Of a stretch of DNA of 64,000 nucleotides, positions 1 through 64,000 are shown one piece after another. Below the pieces are notes generated by a model. The model worked only from the letters and a program-made list of their open reading frames with translations, ran no database searches and had not been told where the DNA came from. The stretch comes from Eledone cirrhosa (taxonomy: Eukaryota). The position numbers were made by a program, and so were the translations under genes. The first letter of the stretch is position 1, and each line of letters starts with the position of its first letter. The stretch covers positions 405,542,001 through 405,606,000 of the forward strand of contig OZ024740.1 of NCBI GenBank assembly GCA_964016885.1. The letters run 5' to 3'.

Positions 1-662
1 GCCAGCCACACCAATGTCGCTGCGGTTCCACCGTGGACTCTTTCGGCCTCCACCCGCTTTCCTGTCTCCACAGTGCCGGCCACATTCCACGCCATGCTGC
101 CCTCAACGAGGTCATTAAGCATGGCTTGGACGCTGCAGGCTTCCCTTCCTAGCTCGAGCCGGTGGGGCTGGATCGAGGGGACGGCAAAAGGTCAGATGAC
201 ATGACCATCTTCCCGTTCCGTGGTGGCAAACCCCTCGTCTGGGATGCCACTTGCACCGACACTTTCTGCAGCCGCAACCTGGTGCAGTCTGCGACTGACC
301 CAGGTTCTGCTGCACGTCGGGCTGAGGGGGCCAAACTCCTCAAACACCGGTTGCTCTCCGACAGGTTTGCGGTCGTTCCCCTGGCAGTGGAAACTTCTGG
401 TGTCCTCGGCCCCAGGGCTACCTCCTTACTCACCACCATAGGCGCTGAGCTGGCCAGCCACAGGTGTGAGCCCCGCGAGTTGGAGTGGCTTTTCCAGCGC
501 GTCTCCCTTGCCGTCCTCTGGGGAAACGCCTTCTCCATTCTGTCCGCCGGGGCTGTGGGTGGGCCCCATCACATACCAATACATTAGTTAAATACCATTC
601 TTTCATCTGATACAACACAATAAAGACTAAAGTGTTTAAGAAAAAAAAAAAAAAAAAAAAAA
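1..662 (+). mobile_element. 3' end of a CRE-like non-LTR retrotransposon (restriction-like endonuclease C-terminus) with poly(A) tail
   Basis: ORF 162-587 has GLDRGDGKRSD..T..P...GK.LVWDATCTDT and RELEWLFQRVSLAV..GNA, typical of the RLE C-terminus of CRE-type elements. AATAAA at 619-624, A-run at 641-662. Confidence 0.75.
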
Positions 663-699
663 GACTGAAAGATGTAGTTGAACTTTTTATTATAAATAT

Positions 700-1030
700 A
701 TTAAAAATATAAAAAAAAAAAATGTCTAAACTGTGTATAATAATATAAATTCATTGAATAAAACTCATAAAGGAAAAGAAAAAAAGAAAAAAAAAGGGGG
801 AGGGGGGGGGGGGGGGGGGCAATTCACCGCCAAGTGCGACAATCAGCTGCACCTCACATCTTAGGGGTTAACTGTACACTTTCAGGCAAGTCAACACACT
901 TGCAGCATTACCACGAGTGATGGTGAGGATAAGGCGCTGAAATAACCAGGCATCCTCACGGGCATCACATGACACCTCAGTAAGGTGAGCCGCCAGTGAT
1001 GACAAGAACTTTGTTGTCAGCGGTCCACTA
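700..1030 (-). mobile_element. Second CRE-like 3' fragment, tail-to-tail with the first
   Basis: Reverse complement of ~880-990 translates as AHLTEVSCDAREDAWLFQRLILTITRGNAASVLTCLK, homologous to the C-terminus of ORF 162-587; followed by a C-run and T-rich 3' UTR. Confidence 0.65.
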
Positions 1031-1460
1031 ATCTCAGCACAAGGCACGTGATTTGTGAAAGGAGAGGAAAGTCAATTATATCACACTCATGCCTTGACCC
1101 ATACTTTAATTTTATCAACCTCAGAAGGATAAAAGGCAAAGTTGACTTCAACAGAACTCATAATTTAAAGAGCCAGAACAAACTCAGCATTTATCTGACA
1201 CTTTAATGACTCTACCCTTATTGTTGTTATTAGCTACTTGTGAATAAATCTGTTTTTCTTTTCCAGTTACTTAATCTATATTAAAATAAGAGTGTTGTCT
1301 GTCTGTCTGTCCGTCAGGCTCACTTTATATAGTGAGGGGCAGCACCAAGCGAGAGATATATACATAGATAGAGAGAGAACAGGGAATGTCATGTGTTCTT
1401 GAGGTAGATAGACAGAAAGTTATGACGTCGCCCCCATCTAAATAGAAAGAGGGGGGGGGC

Positions 1461-1597
1461 AAATCCTGCTGAGGTCAACTTTGCCTTTCATCCTTCCAGG
1501 GTTGATAAAATAAAGTACCAGTTAAGTACTAACATTGTTGTAATTAACTTTCTCTTTTCCACAAATTGTTGGCATTGTGCCTAAATTAGAAACCATA
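1461..1597 (+). mobile_element. tRNA-SINE family A, partial copy (another diverged minus copy at ~1040-1215)
   Basis: Shares aactttgcctttcatcc...gataaaataaagtaccag...ttgtgcctaaa..agaaac with the full copies. Confidence 0.7.
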
Positions 1598-1599
1598 TA

Positions 1600-4500
1600 T
1601 TTAAGGAACACAAGACTTTCTCTAAAGCCTCTGATAAAGCTAGGCGTGAAAGTCGGATTGCTTTCCGAACACGTCATGGTCTTCCACCTGATGTCCGCCC
1701 AAAGTTGCGTGCTGCAGCTTCCTTAAACCGCAGCTCGGCAGAACATGAAAGCTTCAGCCTACATGATGATGGGCAGATATGGAAGTTTGTTAAGGCTGGT
1801 GAAACATGGAAAAGAGATACCAGCTGGTCTGAAAACACTGTACCCACAACAACTGACAATAAAAAAACTGAAAAAACTCTGGGAAACTAAATCAAAACAA
1901 CCTGCCATCCCCTGCACATAATCATATACTGGAATCAAGGTACAAATTGTTATCCTTGAATACACGTAGTCTATGCAATAAGATTCATCGATTTTGACTC
2001 CTACATCAAAAGTATCAACCCTGACTTCATTTCAGTCACGGAAACTTGGGCACATCCCTTACTCTGTGATGGGGTTTTCAGCATAACTGGCTACAACCTG
2101 TTTCGTAAAGACCGCATTAATCGTGGTGGTGGTGGTGTAATGGTCTACGTTTGGTCAAATTTGTCGGCAATTCCTTGTGTTGATTTGAACCAATCACAGC
2201 AGGAAGTTTTTTTCTGTGATGTACGTATGACCATGTCAACACTGCTACTTGGAGTCATTTACCGTCCCCCAAATTACTATCAGGACACTCAACTTTGTGA
2301 TATCCTCAGAGCTGCTGACAGGAAAACAACCACTTATGTTTTTATTGCAGGAGACTTCAATCACCCTGAGATTGACTGGGAAACCTTTCGTTGGCCGCCA
2401 AGTGCAATGACTTCCTTGCGCTAGTGCTGGACTCGAATTGGTCTCAAGTAGTCACCTCCCCAACAAGAGGTGACAACACTTTGGATCTACTCTTCACCAC
2501 TACTCCTGAAACGGTTATTAGTGTTACTGCTGAGGAACCTTTAGGTGACTCTGATCATGCTATGATCATTGCCAATCTATCCCTCATAGGCAGTAACAAG
2601 AACCACAACCATCTCCAAACTGCTCACTTTGACTGGAATAAAGCAGACTGGAACTGTTACTGCACCCAGTTGCAACGTCCAAACTGGCTTGAGTTCTACG
2701 ACTCTGGAGATGTCAACACTGTACTCCAGAACATCCTGAGCTCAATATGGACAGCATGTGCAGCATCGGTGCCACGTAAGTGGAAAAAACATCCCAAAAG
2801 TGCAATTTGGGAGACTACAGTAGTCCGTCTTGCCAGAAAAGAACGTCGCAATGTTGAACATGAGTGCAACCTGCACAAATCAGACATTAATAGAAAAGAG
2901 GCGAAATAGATGGTCCAACCACCTCAAACAGGTGACAAAAAAGGCAGTGCTTCAATTTGAGCAGCGCATAGTTACCAGCCCTGACAGTAAGATGTTCTGG
3001 AAGTATGTTCACTCAAAGCAGAGGCCTCACTCTCCAGTTGGTCCTCTTCACAATCCCCACACAAGCCAGATTACTGATGACCCCAAGGAATGTGCAGAAC
3101 TCATTGCTGAATGCTATGCAGGCATTTTCACTATTGAAGACCAGAGTGTACCGTCTCCACCACCTATGACACCGGATTCTATTACAACCATGGAATTTAC
3201 ACCTGCAATGCTGCGACGTCACCTAAAAAATAAACGCAACCATGCCTCTCCTGGTCTTGATGGTGTTACGTACCTGCTTCTTAAACGCGGTGGGTACTTC
3301 CTTCTGCACCAGCTATCACGCTTCTTCCAATTCTGTCTGAACAACAATGCTACTCCAGAACAGTGGAAAACTGCCAGTGTCATTCCTCTGTTCAAAAGGG
3401 GTGACCGCACATCACCTGTGAACTATCGCCCAGTCAGTCTTACTAGTTGCATTGCCAAACTGATGGAATCCTGTGTCAAAGAAACACTTTGGAACTTCTG
3501 GAACTCTCACAGTCTTATCCGGCCCTCGCAATTTGGATTTATCCCCAACTCCAGCTGCTGTGATCAACTTATTGAGTTTCTTGAAGACATCACCCGGATC
3601 ACTGATGGCGGCTCATGGGTGGATGTTGTTTACCTTGACTTTGTGAAAGCTTTCAATTCTGTGCCACACAAAAGGCTTATGGCAAAACTCTCTGCAATGG
3701 GTGTGAAGGATGATCTTTTTAACTGGTTGAAATCCTTCATTCTCAGTCGAAAGAGGTAGTCACGGTTCTGGGACAGCATTCTTAACCATATGAGATGTCA
3801 TCTGGTGTACCACAGGATCTGTTCTTGGCCCCCTTTTGTTTGTGGCATATATTAATGACATAGATACCAACTTAAAGAATTCCACAGTACTAAAGTACGC
3901 AGATGACATCAAGCTGTACCTTGAGATAAAAAGGACAGATCCTGAACACTATAGATCTTGCTTGCAGTCTGACCTGGACACAATGCAACAATGGATATCA
4001 GACTGGCAACTCAAGCTAGCTGTGGACAAGTGCACCACCAGGCATTTTGGGAGTAAAAAGCCAGCGTCCACATACTCCCTCCACAGCACTAATATCAAGA
4101 AGTCTTCTTGTGAATGTGACCTGGGCATTACGGTCAGCAGCGATTTGCGTTGGACGAAGCACGTCTCTAAAATTGTCAAGAGGGCCGAGAGTGTCTTAGC
4201 ATCACTCAGCAAGACCTTTGTCAGCCGCTCTCCAGCTATCTATTTAAGGCTGTACATGGCTATGGTGAGGCCACACTTAGAATTTGCATCACCAGTCTGG
4301 AACCCCTATCTTGCTCAGAACATTGACCACCTAGAAACTGTTCAGAAACGTGCAACCAAGCGAATACCCTCCATCAGGCATCTACCATACTCTGAATGCC
4401 TTGCTTCCCTGGGGTAAACACCCACAAAATTGTTAACCATCTTGCCAACAACAACCCTGAGTACCTTTTTGATTTCCATGTGTCTAACACATGTGGGCAT

Positions 4501-4820
4501 GTCCACAAAGTCAGAAAACAGCACAGTTCCCATGACTTTCGGAAACATTTTTTCACGCTCAGAGTTGCTGAAGCATGGAACAAACTACCTGCATCAGTTG
4601 TTAGCTGTCGAGACTCTGCATCCTTTAAAACCTCCATGCTTCCTGAGATTCGCCAACACTACACCTAATGCTCCCCCTCCATCCACACATGTATATCATG
4701 ACTCATACACTATTCACTTCTCTGACATTTGTATATTATTCTATGTACTACACATGCACCTTTGATGTGTTGTAGTGCACCTGAGCACTTTACACAATAA
4801 TTTCATTATTATTATTATTA
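1600..4820 (+). mobile_element. CR1/L2-group LINE, frameshifted (APE endonuclease + RT)
   Basis: APE motifs GVIYRPP, GDFNHP, TRGDNTLDL, SDH; RT motifs NYRPVSLTS, QFGF, YLDFVKAF, YADD; C-terminal VRPHLEFASPVWNP and FFTLRVAEAWNKLP; (ATT)n tail at ~4805-4820. Confidence 0.9.
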
Positions 4821-5900
4821 TCTCCCTGAACCTTTGAATCATCTGAAATCTGAGTCTTGCTTTTCTTTCTTTATGTTTCTGCATTGCTCTTTCTTGCCTG
4901 TTATGTGAAAAATGACAGGCTATAAGTTGGTGTTGATTCTTCTTGTATTAACACTGCTGTATTGTTTTAATGCACTAGCAAGGTTATTCGGGACTTGGTT
5001 ATGCAACCAGATCATTCTTCAATGTGTAGCCTCCATACTAATGGCAGTTAGTAGTGTTCATGGTTGAAAGCACATCATACACTGATCTCATCAGAACACA
5101 ATATTCTCTGCAATATGTTCTACAAAACTGTGTCTTTTGCTTAGTTGTTTCCCATGCAGCTCATGCACCTTAGCAACCTAACCCCACTGTATTTCTAACA
5201 TGCCCTCCCCCTACAATCTTTCAATCCCTCTGGCCACAATATTCTGCCTACTCTCATTATTTTGATAGGATTCCTTTTTTGTTGAACTGCTAAGTTATGG
5301 GACATAAATGCAGACACAAAGATAAATACAAGTTTAAACAGACACACACATACATACACATTTATATTTATATAAGATGGGCTTCTGTAGTTTCCATCTA
5401 GCAAATACCTCTCACAAGTCATTGGTCAACTCAGGGTTATATTAGAAGACACTTGCTCAAGGCTACAGCACAGCAGAACTAAATCCAGAGCCACATGGTG
5501 ATGAAGTGAACACTGTAACCACACAGCCATGCTTGCGCTTATGTATCCCCTACCACCCTCACCCCCCAAAAATTAATGATAACAAATATCATAACATCCA
5601 TAACTTTTTACTGTTGCTACTTTTTGCAACTAACACTGAAGAACATTTTTACCAGCAAACCCAATGTTTTGATTTATTCAAATTTCATCTCTCAGATTAA
5701 ATGACGCCATATAAAACCTTAATGTACTGGTGTCATTACCATCCTTTCCTCTACTTTCCCATACAACCAGATCTACCCTTCTTGACACATTCCCCGTTAT
5801 TTCTCATTACTTAATTTTGTTCTTATCTTTCTTTTTCATATCTATGTAATATCACTATTCAGTTTCTTAATATACTTAGAAGTGTCTAGGATACTAATTC

Positions 5901-5978
5901 ATCACCCACTGATGAGCTTGAATTGGTAATTCTATTCACAATTAACATTGCGAAACAACACCAAGTTGTCTGGGTGAT
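5901..5978 (+). ncRNA. Type I hammerhead ribozyme, canonical core
   Basis: Stem I ATCACCCA/TGGGTGAT; CTGATGA 5909-5915; stem II closed by G5916-C5951 and C5917-G5950, with inner AATTG/CAATT; GAAA 5952-5955; stem III ACAAC/GTTGT with loop ACCAA; GUC cleavage after C5970. Confidence 0.85.
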
Positions 5979-6233
5979 TGGTAGTTACCACAATTCCGAT
6001 TCGTATTTATTTTCTTGATTTTTTCTTAAATTGAGACAAGCAAACCCTATTGTCTATAGTTAGTATTCTTTTCACCTTAGCGAATCTGGTCCCTTACGAT
6101 TTGAACACTTATATGTATATGTCTGTGTTCGTTTTTCTTTTATATTCTATTATAATATACGGCTCGGGAATATCTCTTTCTTAGAGCTATTTTGTTGTAA
6201 GAGACTATTTTGAGTTCCTAACTCAATATATAC

Positions 6234-6294
<61 letters not shown>

Positions 6295-6296
<2 letters not shown>

Positions 6297-6490
6297 GAAA
6301 AGAGTCAGGACCCCGACGGCTGAGCTCTGGCCGTTTCAACAGCTAGATCCAAACTTGGATTTAGCTGTCGAAACGGCCGGAGCTCAGCTGTCGGGATTCT
6401 GACTCTTTTCCTATTACCCACTCTACTACCCTAAGTATTGAGTACTCTGGTGCGTTATGGTCCACCTGGTATCCTACCACACCCTCTTTG
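6295..6490. repeat. Palindromic PLE-like terminal module containing the 3' half of an HHR, embedded in (TA)n
   Basis: Imperfect inverted repeat 6295-6412; each arm has GAAACGGC..GC(T/C)GTC (HHR stem III). Related pieces at ~20092-20137 and ~27797-27883. Confidence 0.7.
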
Positions 6491-7348
6491 TTATATATAT
6501 ATATATATATTGGGTCGTCAAGTATGAAATTTGTAGTGGAGCATATGGTCATATGTTTTATTTTACAAAATTTATACTTGACGAGCCAATATATAGCCTT
6601 TTAGTAGTGCTTACTGCTAGAACACACACTCGGGCGGACGAGAACGACAAAACTTGTTGACGAAGTAAACTCCACTGTTCTATCCTCAAAGACCATTAAC
6701 TTGCAGACCCCTGCAAGTTGATTTTGTCGATTTCGGATTTACAGAAACCTAGCAGAGATGTTATATATTGTATGTGATGTATATTATATGGTATATATTA
6801 TGTGTTGTGTATGATATCGACGCGATGGTCCAGGTTAGTCAAAAAATTTTTCCTGAGTTCAGTTTTTTTCGTTGCTATGGTCACTGCGGCCCGTCTATCG
6901 GTCGCTGTATTCGATTTGTAAAGCTGTCTAAGCATAATGTTATAACTCTAGGGTAATATACCCTATTGAGTGCTTAGCTGTACACCGAGACTGCATTCGT
7001 TAGCTTGGCTGCAACCAGAGCTTTGTTGATGATGTACTAAATTTTGTATATATATACATATACATAGTAATAATAATAAATGTGAAGACTAAAATCCAAA
7101 GAGGGCTCGATAAGGATAAATATATATCAAATATATAAGAACCCTAGAGCAAATATTTATTAAAATAACAGATTAAAGTTTAAGCAAAGAATTGTTGCTT
7201 TCACCCTTATAATTCATAAACTTTCTCCTGATAGTAATAGAAAGAAAAGCATCAATATAAAAAGATCTTATGTTATTCTTTTGTTGATTACATCAATGGT
7301 GTTTTAATCAGCTGCATATTAATAGAGATGGGCATGTATGTATTTGTG

Positions 7349-7390
<42 letters not shown>

Positions 7391-7482
7391 CAAAAGGGAT
7401 ATTCAATTTGTTGGTAATTCAACAAATATAAATGTTTATAACTGATTCAAAGCACTCGACAGATTTTCTGGAGTATAATATT

Positions 7483-7791
7483 CAATGATATTAAATAAAT
7501 GGAAACTATATTTATAAAACCATATTTATTTTATTATATATATATTTCAAGGGTACCAAAACTTTGGTATGCTCTCATCAGATAAAATACAAAGTTTGTT
7601 TTATAAATATTGACATAACCAGGAAGAAGAACTTGAACCGTTAAGTCTTCTTCCTGGATATGTCAATATTTATAAAACAAACTTTGTATGTTATCTGATG
7701 AGAGCGTACCAAAGTTTTGGTACCCTTGAAATATATATAAAAGAATAACTATGATTTTATAAATATAGTTTCCATTTATTTAATATCATTG
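7483..7791. repeat. ~310-bp imperfect palindrome carrying two divergent hammerhead motifs
   Basis: caatgatattaaataaatggaaac... (7483) mirrors ...gtttccatttatttaatatcattg (7791); centre near 7637. Confidence 0.9.
7527..7589 (-). ncRNA. Minimal type I hammerhead ribozyme (PLE type)
   Basis: Minus strand reads TATTTTAT-CTGATGA-GAGCATACCA aagttt TGGTACCCTT-GAAA-TATATATA-TA-ATAAAATA. Stem I is 8 bp; stem III is palindromic (AT)n. A mirror copy on + at ~7690-7745 has a weaker stem I. Confidence 0.75.
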
Positions 7792-7809
7792 TATACAATA
7801 TATCACCAC

Positions 7810-8350
7810 ATCATCATCATCAGCTCATCTAACCCATTCAACATCTATTTTTCAAGCTAACATGGGTTAGATGAGTTGTCCCATTGTGAGACAAGTTAGA
7901 TCAGGTTAGAGTGTCTTACTTATACACAACTGTTTCTGGTTTGGTTTCTATGGCTGGATGCCCTTCCTCATGCCAACCACATTTACAGTGTAGATTGGGT
8001 GCTTTTATTGTGGCACCAAAATGACCAACTGACAGGTTGGACTAAGTACTTTGTCATTGTGTCACCAGTACAACCACCTTGCAGGGTAGACTGGATGCTT
8101 TTTGTCATACATGACCCCATTACAGGGTGGACTAGGTACTTATTTGTCATGTCACCAACACAAACATTTTTCAGGATGGACTAGGTGGTTTTTTTCAAGT
8201 CATCAACATAACTAGTTTACAAATCATCATCACATTTAATGTCCATTTTCTCTGTTAGCAAGTGGTGGCCGGGTTGTCACAGACTATGTCAGGGCTTATT
8301 CAGAGTAACTGACAGTCCAGCAATCCACATCTTGTGGCACCAGTACTAGG
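7810..8350 (-). mobile_element. Degraded RTE 3' ends
   Basis: (CAT)n, then catgggttaga, ggctggatgcccttc and acagtgtagattggg motifs shared with younger RTE 3' UTRs. Confidence 0.6.
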
Positions 8351-8470
8351 AAAATTGTCCTGTTTTTGACAATGAAAGATCCTCTAAACCCTCTGTCTGG
8401 CAGTTTTTAAAACAGTTGGGTATATATACATATACATATATATATATTATTTATATTTATATATTTATTA

Positions 8471-11400
8471 TTGAACAAAACACAAGCTGAACGGCTAAAA
8501 CACACAATAACAGTTAATATGAAAAGAACAACATACACAAAAGTCAACGCACTCTACAGACAAAAACGCATCAACGGTAAGGAAATCCGAAATCTCATCA
8601 CAGCAAACGAGAGAGATGACTTCATGAGCGTCATCCGACGCGAAACGAAATATGCTCAAAACGAATGCTGTAGGCATTTCAAGAAGAAATTAGAATGGAT
8701 GAATAAGAAAAAACTACAAGAAAGGAAAATCGAATATTCTCAAAAATACCCAGATAACATCGACAACATCCGTATGAGTGATGTAAAACTACCGGAAGAA
8801 TTTACCAATGACCACACAGTAAATATCTATGGGAACACTTTAATCAGTGAACAAGAACAACAAATCCTAAAGTTACCACCAAAATTTGCCATCTACAAAA
8901 AGATTAACCCTATGGAATGCAAAACGGGGCTGGAAAAGTGTTTCACAAAAATACGTTGGAATGCAAAGGTAAACAACAACAACAATAATAACGGTAGTAG
9001 TAATATAAACAATAACTCTGGGTATAGAAATAACAGCCATAACCATAACAATGGCAGGAAAGTGAGAAATAGTGATAATGGTAATAATACTAGCGATAGA
9101 CAGAACAACAACAACCACAATAATAATAATAATAGAAACGTTAACCACAGACACAGCAACAGTGACCACAGTAGTAATAACGGTAACAATACGAACAACA
9201 ACAACAACAATAACCACAGTGGTAATAATGGAAATAGTACATGTAGCAACATCAACAAAAACAAGAAACATAATAATAGTAACAACCACAATGGTAGAAA
9301 TAGCAGTAACAACAACAACAATAACGGTGAAGTAAACAACAATACATCTAGCAATCATAACAATAATAATATTAATGCTAATGATAGAAACAACAACAAC
9401 CACCATGATAACAATAATAGCAACACACACAACTATGACGATAGAAATAACGACAACCCCTTAGAGAAACTATTTTTCAACCCAGCTGACAAAACATATA
9501 AGATGGGTAATATCTATCCTACGAGGTTACCCTTTAATAAAAGAGTTTGCATACCACAGCAAATAGATGACGAGACGGAGGCACAGTTCACCATAGCTAG
9601 AAATAAGATTAGACAAGTAGTAGACAGGTACACTATGAGACAGAGCAGACCAGAGGCCCAACAACTTGGGATAAAACCTGTAGAAGGCTTGGTTAGCCTC
9701 AAGCAGCGCACAAGGGATGGTGAGGTAGTGTGCCTACCCACAGATAAGTCTGGTAGGATGTCAATAGATAGCATGCCGAACTACATCGAGGCAATGCAAC
9801 CCCACATCACCAACACGAGCGAAGTTGCACAACTAACACACGATGGGAGAGAAAAAATCCTCAACGCTCACATGATGATGTGGACTGACATCCTAAAGCC
9901 AAGCAGACGCACTGCCAACAACTTCCAGGCGTCTAACAATGGCATACCACCCTTGTATGGGCTCCGCAAAGACCACAAGACAGTCGACGACCCGACAACA
10001 GGACCACCAACAAGACCCGTATGCGGAGCTAATATAGCTAGCAACTACAGGATCTCCTACTTCCTCTCAATGGTTATACGCCCCATAATCAAGATGTCCC
10101 CAGATGTATGTGAAAGTACAGAGGACCTCCTCAGCAGAATCAGTGAGTGCAACAAAAACAGGAGCCTATCCAACTGCATAATAGGCAGCATGGATGTGGT
10201 GTCACTGTACCCATCCATTAACATTGATTTTGCTGTGAAAAGATGTGTGGAGATGATCATTGAGAGTGAGGTGGAGTTCTGCGACGTCGACACAGACGAA
10301 CTGGGCCTCCTACTTAGACTTACCTACGACACTGACTACCTAGACAGCCATGACCTTAGATGTTTCTGCCCTAGTAGACCTATAAGAGGTAGACCCCCCA
10401 CCATAACCTCAATGGCTAAAAAGACTCCCATAGGAAGGTGGATTGGGTGGACCAAAGCTATACGGACCCCCCAAAACACTGATCAGGTAAGAAAAATGGT
10501 CGCACATGCAATAGGGGCTAGTATCAAAACTACCCTAAAGGGCCACATATTTAAGTTCAATGAGAAAATCTACACCCAAAATGAGGGAGCAGCCATCGGC
10601 GTCAGCATAGCTGGTGATGTTGCCAACCTTTTCATGGTATGGTGGGAAAGGAGACTTAAAGATCTCCTTAATGAAAGCTCCATAGACCTCATCATGTACT
10701 CTCGTTATGTAGACGATATCAATATAGTTATAAGAACACCCCCACTAGAGAGCACTAACAAGTTTGATTTAGAACGTAGCACGATGGAAAGCATCCAGCA
10801 GATAGCTAATTCCATACACCAGAGTATAACTGTAACTATAGATTTCCCTTCCAAACACCCTAACAATAGACTACCTGTATTAGACACAGAACTCTGGATT
10901 AACACTATAGACGAGAGAGCCCAAATTCTCCACTCACACTATGCTAAACCCATGGCCTCCAAATACCTGATACTCAAAAACTCAGCAATGTCCAGTAGTG
11001 CTAAGTTTAATATTCTGATCGCAGATTTGGTACGAGTGATGAAGAATGTGTCCAGCATGTGCGACCCAACAGAAATGGAAGGACACATCCAACACTTCAT
11101 CAACCGCATGCAGTTCTCTGGCTACAACCAAAGAGACAGAGTCAGAGTATACGAAGGAGCCATGGAAAAGTATAAGACCCTCATAGAACTGGACATGAAA
11201 GGAATTTGCCCACTATACAGGAGCAAATCATGGAATAGCTTAGATAGGGCTAGACATAAGATAGGGAAGGCCACATCATGGTACGACAACCAGAGATATC
11301 AGAGTGTCATGTTTGTGGACGCCACCCCTGGAGGGAAATTAGCTAACCAGTGTAGAAAGGCCCTGAGAAAGACCCACTTAAAAATAAAGGTGGTAGAAAA

Positions 11401-11863
11401 GCCAGGAACCACCATAAAATCCCTGATCAGCAAAACCTACCCTTTTAAGAAAACCCACTGTACCAATAGGAAATGTATCATATGTAAGGTGAACCCCCGG
11501 ATAAACTGTAAAACTAGAAACGTAGTCTATAGCATAAGATGTACAGAGGGTACTTGCAGAAACACGACAACAACATACATAGGTGAGACAGCTCGTAGCA
11601 TAGGTGAAAGGATAGACCAACACTGGGGGGAACTAAAAGGACGAAAAAACGGGTCAGTACTATACGAACATGCTAGACAACAACATGACGGTAACATAGA
11701 CAACATAGAAATTAGAATAATATCTAAACATAGGAATGACCCAGCAGATAGGCAAATCAGAGAGGCCAGTGAAATAGAAATTAGAAGACCAAAGCTAAAC
11801 AGAAAGAATGAGTGGAACAACAACAACACCCAAACAAACAACACTGACCTAAGAGAAGTATAA
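8471..11863 (+). CDS. Penelope-like element ORF: RT + Cys-rich linker + C-terminal GIY-YIG endonuclease (Neptune-like architecture)
   Basis: PTDKSG, PPLYGLRKDHK, RPV, SMDVVSLYPSI, YTQNEGAAIG, RYVDDI, LPVLD; linker CTNRKCIIC..C; NVVYSIRC...YIGETARSIGERIDQH...REASEI..RPKLN. No stops over 1130 codons; 5' end abuts a TA-rich tract and is probably truncated. Confidence 0.9.
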   Translation: MNKTQAERLKHTITVNMKRTTYTKVNALYRQKRINGKEIRNLITANERDDFMSVIRRETKYAQNECCRHFKKKLEWMNKKKLQERKIEYSQKYPDNIDNIRMSDVKLPEEFTNDHTVNIYGNTLISEQEQQILKLPPKFAIYKKINPMECKTGLEKCFTKIRWNAKVNNNNNNNGSSNINNNSGYRNNSHNHNNGRKVRNSDNGNNTSDRQNNNNHNNNNNRNVNHRHSNSDHSSNNGNNTNNNNNNNHSGNNGNSTCSNINKNKKHNNSNNHNGRNSSNNNNNNGEVNNNTSSNHNNNNINANDRNNNNHHDNNNSNTHNYDDRNNDNPLEKLFFNPADKTYKMGNIYPTRLPFNKRVCIPQQIDDETEAQFTIARNKIRQVVDRYTMRQSRPEAQQLGIKPVEGLVSLKQRTRDGEVVCLPTDKSGRMSIDSMPNYIEAMQPHITNTSEVAQLTHDGREKILNAHMMMWTDILKPSRRTANNFQASNNGIPPLYGLRKDHKTVDDPTTGPPTRPVCGANIASNYRISYFLSMVIRPIIKMSPDVCESTEDLLSRISECNKNRSLSNCIIGSMDVVSLYPSINIDFAVKRCVEMIIESEVEFCDVDTDELGLLLRLTYDTDYLDSHDLRCFCPSRPIRGRPPTITSMAKKTPIGRWIGWTKAIRTPQNTDQVRKMVAHAIGASIKTTLKGHIFKFNEKIYTQNEGAAIGVSIAGDVANLFMVWWERRLKDLLNESSIDLIMYSRYVDDINIVIRTPPLESTNKFDLERSTMESIQQIANSIHQSITVTIDFPSKHPNNRLPVLDTELWINTIDERAQILHSHYAKPMASKYLILKNSAMSSSAKFNILIADLVRVMKNVSSMCDPTEMEGHIQHFINRMQFSGYNQRDRVRVYEGAMEKYKTLIELDMKGICPLYRSKSWNSLDRARHKIGKATSWYDNQRYQSVMFVDATPGGKLANQCRKALRKTHLKIKVVEKPGTTIKSLISKTYPFKKTHCTNRKCIICKVNPRINCKTRNVVYSIRCTEGTCRNTTTTYIGETARSIGERIDQHWGELKGRKNGSVLYEHARQQHDGNIDNIEIRIISKHRNDPADRQIREASEIEIRRPKLNRKNEWNNNNTQTNNTDLREV

Positions 11864-12385
11864 ATAAATAAGTAAATTAAATTAAATAAAATAAGATAAA
11901 TAAATACATACACAAGCACATAAACACACACTAGTCACCCAGCAGACACAACACTATACACACTAGTCACACATCACACATAACACTATACACACACGCA
12001 AACGCATGCGCAAAGAAGACAAAATAAAATAAGATAAACAAACAAGCAAATAAATAAATAAATATATAGACAGACTGAACAAAAAAAATGGCGTAGACAT
12101 ACAACACAACAGGAGGAACAATGAATATAACACCACTGACGATGTTGCAGATGTGCAACGAAAGATTTATGTAAATTATGTAAACTATATATATATGTGT
12201 TTGTCTATATTGTATCTGTATTATTTTTGACCGCCGGTCAGTCAATGGCAACATTGAGGACCGAGTAAGTTAGATCGCAGATATATATATATAAAAGACA
12301 GCGAGAAGCGAAAACCAACCAAACAGTGAGTGTGTTCTGTTATTAATTCTGGCAATATTACGCAAATATGACCCTCCCCAAATAT

Positions 12386-12390
<5 letters not shown>
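11864..12390 (+). mobile_element. 3' non-coding (pseudo-LTR) region of the PLE, with an HHR-like core at 12136-12163
   Basis: CTGACGA-T-GTTGCA gatg TGCAAC-GAAA; the region ends in a long (TA)n at ~12392-12468. Confidence 0.6.
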
Positions 12391-12469
<79 letters not shown>

Positions 12470-12472
<3 letters not shown>

Positions 12473-12955
12473 TAGAATAAGAGCATAATGGAAAAAGTTC
12501 AGAGATCTGCTGCCACGGTTGACAACAAAGAGATTTTCTCTGAGCAAAGGGCAGATTGTATGATGCTTATGTGCAAAGCACAATGCTGTATGATAGTGAG
12601 ATGTAAGCAGTGAGTGCAGAGGATATGTGATAACTAGACATAATGAAGAAAGTGTGTTGCAATTGATGTGTAACACTAATTCTGCATGAAAGAGGTTGGT
12701 AAAGAAAGTACCAGCCCAATGTTGGTGCAAGTGCTCTCCATCCAGCTCTCACATCCAGAATGTTCTACTGAATTAATGATTAGAAGGTTGTTTCTAGTTC
12801 TGGTAGCATGATAAAATACACCCAGTCTATGTATTGGTAATTAGAAGAGCATCCAGTCAGAAAAACCCTGCCAAAGATTATGTATGGAAAGCACAACTTA
12901 TAACATGCCCAACCTATGCAAGCATGGGAAAGCATATGTAAAAATATATCAATGA
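12470..12955 (+). mobile_element. Highly degraded RTE 3' fragment
   Basis: gctagaataaga..tggaaaaagttcagaga..ctgcca similar to the ARVRTGWKKFRELLP segment of other RTE copies. Confidence 0.6.
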
Positions 12956-12976
12956 TTATATATATATATATATATA

Positions 12977-14237
12977 CAGGGTGCCGACGGTATTTGAGGA
13001 CAGATTTATGGTTTTAAAAAACGCTTATATAACAGAAAAAAACTGTATTCTTATAAAAATAACATAAATATAAAGCTAAATTATCAATTTAATAATTTCA
13101 TTCAATAAAACCACCATAAGCATCAATAACTACCTTTACGTGTGGTTGAAATCCTTTACAAACTCGGATTAAGTGGTCCTTGTTTATATCGGACAGACTC
13201 GATCTATTGCGGCTTTCATAGAATCTTTTGTACTATGGGGGTGTTCATTGACATTTTTCTCAACGATGCTCCATACATAGTAGTCCAGTGGATTGAGATC
13301 TGGAGAATTAGGAGGCCAAATGTTGGGGGTGATGTGATCATGCAAATTGTCGCCCATCCATTCTTGTGTCATTTGAGCCTTGTGTGATGGTGCAGATCTT
13401 GTTAAAATACATAAGGCCTTCCATTGCATACACTGTTGATCCAAGGCTTAACAACTTTATCCAGAACCTCAATATACACAGCAGCATTCACCCTAAGGCC
13501 CTGTGGAAAAAAGTGACGAGGATCATATGTCCTTCATTGCTAACAACACCCAAAACCAAGACACTTACAGGAAACTTTGTGTGCATTACTCTTGGAACCT
13601 CAGAAGAGTCAGCACATAGCCACCTGTCATTACTTCTGTTAGTTTTCTAGTCCTGGTCAAAGTTTTTCTCATCTGAGAAAAAACAAATCACATCATCTTC
13701 TGATGGATTTTTAAGTTTGTTCAAAAGTCTATTGGATATGATTAAATGGTTTTCTTTTGTTTTTTCAGACATGAATTGACCTCTCATCACCACATAAGAT
13801 TTGTATATGATGTCTTCATGCACAACATTTCTGATTGTTTTTTCTGACACACCAACATTTTTTTGCAATTGACCTCATTGATTTTCCTGGATTGTCGTCA
13901 ATGTTTTGCTTAACTTCCTGAATAAATTCAGGTGTCCTGATAGAATCAGAGCATTTGCAATGTTTTTTTAAGTTTTGATACAGGTAATACACTTTCATCT
14001 TCTTTGTCTAACTAATACCGAATCTTGTGGACAAAAGATCTTGCAACTTTCAGAAAACGAGAGATTTCTAAAACACCATGCTTAGCCTTCAAAGCCACAA
14101 TCACAACATGCCTTTTCATTTCATTAGTAAGCATAGTTATTTTCATTGTTATTTTTTGAAATAGAAATTCAATAAAAATTAGTCAAATAAAATAATGACT
14201 AAAAATGCATGTGTCCTCAAATACCGTCCGCACCTTG
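12977..14237 (-). mobile_element. Tc1/mariner DNA transposon (DD37D/maT-like), full length but pseudogenised
   Basis: 26-bp TIRs cagggtgccgacggtatttgaggaca (12977-13002) and tgtcctcaaataccgtccgcaccttg (14212-14237), flanked by TA; transposase pieces FFSDEKNF and WPPNSPDLNPLDYYVW. Confidence 0.9.
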
Positions 14238-14571
14238 TATATATATATATATATCAAAGTGAACGAGATATCGTTTTGGGTTACCTTAGCTCAGGTTTTC
14301 AAGACAGGAATCAATTACTAATTAGGCAATGAAACATGTTAATGCTTGGAATAATCCCTATTATATCGTTTATCTGTCTTAATCCTCTTTTTGTTAAAGA
14401 AGCCAGCAGAATAGGGATCTGTATAGCCCTCTCTCCCTATCACTTCTGCAGACCAACAAACTTCTAGCCATTGATTCCTGTCTTTTCAGGTAAAATTTTA
14501 CCCAACAAGGTCATTAACGGCATTTTGCTGTTTTGGCAGCTAACCTTGCTTTCAGTTTTTCTCACTATTCT

Positions 14572-14640
<69 letters not shown>

Positions 14641-14645
<5 letters not shown>

Positions 14646-15845
14646 AGGTAAGCTAACTAAGAACATAGATTTTACATGTGGCCGGTGCTCTGGTGCAATA
14701 AGTAGCAGCAAGTGCCCACAAAATACTAGCTCCTTCAACTGCGCAGAGGGTTCTATAGAAATAGTGGACAGCTTCCGTTATCTGGGTGACAAAATCAGCA
14801 GTGGGGGAGGGTGCTCTGAAAGTACAGTAGCTAGAGTCAGAACTGGATGGAAAAAGTTCAGAGAGCTTATACCACTATTAGCCGCTAGAGGGTTCTCCCT
14901 AAAAATGAAAGTCAGGTTATACGATGCCTGCATACGAACAGCAATGCTGCATGGCAGTGAGACCTGGGCATTGTGTGCAGAGGATATACGCAGACTAGAG
15001 AGGAACGAAGCTTGCATGCTCCGCTGGATGTGCAATAGTAATATACGTGAACGGCAAAGCATAAACGAACTAAGGAAAAAATTAGAAATAAGAGGGATCA
15101 GATGTTGTTTACTCGAGAGAAGGCTACGTTGGTACGGTCACGTGATGCGCATGAAAGACGACAGCTGTATAACAAAGCGCAGGGCAATAAAGATAGACGG
15201 TAGCCACGGAGTAGGCAGACCCAGAAAAACATGGGACGAGCTGATAAATTCCGACCTCACACGCTTACACCTCTCCAAGACAATGTCACTGGACCGAGAC
15301 CTTTGGCGGTACTCAGTAATAGAGAAGACCCGCCTTACCTAAATACAAAGTAAAAACCTACTACAGTCAGTAGGCACCTCTATCAAAAGACACCCCCGTC
15401 CCACCACCTCCACCCCACCCACACCGCCCCTTTCAATGTAAAGTTATGTTGGTCCCACAACATCCAGGCCGAAACAAATGAGATCGTGTAGGTGTCACGA
15501 CAAAAAACACACAGTCCACGCTGTAAATGTGGCCGTGTAGGCAACACGGTAAAAACCTCCCAGCCCCACACTGTAAATGTGGTTGGTGTTAGGAAGGGCA
15601 TCCAGCTGTAGAAAACCCGCCAGACAGTCCACGCTGTAATGTGGCCGTGTAGGCAACACGGTAAAAACCTCCCAGCCCCACACTGTAAATGTGGTTGGTG
15701 TTAGGAAGGGCATCCAACTGTAGAAAACCCGCCAGACAGTCCTATGCGAGCAAGACAACCACTCTTGCCTCAAGTGGGAAAACCCCCGTCCAAACCCATG
15801 CAAGCGTGGAACACGGACGCTAAACCTGATGATGATGATGATGAT
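14641..15845 (+). mobile_element. RTE LINE, 5'-truncated, with (GAT)n tail
   Basis: ORF 14764-15342 FRYLG, WKKFREL, MLHGSETW, RLRWYGHV, GRPRKTW; ~113-bp tandem duplication in the 3' UTR (15511-15736). Confidence 0.9.
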
Positions 15846-15851
15846 ATATAT

Positions 15852-17940
15852 ATCATCATCATCATTTAACGTCTATCTTCCACGCTACCATGGGTTTAAA
15901 CGGGAATTATCCCACTTGAGGCAAGATTGGTCGTCTCGCTCGTATGGGACTGTCTGGCAGGTTTTCTACGGCTGGATGCCCTTCCTAACACCAACCACAT
16001 TTACAGTGTGGACTGGGAGGTTTTTACCGTGTTACCTACATGGCCACATTACAGCGTGGACTGTGTGTTTTTTGTCGTGACACCTACACAACCTCATTTA
16101 TTTCAGACTGGATGCTGTGGTACCAACATAACTTTACAGAGAAAGGGGTGGTGTTGATGGGGAGGGGGGTGGTAGTGGGAGGGGTGTGTATATTTGATTA
16201 AGAGGTGCCTACTGACTGTAGGTTTTGCTTTGTACTTAGGCAAGGCGTGTTTTCTGTATTACCATGTAGTGCCAAAGATCTCAGTCCAGTGACATTGTCT
16301 TAGAGAGGTGTAAGAGTGTAAGGTCGGAATTTATTAAATCATCCCAGGTTTTTCTGGGTCTGCCTACTCCGCAACTTCCGTCAACCTTGATCGCCCTGCA
16401 CTTTTTTATACAGCTGTCGTCTTTCATGCGCGTCACGTGACCATACCATGTAGTCTTCTCTCAAGTAAACAACATCTGATCCCTCTTATTCCTAATTTCT
16501 CACTTAGTTCATTTATGCTTTGCCGTTCACGTATATTACTTTTACACATCCAACGGAGCATGCAAGCTTCGTTCCTCTCTCGTCTACGCAGATCCTCTGC
16601 ACACAATGCCTATGTCTCACTGCCATGTAACATAGCTGTTCGTATGCAGGCATCATACAGTCTGCCTTTCATTTTTAGAGAGAAACCTTTTGTGGCTAAC
16701 AGCGGTATAAGCTCTCTAAACTTTTTCCATCCTGTTCTGACTCTGGCTACTGTATTTTCTGAACACCATCCACCACTGCTGATTTTGTTACCCAGGTAAC
16801 GGAAGGTGTCCACTATTTCTATAGAACCATCTGTGCAATAGAAGGAGCTAGTATCCTGTGGACACTTGCTACTTATTGCACCTGAGCATCGGCCACATAT
16901 AAAATCTACGTTCTTAGATGGCTTACCTGTGATCCCACTACATCTTTTATGCACCCATACTTTGAATTTGGGACATAAAATGGAATTTCTGCCTCCTCCT
17001 TTCCTACACACTGAGCATGGCCATTTCCCAGAGGGGACCTGTGCCCTAATTTCCTTTGTACATACTAGAACTTTAGTCTTAGACAAGTTAACTTTAAGGC
17101 CTTTTGATTCTAGGCCATGCTTCCATGTTTGGAATTTCTTCTCTAATTCAGCCATTGATTCAGCTATGAGCGTTAGATCATCTGCATAGAGAAGTTCCCA
17201 TGGGCAGCCGGTTTTGAACTCCTCTGTTATAGCCTGAAGGGCAATAATAAATAGGAGGAGACTAAGGACAGAGCCCTGATGGAACCCAACTTTTACGCTA
17301 AATTCTTCACTATATTCGTTGTTAATTCTAACCTTGCTGACTATTTCTTTATATATGGCTTGTATAGCTCTCACAAACCATTCATCAAACCCTAGTTTTC
17401 TAAGGGCCCACCAGATAATGGCACGGGGGACTCTGTCAAATGCTTTCTCCAAGTCAACAAAAGCTAAGTATAGGGGTTTACTTCTCCTGTAGTTTTCGTA
17501 CAAGGAAAATGGCGTCTGTGGTACTTTTACCTGACACAAACCCAAACTGCATTTCATCTAGATCAATTCGCTCTCTGATTAGTTGCGCTATAAATTTTTC
17601 TGTGACCTTCATGACCTGGTCAATTAATTTAATGCCTCTATAGTTTCCCCTATCTAGTGCATCTCCTTTATCCTTGTAGCAGTTAATGATGATGCTGCTA
17701 CGCCAGTCATTTAGTATGACCCCGTTTTGTATGACTTGTTTACTATCTGGGTGACCATAGTGTGTTCCAGATGCTTTCAACATTTCAGCAACTATCTCCA
17801 AAGGCCCAGCTGCCTTGCCTGTCTTCATATCTCTGATTGCTTTACTTATTATACTACCTTTAACTTGCACTGCTGGTCCCTCTATTGGATCAATGTGGGG
17901 CAGACTATCTTTGTCCCATTTATTCTCCTCATTTAGTAGT
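15852..17940 (-). mobile_element. RTE LINE, RT to 3' end, frameshifted
   Basis: NYRGIKL, QFGF, AFVDLEKAFDRVPR, LLYADDL, Cys-rich insert, FRYLG; (ATC)n tail at ~15852. Confidence 0.9.
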
Positions 17941-18389
17941 GTGTGTGTGCATGTGTATATATATATGTGTGTGTGTATGCAAAAGCAAACAGAAATAAAA
18001 AAAGCAAATGACATAGTACAATGAAGAAATACATAATTAGTTTTATGCTTGATATAGTAGGAAAAGAGTCTTAACGTTTCATCAGAAGATAGAGTGAAAA
18101 ATGAAAGATGGCAGGGTGGAAACAGGAAAAAAAAATTCAGAGAAAAATATGAAGTCCATTCATGTCGCTGTCTCTTGGAAAACTGCTGATTCTGGCGTTT
18201 TGTGTATGATATACTTTTTTGAAAAGGTGGTGATTGAGTGTCTTTATCTGAAAGATTAAAAAAAAAACGTTTTGTATATAGAGCTGTGCACGCGCATGTA
18301 CATATACACGTGTGTATGTGTGTGCGTACAGATCTGTGAAGGTAAATATAAATATAAATATAAATATATATATATAGAAAACTCTACTC

Positions 18390-19600
18390 TTTACTAATGA
18401 AAGTATTTGGGTTAAAAAGTCAAGCCCTGAAAACTCTTTTGATGTTGCAATGGGTTCATATGACAGTGCGGATGTGTGTGGCTTAGTAGGATTATTCCTT
18501 CTCCACACCCTTAAAGAGAAATTTCCTTCCCATAATATCGGTTTATACCATGACGACGGATTGGCAGTTTCTCATACCACCAACGGCCATAACCTTGATA
18601 AATTCCGTAAAGATTTAATCAATACTTTTGCTAACCTAAACCTTAAAATTACTATAGATACGAACCTTACCAATGTTAACTTTCTTGACATTAATCTTGA
18701 TCTACTTACTGCCTCTTTTAAACCTTATCATAAACCTAACGAAAATCTAAGATATATACACAAAGAGTCTTGCCATCCCCCTATAGTTTTTAAAATCTTA
18801 TTCCCAATATTAGCCGTAGGATTTCTACCTTATCTTCGTCTCTAGACATTTTTAACAAAGCTGCCCCTTATTATAATAAAGCCCTTAATAACAGCGGCTT
18901 TACAGAACATATTAAATATTTACCTACTCCTCCCCCTAAAACTAATCACAATAATAAGAAAAGGAAAATGATTTGGTTTACACCCCTCTTCTCTCTAACT
19001 GTCAAAACTAATGTAGGAAGGAAATTCCTTGACCTCTTAGACAAATATTTTCAAACTAATCATAGCTATTATAAGATAATTAATAGAAATGTAGTTAAAA
19101 TCAGTTACTCTTGCTGCCCATCAATGGAGTCTAAAATCACCAATTCTAATCGTACGAGAATAAATCCAGGATGCAGTTGCAGGAAGCCGGATGAATGCCC
19201 ATTACAGGGCAAATGTAATACCAAATCCATTGTATATGAGGCTAAAGTGACACCTTTGATTAACAACCAGCCAGCCAGGAGTGAACGATATGTTGGCATG
19301 ACTCAGGACAGGTTTTATGCACATGTCGCTTCTTTTAAACACTCTGATAAAAGAACAGCAACGGCTCTCGCAAATAATGTGTGGGAATTCAAAGATAAAA
19401 ACATCCCGTACTCTATCGATTGGTCTATTTTAGACCATTCGAGGGAATATCAAAGGGGCACAAAGAATTGTTCTTTGTGTACCACTGAAACAAATTTAGA
19501 ATTCTACAAAACTTGAAAGCACTTCAACTTGCCTGAACTCCAAGACCGAGATCTTCAGATGTTGTTCTCACCTGAAATCTCATCTGCTCTGAAACTGGAT
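18390..19600 (+). mobile_element. Second PLE family, disrupted (RT C-terminal part + GIY-YIG)
   Basis: MGSYDSADVCGLVG, GLYHDDGL, VNFLDI, IWFTP, CSCR..ECPLQGKC, SIVYEAKV...YVGMT, CSLC. Confidence 0.8.
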
Positions 19601-20383
19601 TGACATTCCTACGATGACTCAACCACCTTGAATTTCTTCTCTGCTCTTTACGCCTTACATCCACTACGATTTTTATTACTCTCTGAACTCACTTTTTGTA
19701 CCCTTATATTCTCTTTCTCCCTTATCTCCCCTTATATTTAAACTTACCCCTATGTTATTTATTTTCCTTATTCCCCCCTACTTTCTACCTTACCCTTTAC
19801 ATACCCACCTTTTTTATTTATAGATATTTATTTCTGTGTGTATGTATGTGTTGTGTATATGTGTATATATGTATATATATATATATATATGTATGTATAT
19901 ATGTGTATATAATTATGTATATCTGTATGTATATGTATGTGTATATATATATATATGTGTGTGTGTGTTTATATGTGTGTGTGTATTTTTATTATCGTGG
20001 TGACGTAACTTTTTGTATATATGTGTGTGTGTATATTAGTGTGTGTGTGTATATATATATTTATATATATATTTATATATATATATATATAATAGCCGTC
20101 GAAACGGCTTGAGCTCTGCCGTCGGGGTCATACTTTTTGCTATATATATGTATATATTTTGTATGGTTGTGTGTGTGTGTGTGTATGTACATATGTGTAT
20201 TTATATGCATAATTACATACAGAGTGATTTAATTTTCATTGATTATTTGCCCCAGGAACTTGTTGAGTGCTCTAAATCAGCTCTAAACATTTATACCTTT
20301 ATCTATTTATTTATTATTTGTCGTATTCACAACTATTTGTTTACCCCTTCCACCTTTTTTTATATATAATATTTATGTATTTT

Positions 20384-20434
<51 letters not shown>

Positions 20435-20437
<3 letters not shown>

Positions 20438-21220
20438 TATATAAACGTACATACATATATGTATACAGACGTACAGTAGTGTGTATATATATATACATAC
20501 ATGCACACATATATATATGTACGTATGGATTCACCGAATATTTATTATAATGCTTCGTGTGTTTGTAAACAAACATCCCGAATTAAGCCGTACAGTGTCT
20601 AACAACCATCGTTGCTCATTTGTTCAACACTGACAAAGGAACGCTGTACTAGTTTCAAGCTATCGTCAGCAACGTATACCTTCCTGCCAGATGATTGAAC
20701 GTCTGAAAGTATATACTTTCCTTATGCATATTAACGGCTGAGCAGCCTAATTTGCATATCGAGTGAGTTAATCGGCCGGGCACACCGAAAAAACGATAAA
20801 CGGAAAAAACGAAACGAAATTTCATTTCTCACTCTTAGTACGGCTGTTACTTAAATATAAGTATGTATACATACATACATATATGTATACAGACGTACAG
20901 TAGTATGTATATATATATACATACATGCAAATTAGGCTGCTCAGCCGTTAATATGCATAAGGAAAGTATATACTTTCAGACGTTCAATCATCTGGCAGGA
21001 AGGTATACGTTGCTGACGATAGCTAATAAGCTTGAAACTAGTACAGCGTTCCTTTGTCAGTGAATCCATACGTACATATATATATGTGTGCATGTATGTA
21101 TATATATATACATACTACTGTACGTCTGTATACATATATGTATGTACGTATACATACTTATATTTAAGTAACAGCCGTACTAAGAGTGAGAAATGAAATT
21201 TCGTTTCATTTTTTCCGTTT
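20435..21220. repeat. Nested inverted-repeat module with two opposite HHRs; partial third copy at ~25310-25510
   Basis: ~20630-20757 is inverted with ~20925-21063; ~20815-20925 with ~21095-21207; ~20435-20533 with ~21061-21162. Flanked by (TA)n. Confidence 0.8.
21007..21049 (+). ncRNA. Minimal type I hammerhead ribozyme (PLE type)
   Basis: ACGTTG-CTGACGA-T AGCT aata AGCT T-GAAA-CTAG-TA-CAGCGT. Stem I 6 bp, palindromic stem III ACTAGT, GUA cleavage after A21043. The minus-strand copy at 20641-20675 has lost most of stem II. Confidence 0.85.
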
Positions 21221-21242
21221 ATATATATATATATATATATAT

Positions 21243-21928
21243 ATCATCATCATCATCATCATCATCATCGTTTAACGTCCATCTTCCACGCTTGCATGGG
21301 TTTGGACGGGAGTTTTCCCACTTGAGGCAAGATTGGTTGTCTTGCCCGTATAGGACTGTCTGGCGGGTTTTCTACGGCTGGATGCCCTTCCTAACATCAA
21401 CCACGTTTACAGTGTGGACAGGGAGGTTTTTACCGTGTTACCTACACGGCCACATTACAGCGTGGACTGTGTGTTTTTTTTTTCGTGACACCTACACGAC
21501 CTCATTTATTTCGGACTGGATGTTGTGGTACCAACATAACTTTACATCGAAAGGGGGTGGTATGGATGGGGTGGGGGTAGTGGGACGGGGGTGTATTTTG
21601 GTAAGAGGTGCCTACTGACTGTAGGTTTCGCTTTGCACTTAGGCAAGGCGGGTCTTCTGTATTACTGCGTAGTGCCAAAGATCTCGGTCCAGTGACATTG
21701 TCTTGGAGGGGTGTAAGTGTGTGAGGTCGGAATTTATCAAGTCGTCCAAGGTTTTTCTTGTTCTACCTACTCCGTGGCTACTGTCTATTTTGATCGCCCT
21801 GCACTTTTTTATACAGATGTCGTCTTTCATGCGCATCACGTGACCATACCAATGTAGTCTTCTCTCGAGTAAACAACATCTGATTCCTCTTATTCCTAAT
21901 TTCTCCCTTAGTTCATTTATGCTTTGCC

Positions 21929-21930
<2 letters not shown>
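21243..21930 (-). mobile_element. RTE LINE 3' fragment
   Basis: ORF 21639-21839 (HGVGRTRKT...DRDLW), 3' UTR and (ATC)n tail. Confidence 0.85.
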
Positions 21931-21977
<47 letters not shown>

Positions 21978-22730
21978 TCACAAGAATCAAAGCTATGTTC
22001 AAAGCATTTATTCACTTACAATTGTTTCATCCAAACCTAGGCTTGGAGTCTTCGGAGCATTTTTCAATGTTTGTACGCATGATTGACCTCCTTTCTAACG
22101 CAAGAGACATACAGATACATATGTTTATATTGATGTACAGTGGAGTGACATATATTATATTATATTTCTGTATAGCAATTCAAATTCAAAATCAAAATCA
22201 CATTAAAACAAAATCAAAGCAAAATTAAAATACAATCGGCAGTTAACATAGATAATGCAAGAGGATAGTTTGTTAGTCAGATGTAGTAGTTATTTTAGTT
22301 ATCTTATGCGTTAGTTACACGTGGGGCATGCACGTGTGTCTCATATGATTATTGTGCGGCTTTTTATTCCACTTAACTTGATGTAAAACTTCAATTATAA
22401 CATTACTAACAATGATTGTACTTATTATCTTTAGGGGGTCGATAAAATAAAGTACCAGTAATACGCTGGCCTTGTGCCAAAAGTAGAAACAATTATTTAT
22501 TATATGTATATCGATCACTAATATCTGGAATACTCTATTTAAATTTGAACAAATCTGTATATCTCGTATAATAACATGTTTCTAGTTACATTTATAAGTA
22601 CTTTAGATACTTTTATGACTTTCTCGTGTTATAATCGTTAAATATTTTCTAAATATTTTCTAAATTTTCTAAGTTATATAACGATTATTATTATTTAATT
22701 TTATTTAATTTAATTTAATTTAATTTAAAA

Positions 22731-22920
22731 AGGGCGGTGGATTGTCAGTATCGGTAGAGGGTCGGAGGCCATGCTTTCCAGCATAGTTACGTCCCTTTAC
22801 GATCTGAGTTCAAATCCCGCCGAAGTTGACTTTGCCTTTCATCCTTACGGGGTCGATAAAATAAGTACCAGTAATGCACTGGATAATTGCTGGCCTTGTG
22901 CCTAAAATAGAAACAATTAT
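22731..22920 (+). mobile_element. tRNA-SINE family A, full copy
   Basis: A-box-like tgtcagtatcgg, B-box gagttcaaatcc, conserved body, ATT-rich tail. Confidence 0.8.
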
Positions 22921-23539
22921 TTAATTTAATTTAATTTAATTAAATTCGGGTTACCTTTGGGTCAATGAAATCCTTAGGTTTTCTCTTTCTCATGTTTGCA
23001 GACACATTATACTACTATATAAATTAAAAAAAAAAAAAAAAAAAAAAATTTCTTGTATTTGTAAACTATATAGCTTGGATATTGGGCATTTTTAAGATCG
23101 CAAACAATTCCCTTTTTTACTTTGAATCTGGTTCTTATCCTTATGATTCATGAAGTTTGACTTGCATATTTATAGTATATATGTATTACATGATCCTATT
23201 ACAATAATTGATCTAAAACCTTAATTTTTAACAATATTATCAGTAACTTATTTATTGTATTATATTATGTTATATATAACTGATAATTATCATCTTAATC
23301 TTTAGACATTATAATCTTTGTTTCATCTTAATCTTTAGACAATATAATCTTTGTTTATATTTCGACAAATGCATATATCTAATTTAATAATAAACTTTTT
23401 TAAAGTTTAATTATAAGGCCTTTTGATGCTTTAAGGCATTCTAATTGTTAATCTTAATTTTTAAAGTTATAACTGTAATTATTTTATAAATTATATAATG
23501 CGAATTATCTTCAATATAATATAAAAAATTAAATATAAT

Positions 23540-23731
23540 ATAATTGTTTCTACTTTAGGCACAAGGCCAGCAATTACCCAGTGTATTACTGGTACTTTAT
23601 TTTTATCGACCCTGTAAGGATGAAAGGCAAAGTCAACCTCGGCGGGATTTGAACTCAGATCGTAAAGGGACGTAACTATGCTGGAAAGCATGGCGTCCGA
23701 CTCTCTACCGATACTGCCAATCCACCGCCCT
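23540..23731 (-). mobile_element. tRNA-SINE family A, full copy, inverted relative to 22731
   Basis: Reverse complement nearly identical to 22731-22920. Confidence 0.8.
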
Positions 23732-24184
23732 ATTATAATATAATAAAATTTAATAAGAATTACCTTCGTGAGGATGAAAATATCAGTCTTCTTTCTCATA
23801 TATGATTTTATAAATTAAATATAGTATACTTTAATATTAATACAGATATTTATAAACTTTTATAGCCTGAAATATGATTAATTCATTACTCTGAACTCTG
23901 AAAGTTAACGGTCAACCGGATACGTTTGGATAGTATATATAACTAATTAACTAAGGACTGGAAATTAACCTTCATATAATTACACCCAGTTATATTTAGG
24001 ATTTAGATTGATGAATACTTCTAGATAATTCAATAATTCAAAGATTCTAGTTTACTTTTTCGCAAAGCTATGCCCAAATGTATAGTTATGTATAGATATA
24101 TATAATTCATCCCTCCTATAATTATTCCTTTTTGTCTCTCTTTCCTTGATCAATTCTCTTTTGCTCTCTATATCTCTACTCATT

Positions 24185-24953
24185 TCATTTTATTTTACGT
24201 CCGCTTTTTCCCTGCTTGCAAGGGTGGGAGGACAGGAACTGATTCTGGCTTGATTTCTACAGCTGGATGCCCTTCCTAACACCAACCTCATTTACAGTGA
24301 GTGCTGGGTGCTTTTTTGCCGTGGCACCTCCACGACCACTTTGTGTACCCATTGTTTGCATTTGGGGCAGAGAATGGAGTTCCTACCTACACCTTTCCTA
24401 CATACTGAGCAAGGCCATTTCCCTGAGGGGATCTGGGTTCTGTTTTCTCGTCTACTTTGAGACCCTTTCTTTCTAGTCCCTGCTTCCAAGTTTGGAATTT
24501 CTTCTCTAGTTCTACCATAGATTCAGGTCATTAGCATACAGGAGTTCCCATGGGCATCCGGTCTTAAACTCCTCCATTATTGCCTACAGGACTATGATGA
24601 ACAGGAGAGGGCTAAGAACAGAGCCCTGGTGGACACCAACCTGTACGCTAAATTCCTCGCTATGCTCATTGCTAATCCTAACTTTGCTGACTGCTCCCCT
24701 ATACATGGCTTGTACAGCTTTCACAAGCCATTCATCTACTCCTAGTTTTCTAAGAGCCCACCAGATTACAGCACGTGGAACTCTGTCAAAGGTTTTCTCG
24801 AGATCGACGAATCCCAGGTAGAGTGGCTTACTTTTAGCTAGGTACTTTTCCTGTAGCTGCCTCACAAGGAAGAGGGCATCAGATGTGCCTCTTCCTGGTA
24901 CAAACCCAAATTGCATCTCATCTAGTTTCACCCGGTCCCTAATTAACTGTGCT
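24185..24953 (-). mobile_element. RTE LINE with internal deletion
   Basis: QFGFVPGRGT, FVDLEKTFDRVPR, VHQGSVLSPLLF; the Cys-rich insert is joined directly to the 3' UTR at ~24338. Confidence 0.85.
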
Positions 24954-24969
24954 ATATATATATATATAT

Positions 24970-25024
<55 letters not shown>

Positions 25025-25146
25025 ATGTGTGTTTATTTACTTTTATATTTATTCCTTTTCCTTTCCTTCTTCCTTTTCCAGCCTCATTTTCATATAGATT
25101 ATATTTTTGTTTTTAAAATCCACTGTCAATAAATACACCAGGATTT

Positions 25147-25207
25147 TTTCATTCTGATGACTGAAAGCAAATTTTGCTTGCTTTCAAGAAACCACTGGTA
25201 AATGAAA
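25147..25207 (+). ncRNA. Type I hammerhead ribozyme (PLE type)
   Basis: TTTCATT-CTGATGA-C TGAAAGCAA..TTGCTTTCA A-GAAA-CCA C TGG-TA-AATGAAA. Stem I 7 bp, stem II 9 bp, stem III ACCA/TGGT, GUA cleavage after A25200. Confidence 0.8.
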
Positions 25208-25232
25208 TAATTATCTTGTGTTGTTTATTACA

Positions 25233-25307
<75 letters not shown>

Positions 25308-25511
25308 TTATAAATGGAAAAGAATGAAATGAAATGAAATTTCTCACTCTTAGTACGGCTGATACTTAAATATAAGTATGTATACATACATACATATATG
25401 TATACAGACGTACAGTAGTATGTATATATATACATACATGCACACATATATATGTACGTATGGGTTTACCGAACATTTATTATAATGTTCGGTTTGTTTG
25501 TAAACAAACAG

Positions 25512-25680
25512 CCGTCTTGAGGCTGTCATCAAAGCCAATGGCGGGTTTATTGAGTGAGAACGAAAGAACAAGTCATGAAGACAAACTGACCCAAGTTTGA
25601 TAAATATATCTTAAAAAATAAAACTACTGTGTTTTTTTTCCTAGACAGTAATCTTGCGAACAAATATCGTACGCACCCTG
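25512..25680 (+). mobile_element. 3' end of another Tc1/mariner element
   Basis: Encodes RLEAVIKANGGFIE* and ends in ...cgcaccctg followed by TA, like the TIR of 12977-14237. Confidence 0.65.
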
Positions 25681-25687
25681 TATATAT

Positions 25688-27793
25688 ACTGCAGGCTACT
25701 GAAGAAACTTGTGGCTGGAGCAGAGCTCCAACCAGACAGAGAGTGACCTGGTGGTGGAACAGCATGGTAGATAGGGCTATTAGAGACAAAAGACTAGCAT
25801 GGAATGCTTGGAAAAATGGTAGGAGTAGAGAAGGATATACAGCCACTAAGAGAGAAGCTAGAGGTCAGGTGTACTTAGCACGCAGGGAGGCTGAGAGTAG
25901 GAGGTTTGCCAATGTTCTGTGACGGGAAGAACAGAGACGTGCAGTGTTCCACATTGCAAGGCAGTGTGTCAGTGTAAATCAGGATATTGTAGGAGATAAA
26001 TGTGTCCAGAATGATGCCGGTGTACTTAGTGTCACGAATAATCAGAAAAAAGAGGCCTGGAAATGTCATTATTAGAGACTGATGAATATGGAGAACGAAT
26101 GGGAGAGAGAGAAATTACCTCCAGTAGATCCGACAGAGAGACCAGCTATTGAGATTGACGAATATAGGGTCCAAGAGGTGATTAAGGAAATGAAAAATGG
26201 TAAGGCCGCTGGACCATCGGGGATAGTTGCTGAGATGCTGAAGGCGTCAGGGGATGTAGGCACTAAACTGGTTTCACGCATCATCAATCAGGCTATATAT
26301 GGCGGTGTCATACCCAAAGACTGGTGCAGCAGTATTCTCATAAATTGTTACAAAGGTAAAGGGGATGCTCTGGAGAGGAGCAATTATAGGGGCATAAAAC
26401 TGATGGATCAGGTCATGAAAGTGGCAGAGAGAATATTAGTGCAACTAATTAGAGAAAGGGTCAAACTAGATGAGATGTAGTTTGGTTTTGTGCCTGGGAA
26501 AAGTACAACGCATGCCCTCTTCTTAGTGAGACAATTACAAGAGAGGTTCTTAGAGAAGAATAAGCCACTATACTTAGCTTTTGTTGACCTAGAGAAGGCC
26601 TTTGATAGAGTACCCCGATCTGTCATCTGGTGGTCCCTAAGGAAGCTGGATGTTGAGGAATGGCTTGTGAGGACAGTGCAATCTTTGTACAGAGGTGCTG
26701 TCAGTAAAGTGAGGGTAGGAATGGAGTTTAGTGAGGAATTCCAGATACAAGTAGGAGTACATCAGGGTTCGGCCTTCAGCCCGCTCTTGTTCATTATAGT
26801 CCTCCAAGCCATAACAGAGGAGTTTAAGACTGGCTGTCCATGGGAACTTCTCTATGCTGACGATCTGGTTCTTATAGTAGAATCAGTAGAGGAGCTGGAG
26901 AATAAATTCTGGCTATGGAAACAGCAGTTGGAATCACGAGGACTGAGAGTGAACCTAGCTAAGACCAAAGTGTTGATGAGTAGAAAAGAGGACACAACTC
27001 TGATTCCGTCAGCGAAATGGCCATGTTCGATATGCAGAAAAAGGAACTGGCATAAATTCTATAAAATGTACGCAATACAGATCTTTGGTACACAAGAGAT
27101 GTAGTGGGATAGCAGGCAAACTAACAGGTAGGGAGAAATACGTATGCAGTAGATGTACAGGGAAATTTGACAGTAGAAGTCGCATTGATAGACACATTTT
27201 TCAAATGCAGATGGGTGCTATAGAAGTGGTTGATAGCTTCTGGTACCTAGGTGATCAGATTAGCATGGGAGGGGGTGTTCCGAGGCCATAGTATCTAGAA
27301 TAAGGACGGGTTGGAAGAAGTTTAGGGAGCTGTTGATGAAGATGGGTTTCTCCCTGCGTACGAAAAGCCGGTTATATGATGCCTGTGTGAGGTGTGCAAT
27401 GCTGCATGGTAGTGAGACATGGGCAGCAATTGCAGAGGATATGCAACAGCTGGAAAGAACTGAGGCAAGCATGCTCTGTTGGATGTGCAATGTCAATGTG
27501 TGTGAATGGCCAAGCATGGATGTGTTGAGAGGGATAATTTGTTGTGTGCGGGAGAGGAAACTGCGATGGTATGGACATGTGATGCGCATGGAGGATGACC
27601 GATGGGTGAAGAAGTGCCGAGAAATCCCAGTGGAAGGAAGACGCAGTAGAGGATGACCACGAAAAACATGGGCGGAGGTGGTGAGAGCAGACCTCAGATC
27701 ACTGAAGCTCACGGTGGAGATGATGTGCTGAATAGGACCCATCCCACCCTTGCAAGCAGGGAAAAGCGGACGTTATATGATGATGATGATGAT
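25688..27793 (+). mobile_element. RTE LINE, 5'-truncated, with stops and frameshifts
   Basis: TWWWN, KAAGPSG, NYRGIKL, AFVDLEKAFDRVPR, LLYADDLV, LRWYGHV; (GAT)n tail. Confidence 0.9.
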
Positions 27794-27879
27794 ATCAGAA
27801 AGGGTGTGGTAAAATACCAGGTGGACCATAGATCTAGCTGTCGAAACGGCCGGAGCTCAGCCGTCAGGGTTCTGAATCT

Positions 27880-27916
<37 letters not shown>

Positions 27917-28089
27917 GGATGTGGTGTATTAATCATACAAAAGCAGGAATTTACATAATATTAATTTCTTACTTTGGCACAAGGCCACAAATTTATTGAC
28001 TTCAAAATGGTGAAAGAAAATGTCAGCCTTACCCGCTCATCCCAATGGAATTTGAACACAGAACATAAAAGAAATAACTAAATCATAAT

Positions 28090-28500
28090 TTCTGATTTAG
28101 GCACAAGGCCAACAATTTTGGGGGCCAGGAAAGTCAATTAAATCGCCCCCAATTCATTACTAGTACTTTATTTTATTGACCCCGTAAGGATGAAAGGCAA
28201 AGTTAACCTCGGCGGGATTTGAACACAGAACATAAAGAGCCGTAACTCTATACCAAAAATCATGCTGTTTGATGCTCTACCGATACTGCCAATCCACCGC
28301 CCTCTAACTAAATAATTGTTTCTACTTTTGGCACAAGGCCAGCAATTATCCCAGTGTATTACTGGTACTTTATTTTATCGACCCTGTAAGGATGAAAGAC
28401 AAAGTTAACCTCGGTGGGATTTGAACTCAGACCATAAAGGGCCATAACTCGTTGCTGCAAAGCATGACGTCCGACACTCTACTTATACTGCCAATCCACT
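28090..28500 (-). mobile_element. Two tandem tRNA-SINE family A copies
   Basis: Two units (~28090-28303 and ~28313-28500), each ending in gccaatccac. Confidence 0.75.
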
Positions 28501-28583
28501 CACTAAATAATGCAAGACATTTAATCTAACACATGTATTATTTACATTTATATATCAATTGGTGTAATTTGAATTCCGAATGT

Positions 28584-28895
28584 AAAGGGTGTGACTAAAT
28601 ACAATGTTTTTATTTGTAATTCCTCACAAGTTCAATATCCGAAAAGGGGACAATCCTATCCTCTTTATGAATTGGTTTAGAGATGATAAAAATAAAACAA
28701 CAGAAGTATTTGTGAAATATTACAATACATATCTGTTCAGTCTTGATTCCAGGATGGTTAAAATTGTTTTGATGTTGTTGTTTATTATCTAGTTTCCACC
28801 AGAAGTTTTCTTTTATTATAATCAACAACTAATACCAAAGTTAGATTAATGCCCACCCCTTCATATGTACTTCTCTTATTTTGAGTCACCCTTTA
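28584..28895. mobile_element. Putative mariner-type MITE
   Basis: Imperfect TIRs taaagggtgtgactaaata and tattttgagtcacccttta, TA at both ends, no ORF. Confidence 0.45.
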
Positions 28896-29430
28896 CAGGG
28901 CTCAAACTTCTGTCTATTGAATTCAACAACAAGGATTAGCTCCATTATTAAAGCAAGTATTGCTTGTTGAAATAAGAAAATTTAAGAGGAGTAAGTTGCA
29001 TAATGTATTATTTACATTTATATATCATTCATAGATATAGAAATACATCTGTGAAAAACACTCTCCATTTACTCCAAAGATAAGAATAATATTTCTTGAA
29101 TATTTGATAATTACAAAACATGCTTTTCATATAATTTTCACATCAACATTAATGTAGTATTTTTTTAATGATAATCTATAACGTAAAGATAAAGCCACAC
29201 ATTTTAGGGATGGGAGTGTAGTCATCCTTTTAAAATGGGCTTTGTGCATCATTAAAAATAGTCTAACTATCACTATAATCAGAGTTTTGGAAGAATGGAA
29301 ATTATGTTACCATTTTAACATGATGAATATGTGAACTCCATGAAGCTGCAGAGGAAGTAATATGCCTAGAACAGTGCAGAAGAGATGTGGACACTGTAAT
29401 CCTTAACAAAGGCCACTCATCAGCAATTCT

Positions 29431-30089
29431 GAATAAAATATGACACCGTGTAGAGGGGACACTTCAGTCCTAGTTCTAATAGAGGGGACACTTATGTCCT
29501 AGAATAAAATATGACACCGTGTAGAGGGGACACTTCAGTCCTAGTTCTAATAGACAAACCACTTATGTCCTAGTTCTAATAGACAAACCACTTATGTCCT
29601 AGAATAAAATATGACACCGTGTAGAGGGGACACTTCAGTCCTAGTTCTAATAGACAAACCACTTATGTCCTAGTTCTAATAGACAAACCACTTATGTCCT
29701 AGAATAAAATATGACACCGTGTAGAGGGGACACTTCAGTCCTAGTTCTAATAGAGGGGACACTTCAGTCCTAGTTCTAATAGAGGGGACACTTCAGTCCT
29801 AGTTCTAATAGACAAACCCCTTATGTCCTAGAATAAAATATGACACCGTGTAGAGGGGACACTTCAGTCCTAGTTCTAATAGAGGGGACACTTCAGTCCT
29901 AGTTCTAATAGACAAACCCCTTATGTCCTAGAATAAAATATGACACCGTGTAGAGGGGACACTTCAGTCCTAGTTCTAATAGAGGGGACACTTCAGTCCT
30001 AGTTCTAATAGAGGGGACACTTCAGTCCTAGTTCTAGACAAACCACTTATGTCCTAGTTCTAATAGACAAACCACTTATGTCCTAGAAT
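29431..30089. repeat. Compound minisatellite of 29- and 42-bp modules
   Basis: Units gtcctagttctaatagaggggacacttca, gtcctagttctaatagacaaaccacttat and gtcctagaataaaatatgacaccgtgtagaggggacacttca in mixed order. Confidence 0.95.
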
Positions 30090-31036
30090 CACAACAAAAT
30101 GCAGTTATCCTAATCTGCAATGCAGATGATAGGCTGCTATTTATTTATTTTTCATCAAAGATTATACATATGATAATATGTGGGATATGGGAATTAGTAA
30201 AATATGTACGGGGATACATTTTCTGTTTCAAATTTTCCTTACTTCCAATTGTACTTTGCATAAATTCCTTTTTTTTTTTCCATTTCGTTGGTAAATTGTA
30301 ATAAATTTTACTATAAATATTAAAACAAGGAAAACAAAAACAATGTTCTCAAAAAATTGTTCTGCCATGGGCCACAGAAAAGTGGTTTGCAGGCTGCATG
30401 TGGCCCATGAGCTGCATGTTTAAGAGCCCTGATTTACACTATGAAAGGTTTGGATAGTTTTTTAGGAATTCATTTCTCCAGTAGTTTTCTAATAAATTCA
30501 TGTTTCCATAAAATTACTTACTCTTCCAAATCTGGAAGTATTTTCAAGGAATTTTAATTGCTTTTCTATGTAAGATCCTTTGTATTTAACAACTACAGCT
30601 ATTGTTTAAATTCTATCATATTTAATATTCCCTGTTCCCAATAAACATCCTTGAACAAGATACATTGAACAAATATCTGTTGTATTGCTTCACAAATATT
30701 CATTCTTTTTATTATCTCAAACAAATGAGTTCAGATATGGCTGTGTGGTAAAGATGTTTGAAACCATATGGTTCTGGGTTCAATAAGTGAAATTTGATAG
30801 ATGGAAACTGTAGACTGACATGTCAGCATGAAAGATGGATGTTAAATGATGATGGTAGTGGCAGAAATATTGAGGATGATTATGGGGTGTATGGGGTGTA
30901 TGGGGTGCCTGCTTGTGAATACCAGTGTAAATTGCAAGTGGAATTTATTTCCCATGGTGAGGTAACCCCTAAAGAGAGATTGATAAAATGAGTCCCAGAC
31001 TAAGTACCAATAGTAATATAATTGTCTAGAACACAT

Positions 31037-31216
31037 AATTGTTTCTACTTTTGGCACAAGGCCAGCAATTACCCAGTACATTACTGGTACTTTATTTTAT
31101 TGACCCCGAAAGGATGAAAGGCAAAGTTAACCTCGGCAGGATTTGAACTTAGTTCATAAAGGGACATAACTACACTGGAAAGCATGGCGTCCGACTCTCT
31201 ACCGATACTGCCAATC
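31037..31216 (-). mobile_element. tRNA-SINE family A with target-site duplication
   Basis: agaacacataat on both sides (31028-31039 and 31219-31230). Confidence 0.8.
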
Positions 31217-32959
31217 AAAGAACACATAATGGTAGTTCTCCAGCTTGATTCCTATCCAATGACTTAAACCAGTAAAAGAATAAATGCCATTATACAACAA
31301 AAATTACAAATATAACAAGGATATATATTTCACATCACAAATAATGTGATATTGATGTTTAACACTAACTCAGCTATGAGTAAGAATACCTATGATCAAA
31401 ATCATTGTAGCTCTGACAATTTTGTCATTTCAGTTATATCCTGAGGTGACACTTGGATATTTAATGTCCTAGGATAGCTCTACAATGTGTGCCCCTTTCT
31501 CCCAATTATATGCCTCAGTCTCCCAAATAAAATAATTTCAACTTCGAGTGGGGTAAGCTGAGGAAATTTTTTTTTTTTAAATTTCTTTTTTGCCCACTCT
31601 AAGAAAATTACTAAGCCTGCATTTTCCACCATACTGTCCACACTCAGGTGTTAATAAATTAAAGTACAAGTCAAATACTGTGGTAAATTTAATTGACTTT
31701 TCCCTCCTCTAAATTAGAAATCATTATATATTGAATTTAATTAAATACATTTACATAAAATCGTCATCCTTTAAGGTTCAGTAATGCACCTCCTTAGGAC
31801 TGTTCCCTAGGCAGCTGCCTAGTTAGCTTTAATGGTAGCACCAACTAACTGACAATGCTATCTAATATATCCTTCCTTTCTTAGCGTTCAAAACGGCCAA
31901 ACTGGCCGAAATTATTTCCCCTTTATTTGTTCAAAATGGCCAAAATCGGCTAACGACACCCACACTAAAATATTGTTCTAAAGTAAAAAATAACGTCATC
32001 AAATACTTGTCAATTCGATATTACTGCGAGATAAGACCCTTACTGAGAAAATTAGCGCCTAATATAGTGAAACAACTTGAAACAACATGTTTTTTTAATG
32101 TTGAAAGTAGGTAGGGATTTGAAAAAGATAAATAATAATAATAATAATTGTTTCTACTTTTGGCACAAGGCCAGCAATTATCCCAGTGTATTACTGGTAC
32201 TTTATTTTATCGACCCCGTAAGGATGAAAGTCAAAGTTAATAATAATAATAATAATGAAATTTAGTAACTAATTAGATTTAGTTTACTATTTCAAGTAAG
32301 TCAAGTATCCAAATTGATGTTCCCTCATTGATGAGAGTAATGTGATGAAGAGGTGTTATGTATTTCAAAAAAACCTGTTATTAATGTGACAGATGTTTTT
32401 TAAATATTCACCTTATCATTTATATAGATTTATGTAAATATAATTTTCCTTATCAATGTGTTTACTTATGTAATTTCATGTGATACATTTGAAAAAATAT
32501 CACGAGTATGTAATCATCATAATCATCATCATTTTACATTTTTTTTTTTCCATGCTAGCATAGACTGCATGTGGCATTATGGTCCAAATCAGTTCTTATT
32601 CAAAGTTACTGCTCTCCTAGACAAGTTGGGAGCCATGCCTTGCTCATATGTTCATTTATGCATGGTTTCCAGCCACTTTAGAGCATGTACCAGATGTATT
32701 TTACCATGGCACAAGTACCAGAGAGGTTGTCTAGTCCGCAACAAGACTAAAGAGCTTTTTACCTTACATTGTTTCCAGTCAATTACCAACCAGTTTACAA
32801 AGTGTACTGGGTATATCTTATGATGGAACCAGCTCCAGAAAAGTTGTCTTGTCTCCAGCAAGACTAAAATGTCCTCTCTACCCTACATTGTGTCTCTTCA
32901 TAATTACATGTTTATCTGTAAGTATGGAAGTGTATTTCTTTATTCATAAATTAATATAT

Positions 32960-33135
32960 AATAATAATGAAATTATTGTGCACAGTGCTCAGGTGCACTA
33001 CAACTCATCAAAGGTGCATGTATAGTAAATAGAATAATGTTCAAATGTCAGGAAAATGAACAGTGTATGAGTCATGAAATACATGTGTGCGTGTGTATGG
33101 AGGGGGTACATCAAGTGCAGTGTTGGCGAAACTCA
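32960..33135 (-). mobile_element. CR1-type LINE 3' end
   Basis: Reverse complement matches ~4640-4820, including gtgcacctgagcact and the (ATT)n tail. Confidence 0.8.
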
Positions 33136-33539
33136 GGATGTATGTATTTATACAAATTATCCATGTATTAATTTAGAATAATTTCATATCTTTTGTGTGC
33201 ATGTGTATTGGATATGTATTTTACAACATATGTTTTTGTGTGTGCATGCTGTGTGAATTCAGTTTCGAAAGGTAAACCATATCCCTGCATATTGCAAGAT
33301 GTGACTAAAAGGATTTAGCCAGGGAGGGCATCTGGCCATAAAACATTCCTTCGATAAAAAAAAAACCCATGAGTTTGCACACTACCATGGGACCTATAGA
33401 GTTTATGAGAGTTTATGCCTACTCCTTTTAAGTATATTGAGCAGGGTCACTTCCCTAAAGGAATCAGTCCTATTTTTCTTTTCCTGCTTACTAGTATTTT
33501 AGTTTTGGCTAAGTCTATTCTCAGACACTTTGATTCCAA

Positions 33540-34580
33540 ATTCTGTTTACATAGTCGGAACTTATTCTCTAGTGCTTTTATTAATTCAGTTATAAGGACC
33601 AGATCATCTATATAGAGACGTAACCCATGACCAGCCAGTCATAAACTTTTCATTATGGCCTGGAGAACTATGATGAGCAACAGTGGGCTGAGAACCAAAC
33701 CTTGCTGAACTCCTACTTATACCTTGAATTCCTCACTAAACTCACATCCTACTCTCACTTTACTAACAGCTCCTCTGTGCATGGCTTGTATTACTCTCAC
33801 AAGCCATTCTTCTACATCTAATTTTCTTAAGGATTCAAGTATAAGCTAGATATAGAAGGTTATTCTTGGCTAGGAACTCTTCTTGTAGTTGTTTCAATAA
33901 GAAGAGGGCATCTGTAGTAATTTTCCCAACATAAACCTGAACTGCATCTCATCTAATTTGATTCTTTCCCTAATTAGCTGTTCTAAAATTATTTCTGTCA
34001 GTTTCATAACTTGGCCCATCAGTTTTATTCCTCTATAGATGATCCTTTCTAGAGCATCACCTTCACCCTTGTAGCAATTTATGATTGTACTGCTGCGCCA
34101 GTCATTGGGTAATGACTGTCCTGTATAACCTGATTTACTATGCAGGTTACTAGTTTGACTCCTACTTCTCCCAATACTTTTAGCCTCTCAACAACTATCT
34201 CTGATGGTCCCACAGCTTTACCATTCTTTATCTCATTGATTGCTTCTTTGACACCCTAACTGTCAATTTCAATAGCTGGTCCTTCTGTTGAGTAAGTTGA
34301 AGGTAGTTTCTCTTCCCATTCGTTCTCTACATTCATCAGCCTCACATAGTAATATTTTCAGGCCTCTTTCTTTTGAGCATCAATGATGCTAAGTGCCCCA
34401 GGGTCATTTCTAACATACTTTTCCCCAACAACATCTTGTCTTTGATCCTCACATCACAAGACATTGGCAAACTTTCCAAGCTGTATATACCTGTCATCTG
34501 GCTTTTCTCTTAGCTACCTCATACTGGTCTCTGCTACCCCCATTTTTTAAAATCTTTCCACCTCTGTCTCTTAGCTTTAA
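33540..34580 (-). mobile_element. Degraded RTE RT fragment
   Basis: Reverse complement is similar to 41340-42305 (same older subfamily). Confidence 0.75.
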
Positions 34581-34855
34581 AGACAGGTATTTAAATGTCA
34601 AAGTATTTTGTTTTTGTTTTTGATATACTCGCTATAGTATGGAACCTAATGCTGGTTGTTTGACTTCAAGTGAGCCTAGGATGTACAAGTATTCTTCCTC
34701 ATGCTTGTATAATTGATATTATGATTATTATTATTATAATTACTATTATTATTAATGATTATATTTTGCCTGTCCTGGTTATGTATTTAATGAAATTGGT
34801 GTTGAAACATTTATAAAGATTAAATGATTTAAGAACTCTATCTGCAATCTTAATT

Positions 34856-34916
<61 letters not shown>

Positions 34917-34929
34917 CACACACATATAT

Positions 34930-34982
<53 letters not shown>

Positions 34983-36388
34983 CACATACATATATACATA
35001 TATATAAAACAAATTAAGATGACAGAAAGAAATCTTTATAGTTACTTATGGCAGGATTTGCCCTTGCCATTCTGAGTTCAAATCCCGCCGAGGTTAACTT
35101 TGCCTTTCATCCTTACGCGGTCGATAAAATAAAGTACCAGTAATGTACTGGGTAATTGCTGGACTTGTGCCAAAAGTAGAAACAATTATGTTATATATAT
35201 AAACATTAATGATACACGTGTATGCACACACATATATATATGTATATATGTATCATCACTATCAATATTAAACATCTGCATACCCTGCTAGCAAGGCTTG
35301 GCCGGGTCATCATAGATCAAGTTAGTACTTAATCAAGCCCCTGACCTCTCAGCTCGGCTAATACACTGCATCTTACTTACACACAGTCCCCACCACCGCA
35401 CTTGACATATATGTATATATGTATCACACAGACATATAAACATACATACATACTTACACACACATGCATGCATGTATGCATGCATACATATGTATGCATG
35501 TATCACACACACATATAAACATATATACATACATACACACATACATGCATGTATGCATGTATGCATTCATACATACATACATGCATACACGCACACATGC
35601 ATACATAAATACACGCACACATACATACATACATCTTTCATAAACATATCCATGTGTGATGTAGTTATTTCCTAAACTATGAAAACAAAAATGTTTCCAT
35701 TTTTCGAATGCCATGCAGCACATATGGCCCTCACACACCATCAAGTGTCACTACTCTCTGACAAATTATGTTGTTGTTTATCTCTAAGGCAGTCGAGTGA
35801 GTAAACCTATGACACCAAAAATTCCATCCTTAACCATCCAGTTATCTTTAGATGTACATAGGATTGTAGTATCCCATGTGTTCTTTTGTTATTTAAGATG
35901 GTTGTGAGTGATGAGGAAGTATTTGGCTGCTATTTCTAGAAGATTTAGCCATCATGAAGAAGCTGCCTTGTTAGTTTGTGCCAAACTATGTGTTTCAAGT
36001 TAGGAGAAGGAGCCCTGTGAAGTAGAGTGGCTGATGCAGCAGATGTTGCTGGCTATTCCCTGTGGCAATGCTTTCACCATCTTGAGACACAGCTGAAATG
36101 TACTGCTTAGTCAGGGGTAAAGAATCTGCCCCTCCCTTCTCCTTTATTTCATACTTTTTCCTTTTCCTGTTTATTACGTGAAATATTTATGTAAATATAG
36201 TTTTTACTATTTAAACTTCTCCCAAAGAAGAGTACATTTTTCCTATCAAGATATGTGGCTCAATAATAACACTTCTGCTGTTACTGCTGAGAATTACTAC
36301 ACTGACACAATTTAAAAAAGAGAACATCAATGGAGTCACATGATCTGCAAGAAATGGTAGCCAAGTCTCCCTTTCAGACTACTATTTG

Positions 36389-36425
<37 letters not shown>

Positions 36426-36763
36426 GTAGAGAATGTTTTTTTAAGAGTTCACTGTGTCTAAAAACAAGACAAGATAGTCATGGTAGGAATGCTTTTAATC
36501 ATAGGTCTGCTTAATTAGAGCAGACCTATGGCTAAACAACAAGGTGGACTTAGTCATTGAGAGTGTTGGGTGTTCTTAGCTAAATGTAACTGAGTGGTAA
36601 ATGCAATTTATCAACTGCCAAACTTTTAGTTGATTGGTTCTCTTGCACCCTGTTTACACTTTGTCAAAAATAAAATTACTGATAGTAAATATTTCTAAAA
36701 CTATAGCAAATAAGCAATGCTTATCAGTATTTTGCAAATCTTTCTCTCTCTTTCTCTTTATGT

Positions 36764-39040
36764 ATCATCATCATCATCATCATCATCGTTTAACGTCCAT
36801 CTTCCACGCTAGCATGGGTTTGGACGGGAATTTTCCCACTTGAGGCAAGAGTGGTTGTCTTGCTCATATAGGACTGTCTGGCGGGTTTTCTACGGCTGGA
36901 TGCTCTTCCTAACACCAACCACGTTTACAGTGTGGACTGGGAAGTTTTTACCGTGTTACCTACACGGCCACATTACAGCGTGGACTGGGTTTTTTTGTCA
37001 TGACACCTACACGACCTCATTTGTTTCGGACTGGATGTTGTGGTACCAACATAACTTTACATCGAAAGGGGGTGGTATGGATGGGGTGGGGGTAGTGGGA
37101 CGGGGGTGTATTTTGGTAAGAGGTGCCTACTGACTGTAGGTTTCGCTTTGCACTTAGGCAAGGCGGGTCTTCTGTATTACTGCGTAGTGCCAAAGATCTC
37201 GGTCCAGTGACATTGTCTTGGAGGGGTGTAAGTGTGTGAGGTCGGAATTTATCAAGTCGTTCCAGGTTTTTCTGGGTCTGCCTACTCCGTGGCTACCGTC
37301 TATTTTGATCGCCCTGCACTTTTTTATACAGCTGTCGTCTTTCATGCGCATCATGTGACCATATCAACGTAGTCTTCTCTCGAGTAAACAGCATCTGATC
37401 CCTCTTATTCCTAATTTCTCACTTAGTTCATTTATGCTTTGCCGTTCACATATATTACTATTACACATCCAACACAGAGCACCGGCCACATATAAAATCT
37501 ATATTCTTAGTTAGCTTACCTGTGATCCCACTACATCTTTTATGCACCCATACTTTGCATTTGGGACATAAAATGGAGTTTCTGCCTACTTCTTTCCTAC
37601 ACACTGAGTATGGCCATTTCCCAGATGGGACCGGTGCCCTATTTTCCTTCCTACATACTAGAACTTTATTCTTAGACAGGTTAATTTTATGGCCTTTTGA
37701 TTCTAGGCCATAGTTCCATGTTTGGAATTTCTTCTCTAGTTCAGCCATTGATTCAGCTATAAGCGTTAGATCATCTGCATATAGGAGTTCCCATGGGCAG
37801 CTGGTCTTAAACTCATCTGTTATAGCCTGAAGGGCAATAATAAATAGGAGGGGGCTAAGGACGGAGTCCTGATGAACACCAACTTTTACGCTAAACTCTT
37901 CACTATATTCGTTGTTAATTCTAACCTTGCTGACTGTTTCTTTATACATGGCTTGTATAGCTCTCACAAGCCATTCATCAACACCTAGTTTTCTAAGAGC
38001 CGACCAGATAATGGAGCGGGGGACTCTGTCAAAGGCTTTCTCCAAGTCAACAAAAGCTAAGTATAGGGGTTTACTTTTAGCTAGGTACTTCTCCTGTAGT
38101 TGTCTTTGGTAGAGCGTCTGTGGTACTTTTACCTGACACAAACCCGAACTGCATTTCATCTAGATCAATTCGCTCTCTGATTAGTTGCGCTATTACTTTT
38201 TCTGTCACCTTCATTACCTGGTCAATTAATTTAATGCCTCTATAGTTTCCCCTATCTAAGGCATCTACTTTTCCCTTGTAGCAGTTAATGATGATGCTGC
38301 TACGCCAGTCCTTCGGTACGACCCCATTCCGTATGACTTGGTTTACTATCCGGGTGACCATAGTGTGTCCCACCGTTCCAGATGCTTTCAGCATTTCAGC
38401 AACTATTTCCGAAGGCCCAGCCGCCTTGCCCGTCTTCATATCTTTGATTGCCTTACTTATTATACTACCTTCAACTTGCACTGCTGGTCCCTCTATTGGA
38501 TCGATGTGGGGGAGACTGTCTTTCTCCCATTTATTCTCCTCATTCAGTAGCCTTTCGTAGTGACACTTCCAAGCTACCTTCTTATCAGCGTCAGTGATGG
38601 CAAGTACACCATCATCATTAAGGACACACTTCTCCCCGACAATATCACGGTTTTCCTTGACACATTGCCTAGCAATCCTGAACACCTCACGTTTTTGGTC
38701 CTCACGTTGTAGAACATGCTTGAACTTTCTTTCCTCTGCTTCCCTTCTTGCAAAGTACACTTGTCTCCTAGCTTCCCTCCTGGCCACTTGATAGTCTTCT
38801 CTGCTTCCCCCATCCCGCCATACTTTCCAAGCCTGCTTTTTGGCCTTGATTGACCCCTCCACCTTACTGTTCCACCACCATGTTACTCTCCTCCTGCCTA
38901 CAAGCCTGCTCCAGCCACAGACTTCATCTGTCGCCTTCAGCAGGTTAGCTTTCAGGAATTCCCACTGTTCCTCTATATTGTACGACTCTAATTGCTCTTC
39001 CTTATTGTCAAAAGCATCAAGTAATATGCTTTTAAATTTA
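36764..39040 (-). mobile_element. RTE LINE, 5'-truncated, internal deletion near 37475
   Basis: TWWWN, KAAGPS, NYRGIKL, AFVDLEKAFDRVPR, LLYADDL; (CAT)n tail. Confidence 0.9.
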
Positions 39041-39057
39041 TTACTGGCTGTGTATAT

Positions 39058-39564
39058 AATGCTGTGTGCAGGAGAGGAGATTACGTTGGTATGGACATGT
39101 GATGCATATGAAGGATGACAGCTGCATAAAAGTTGCAGAGCACTAAAAGTCGATGGAAGCCTTGGAGTGGGGAGACCCAAGAAGATCTGGGATGATGTGA
39201 TAAAAGCTGACCTTGCCCAATTGCACCTCTCAAAGGTGATCACACTGAGACCTCTGGTGTTACACAGTAATACAGAAGACCCGACTTCCCACAGGTACAA
39301 GCCGAAGCTGAAGCATATAGACATATGCCCCACCCACACTTCACACTGTAAAGTGGTCATGTAGGCACCACGGTAAAAAAGCACCCAGCCCACACTGTAA
39401 ATGAGGTTGGTGTTAGGAAAGGCATCCAGCTGTAGAAATCAAGCCAAAATCAGTTCTGTATGAGCAAGACATGGTCACCTGACCTGGCATTGCCCACGAC
39501 AGGACAATCCGTCTAACCCATGCTAGCATGGAGGAATAGACGTAAAACGGTGATGATGATGATG
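39058..39564 (+). mobile_element. RTE 3' fragment, head-to-head with the previous element
   Basis: RRLRWYGHV..GRPKKIWDDVIKADL; (GAT)n tail. Confidence 0.85.
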
Positions 39565-39569
39565 CCTCT

Positions 39570-39955
39570 CCAGTAACATTTTCTACAAATGTAAGGTCGA
39601 AACATCCATGTCCTGTAGGGCCTACATAGGGTTAACCGCCAATAGATTCAAGCAGCGTCTTTACATGCACGCCCATTCTTTTCTTAACCCTTTAAGAAGG
39701 ATTGTGACTTCACTTTCAGCTTATATCTGGAGTCTAAAAGACAACCACATCCAATATAGGTTACACTGGGAGATCCTAGCTAAAAGCTAGATCGTATAAC
39801 GGAAATAAAAGACCATGTGATCTTTGCGCCGATGAAGCCCTGGAAATACTCTACGCCAATTACCACATCTTAAACAAAATATCTGAGGCAATTTCGGCTT
39901 GTAAACACAAATTGCAGAAAACTTTCCTGTATTATAACCCCGAATTATACTCTAA
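39570..39955 (+). mobile_element. PLE GIY-YIG fragment (same type as 18390-19600)
   Basis: YIGLTANRFKQRLYMHAHSF...TSLSAYIWSLK...LHWEIL, followed by CDLC. Confidence 0.75.
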
Positions 39956-40908
39956 CGGATAGTACAATACGCGGATAATTTACGTCTTGATGTGGTAGCT
40001 AAGTATATTTTATGTTTATACCATTACTTATTTGTATAGGTAAGTATATCTTACCCGTATGTTTTGTGTAGGTACGTATACTTTCTTGTACGTATATATG
40101 CTTGTATTAGTTAGAGGTGTATATATTATATTATATATACTGGTATATGTGTATATGGTTATGCATATATGTGTATTTTGCGTTTGTGTGTATATGCATG
40201 TATGCGTGTTTGGACGTATGTAAGGTGTATATATGTGTACATTGTGTTTTGGTTGACGTACATTTGGTGAACATATGTGTATTTACTTGATGGTTTGTGT
40301 GTGCATGCGCTATATACGTATTTATGTGTGTATATTTATATACATTTATATAATTATATGTATACACACATACACACATATATATTTTTTTTATGTGTAT
40401 TTGGTGTATACGTTCGTATGTGCACGGATACATGTGTCGTGCGGGTTTATGTATGTGTGCGCGTGTTTATGTGTACGTGCATGTATATGCATGCATGGCG
40501 GGTGTTTTCGCGTTTGCACGTGTATGTACGTATATGGATGCGTGTATGTATATATTTAATTATTATTGATTTTAATAACCTCTGTCATTTTTGTTCTACT
40601 AATTTATTTACATTATTCTTAACTCTGAAGCCAAGAATCATTCGGTTTCCTAAATAGAATATTAGTCTACGACTTCATTTATACGATAAATTGTTCTCAT
40701 CGCTCCACATAACGACGTATTATCTTCGCTTTTTTCCGCTCATTGCAAGGGAATGTCTTCACGAACCAAAGTATCGTCTTCTTGTTTTCCTTCGGTTGCA
40801 ATGTTTTTCGAAATATTTACTTTTGCGTTCACAGATTGATTTTTTTAGTTTCAGAAGATCCCGTTAAGGGTGTAAGCAGCGATTCTTTGCTTAAACTTTA
40901 ATCTGTTA

Positions 40909-40952
<44 letters not shown>

Positions 40953-41191
40953 CACATTGCTCCAGTTTACTCAGCTGTAGAAATGAGATGATAGGGACTG
41001 GGGTCCTTATCATTCCATTGCAAAGTGGTCGTGTAGGTGCCACGGCAAAAAAGCACCCAGCACTCACTGTAAATGAGGTTGGTGTTAGGAAGGGCATCCA
41101 GCTGTAGAAATCAAGCCAGCATCAGTTCCCGTCCCACCCTTGCAAGCAGGGAAAAAGCGGACGTAAAATGAATGAAATGATGATGAAATGA

Positions 41192-41267
<76 letters not shown>

Positions 41268-41339
41268 GTTGAGAAATACTGCTATAGATATGGGTCTTTG
41301 TTGGGTGTAAAATGTTGGGATCATTCAAGATGGGAGATG

Positions 41340-42305
41340 AGTAACAAAAACATCACAAAGCAGCGTGTCAGTGAGAATGAGGATGTTGTTGGGAATAGTG
41401 TGTTAGAAGTGACACTGATGCACTTAGCACCACTGATGCTCAAAAGAAAGAAGCCTGGAAATGTTACTATGAGAGACTAATGAATACAGAGAATGAATGG
41501 TAAGAGGAGAGACTACCCCCCAACTTACTCAACAGAAGGACCAGCCATTGAAATTGACAGTTATAGTGTCAAAGAAGCAATTAAGGAGATGAAGAATGGT
41601 AAAGTTGCAGGACCATCAGAGATAGTTGTTGAGAGGCTAAAAGTATCGAGAGAAGTAGGAGTCAAACTAGTAGCCTGCATAGTAAATCAGGTTATACAGG
41701 ACAGTCATTACCCAATGACTGGCACAGCAGTACAATCATAAATTGCTACAAGGGCAAAGATGATGCTCTAGAAAGGGGCAACGATAGAGGAATAAAACTA
41801 GTGGATTAAGTTAGGAAAGTGACAGAAGTAATTATAGCGCAGCTAATTAGGGAAAGAGTCAAATTAGATGAGATGCAGTTTCGTTTCATACCTGGGAAAA
41901 GTACTACAGATGTCCTCTTTTTAGTGAGACTACTACAAGAGAAGTTCCAAGCCGAGAATAAGATGCTATATTTAGCTTTTGTTGATCTAGAAAAGACCTA
42001 ACAGAGTACCTCATCTATTATCTGGTGATCCTTAAGGAAATTAGATATAGAAGGATGGCTTGTGAGAGTAGTGCAAGGCATGTACAGAGGAGCTGTCAGT
42101 AAAGTGAGAGTGGGAAGTGAGTTTAGTGAGGAATTCAAGTTTCAGGTAGGAGCCCAATAGGGCTCAGTGTTTAGCCTACTACTGTTAATCATAGTTCTCC
42201 AGGCCATAACAGAAGAGATTATGACTGGCTGGTCATGGGAACGTCTCTATGCAGATGACCTGGTCCTTATAGCTGAATCCATAAAAGAACTAGAGAATAT
42301 GTGTG
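41340..42305 (+). mobile_element. Degraded RTE RT fragment
   Basis: KVAGPSEI, DEMQFRF, AFVDLEK; tatgcagatgac (YADD) at ~42248. Confidence 0.8.
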
Positions 42306-42757
42306 GAAAATGGACATAAAAACAATAATGATGATGATATATATATATTTACATTTAACAAGTCATTACTATCTAGACTAAAGTCACGGACCTGTTGCCA
42401 AACTCTCTACTCTGTGTTGAATGTGTGTGTGTGTGTGTATATATATGTATGTATGTGTGTATATATATATCACTCAGTCAAAACTTCAACCCAATTCTCT
42501 ACTCTATGTTGAATGTGTGTGTGTGTGTATATATATATGTATGTATGTGTGTATATATATATATATGACACTCAGTCAAAAAAACGACCAAATTTCAACC
42601 CAATGTCTACAACAACACCGGCACCAATGTCTACAGCAACAACAGAATCAGAATGAAATGAACACCAACATCAAGAGGAACTACACCAATATCAAATGAT
42701 TAAAAAACAATAACAAAAACAACAAAAACATCAACTGACACCACCACCATCACTTAC

Positions 42758-43445
42758 AGTAGATGTACAGGGAAATTTGACAGTAGAAGTCGCATTGAAA
42801 GACACATTTTTCAAATGCAGATGGGTGCTATAGAAGTGGTTGTTAGCTACCAGTACCTAGGTGATCAGATTAGCATGGGAGGCTGGTGTTCCGAGGCCAT
42901 AGTATCTAGAATAAGGACGGGTTGGAAGAAGTTTAGGGAGCTGCTGACGAAGAAGGGTTTCTCCCTGCGTACGAAAGGCCGGTTATATGATGCCTGTGTG
43001 AGGTGTGTGATGCTGCATGGTAGTGAGACATGGGCAGCAACTGCAGAGGATATGCACCAGCTGGAGAGAAATGAGGCAAGCATGCTCCGTTGGATGTGCA
43101 ATGTCAATGTACGTGAACGACCGAGCATGAATGTGTTGAGAGAGAAACTGTGTCTGAGAGGGATAAATTGTAGTGTGCGGGAGAGGAGACTGCAATGGTA
43201 TGGACATGTGATGCGCATGGAGGAGGACCGATGGGTGAAGAAGTGCCAGGAGATGCCAGTTGAAGGAAGACGCAGTAGAGGAAGACCACAAAAAACATGG
43301 GCAGAGGTGGTGAGAGCAGACCTCAGATTGCTGAAACTCACGGTGGAGATGACGAAGGACCGTGACAAGTGGAGAGATACTGTGCTGAATAGAACCCGTC
43401 CCACCCTTGCAAGCAGGGAAAAATGATGATGATGATGATGATGAT
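42758..43445 (+). mobile_element. RTE 3' fragment
   Basis: ORF 42815-43426, nearly identical to 27150-27793; (GAT)n tail. Confidence 0.9.
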
Positions 43446-43563
43446 ATATATGTATATACATGTGTATGTGAGGATAGAACCAATTTATAACTAGTTAGAT
43501 CATTACTCAACAGAGTACTCAATACTTGGGATAGTAGAGTATGGCTATATTATAAAGAGTCAT

Positions 43564-43658
43564 GGCTCGACGGCTGAGCTCTTGCTGTTTCAATAGCTAG
43601 TCCCACCAGACTGTTAATCAAAAGGGCTCATAGTTGACTGTCCATAACATCAGAGGCG
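43564..43658 (-). ncRNA. Degenerate HHR with extended stem II
   Basis: Minus strand: gcct-CTGATGT-TATGGACAGTC...GACTAGCTATT-GAAACAGC aagagctca GCCG-TC; one core substitution. Confidence 0.5.
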
Positions 43659-43779
43659 TGGCTTGTCCATATAAGGGATATAAGAGTATACACTTTCCAT
43701 CCAATTGTAAATTTTCTTTCTAGGATATTGCAGAAAAGTTTTAGAATGAATTGATTGTATTTTATATATACTAATACAC

Positions 43780-44690
43780 AGGGCCCTGTAGAAACAGTAG
43801 ACAGCTTCTGCTACCTAGGTGACCGAATTAGCAACGGAGGTGGGTGCTCAGAAAGTACAATAACTAGGGTAAGAATGGGATGGAAGAAGTTTAGGGAACT
43901 ACTACCACTGCTAGCTGCAAAAGGCTTCTCTCTCAGAATGAAAGGCAGACTGTATGATGCGTGTATCCGAACAGCGATGTTGCATGGTAGTGAGACCTGG
44001 GCGCTGAAGGTGGAAGACTTACGTAGATTAGAGAGAAACGAAGCCTGCATGCTCCGATGGATGTGTAACAGTAATATACATGAACGACAAAGCATAAAGG
44101 AATTGAGAGAGAGACTGAGCATAAGAGGAATCAAATGCTGCGTGCAGGAGAGGCGGTTACGCTGGTATGGACATGTGATGCGTATGAAGGATGACAGCTG
44201 CATAAAAAGGTGCAGAGCACTAGAAGTTGATGGAAACCGCGGAGTGGGGAGACCCAAGATGACTTGGGATGAGGTGATAAAAGCCGACCTTACCCAACTA
44301 CACCTCTCAAAGTCAATGACACACGACCGTGACTTCTGGCGTCACGCAGTAATACAGGGTACCCGACCTCCCATGGGTACATGCTGAAGCATATAAACAA
44401 TATGCCCCCACTCCCCCCACCGCAAGGTGGTCGTGGAGGTGCCACGGCAAAAAAGCACCCAGCCCACACTGTAAAGTGGACGTGTAGGCGCCACGAAAAA
44501 GCACCCAGCACTCACTGTAAATGAGGTTGGTGTTAGGAAGGGCATCCAGCTGTAGAAATCAAGCCAGATCAGTTCCTGTATGAGCAAGGCATGGTCAGCC
44601 GACCAGACACTGCCCACAACAGGACAACCCGTCTAACCCATGCTAGCGTGGAAGAACGGACGTAAAACGGTGATGATGATGATGATGATT
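43780..44690 (+). mobile_element. RTE 3' fragment
   Basis: ORF to 44387 with FCYLG, HGSETW, RLRWYGHV, GRPKMTW; (GAT)n tail. Confidence 0.9.
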
Positions 44691-45293
44691 CCTACACTTT
44701 AATATATTTGGGGAATGGCTGTGTGTGTGTATGTGCAGCTGTGCAAGTGTGTATGTGTATGTGTGTGTTTATGGGTACATCTGTGTGTATCTGTATGTTT
44801 ACTTACTTATGTGAGGATGGATGAGATGGAATATTTAAGAGGATGTAGAATTATATTACTTGAAAATTTATAGGTGTGTGTGTATGTCTACCAGCAGGCA
44901 TGTTTTTGTCATTTGCAGAAAATAGAGACAAAGAATTAACACTAAGTTTGTCTTGGGTACCTATGTGTGGTTGGGGAGGGTGGTGGTGCCCACGTGTAAT
45001 TAGATATTGATAGTTCTGTAATTGAGTGACTGGATGAGTATTGTCGTTTTAATGCCGGTATTGGATTGGTGTTGTGGTGTTAACCTTTTTAGGAGTAATC
45101 CTGTATGGCTTAAGAGTTAGATGTGCTGCTTGGGTTGGTATATATTGAGTTGCTTATGCGCTAGCGACATGTACAGTTAATTCTGTGGTGTCAAGTAAGG
45201 ATATGTGTATGTAAATGTGGCCCCATCGGCACAGGTGCTTATGTAAGCACTAGATCTGGATGAACAGTTTATACCCTTATATGGACAAGCCAT

Positions 45294-45384
45294 ACCCCTG
45301 GTGATATGGCCAGTCAACCCAGAGCCCTTTTGGTTAACAGTCTGGAACTAGCTGTTGAAACGACAAGAGCTCAGCTGTCAGGCC
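45294..45384 (+). ncRNA. Degenerate HHR with extended stem II, inverted partner of 43564-43658
   Basis: ccc-CTGGTGA-TATGGCCAGT...ACTAGCTGTT-GAAACGAC aagagctca GCTG-TC-aggcc. Confidence 0.5.
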
Positions 45385-46039
45385 GACTCTTTATAATATA
45401 TTAATTACTTCTCTGAGTTTGATCAATTATCTGTATATTTTATCCTTTCATTGAGATGTCCAAGTATTAGAGACAAATAGCTTTTTAATGGTATAAGCAA
45501 CTCCTTCATTATAGAGTAGATTTAGATGGGGTTTTGGTGCTATTTCTAGTGTCACTATAGGCCTGTCATATTGTATTAATATATAGAGAGATATATGTTC
45601 ATTTAGTTGTTCAATGACTCAATGTGTTGGACACCATGCAGTTTCGGCAACAACATGGACTATATACTTTTTATTCAATATCTCCTCTTGTTACAAAGAA
45701 TCCTCCCCCTGAAGACAAAATCAAATTCTTCCAGTATTGGTTGTTTCAATGTTTTGAAATAATTAATATCTTTTCTCGATTCCTTGCTTGGGGAACTATA
45801 TGAGTAAAACTGACTTATTTTAGTCGGTATAGCTTATATCACCCCAAATTGAGATTTTGACTTGAATTTAATATGTTTGTATATATAAATTGGAATTTGG
45901 TCTTTGTATTTATTATTGTTACTATATATATATATCATCATCATCATCATCATTTTACGTCCGCTTTTCCCTGCTTGTAGGGATATATATATATATATAT
46001 ATCCCTCTCTCTCTTTCTGTGTATATTTGTGTATATATA

Positions 46040-46190
46040 AGAAGGCCGAGGGTGCCTTAGTATCACTCAGCAAGACCTTTGTCAGTCGCTCTCCAGCTAT
46101 CTATTTAAAGCTGTATATAGCTATGGTGCAGCCACACTTAGAATTTGCATCACCAGTCTGGAACCCCTATTTTGCTCAGAAGATTGACCT
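46040..46190 (+). mobile_element. Internal CR1 fragment
   Basis: Nearly identical to 4178-4330 (SLSKTFVSRSPAIYL...EFASPVWNPY). Confidence 0.85.
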
Positions 46191-46576
46191 CCTATATATA
46201 TCCCCTCACTCTCTTAATCTCTCTATAGGGTTGGGAAGTCTTTTCAGTTGTGTCATATATATAACCTAGGTTGGTACTCTACATGATAGACGTACCCACA
46301 ACATGCTGTAAAGTGTTTGGTGATAGGAAAGGCACCCAGCCATAGAAAACCTGCCAAACAAAGGGTCAGAAGGACTCTTTAGCTGTGTCATGGACATGAT
46401 AACTTCCCTAGTGTTGGTGCCATGATAAAATGTGGGATCATGTATCTATCTCCTGGCTCACCTAAAGGTGAGAAGCTCCACTGATTAGTCTATGATGTCT
46501 CACCCAGCCTTTGTTAGCCACAAAAATGGACATTAAATGATGATGTTGATGTTGGTAATATACATCAATAGGATGA

Positions 46577-46630
<54 letters not shown>

Positions 46631-47029
46631 TGTTTCTACTTTAGGCACAAGGCCAGCAATTACCCAGTGCATTACTGGTACTTTATTTTATCGACCCCAA
46701 CAGATACCAGGTAACATAAACTCTTTCATTGTCTTCATTTAAACTAAATTTTACATTCCATTTTGTATTGTCTTAGCCTTCTTAAAACATATAATTATAC
46801 ACAATACTTCAAGCAAACTACAACATTCTATTATATATATATCAGCATCATTGTTGTTTTAACATCCACTTTCTCTGCTAGCAAGGTTTGGACAGGTCCA
46901 TATAGACCAAGTCATTACTGAAGTGGAGCGCCTTATCTCCCAAGTAGGCCAAGGACCTGTGTGTTTATGTACAGTCTCATGTTCCATCAAGTGCTCAGCA
47001 GAGGTTGTTATGCTTTCGATAATCAACAT

Positions 47030-47550
47030 CATCACCGTTTAATGTCCATTTTCCATGCTACCATGGATTAAATGGGTTGTCCTGTCAGATCAGATGACTA
47101 TCTTGCTCATACAGAATCATCTGTGGCTTGGTTTCTACAGCAGGATGCCCTTCCTAACACCAACCATAATTAGTGTGGACTTGGTGTTTTTTGTTGCATT
47201 ACCAAAACAACCACTTTACAGTGTGGACTTGGTGCTTTTTGTTGTGACACCAACACAACCAGTATCCTGTGTGGACTGGATGCTCTTTGCTGTGTCATCA
47301 ACCTGACCACTCCACAGAGCAGATCTGTCATACCACCACATGACCACTTTACAAGGTTGGCTGGGTGCCTCCTGCCATGTCCTCAACATCACCACCTTAC
47401 TGGGTGGACTGGGTGCTTATTTATCATGTCACCAACATGACCATCCTGTAGGTAGGGTTAGGTGCTCTTGACACCAACACAAACACCATACATGGTGGAC
47501 AAGGGGCTTTTGTTGTGTCACTTGCATGAGCACCTTACATGGTGGACTGA
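47030..47550 (-). mobile_element. Old RTE 3' UTR with degenerate internal tandem repeats
   Basis: catgctaccatggatt, ggatgcccttcctaacaccaacc and repeated gtggact..gtg..ttt motifs. Confidence 0.6.
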
Positions 47551-47910
47551 GAGATTTTAGCTATTTAAACAGCATTGTGAAAGAGTGTTTTCAGCTTTCC
47601 ATACTTGTATACATGGCTGGTCAAGAGAAGTGTATCAGATGTGGGTAGCTTATTTTCATCTTAGTATCCAAGCAGAGTTAACCCCTCTGAAGTCAGTTAA
47701 TAAACCAAAAACAGACATTAGGGTGCTCTCCCTTGGTTGCTTAAGACCAGTGGTGACATCCACCACTTCTAATATTCATAGCAAGGCTGTAAAAATATTC
47801 ATTTACATGAACATTTCATATATGATTCAATATACAACCCCAGTCACGTATCAATCATGCTATGTCAGAGCATCACTACCTCTCAAATATATATATATTT
47901 TAGGAAGAAA

Positions 47911-47977
47911 ATATTCGACCACAAACTCCTGCAGTTTCTGCTCATGACTTCACACACACAAGTGTCTTCAGGAATAT
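47911..47977 (-). ncRNA. Type I hammerhead ribozyme with stable stem III
   Basis: Minus strand: ATATTC-CTGAAGA-ca CTTGTG..CATGAG ca-GAAA-CTGCAG gagt TTGTGG-TC-GAATAT. Stem I 6 bp, stem III 7 bp including G-U, GUC site; mismatches at the base of stem II. Confidence 0.75.
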
Positions 47978-47988
47978 ATATATACCCT

Positions 47989-48260
47989 AGGCACATGGCT
48001 GAACAATAAGGGTGTTGGACTTACGATCATAATGTCGTGGGTTCGATTCCTGGGCTGGGTTGTGTGTTGTGTTCTTGAGCAAAACACTTCATTTCATGTT
48101 GCTCCAGTATATTCAGCTGAAAATGAGTACCAGCTGGGAGTTTAACCCTGCAATGGACTGGCGCCCTGTCCAGGGGGGGGGGGGGGGGAGTCACTTCACG
48201 CCATGAAACCGGGATAAGCACTAGCCTAACGAGCCTTCTGGCTTGAGACAGACTTTAGAC
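47989..48260 (+). mobile_element. tRNA-SINE family B
   Basis: A-box-like tggctgaacaa, B-box gggttcgattcc, then a tgtgttcttgagcaaaacactt core reminiscent of conserved SINE central domains. Confidence 0.7.
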
Positions 48261-49727
48261 TTTCCCCACCCTTTCTTTCTCCTATGGGCTGGCCATTGTA
48301 TATCTGTTATGATGTTTTGTTTGCATGTAACACTTCTCTCCAAATCATGCCACCTCACATTTAAAAAATTTAATCACATGAACTGCTTACATTGCTATAG
48401 CAATGTAATTATTTGCATGTCACAGAGATAGCAGTTCATATCAGAAGAGAATATACATAGCAAGAGAGTAATATTTGTAGCTATATTGAACTATACAGAT
48501 GGCATAAATTATTGATTATGTCCTATATTTTTAAATCTTAAGAAATGGATAATATTGGTTATAGGTGTCAGATATTGTTTCTTTGTTAATGTGTTGGTGA
48601 TAAATTGGCAGTGTTATTAGAGTGGAAAACAAAATACCTTCTAATAGTTATTCTGACTCTCTGCACTCTGAATTTATATTCTCCTTCCATCCTTTTGGAA
48701 TTTATACCAGTGCAGGGCAATAGTAGAGCTGTTAAAGTATCAGATAAGCTACTTTGCAGTATTTGTTTTAACGTTTTGCATTCTGGGTTCAAATTAAAGT
48801 GTCCTATTTGGATGGTAAATTTAATCCTTAATTTGTAATCAGATTTAATTCCACTATCTGGCCCTTTGGTGCCTTTAGTAAAGTCCACTCTATTGCAAGC
48901 ATCTAGTTTGAGGATACTTTATTTCTCACCCATCCACCAGTATCAGAGGCCCTGAAGAGAGTCATGGGCATTGCATTTCCCTACCTAAAGAGTAAAACAT
49001 ATTGCTGTTAGTTTCCTTTTCTTTTTTTTTTTATTTTGACTCAAAACACTTACAATTTAAAATTGAAGGTAGTTGTGACAATCCTGTTTTTGTTTTCAGT
49101 CATAGTTTATCCGTGACTACATAATTTAATGTGTCCTTCCCTTTTTAGCATGGTGTGATTTGTGGGAAATTTGGCTTATTTGTCACAAGTCAAACAATAC
49201 TATCCCAAGAAAAAGTTGAGTTAGTAATATGAATTCTTTTACTTACATATATAACCATGAAACCTTTTAAAGCTATTATGGATTATGTTTATTAACAAAT
49301 ATTTCAGGATATGGTGTGATTTTTAAACAACAAAGGCTAAATGAGGTTAGGAGTGCCTAGTTGAAGTTATCAGATACGTTAATCCGGGATATTAACACAG
49401 AAGTGTTAACCTCAACAACAATGTGAAATATGTGTAATTACCATATGGTGATTTTCAGTTATCATAAAAAACTAACATCTGTTAAAAGTATGATTTTAGT
49501 TACATATTCCTGAGCTGTGATGATGTAATGCTGTTAATTTGTTAATTTTGAATGAAACTTTGTTACCACAATCATGTTACAATATATTTTCAAAAAACAA
49601 AAACAACCTTGATAATTGTGTATGGATCTACTGATTCCAAAAGAGTAATCTTACTCATGGCACTATTTACAGTAAAGTGTCTTGGCCACAAATTACATCT
49701 ATATTTGGCATCATTATCATTATTTTA

Positions 49728-49920
49728 GGTCGGTGGATTGGCAGTATCGGAAGAGAGTCGGACACCATGCTTTGAAGCATAGAGTTACGTCCCTTTACGA
49801 TCTGAGTTCAAATCCCGCCGAGGTTAACTTTGCCTCTCATCCTTACGGAGTCGATTAAATAAAGTACCATTAATGTACTGGGAAATTACTGGCCTTGTGC
49901 CTAAAATAGAAACAATTATT
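49728..49920 (+). mobile_element. tRNA-SINE family A with TSD
   Basis: attattttaggtc duplicated on both sides. Confidence 0.8.
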
Positions 49921-52107
49921 ATTTTAGGTCCGTTTTCCATGCAAGCCAAAGGTAAACTGGTCACCATGGATTGAGTCAGTTTTTATTCTGAATGGCTGCC
50001 CTCCAAGATGGACCACATCTCACTTGTACATTCCATTTTGCGAATGGTTTCTACAGGACACCCTTCAAAACAACAATTACTTTACATAGTGTACTGGATG
50101 CATTTTCTCATGGCACCAACACTAGAGAGGTTGTCATTTTCTTGACAAATCTAAATAGTTCTACATTGTTTTCATTCAATTACCAACCATTTTACAGAAT
50201 GTATTAGCTGCATTTTACTGTGGTCCCATCACTAGAGTGATTACATAAGTAAATAACTCATACATCTTTTGTGTCAAACATAGAATATACTATTTAACAC
50301 AGTGAAATACAAGATTGGTACATCATCATTACATTTATATTCATTTTTCTATGCTTGTCTGGGTTAGATGAGTTCTCCTTAGTTCAGCTTCCCTCCATCT
50401 GTCATATTCCTCTGTGACATTCAGTTTCTTCTTTGGTCTACCTCTTCAGTAGCTTACTTCTATTTTGAACCTCTGGAATTTCTTCACCTGTCATCTTCCA
50501 TACTCATCATGCAGTGCAATTTTTTCTCTTGCACACATCTGCTTCATCTTATACATAAGTTTTCTTTGAGCTCATGTGTTTCGTTGTTCATGCACACTAA
50601 TGCTATACAACAGAGTGTGCTCATTTTGTTTTCAAAAACCTTCTTGAAAGTGTATTCTAATTTTTTCAGTATTAAAGGATTTAAAGCATTTTATAAAAAT
50701 ATAAGGAATCAAATAGTGACCTCCCCAAATCAGAGAGTATATAGAGAAGATAAGGATTGATCATAATTACAATATATATTGGTGTACAAGGTTACTAAAG
50801 ATAAAACAACTCAAAGATTTCTCTGTCAAAAAAAAAAAAAAAAAGTTTTATTTTATGCATCATATATGATTACAAAGAACCCCCCCCCCAACACAGAAAG
50901 TGTTTTACAGATTACTTTTACTTTCATATAAATGTAGCCTTAGACATCACAACAGGAATGAAGTTTTCCATGCCACCAATTCTCAATTTCTTGTATTGTA
51001 AGTCATGTGATTGCACCGGTAGGATGTCACCAGGATTTAAACAAACAAACACTTTTAAGTAGTATGTGTTCAATCTTACAAAATATATTTATTAAAACAA
51101 CTTTATACATAAAGACCATTGCTAGACAACATTTTCCATAACAAAATTTTAAACCCACTGTGCAAGACAACCTTGATTTTGTAATTTTTAAAATATAATC
51201 AGATGTCATCTTATACACAGATACAGGAAATAAAATTTTCACACTGATTTGTTGTCAATATATTTAAATACAGAAAAAAAAAAAAATGCTTTCATCATTG
51301 AAAATAAGTTATCTTGTAAGAGGTTTTAATTTAAATTTACTTTCTTGTATTGTAAGCGAAAACCAATAATAATACTGAAATATTGTGAAACACGAAAGGG
51401 GAAGACTAAGCTCATGATAACGATGGTTAAAAATAACTAAATGCATGAAAATGGATTTCACATTGTCAAGATTTTGTAGTTGTTCATAAAAAAAGTAATT
51501 GTTTATTCAACATTTAAAACGTAAAATATATGATTAGAAATAGATTTGGAAAACAATATTTTGTTTATCTTTAAAATAATTACTGTGAATCAACTTTTAA
51601 CTACCACATGAGCAATGTCCAGGGAAAGCATATAAGTATATAGTCATATATACTAATATGACTATATACTACTACTACTTATTTAACTACAGGAAGGTGA
51701 AAGTGAAAGTTAAATCCAACAGTATTTGAGCTCTGAAACAAAATACTATCATCAGTTTAGTTTTTAACCAAATATTATTTCTAAATACCTATTCGTTAGA
51801 ACAATGTAAAGGAATGCACTAAAGGAATAAGCTCTCAAGAAGTAAAAAGCATAGTTGATAAAATTTCACTTGTGTTATTAATCATCAATTTTCTGTCTAG
51901 ATGTTCAAGATCAGTGATCCCTGTCCTCTATCATAAATAGAAGGGTTGCAATGCTAAGACCTTATCAGTCCTTGATGTTGTTGGACCTGGATTTTTTTAT
52001 CTGCCTTTTCTTCACTCTCCTTCAACTGTACTCTGGAGAATGACTTTGGATAGGGAGTTGTGGCGGGATAATTGTCCATATCAGATAAGCTTTCATTATT
52101 TTAACAT

Positions 52108-52182
52108 GTCGGGGTCGATAAAATAAAGTACCAGTAATACACTGGATAATTGATGGCCTTGTGCCAAAAGTAGAAATAATTA
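52108..52182 (+). mobile_element. 5'-truncated SINE A with TSD, in the probable 3' UTR of the lipase gene
   Basis: attattttaacatgtc duplicated on both sides. Confidence 0.75.
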
Positions 52183-52974
52183 TTTTAACATGTCATTATA
52201 TACTTGGTGAAAAATTGTAAAATACCAAATACTCTTTAAAATATTAGGCTTGCAGACTATTCAAGAAAGTTATTTAGTATGTGAACTATGCAAGTAGAGC
52301 AAATTCAATCCTCCTTTGTGGCAACTCATACTTTTTGCTGAATTCATAAATGAATCATATATTGAAAACATTACATTAAGTCAATGACTTAAGCCTTAAT
52401 AAATTTACTGGGCTTCACAGAAAATACTGATAAAAATATGCAATGTCATCCAATGGTTAAAAAAAAAAAAAAAAAAAAAATCTCACAACCGAGATTTTTT
52501 AATTTTTTAAAAGATGATATTAATTATAAATCATAATCAATTGATATCAGTTACATAGAAACCTTAATTTTTTTATCATTTTGTGATAAAAAATGCTTAA
52601 GGACTTATATGAAATTTACTAACATCCTATTAAATGCTAAATTAAATAAAAAAAAAAAAAAATAAAATTAAAAAAAAAAAAAAAAAAAATTCCATAATTT
52701 TTTAGAAAAAAAAACAAAAACATCTTTGACACCATTTCAAAAGATGTTAAGATGAAGTACATTAACTTATACAAAAATCATGACATTTAAAAAAGAAAAA
52801 AAAAATATTTAAAAATGATTTAAGGATTTCAAGCACAAAATTGAAAGGGGTTGTAAATTTCTCCAATTATCGTTTGTGTTGAATAAAATGCAGATCAATA
52901 CGTTGAGATATTCTTTTTTTAATAAATGCTTCAATATTGTATAAAAATAATTTTTATTTTTCTCTGTAAAAAAT

Positions 52975-53489
52975 TCATTTCTTGGTTACTATTTGTGAAA
53001 TCAGCTCAATTAATTTCTTACTTTTCAATATTTTCAAATGATCTTCATGTGGAATAACATAATGGTGAACAGATTGTTTTTGTTGTTGTGACCATCTAAG
53101 ACAGCCAAGTAAACTTACTAAATTTACCGTACCATCTCCTGGTCCAGTTACTATCTTTGGTGCACTATTAGGATATTTTTCATCATAATGGTAAGATGCA
53201 GGTGTAGGTACATCAATTCCATGTATACAATGAATTTCCACTCCAGGAGGTCGCATGTCTTTCACAAGACCCTCAGTGTCTTTACGCATTTCATAACCAT
53301 TTGTAAAATTCAAATCTTTAAACAACTGCTGGTAATCTTTAACAGTATAATTGCGGTCAGGATGAGAAACAAGTATTTCATCTGATTTCCAGAAAGTATC
53401 GTATGGCATAAGCCAAGCTGTTGAAGATGCAGTTCTCTGGTATTTCCGAATAACATTTTCATCCAGTACAACAATTCCAAGATTATCTC
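52975..53489 (-). CDS. PLA2G15: Group XV phospholipase A2 / LCAT-like lipase, last coding exon
   Basis: Acceptor ttcatAG at 53490-53491; phase-1 G|GA GAT gives GDNLG; PPGVEIHCIHG..VPTP; GDGTVN (catalytic Asp); DHLKIL (His); TGA at 52975-52977. Confidence 0.9.
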
Positions 53490-53577
53490 CTATGAAGCAA
53501 AAGACAATATTTTTATGTGTTATTTGACAAAATGTGTACGAGAAAGAAAAAACAACACTGTAAATTATCATCTTGTA

Positions 53578-54030
53578 ATAATTGTTTCTACTTTTGGCAC
53601 AAGGCCAGCAATTATCCCAGTGTATTACTGGTACTTTATTTAATCGACCCCGTAAGGATGAAAGGCAAAGTTAACCTCGGTGGGATTTGAACTCAGATCA
53701 TAAAGGGGCGTAACTCTATGCTGCAAAGCATGGCGTCCGACACTCTACCGATGCTGCCAATCCACCACCCATTCATCTTGTAATAATTGTTTCTACTTTT
53801 GGCACAAGGCCAGCAATTATCCCAGAGTATTATCTAATTTAGGCACAAGGCCAGCAAATTTGGAGGAAGAGCAAAATTGATTAAATAAATCCCAGTACTT
53901 AACTGGTACTTTATTTAATCAGCCCAGAAAGATGAAAGGCAAAGTTGTTCTCAGTGGGATTTTGAACTTAGAATATAGAGTCGTTCTAATTACTGCAAAG
54001 CATTTTGTCAAATGCTTTACCCATACTGCC
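53578..54030 (-). mobile_element. Stacked intronic SINE A copies
   Basis: Full copy at 53578-53770, partial at 53783-53830, older copy to ~54030. Confidence 0.75.
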
Positions 54031-54421
54031 CTTTTGTAATAATAAAATCAACCCATTATCTTTCTACAAGCAATCCTAGCCTTCAATAATCTATATTTAT
54101 AGCAGAACTAGCTCCTAAACATAAATATGCCTGCCTCACACTTTCTCATGCAAATGTAATAAATTCATCAGAAGAGTCATTTTAAATCATATATAGCAAG
54201 AGAGTATGTACAAATACCCAGCATTGGTAAAAATCCTCCCATTCCCCTGATTTGTCATCTGGTTTAACACTGCCACCTGGCCCTTGAGTCCTTTTTGTGG
54301 AGTCCACTATGTTACAAGCACTCAGGTGATCTCTAAAAAGAGCCATGGAGAGTCCTTCCCTCCTCATTAGACAGTGTACAAATACGAAAGAAAATATTTA
54401 TATATACACACAAATTCTTAC

Positions 54422-54649
54422 CAGAAATCATGAGTCGTAGAGGTTTCACAGCACCACCCCAAACTCCTGAAAGTGTAATCATCATCCGAATATATTTATC
54501 TTTCCATGCTTGGTTCTGATTGTTTAGGAAATACAGCATTGTTGGACAACCCATACTGTGAGCCACTAATATAACTTTGCTTTTATTGTTTGAATTGTAT
54601 GTTTCTTCAACAAGTATTTTAAATCTCTTGTAATATTCTTCAAATTCAT
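54422..54649 (-). CDS. PLA2G15: PLA2G15/LCAT-like exon carrying the nucleophile motif AHSMG
   Basis: 228 bp, acceptor tgtttAG, donor GTAAG, phase 1-1; KVILVAHSMG...WKDKYI...WGGAVK. Confidence 0.92.
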
Positions 54650-55086
54650 CTAAACAGAAAAACATTTCATTTTAGACAAGGATATGTGTAGAGTTTAATG
54701 TTCATTGAGCTTTTTTTATTGAGAAACATAATATATATTTTATATGTATAGATTAAACCTAATTATATATATATATCATCATCCAAACCAGTTCTACCCA
54801 TTATTATACAGCCTAACATAAATGAGACACTTCCATACGAGCGAGACACGGTCTCCCGACCATTCCCGCATCAAATGGAACAAAACTGTCTAATCCATGC
54901 TAGCGTGGAAGATGGACATTAAACGATGATGATATATATAAATAAGGTAAGAAGCAAAGAAAATATCAGTGATACAAAAAGATTTCCTGGTGGAAGTTCA
55001 GGTAAACTCTGGGTGTATATCCAGTTTCAGAGTGAAAATCCAACAAATTCACCTCACCTGTCCCTTCAAACTTTCTAATTTCTCAT

Positions 55087-55122
55087 TCTTCTGATGAAGG
55101 ACTAGCATCCGAAACATTAAGA
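55087..55122 (+). ncRNA. Minimal HHR-like motif (intronic, antisense to the gene)
   Basis: TCTT-CTGATGA-A GGA ctagca TCC-GAAAC ATT-AAGA. A related minus copy at ~18069-18089 keeps the palindromic GAAACGTT but lacks stem II. Confidence 0.5.
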
Positions 55123-56506
55123 CCCTCTTCCTATTATTTCAAGAGTTAACCTAATATATTCCTTCCATATACTGTACTGATTGTGTTGTTATTTTTGTTT
55201 GCCTTTTACACACACACATATATACATATATATTGAAAATTAACCTAGAGTTAGCTTTAACACATATTTTGACTATGAAAAATAGTCCAACGTATTTGCA
55301 TAAAAGCCCCCGGATGGAAAAATGTTGACAGCGTCCTCTGGGGACTCAAATTCACATCTGATGTATGCCAGACAGCCAAGCTACCAATTGCTCCAAACCA
55401 AGCCTAACGAAATTTTCAATTATTTTGGTGTCTTATCAATCGACCAGAATGTAAATAATGATCTACTTTTAAAGATGTTGAGCAGATATGTATTCTTTTT
55501 ACCATGAAAAATAGTCTCATAAATTGGGCATAAAAGCCCAATGGAATGAAAAATGTTCCTTTGACGCATTGATATCCTTTCCATGCCTGCTTTAGTTAAG
55601 TTAAGCCAATCGTGATCCGCGCACGGATATGTATTTTCAACTTCCACCCAAACGGAGAATTTCTCGCTTCTTTTAATAAATTCGATCTCTTGCAACTTGA
55701 CCTTGCTAAGGTAAACACCAATTTTTCTTTTGTCCCGCAACCTAGCCATTATGTAACAACAATTTAACCATGACCTGGTTTCTCACTTCAGCCAGTAGAC
55801 CATGTCTTCTCTTGCAATCTTAATTGGTTTATTTAATCTGTTTTGGCATGCCAGCTTAATCCAGCTCTTAACCCTTGTTAATAAATTATGTAAAAACATG
55901 CTAAAGTCTTGTGATGCTATTTACCACAGCCATTGTCTATAAATGTGATACGGAATGGAATGATTCTTTGCAGAGTTATATTCACAGCAGAACAACAGAA
56001 CCTGAGACTTACAGCAAAGTGCAAATTCAACTTACATTTATTGATATAACAAACCATACCTTTCCAATTACAAACAAACAAATACATTATTGCTACATAT
56101 TCTGGTTACTATAACTTGCTGCTATATTGGTGACTTCTACAGATACAAAAGATACAATACAAATACTAAATATTATCATTGTCGTTAATATCATTTTAAA
56201 TACTTCTAAACACACACCATTTAACAGTGTGTACTGGATTCCTTTATATGTCCTCAATAAGACTAAAGTGTCCATTGTTTTTGTTTGATTGCCATATGCA
56301 TGATAAAAACATTAAATAAAGGTTAATAGCAAATGGATTGAAAATAATAGTTTGGTGTATAAAGCATTCACAAATGTATATAGTAGATCCCTATAGTATG
56401 AGTGGCCCAAGAGAAAGATAATAAACTACTATAATGTAGTTTTTCTTGAAATGTTGTAATAGTATAACTTTCTCCAAATCAATATGAGAAAGACAAGTAC
56501 ACTTAC

Positions 56507-56605
56507 TTGGTGAACGTCTGAAATCATATGGTGCTCCTCGGATGGAAGTATTTCTAGATAATCCTAGTTTCACAAGTTGATCAACAATATAGTAGTAGTA
56601 AGTGG
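56507..56605 (-). CDS. PLA2G15: PLA2G15/LCAT-like exon
   Basis: 99 bp, acceptor ttgcAG, donor GTAAGT, phase 1-1; TYYYYIVDQLVKLGLSRNTSIRGAPYDFRRSP. Confidence 0.92.
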
Positions 56606-58255
56606 CTGCAAAATAAACAAATGATTTTCAATTTTATTGCAGATTCTGTACAAAACAAATGAATGGTTTGACTTGATTTAGAATTTTTTCTTGTAGTTAG
56701 CCATATTGATACCAAACTGCTTGAAACCACCCTTGGTGCCACAATACAAAACTCTTTAAAAATTTGAAAATGTGAAAGTCCTAAATGCAAAAAATAACTA
56801 ATAACAGTTGATAACTATAGATAACAGGTGAGGAAAATAGGTAAATTACCCTTAGTGATGGAAAATAGTGGACAGAGGCTCCTACAAGGAATCAGAACCT
56901 ATATTCCTCAAATTACATGCAAGCGTGTTACCATTTTACTATGAAGCAGCTGATACTTATTCCCATCTTTTTTAGGATGCTATGCTGTACAGCTTCAGGC
57001 TTGAGCATAGTCAAATGTAAGCAAACCTTATGAATTATCGAAGCACTGGGAATGTTTAAAATTTGAAACTTGTGAAATGGGAGTCTAAAACACTAAATGT
57101 AACTGTTATGACAGTCGACCAGAATAGATATCAGAGATGGCAAAAAACGACAGCGACACCTAACACGTTGCTCTCACATAACCCACCTGAATGTTGTGGT
57201 GGTATGTCTGTTTGACCCAGATGATCATCGGGTTAGTCATTCTATTTTTTTTAGGAGACTTTTAGAAGCTAGAACACTAAGTTTGTGGAGCAGTGTTTTT
57301 TCTATGAACATTTTACCATGGAGATCAAATTTTTTTTTAATGAAATGAAATAAAAAAGTAGATGTGCCCATACCACTAGAAAATACCCCAAAAATTAAAT
57401 TTACCTATATTCCTAACGAATATTGAAGCACTAAAAGCAAAGAACAAGATTACCTTCACATTCAGCACAATATGTATTCACTTTTGGGGAGTTTATTTTT
57501 ATCTGCTTCTTTTGCACTCAATATTTTTTCTCATTTTGCTGTAAGAACCTACATAACTTTTATAAACTATTCTGTTCAATTTGTCCCTTTCACTGTAACT
57601 TCTTAAGTTAGAGTTAGAAACATAAGTTAACAAAGGTTCTCACATAAAATTATAATGGAAGGATTTTAGATAAATATAAACATCATACAATAGTACATAG
57701 ACTGTGGGACAGTTTGGTATCATCACCATTATCATCATTGTTTAACTTCTGCTTTCTCTGCTAGTAATGGTTGGATGGGTTGTCAGCAGGACAGGCTGGT
57801 ACTGAAAACAGAGGTACAGACCCCACAGGGGACTGGGAACCTGCATTTCACTTACATATGTTTCTGAACCCTACCAAGAACTCAAACAGACCGGCAGCCT
57901 GCAACTTACTTACATACGATCCCATGCACTATCAAGTGCACTAGGAAGGCTGTCATGTCTTAGAAACAGCTGAGGAGGCCTCCCAACCCTTTGTTTGGCA
58001 GGTTTTCTATGGTTTGATGCCTTTCCTATCACTAACCACTTTACAAAGTCTACTAAAGGGCTAAATATGTGAAGATGTTCAAGAAAGATTTTCAAATCTA
58101 TGGGTGGGTTTATTATTACGGGGGGCTCAGAGTCAAAACAATTGGTAATCTGGATTGGTTGGAACCTATTTTTATTTGAAATGGGGATGAAAGATACATA
58201 GAAGTTGCCTCATTGGCACTACACAAAATAAATCAAGTAGACAAAGAATACTCAC

Positions 58256-58374
58256 TAAATTTTTCTTTGCCGGGGTCCAAATACTCTATTGTTTCAGTTA
58301 TACCAAAGCCAGGAACTCTTATGTTAACACCAGGTGAATCTAATGTTCTCCGAGTTTTGGGATCATATGTTAAC
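58256..58374 (-). CDS. PLA2G15: PLA2G15/LCAT-like exon (most 5' exon found in the window)
   Basis: 119 bp, acceptor cttAG, donor GTGAGT; (R)LTYDPKTRRTLDSPGVNIRVPGFGITETIEYLDP. Upstream exons were not seen in the window. Confidence 0.9.
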
Positions 58375-58719
58375 CTAAGTGTTAGAAGAATGAGATTAGT
58401 AAAAACTATAGGAAAGAAAATACAAATTTGAATACCCAATTGTTTTATTCATTTCAAATTATCAAAATATATTTACTGTGTCACTGACTAGTTAGCAGAC
58501 AGTGAAAAGTTTAAAACCAAGAAATAAATGATATATATAAAGTAGAGTTAACAGGTTTTCTTAAGTTATGCTACAAATACCATCTTAATAATGAAATCAT
58601 CATCATTATCATTAATGGCAAGGGTTGGACATGTCAGCTGACCAAGTCAGTACTCAAACAGATCTATTGACTCCTCAGATAAGCCAGGGGTCAGCATGTT
58701 GCTTTCTGATATTTCCACA

Positions 58720-59110
58720 CTCTACCGAGTGCTCATACAGGCAAGTGGCAAACTACCCACTTACTTATGATCGACTACTTCCTTTTTATACTGGTCGCCA
58801 TCAAGACCTCTGGTGTTCTTTGTCCACACATTGCTGATTTCCTCCACAAAATTGGAAAGTCGGCAGCCCATCTGAGGAAGGAGCCCCGTGAGGTGGGGGT
58901 CGTTGTTGCAGTGGGTGCCACTGACCATTCTCCTTGGCAATGTCTTCGCCATTTTCTCTGCGAGGCACAGCCAAATCACTTCTCAGACTGGGGTGCAGAG
59001 TTTGTCCCTCCCTCTCCCTTTCTTTCATTGCTTAATACTCTTTTTACTTCTTTCCCTCTTTTTTTTTTTGTTTCATTTAAATAGTATTTGCTTACAAACA
59101 TTTTTTATGT
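58720..59110 (+). mobile_element. Degraded CRE-like 3' fragment
   Basis: VAIKTSGVLCP...IG..AAHL.KEPRE and LLQWVPLTILLGNVFAI resemble ORF 162-587. Confidence 0.65.
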
Positions 59111-59774
59111 AGAATAAATTCTGGTAAGTGATTGGTGTTAGGAATGACATCCAGCCATATAAATAATGCCAAATATATGGAACATATGAGCAAAGCATGA
59201 CATCTGCAACATCTTGTCTTGGACTATAACAGCCATCCAACCCATTCCAGTATTAAAAGCAGACATAAAATGATGACGATGAGTTACAATCACTGGTTTC
59301 CTGCTCAATAGTTATTTAGTCACAACTGCTACAATAAACATAGTTTTGATTTTTATATTCTGTCCATCAATCCTCCAAGCTGGAAACTGGGTTATAAACA
59401 CATAAATACCAAGTCTAACTAACCCAAACAACGTTGCTTTTAAAAATCATATATAATATAGTTATATTCAAAGACCGGAACTGTATTTTAAGGTTTTAAG
59501 TAGGTTCCTTCTCAGTCTGTAATTCAATATTTATAGTATCAAGATGTTTTCATGGATGGAAATCAAGAGTTTCAAATCTAAAATAAAAATATGAAATCAA
59601 GCCAAATTAAAGCTCAAAACTTTTTTTTTTAATTTACTGAATTTTTTTTTTCTTTTATGGCGATCAATTGACTGAATTAACAGAGGGGAAAATATAATGT
59701 GTTGCAATATTTGTTCTGGATTTCTACATACTGAGTTCATATCTAAATGAGGTCTACTTTACCATTCATCTGGC

Positions 59775-60082
59775 GTCACACAGTAATACAGAAGACCCGA
59801 CTTCCCACGAGTACAAGCCAAAGCTGAAGCATGTAGACAATATGCCCCCAACCCCTCCCACTGCTAAGTGGTCGTGGAGGTGCCACGGAAAAAAAGCACC
59901 CAGCCCACACTGTAAATGAGGTTGGTGTTAGGAGGGGCATCCAGCTGTAGAAATCGAGCCAGAATCAGTTCCCATATGAGCACGACAAGGTCAGCCAACT
60001 GGACACTGCCCACAACAGGACAACCCGTCTAACCCATGCTAGCGTGGAAGAACGGACGTAAAACGGTGATGATGATGATGAT
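59775..60082 (+). mobile_element. RTE 3' UTR with (GAT)n tail
   Basis: Similar to 39260-39564 and 44340-44690. Confidence 0.85.
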
Positions 60083-60494
60083 ATATATATATATACACAA
60101 ATTAATAATTAATGTAGTTTAATAAAGTTCCTGGTGTCATCTAAATCAGGTTAATTGATGCTGATAGACAAATATTGCAATCCATTAATCATTTTGGACG
60201 TAAACCGTTGATGATGATGATGATGACATATACTTGAGTATTTTGTAATAAAACTTGATAGCATAATTGTTCAACAGTATGTAATCATTTGTAATTTATA
60301 CTCATTCATTACCATATTTTAATGAAATACACTAATTAGCTGTTTCGATTAATTTTCAAAATAAGCAAAAATTTAGATGAATTCAATAAAATAACTGTAA
60401 CAAATAATATTTAAATGAAACAAACAAACAAAAAGGGGAAGAAGAAAAATAAAAAAGACAAGAAATAAAAGAAAGGGAGAGGGAGGGACAGATT

Positions 60495-61531
60495 CACTAC
60501 CACAGACTGAGCAGTGGGGTAAACTACCAGAGCACCCATCACTACCCCAGACTGAGCAGTGGGGTAAACTACCAGAGCACCCATCACTACCCCAGACTGA
60601 GCAGTGGGGTAAACTACCAGAGCACCCATCACTACCCCAGACTGAGCAGTGGGGTAAACTACCAGAGCACCCATCACTACCCCAGACTGAGCAGTGGGGT
60701 AAACTACCAGCGCACCCATCACTACCCCAGACTGAGCAGTGGGGTAAACTACCAGCGCACCCATCACTACCCCAGACTGAGCAGTGGGGTAAACTACCAG
60801 CGCACCCATCACTACCACAGACTGAGCAGTGGGGTAAACTACCAGAGCACCCATCACTACCACAGACTGAGCAGTGGGGTAAACTACCAGAGCACCCATC
60901 ACTACCACAGACTGAGCAGTGGGGTAAACTACCAGCGCACCCATCACTACCACAGACTGAGCAGTGGGGTAAACTACCAGCGCACCCATCACTACCCCAG
61001 ACTGAGCAGTGGGGTAAACTACCAGAGCACCCATCACTACCACAGACTGAGCAGTGGGGGTAAACTACCAGAGCACCCATCACTACCACAGACTGAGCAG
61101 TGGGGTAAACTACCAGCGCACCCATCACTACCACAGACTGAGCAGTGGGGTAAACTACCAGCGCACCCATCACTACCACAGACTGAGCAGTGGGGTAAAC
61201 TACCAGCGCACCCATCACTACCACAGACTGAGCAGTGGGGTAAACTACCAGCGCACCCATCACTACCATAGACTGAGCAGTGGGGTAAACTACCAGAGCA
61301 CCCATCACTACCACAGACTGAGCAGTGGGGTAAACTACCAGCGCACCCATCACTACCACAGACTGAGCAGTGGGGTAAACTACCAGCGCACCCATCACTA
61401 CCACAGACTGAGCAGTGGGGTAAACTACCAGAGCACCCATCACTACCCCAGACTGAGCAGTGGGGTAAACTACCAGAGCACCCATCACTACCCCAGACTG
61501 AGCAGTGGGGTAAACTACCAGAGCACCCATC
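60495..61531. repeat. 45-bp minisatellite, about 23 near-identical units
   Basis: Unit cactacc(a/c)cagactgagcagtggggtaaactaccag(a/c)gcacccat. Confidence 0.97.
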
Positions 61532-62784
61532 AATATGCACCATGAAGAATTTTTTCTGCCTTTCAAACCCTCGTGTAATATATTTCAGAAATATGAAGCC
61601 TTGTTTCCCAATCACAATATGTTTGTATAGTCAATAACTCAATGTTCAAGAATTTTGGGGTTTAAAAGATTTCCAAATTGTTGCACATTGATTTTGGAGG
61701 CTCAGAACTACCCGCAAAAGTGGGAATTTCCATTTTGAGCCATTTTCAGGAGATGCAAAAAGATTCTTACATCAGTTTAAAATATTTTGTCTATTTTTCT
61801 CAACTCACCTCCAAGTGCACTTTCAGAATATGTAGTTTTATATGGTTTCAACTTTGTGACAAGCAGTTATCATGGTTCAAACATCTTTTTAAAATATGCA
61901 TTTTTGCACTTTTTCTGCTTTTAACCACCTTGATACACTGAAATTCAGGCCTTTGGATAACTGAATTCAAGTGTTCTGTCAAGTTTCCAAGTGATACTGC
62001 ATTATTAGGAAGATAGCATGTTCAACAATTGTTGCTATTCAGTAACAGTCACCTAAATTTTGAGGTTTTTCAAAAATAACCACCAAGATCTGGATTTTTC
62101 AAATTTTCAGTTAACATTTTCTTTAAAAAGGCCAGCTTAAAGTAATTAGTGTTTAGTGTGGGGTGACTTTAGATAGTGGAGATTAAGGAAATCAAGTTCC
62201 AAAGGTATGTGATAAAAGCTACTTGGAGTACTAGGCCTTTAAAAATTAAATAAATTCAATATTTTCAAAATTTTGGAAATTGTCCAAATATTTAAATCCT
62301 CATAGAATCTGATTGGTAAGCGATATGGAGGAAATATTTTCAGGGATTATTTCTTTCGTAGATAACAATAAATTGTGAAAATTTGAAGAAAATCTGAAGA
62401 CCTCCGGGACAGAACCCCGTTGAATTTCACTGGAATGGCCCAGTAGGGAACTAGCCTGCACTAAGTCAGCATGATAGCAGATGCAGGCTGAACTCGTCAA
62501 CAGCCTCACATTTAAAAATGATAGGCAATGTCTTTCATTCAAAATATGGTAACAAAAGGATTAATTCAGAACTACTAGCAGGTCAAGTGACCAAGCAGAT
62601 ACTTCTCAGTTATGAGTTCCATCTCAGAGCTGAATCAGCAGACCTATCATCAAAAGCATTCTGTTCATAAACATCCCATCTTTTTGTATATTAGGGACTA
62701 TTACATTGTCCTATATGATGTTCTATCTTTTAAGATAGTATAAGCGGGATTTGAGGGCAATTTAATTTATTTTCCTTGAGGCCA

Positions 62785-63190
62785 AGCCACCACAGAGGGG
62801 ACACCTGTTTGGCTCAAGACAAGGAGGTCAAGCAACCAGACAGAGGGCACCTGTTTGGCTCAAGACAAAGAGGTCAAGCAACCAGACAGAGGGCACCTGT
62901 TTGGCTCAAGACAAGGAGGTCAAGCAACCAGACAGAGGACATCTGTTTGGCTCAAGACAAGGAGGTCAAGCAACCAGACAGAGGGCACCTGTTTGGCTCA
63001 AGACAAGGAGGTCAAGCACCAGACAGAGGACATCTGTTTGGCTCAAGACAAGCAGGTCAAGCAACCAGACAGAGGACACCTGTTTGGCTCAAGACAAGGA
63101 GGTCAAGCAACCAGACAGAGGACGCCTGTTTGGCTCAAGACAAGGAAGTCAAGCAATCAGACAGAGGACACATGTTTGGCTCAAGACAAG
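62785..63190. repeat. 46-bp minisatellite, about 8-9 units
   Basis: Unit cacctgtttggctcaagacaaggaggtcaagcaaccagacagaggg. Confidence 0.95.
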
Positions 63191-63599
63191 TATATTGTTG
63201 AGATAGTTAAAGAACCAGATTACCCATGTAATCACATTCTACTGTATTGAGGCAAAATACTTAATACTAACATTCCCATATCTAGCCACAGAATAAATAC
63301 TTAAGACAAATTAATGTTCAATTAATAAGCTTAGTGGATTGGCAGAGCATCGAATAAAATGCTTAATGGTATTTTGTTTTGTTCTCTTACATTCTGAGAT
63401 CAAACCCTGGTGGAATTCAAAAATTAATTCCATGTAAAAATATTCAACTGAAATTTTAAAAAGAAAAAAATGGCCATAGAGGAGGAAGAAACTGAAATTA
63501 ATTCATAAAGTAAAATTAGCCTGTCTCCCCTCCATCACCATGGCAGTATTAAGACAATCCTGCTCTGCTCCAATATAAACAACAGCCATTTTGTATTTG

Positions 63600-63778
63600 C
63601 TTAGCGGCATAGAGCTACGTCCCTTTACGGTCTGAGTTCAAATCCCGCTGAGGTTAACTTTGCCTTTCATCCTTATGGGGTCGATAAAATAAAGCACCAG
63701 TAACGTACTGGGGTTGATTTAATCGACTTTCTCCTCCCCCAAATTACTGGCCTTGTGCCTATACTAGAAATCATTATG
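63600..63778 (+). mobile_element. tRNA-SINE family A copy
   Basis: ctacgtccctttacggtctgagttcaaatcccg...ggccttgtgcc. Confidence 0.75.
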
Positions 63779-64000
63779 AATTTGCTCAGTTATTGCAGTC
63801 AATACTAATATCATTTGGAGACAGGCAGCTAGTCAATTCAAGGAAACAAAATAACAGGAAGGACATCAAAGTTTTTACTGTAAAAAATTAAGTAAATCTA
63901 TTTTGTGAAAAAGGATTGGTTTTAAAAGATTACCCCAGAGTAACAGGCAATAATTTTTGTTTACTAGGTCAATGTCAGATTTAAAATTTTCAGAGAAAAT

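Follow-up and report, generated by a model that had tools for sequence, protein, structure and literature searches.

The stretch of DNA analysed here, 64,000 nt long and called the window below, contains a hammerhead ribozyme motif on its plus strand, at positions 5893-5985. Does this motif act by itself at this locus, or is it part of a mobile repeat, and which enzyme would then be responsible for its spread? A preliminary description of the sequence took it for an orphan, canonical type I ribozyme that is likely to cleave as a monomer. The analysis reported here leads to a different answer: the motif belongs to a 506-nt repeat which is probably a variant of the non-LTR retrozymes driven by Penelope-like elements (PLEs), copied by an enzyme of the Hydra clade of PLEs.

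The hammerhead motif and its predicted fold

The motif was delimited by pattern, fold and covariation and includes an extension of stem I. The core CUGAUGA (5909-5915, +), read directly from the sequence, follows the 5' strand of stem I (5901-5908), whose 8 bp with 5971-5978 have pair probabilities of 0.75-1.0 in a 93-nt construct; beyond a 4 x 3 internal loop, stem I is extended by another 4 bp (5893-5896/5982-5985). The segment 5952-5970 (+) comprises GAAA (5952-5955), a 4-bp stem III hairpin (5956-5959/5965-5968) with a non-palindromic 5-nt loop and a GUC triplet ending at C5970, after which cleavage is predicted. A strict type I pattern finds one match in the window and none in 150 block-shuffled windows. 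The preliminary description was thus right about the intact core, the 8-bp stem I that continues past an internal loop and the true stem III with its GUC site, and also in contrasting the latter with the palindromic minimal motifs of PLEs, of which the same window has examples.

It is stem II that departs from this description. What had been called a long stem II is irregular and extended (5916-5951, +): the 36-nt insert forms two contiguous pairs at the core (G5916-C5951 and C5917-G5950), as against 4 bp in older subfamilies, followed by a 1 x 2 loop, with a best closed fold of -0.7 kcal/mol and a stem II pair probability of 0.00. Nor can the term canonical be kept. The canonical metazoan type I hammerhead is defined by a helix II of 4 bp whose capping loop makes contact with loop 1 (PMC4209133), and no such helix is found here; in all subfamilies helix II is extended by an internal loop and a second helix, and in that of the window copy its proximal part has shrunk to 2 bp. 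The motif equally falls outside the minimal metazoan PLE hammerhead, in which helix III is short or absent and palindromic so that dimers are needed (PMC4209133), for its helix III is a 4-bp hairpin with a non-palindromic loop and measures 4-6 bp in relatives. Features of type I in the general sense are all present: a CUGANGA/GAAA/NUH core, a G10.1-C11.1 pair (found in 91 of 98 aligned copies), closed stems II and III and an open stem I.

ViennaRNA ignores the hammerhead core and its tertiary contacts, and the energies given here are therefore comparative only. In the folding of the window hammerhead, stem III has a pair probability of 0.15, and the fold of the whole region has a z of -1.59. 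In the stretch singled out by the preliminary description the catalytic fold is 5.7 kcal/mol less favourable than the ensemble, and in wider context 7-8 kcal/mol; these gaps are uncalibrated with respect to ribozymes of known activity, and a sister family, B, with a 4-bp stem II shows one of 5.5 kcal/mol. In the minimum free energy folds of longer constructs the core is occupied by a predicted rival hairpin of 6 bp (5899-5915, +; pairs 5899-5904/5910-5915) which would sequester it. All six pairs can form in 29 of 33 copies of the window's subfamily versus 18 of 60 other copies. A search of the hammerhead region against Rfam gave nothing at the gathering score, the only sub-threshold match being RAGATH-1-hammerhead (23.2 bits, E 0.22).

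Judged by sequence and covariation the motif is a genuine type I hammerhead, for which self-cleavage is predicted, and its true stem III hairpin appears to equip it for folding as a single copy. As stem II has only 2 bp in its subfamily, clear monomer cleavage of the window copy in vitro would be an even bet, and fast cleavage at 1 mM Mg2+ would be rather unlikely; the 2-bp stem II is likely to leave the ribozyme of this subfamily attenuated. It is known in this context that internal loops in helix I function only with matching loops in helix II (PMC6155905).

Among the closest published systems are the large-helix-III hammerheads of fungal and protist PLEs, such as that of Serpula lacrymans, which are likewise of type I with a large helix III, with helices I and II of unusual size and no recognisable tertiary motif; the S. 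lacrymans ribozyme cleaves as a monomer at 0.16 per min in 1 mM Mg2+ (PMC4209133). Those ribozymes, however, reside in endonuclease-less telomeric PLEs, whereas the present one sits in a non-autonomous animal repeat, the youngest subfamily of which has only 2 proximal bp left in stem II.

A 506-nt repeat unit

The genome in question is that of an animal, 3.0 Gb in size and rich in repeats. It contains 1818 first-look candidates for the hammerhead region; a 21-mer spanning the core has 153 exact matches there and another, 190 nt downstream, has 1079, while the reversed controls have none. The motif is consequently no orphan but one copy of a repeat, probably a PLE-dependent one. Its host is a non-coding unit of about 506 nt, present in more than 1000 copies that are circularly permuted, with tandem copies at a few loci. 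In the natural tandem unit at L015/L016, which measures 506 nt, q1 corresponds to window position 5860 and the predicted cut falls after q111; 18 natural units range from 491 to 536 nt. Six-frame translation of the unit yields no ORF, and its GC content is 0.33. The predicted circular fold has a z of -5.8 (-2.6 to -6.3 in eight natural units), and by this prediction the unit would form a highly self-paired circle, as expected of a retrozyme. Complete consecutive ribozyme units exist at few loci only (L015/L016 and L149) and are absent from the window copy and from most others. Among 100 listed of the 153 exact core matches there are two same-strand ribozyme pairs one unit apart and no trimer, and no long arrays typical of retrozymes were seen.

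The window copy (5853-6244, +) is single-armed, truncated at its 5' end and 0.77 unit long, its limits being those of the homology to other copies. It has one ribozyme and no inverted arm, lacks q385-499, and passes at the second of two fixed end sites (q384) into a (TA)28 target tract (6238-6293, +). Directly after end site 1 (q299, about 6159) comes a hairpin, CGGCTC..GAGCT (6160-6188, +). Positions 6076-6082 (+) are the 3' strand of a long-range helix, q216-222/q464-470, for which two subfamily-level compensatory changes are found and whose partner strand is missing here. The window copy is about 95-98 % identical to many dispersed copies; in itself it is ordinary, and it is likely to be a dead-end product. 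Directly after the (TA)n tract, at 6295-6412, lies a near-perfect palindrome of 118 nt (-104.8 kcal/mol) that belongs to a different dispersed repeat; similar copies occur in L303 and L269, and it has sub-threshold matches to miRNA precursors.

Selection on the fold and succession of subfamilies

The alignment comprises 98 of 115 distinct copies, 17 having been left out as broken by indels or truncated. Homologous copies do conserve the core: none of its 12 columns has an alternative letter in at least five of the 98 copies, compared with 18 of 50 stem columns and 21 of 34 loop columns, and all 12 positions are kept in 75 copies. Compensatory changes are found in stem I at columns 15/106 and 21/100 (U-A/A-U and A-U/G-C) and in stem III at columns 81/95 (G-C in 47 copies, G.U in 5 and A-U in 39), and are to be counted as three events rather than as 55 cells, the kinship of the sequences inflating the shuffle control. 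Proximal stem II has no compensatory change in the 98-copy alignment. Selection has therefore acted on the fold: no core change is recurrent, and three compensatory changes have taken place in stems I and III.

Stem II pairs 3 and 4 are paired in 56 of the 98 copies and unpaired in 41. Rooting on family B gives a ladder-like tree in which the window's subfamily appears as the most derived. Proximal stem II measures 2 bp in all 31 rule-passing copies of this subfamily (45 examined), as opposed to at least 4 bp in two older ones, namely in 16 of 18 copies of the first (59 examined) and in 7 of 7 copies of the second (24 examined).

Family B itself has 911 candidates, is 70-78 % alike outside the ribozyme and shares the same two ends (L020:2600-2700, L181-L210). 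Its ribozyme keeps the core, shows two further compensatory pairs in stem I and has a 6-bp stem III; several copies carry GGAA in place of GAAA. A further family, D (L274, L284, L287, L288, L290, L291 and L300), combines the same start hairpin with a type I hammerhead that shows a U3-A8 covariation in the core, 7 bp in stem I and a true stem III, the core of L273 being standard. A covariance model recovers family B (36-41 bits) and not family D.

The idea of a spliceosomal intron across the ribozyme was abandoned, since in the oldest subfamily the GTAAGT-like donor is not conserved. A gapped hammerhead pattern has no match in viral contigs; its one match in metagenome contigs is without stem III and cut site and looks like a chance hit in GC-rich DNA.

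Anatomy of the insertions

The first 100 entries in the list of 1079 downstream matches supplied 88 loci, and removal of three overlapping or twin loci left 85 with 153 arms. The 3' ends of 122 arms fall at two sites, q285-301 and q375-386, with 61 arms at each, and 112 of these arms are directly followed by (TA)3 or more. Both orientations occur in 55 of the 85 loci. The head-to-head blocks, 50 in number, join site 1 to site 2 in 32 cases and site 1 to itself in 2, one end being unassignable in the remaining 16. Arms mostly measure less than 1.6 units; 64 of the 153 cross the cut site, 42 cross the unit junction and 18 exceed 520 nt.

The 5' ends do not pile up at the cut site, since none of the 153 arms starts at q108-116; nor is there a pile-up (0 of 40) in a young sample that partly overlaps the earlier loci. 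Only one of 62 arms reaching q120 stops in q111-120, as compared with 10 of 76 arms in q131-140. Of the 153 arms, 12 stop at q225, a cluster in which alignment edge effects pool q223-225 and just downstream of which the sampling motif begins. Both clusters lie at the 3' edge of a helix, the conserved long-range helix in the case of q225 and the extended stem I in that of q131-140, as would be expected if the reverse transcriptase stalled there.

Partial tandems, an inverted truncated arm and a tail set by two start sites are the marks of PLE insertion (PMC8557442; PMC11167929), and the repeat presents the corresponding anatomy, with two fixed 3' ends, an inverted 5'-truncated arm, a partial tandem and a microsatellite target. 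Given that arms run across the cut site and are often longer than one unit, the template was not a cleaved linear monomer; it probably was either circular or a multimer left uncleaved.

A start hairpin shared with a Hydra-clade PLE

Within the unit, the CGGCTC..GAGCT hairpin lies 3' of both end sites. Its pattern has 1112 matches genome-wide versus 1 in the control, and other families are retrieved with it. One of the loci, L303, is an autonomous PLE with the order pLTR (containing a hammerhead core), site 1 and hairpin, 96 nt, site 2 and hairpin, and finally the start of an RT/GIY-YIG ORF that is frameshifted in the sampled copy; all 29 other sampled copies of this element end at the same two sites (20 and 9). 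The hammerhead of the L303 element has a near-palindromic stem III. The protein carries the motifs RWR (RWK-like), DKT, CxCX5C (linker), CxxC and CxH, and Pfam recognises its GIY-YIG domain weakly (E 0.005). By its motifs, its C-terminal GIY-YIG and its insertion into (TA)n it appears to have the features given for the Hydra clade in section 11 of PMC8557442.

Since the hairpin follows both ends in the repeat as well as in the PLE, a Hydra-clade PLE is the likely partner and, as far as sequence can tell, the likely source of the copying enzyme. Outside the hairpin the tails of the repeat and of L303 are not significantly alike, 48 of 1000 shuffles scoring equally high; the actual partner may thus belong to a different Hydra family, or the assignment may hold at the level of the clade only.

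The hairpin was found at none of 30 loci after the pLTR end of a Poseidon-like family and is absent from the one Neptune-like pLTR/ORF junction inspected. These two labels are assigned by motif rather than by tree. Among 87 free 5' ends there are two direct head-to-head junctions of a repeat arm with a 5'-truncated PLE ORF, Poseidon-like at L091:1381-3159 and, at L124:2953-4100, Hydra-like of a family other than that of L303. They count against the proposed partner; both may be nested insertions, or possibly chimeric two-armed ones. The Poseidon-like PLE of L091 was rejected as partner in view of the 30 loci without hairpin.

Neighbouring elements of the window

The preliminary description stated that no RT ORF is adjacent to the motif. 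This is literally true, but an open PLE ORF of 1150 aa, of another family, starts 2.2 kb downstream (8411-11863, +). It has an Asn-rich insert and a CX4CXXC linker, is presumably Neptune-like, is not recognised by Pfam and is followed by a pLTR up to 12392; a tandem copy in L305 is 99.5 % identical, with a frame of 1217 aa. This element was rejected as host, having its own pLTR, a different ribozyme-like motif at 12136 (core and stem II, no ordinary stem I) and no start hairpin. Three copies of the repeat (L038, L120 and L207) merely sit in the TA tract of pLTRs of the 8411 type.

Minimal hammerhead-like motifs of other families occur at 7581 (-) and 7695 (+), 20669 (-) and 21013 (+), and 55091 (+). 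The first four have a palindromic stem III, and the pair at 7480-7800 is a head-to-head insertion. A broken Hydra-like PLE ORF is situated at 18378-19516 (+), and minisatellites at 60494-61532 (45 bp), 62778-63190 (46 bp) and 29431-30089 (29/100/129 bp). An open frame at 52975-53670 (-) presumably resembles the final exon of a gene of the LCAT / group XV phospholipase A2 type. Elsewhere in the genome, L088 (153, 619 and 1085) and L120 (203 and 670) contain a tandem array, with a spacing of about 466 nt, of a short hammerhead with palindromic stem III; this is the classic retrozyme layout, in another family.

Mode of spread and alternative explanations

For a retrozyme copied by a Hydra-clade enzyme, the following route can be envisaged. 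Rare loci with two tandem ribozymes would be transcribed, and each ribozyme would cut as a monomer by means of its true stem III, releasing a unit-length RNA that would be ligated to a circle along the route of PMC7229834. A Hydra RT-endonuclease would then bind the two hairpins and cut (TA)n DNA. Priming from both target ends, at the q299 and q384 sites, would give each arm one end site, and copying would proceed round the circle until the enzyme stalls, often at the base of the conserved helices.

An uncleaved tandem transcript would explain the read-through as well as a circle does, and ribozyme cleavage is unnecessary for PLE insertion in vitro (PMC11167929). The repeat might then be a non-autonomous PLE that spreads via such transcripts without any circle, its ribozyme being protein-assisted or attenuated and only trimming read-through RNA. 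This would fit with the lack of arms of two or more full units in the loci inspected, with the lack of trimers among those 100 of the 153 exact core matches that were listed, and with the spread of the most derived subfamily, which has a weakened stem II and the core-sequestering hairpin. Save for seven arms scored at the q1 edge of the reference, however, no single fixed 5' end marks the start of a linear template, and the 42 arms across the unit junction also speak against it. A true stem III is moreover kept in families A, B and D, in contrast to the near-palindromic one of the autonomous element, which suggests selection for stand-alone cleavage. We therefore grant this explanation only a minor chance.

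Even less likely is that the copies are solo pLTR fragments left by an autonomous PLE of which a full-length copy lies outside the sample. PLE pLTRs do carry hammerheads and far outnumber full copies (PMC4209133), and inspection covered about 200 of more than 1000 loci. Yet every arm that extends upstream continues with the 3' part of this very 506-nt unit, and does so in each subfamily as well as in family B; no same-strand ribozyme pair lies 1-8 kb apart among 100 listed exact matches, and none of the 87 free 5' ends is contiguous with a PLE ORF on the same strand, all of which makes this origin improbable. Finally, a host-co-opted orphan acting at this locus, as the preliminary description implied, is hardly credible: the core is intact and stems I and III are perfect, but an intact core is expected from youth alone given that 75 of 98 copies keep all 12 positions, and the 95-98 % identity to many dispersed copies, the ordinary 5' truncation and the (TA)n end all argue against it.

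Returning to the Hydra-driven retrozyme, we tentatively suggest a more specific model, which we hold somewhat less apt to prove right than wrong. Ribozyme circles of about 500 nt (families A, B and D) would parasitise Hydra-clade PLEs by means of two copies of the start hairpin of the PLE enzyme; a dimeric RT would dock on both hairpins of one circle and prime from both ends of the cut (TA)n; and the activity of the ribozyme would have been lowered in the youngest subfamily so that the circle stays closed.

Comparison with retrozymes and PLEs

With the metazoan non-LTR retrozymes (PMC7229834; bioRxiv 10.64898/2026.07.22.740005) the repeat shares its non-coding nature, one type I hammerhead per unit, a low GC content (33 % here), a strong self-pairing by prediction and co-occurrence with PLEs, which have been proposed to mobilise them. 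It differs from them by a unit of 506 nt, the 150-450 nt reported being a descriptive rather than a mechanistic range, by arms of mostly less than 1.6 units instead of arrays, by a true stem III of 4-6 bp and an extended stem II, and by two fixed ends and a start hairpin held in common with a named PLE clade. In these sources the mobilisation mechanism of retrozymes is listed as unresolved, and only one of nine predicted Xenopus retrozyme dimers was cleaved (bioRxiv 10.64898/2026.07.22.740005).

Like PLEs, as known from the PAc mechanism (PMC11167929) and the Hydra clade (PMC8557442), the repeat has two internal RT start sites that define a tail, partial tandems, an inverted 5'-truncated arm, AT-rich or (TA)n targets and a hammerhead upstream of the starts. 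Unlike them, it has no ORF, its tail is 85 nt long (96 nt in the L303 Hydra element) as against the 30-40 bp reported, and each start site has, on its 3' side, one copy of a duplicated hairpin. The repeat appears to work in the manner of a non-LTR retrozyme and fits the anatomy of PLE-dependent insertion, lies outside the canonical and the minimal metazoan hammerhead definitions and exceeds the unit size reported for retrozymes. The literature searched, the main text of freely accessible papers, contains nothing on the 506-nt family or the shared start hairpin, and a Repbase or supplement entry may exist.

Implications

What gives the finding its weight is the signal shared with the partner, together with the stem II series, and not the window copy. 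If the more specific model is true, the hairpin would act in cis as a portable signal, matching each retrozyme to the PLE that mobilises it. For the enzyme that moves animal retrozymes and for the signal it recognises, both left open in PMC7229834 and bioRxiv 10.64898/2026.07.22.740005, the family offers a testable answer: one named clade of PLEs, together with two start sites marked by a short hairpin that both partners have in common. The succession of subfamilies from a 4-bp to a 2-bp stem II would in turn provide a natural test of whether cleavage helps or hinders PLE-driven spread.
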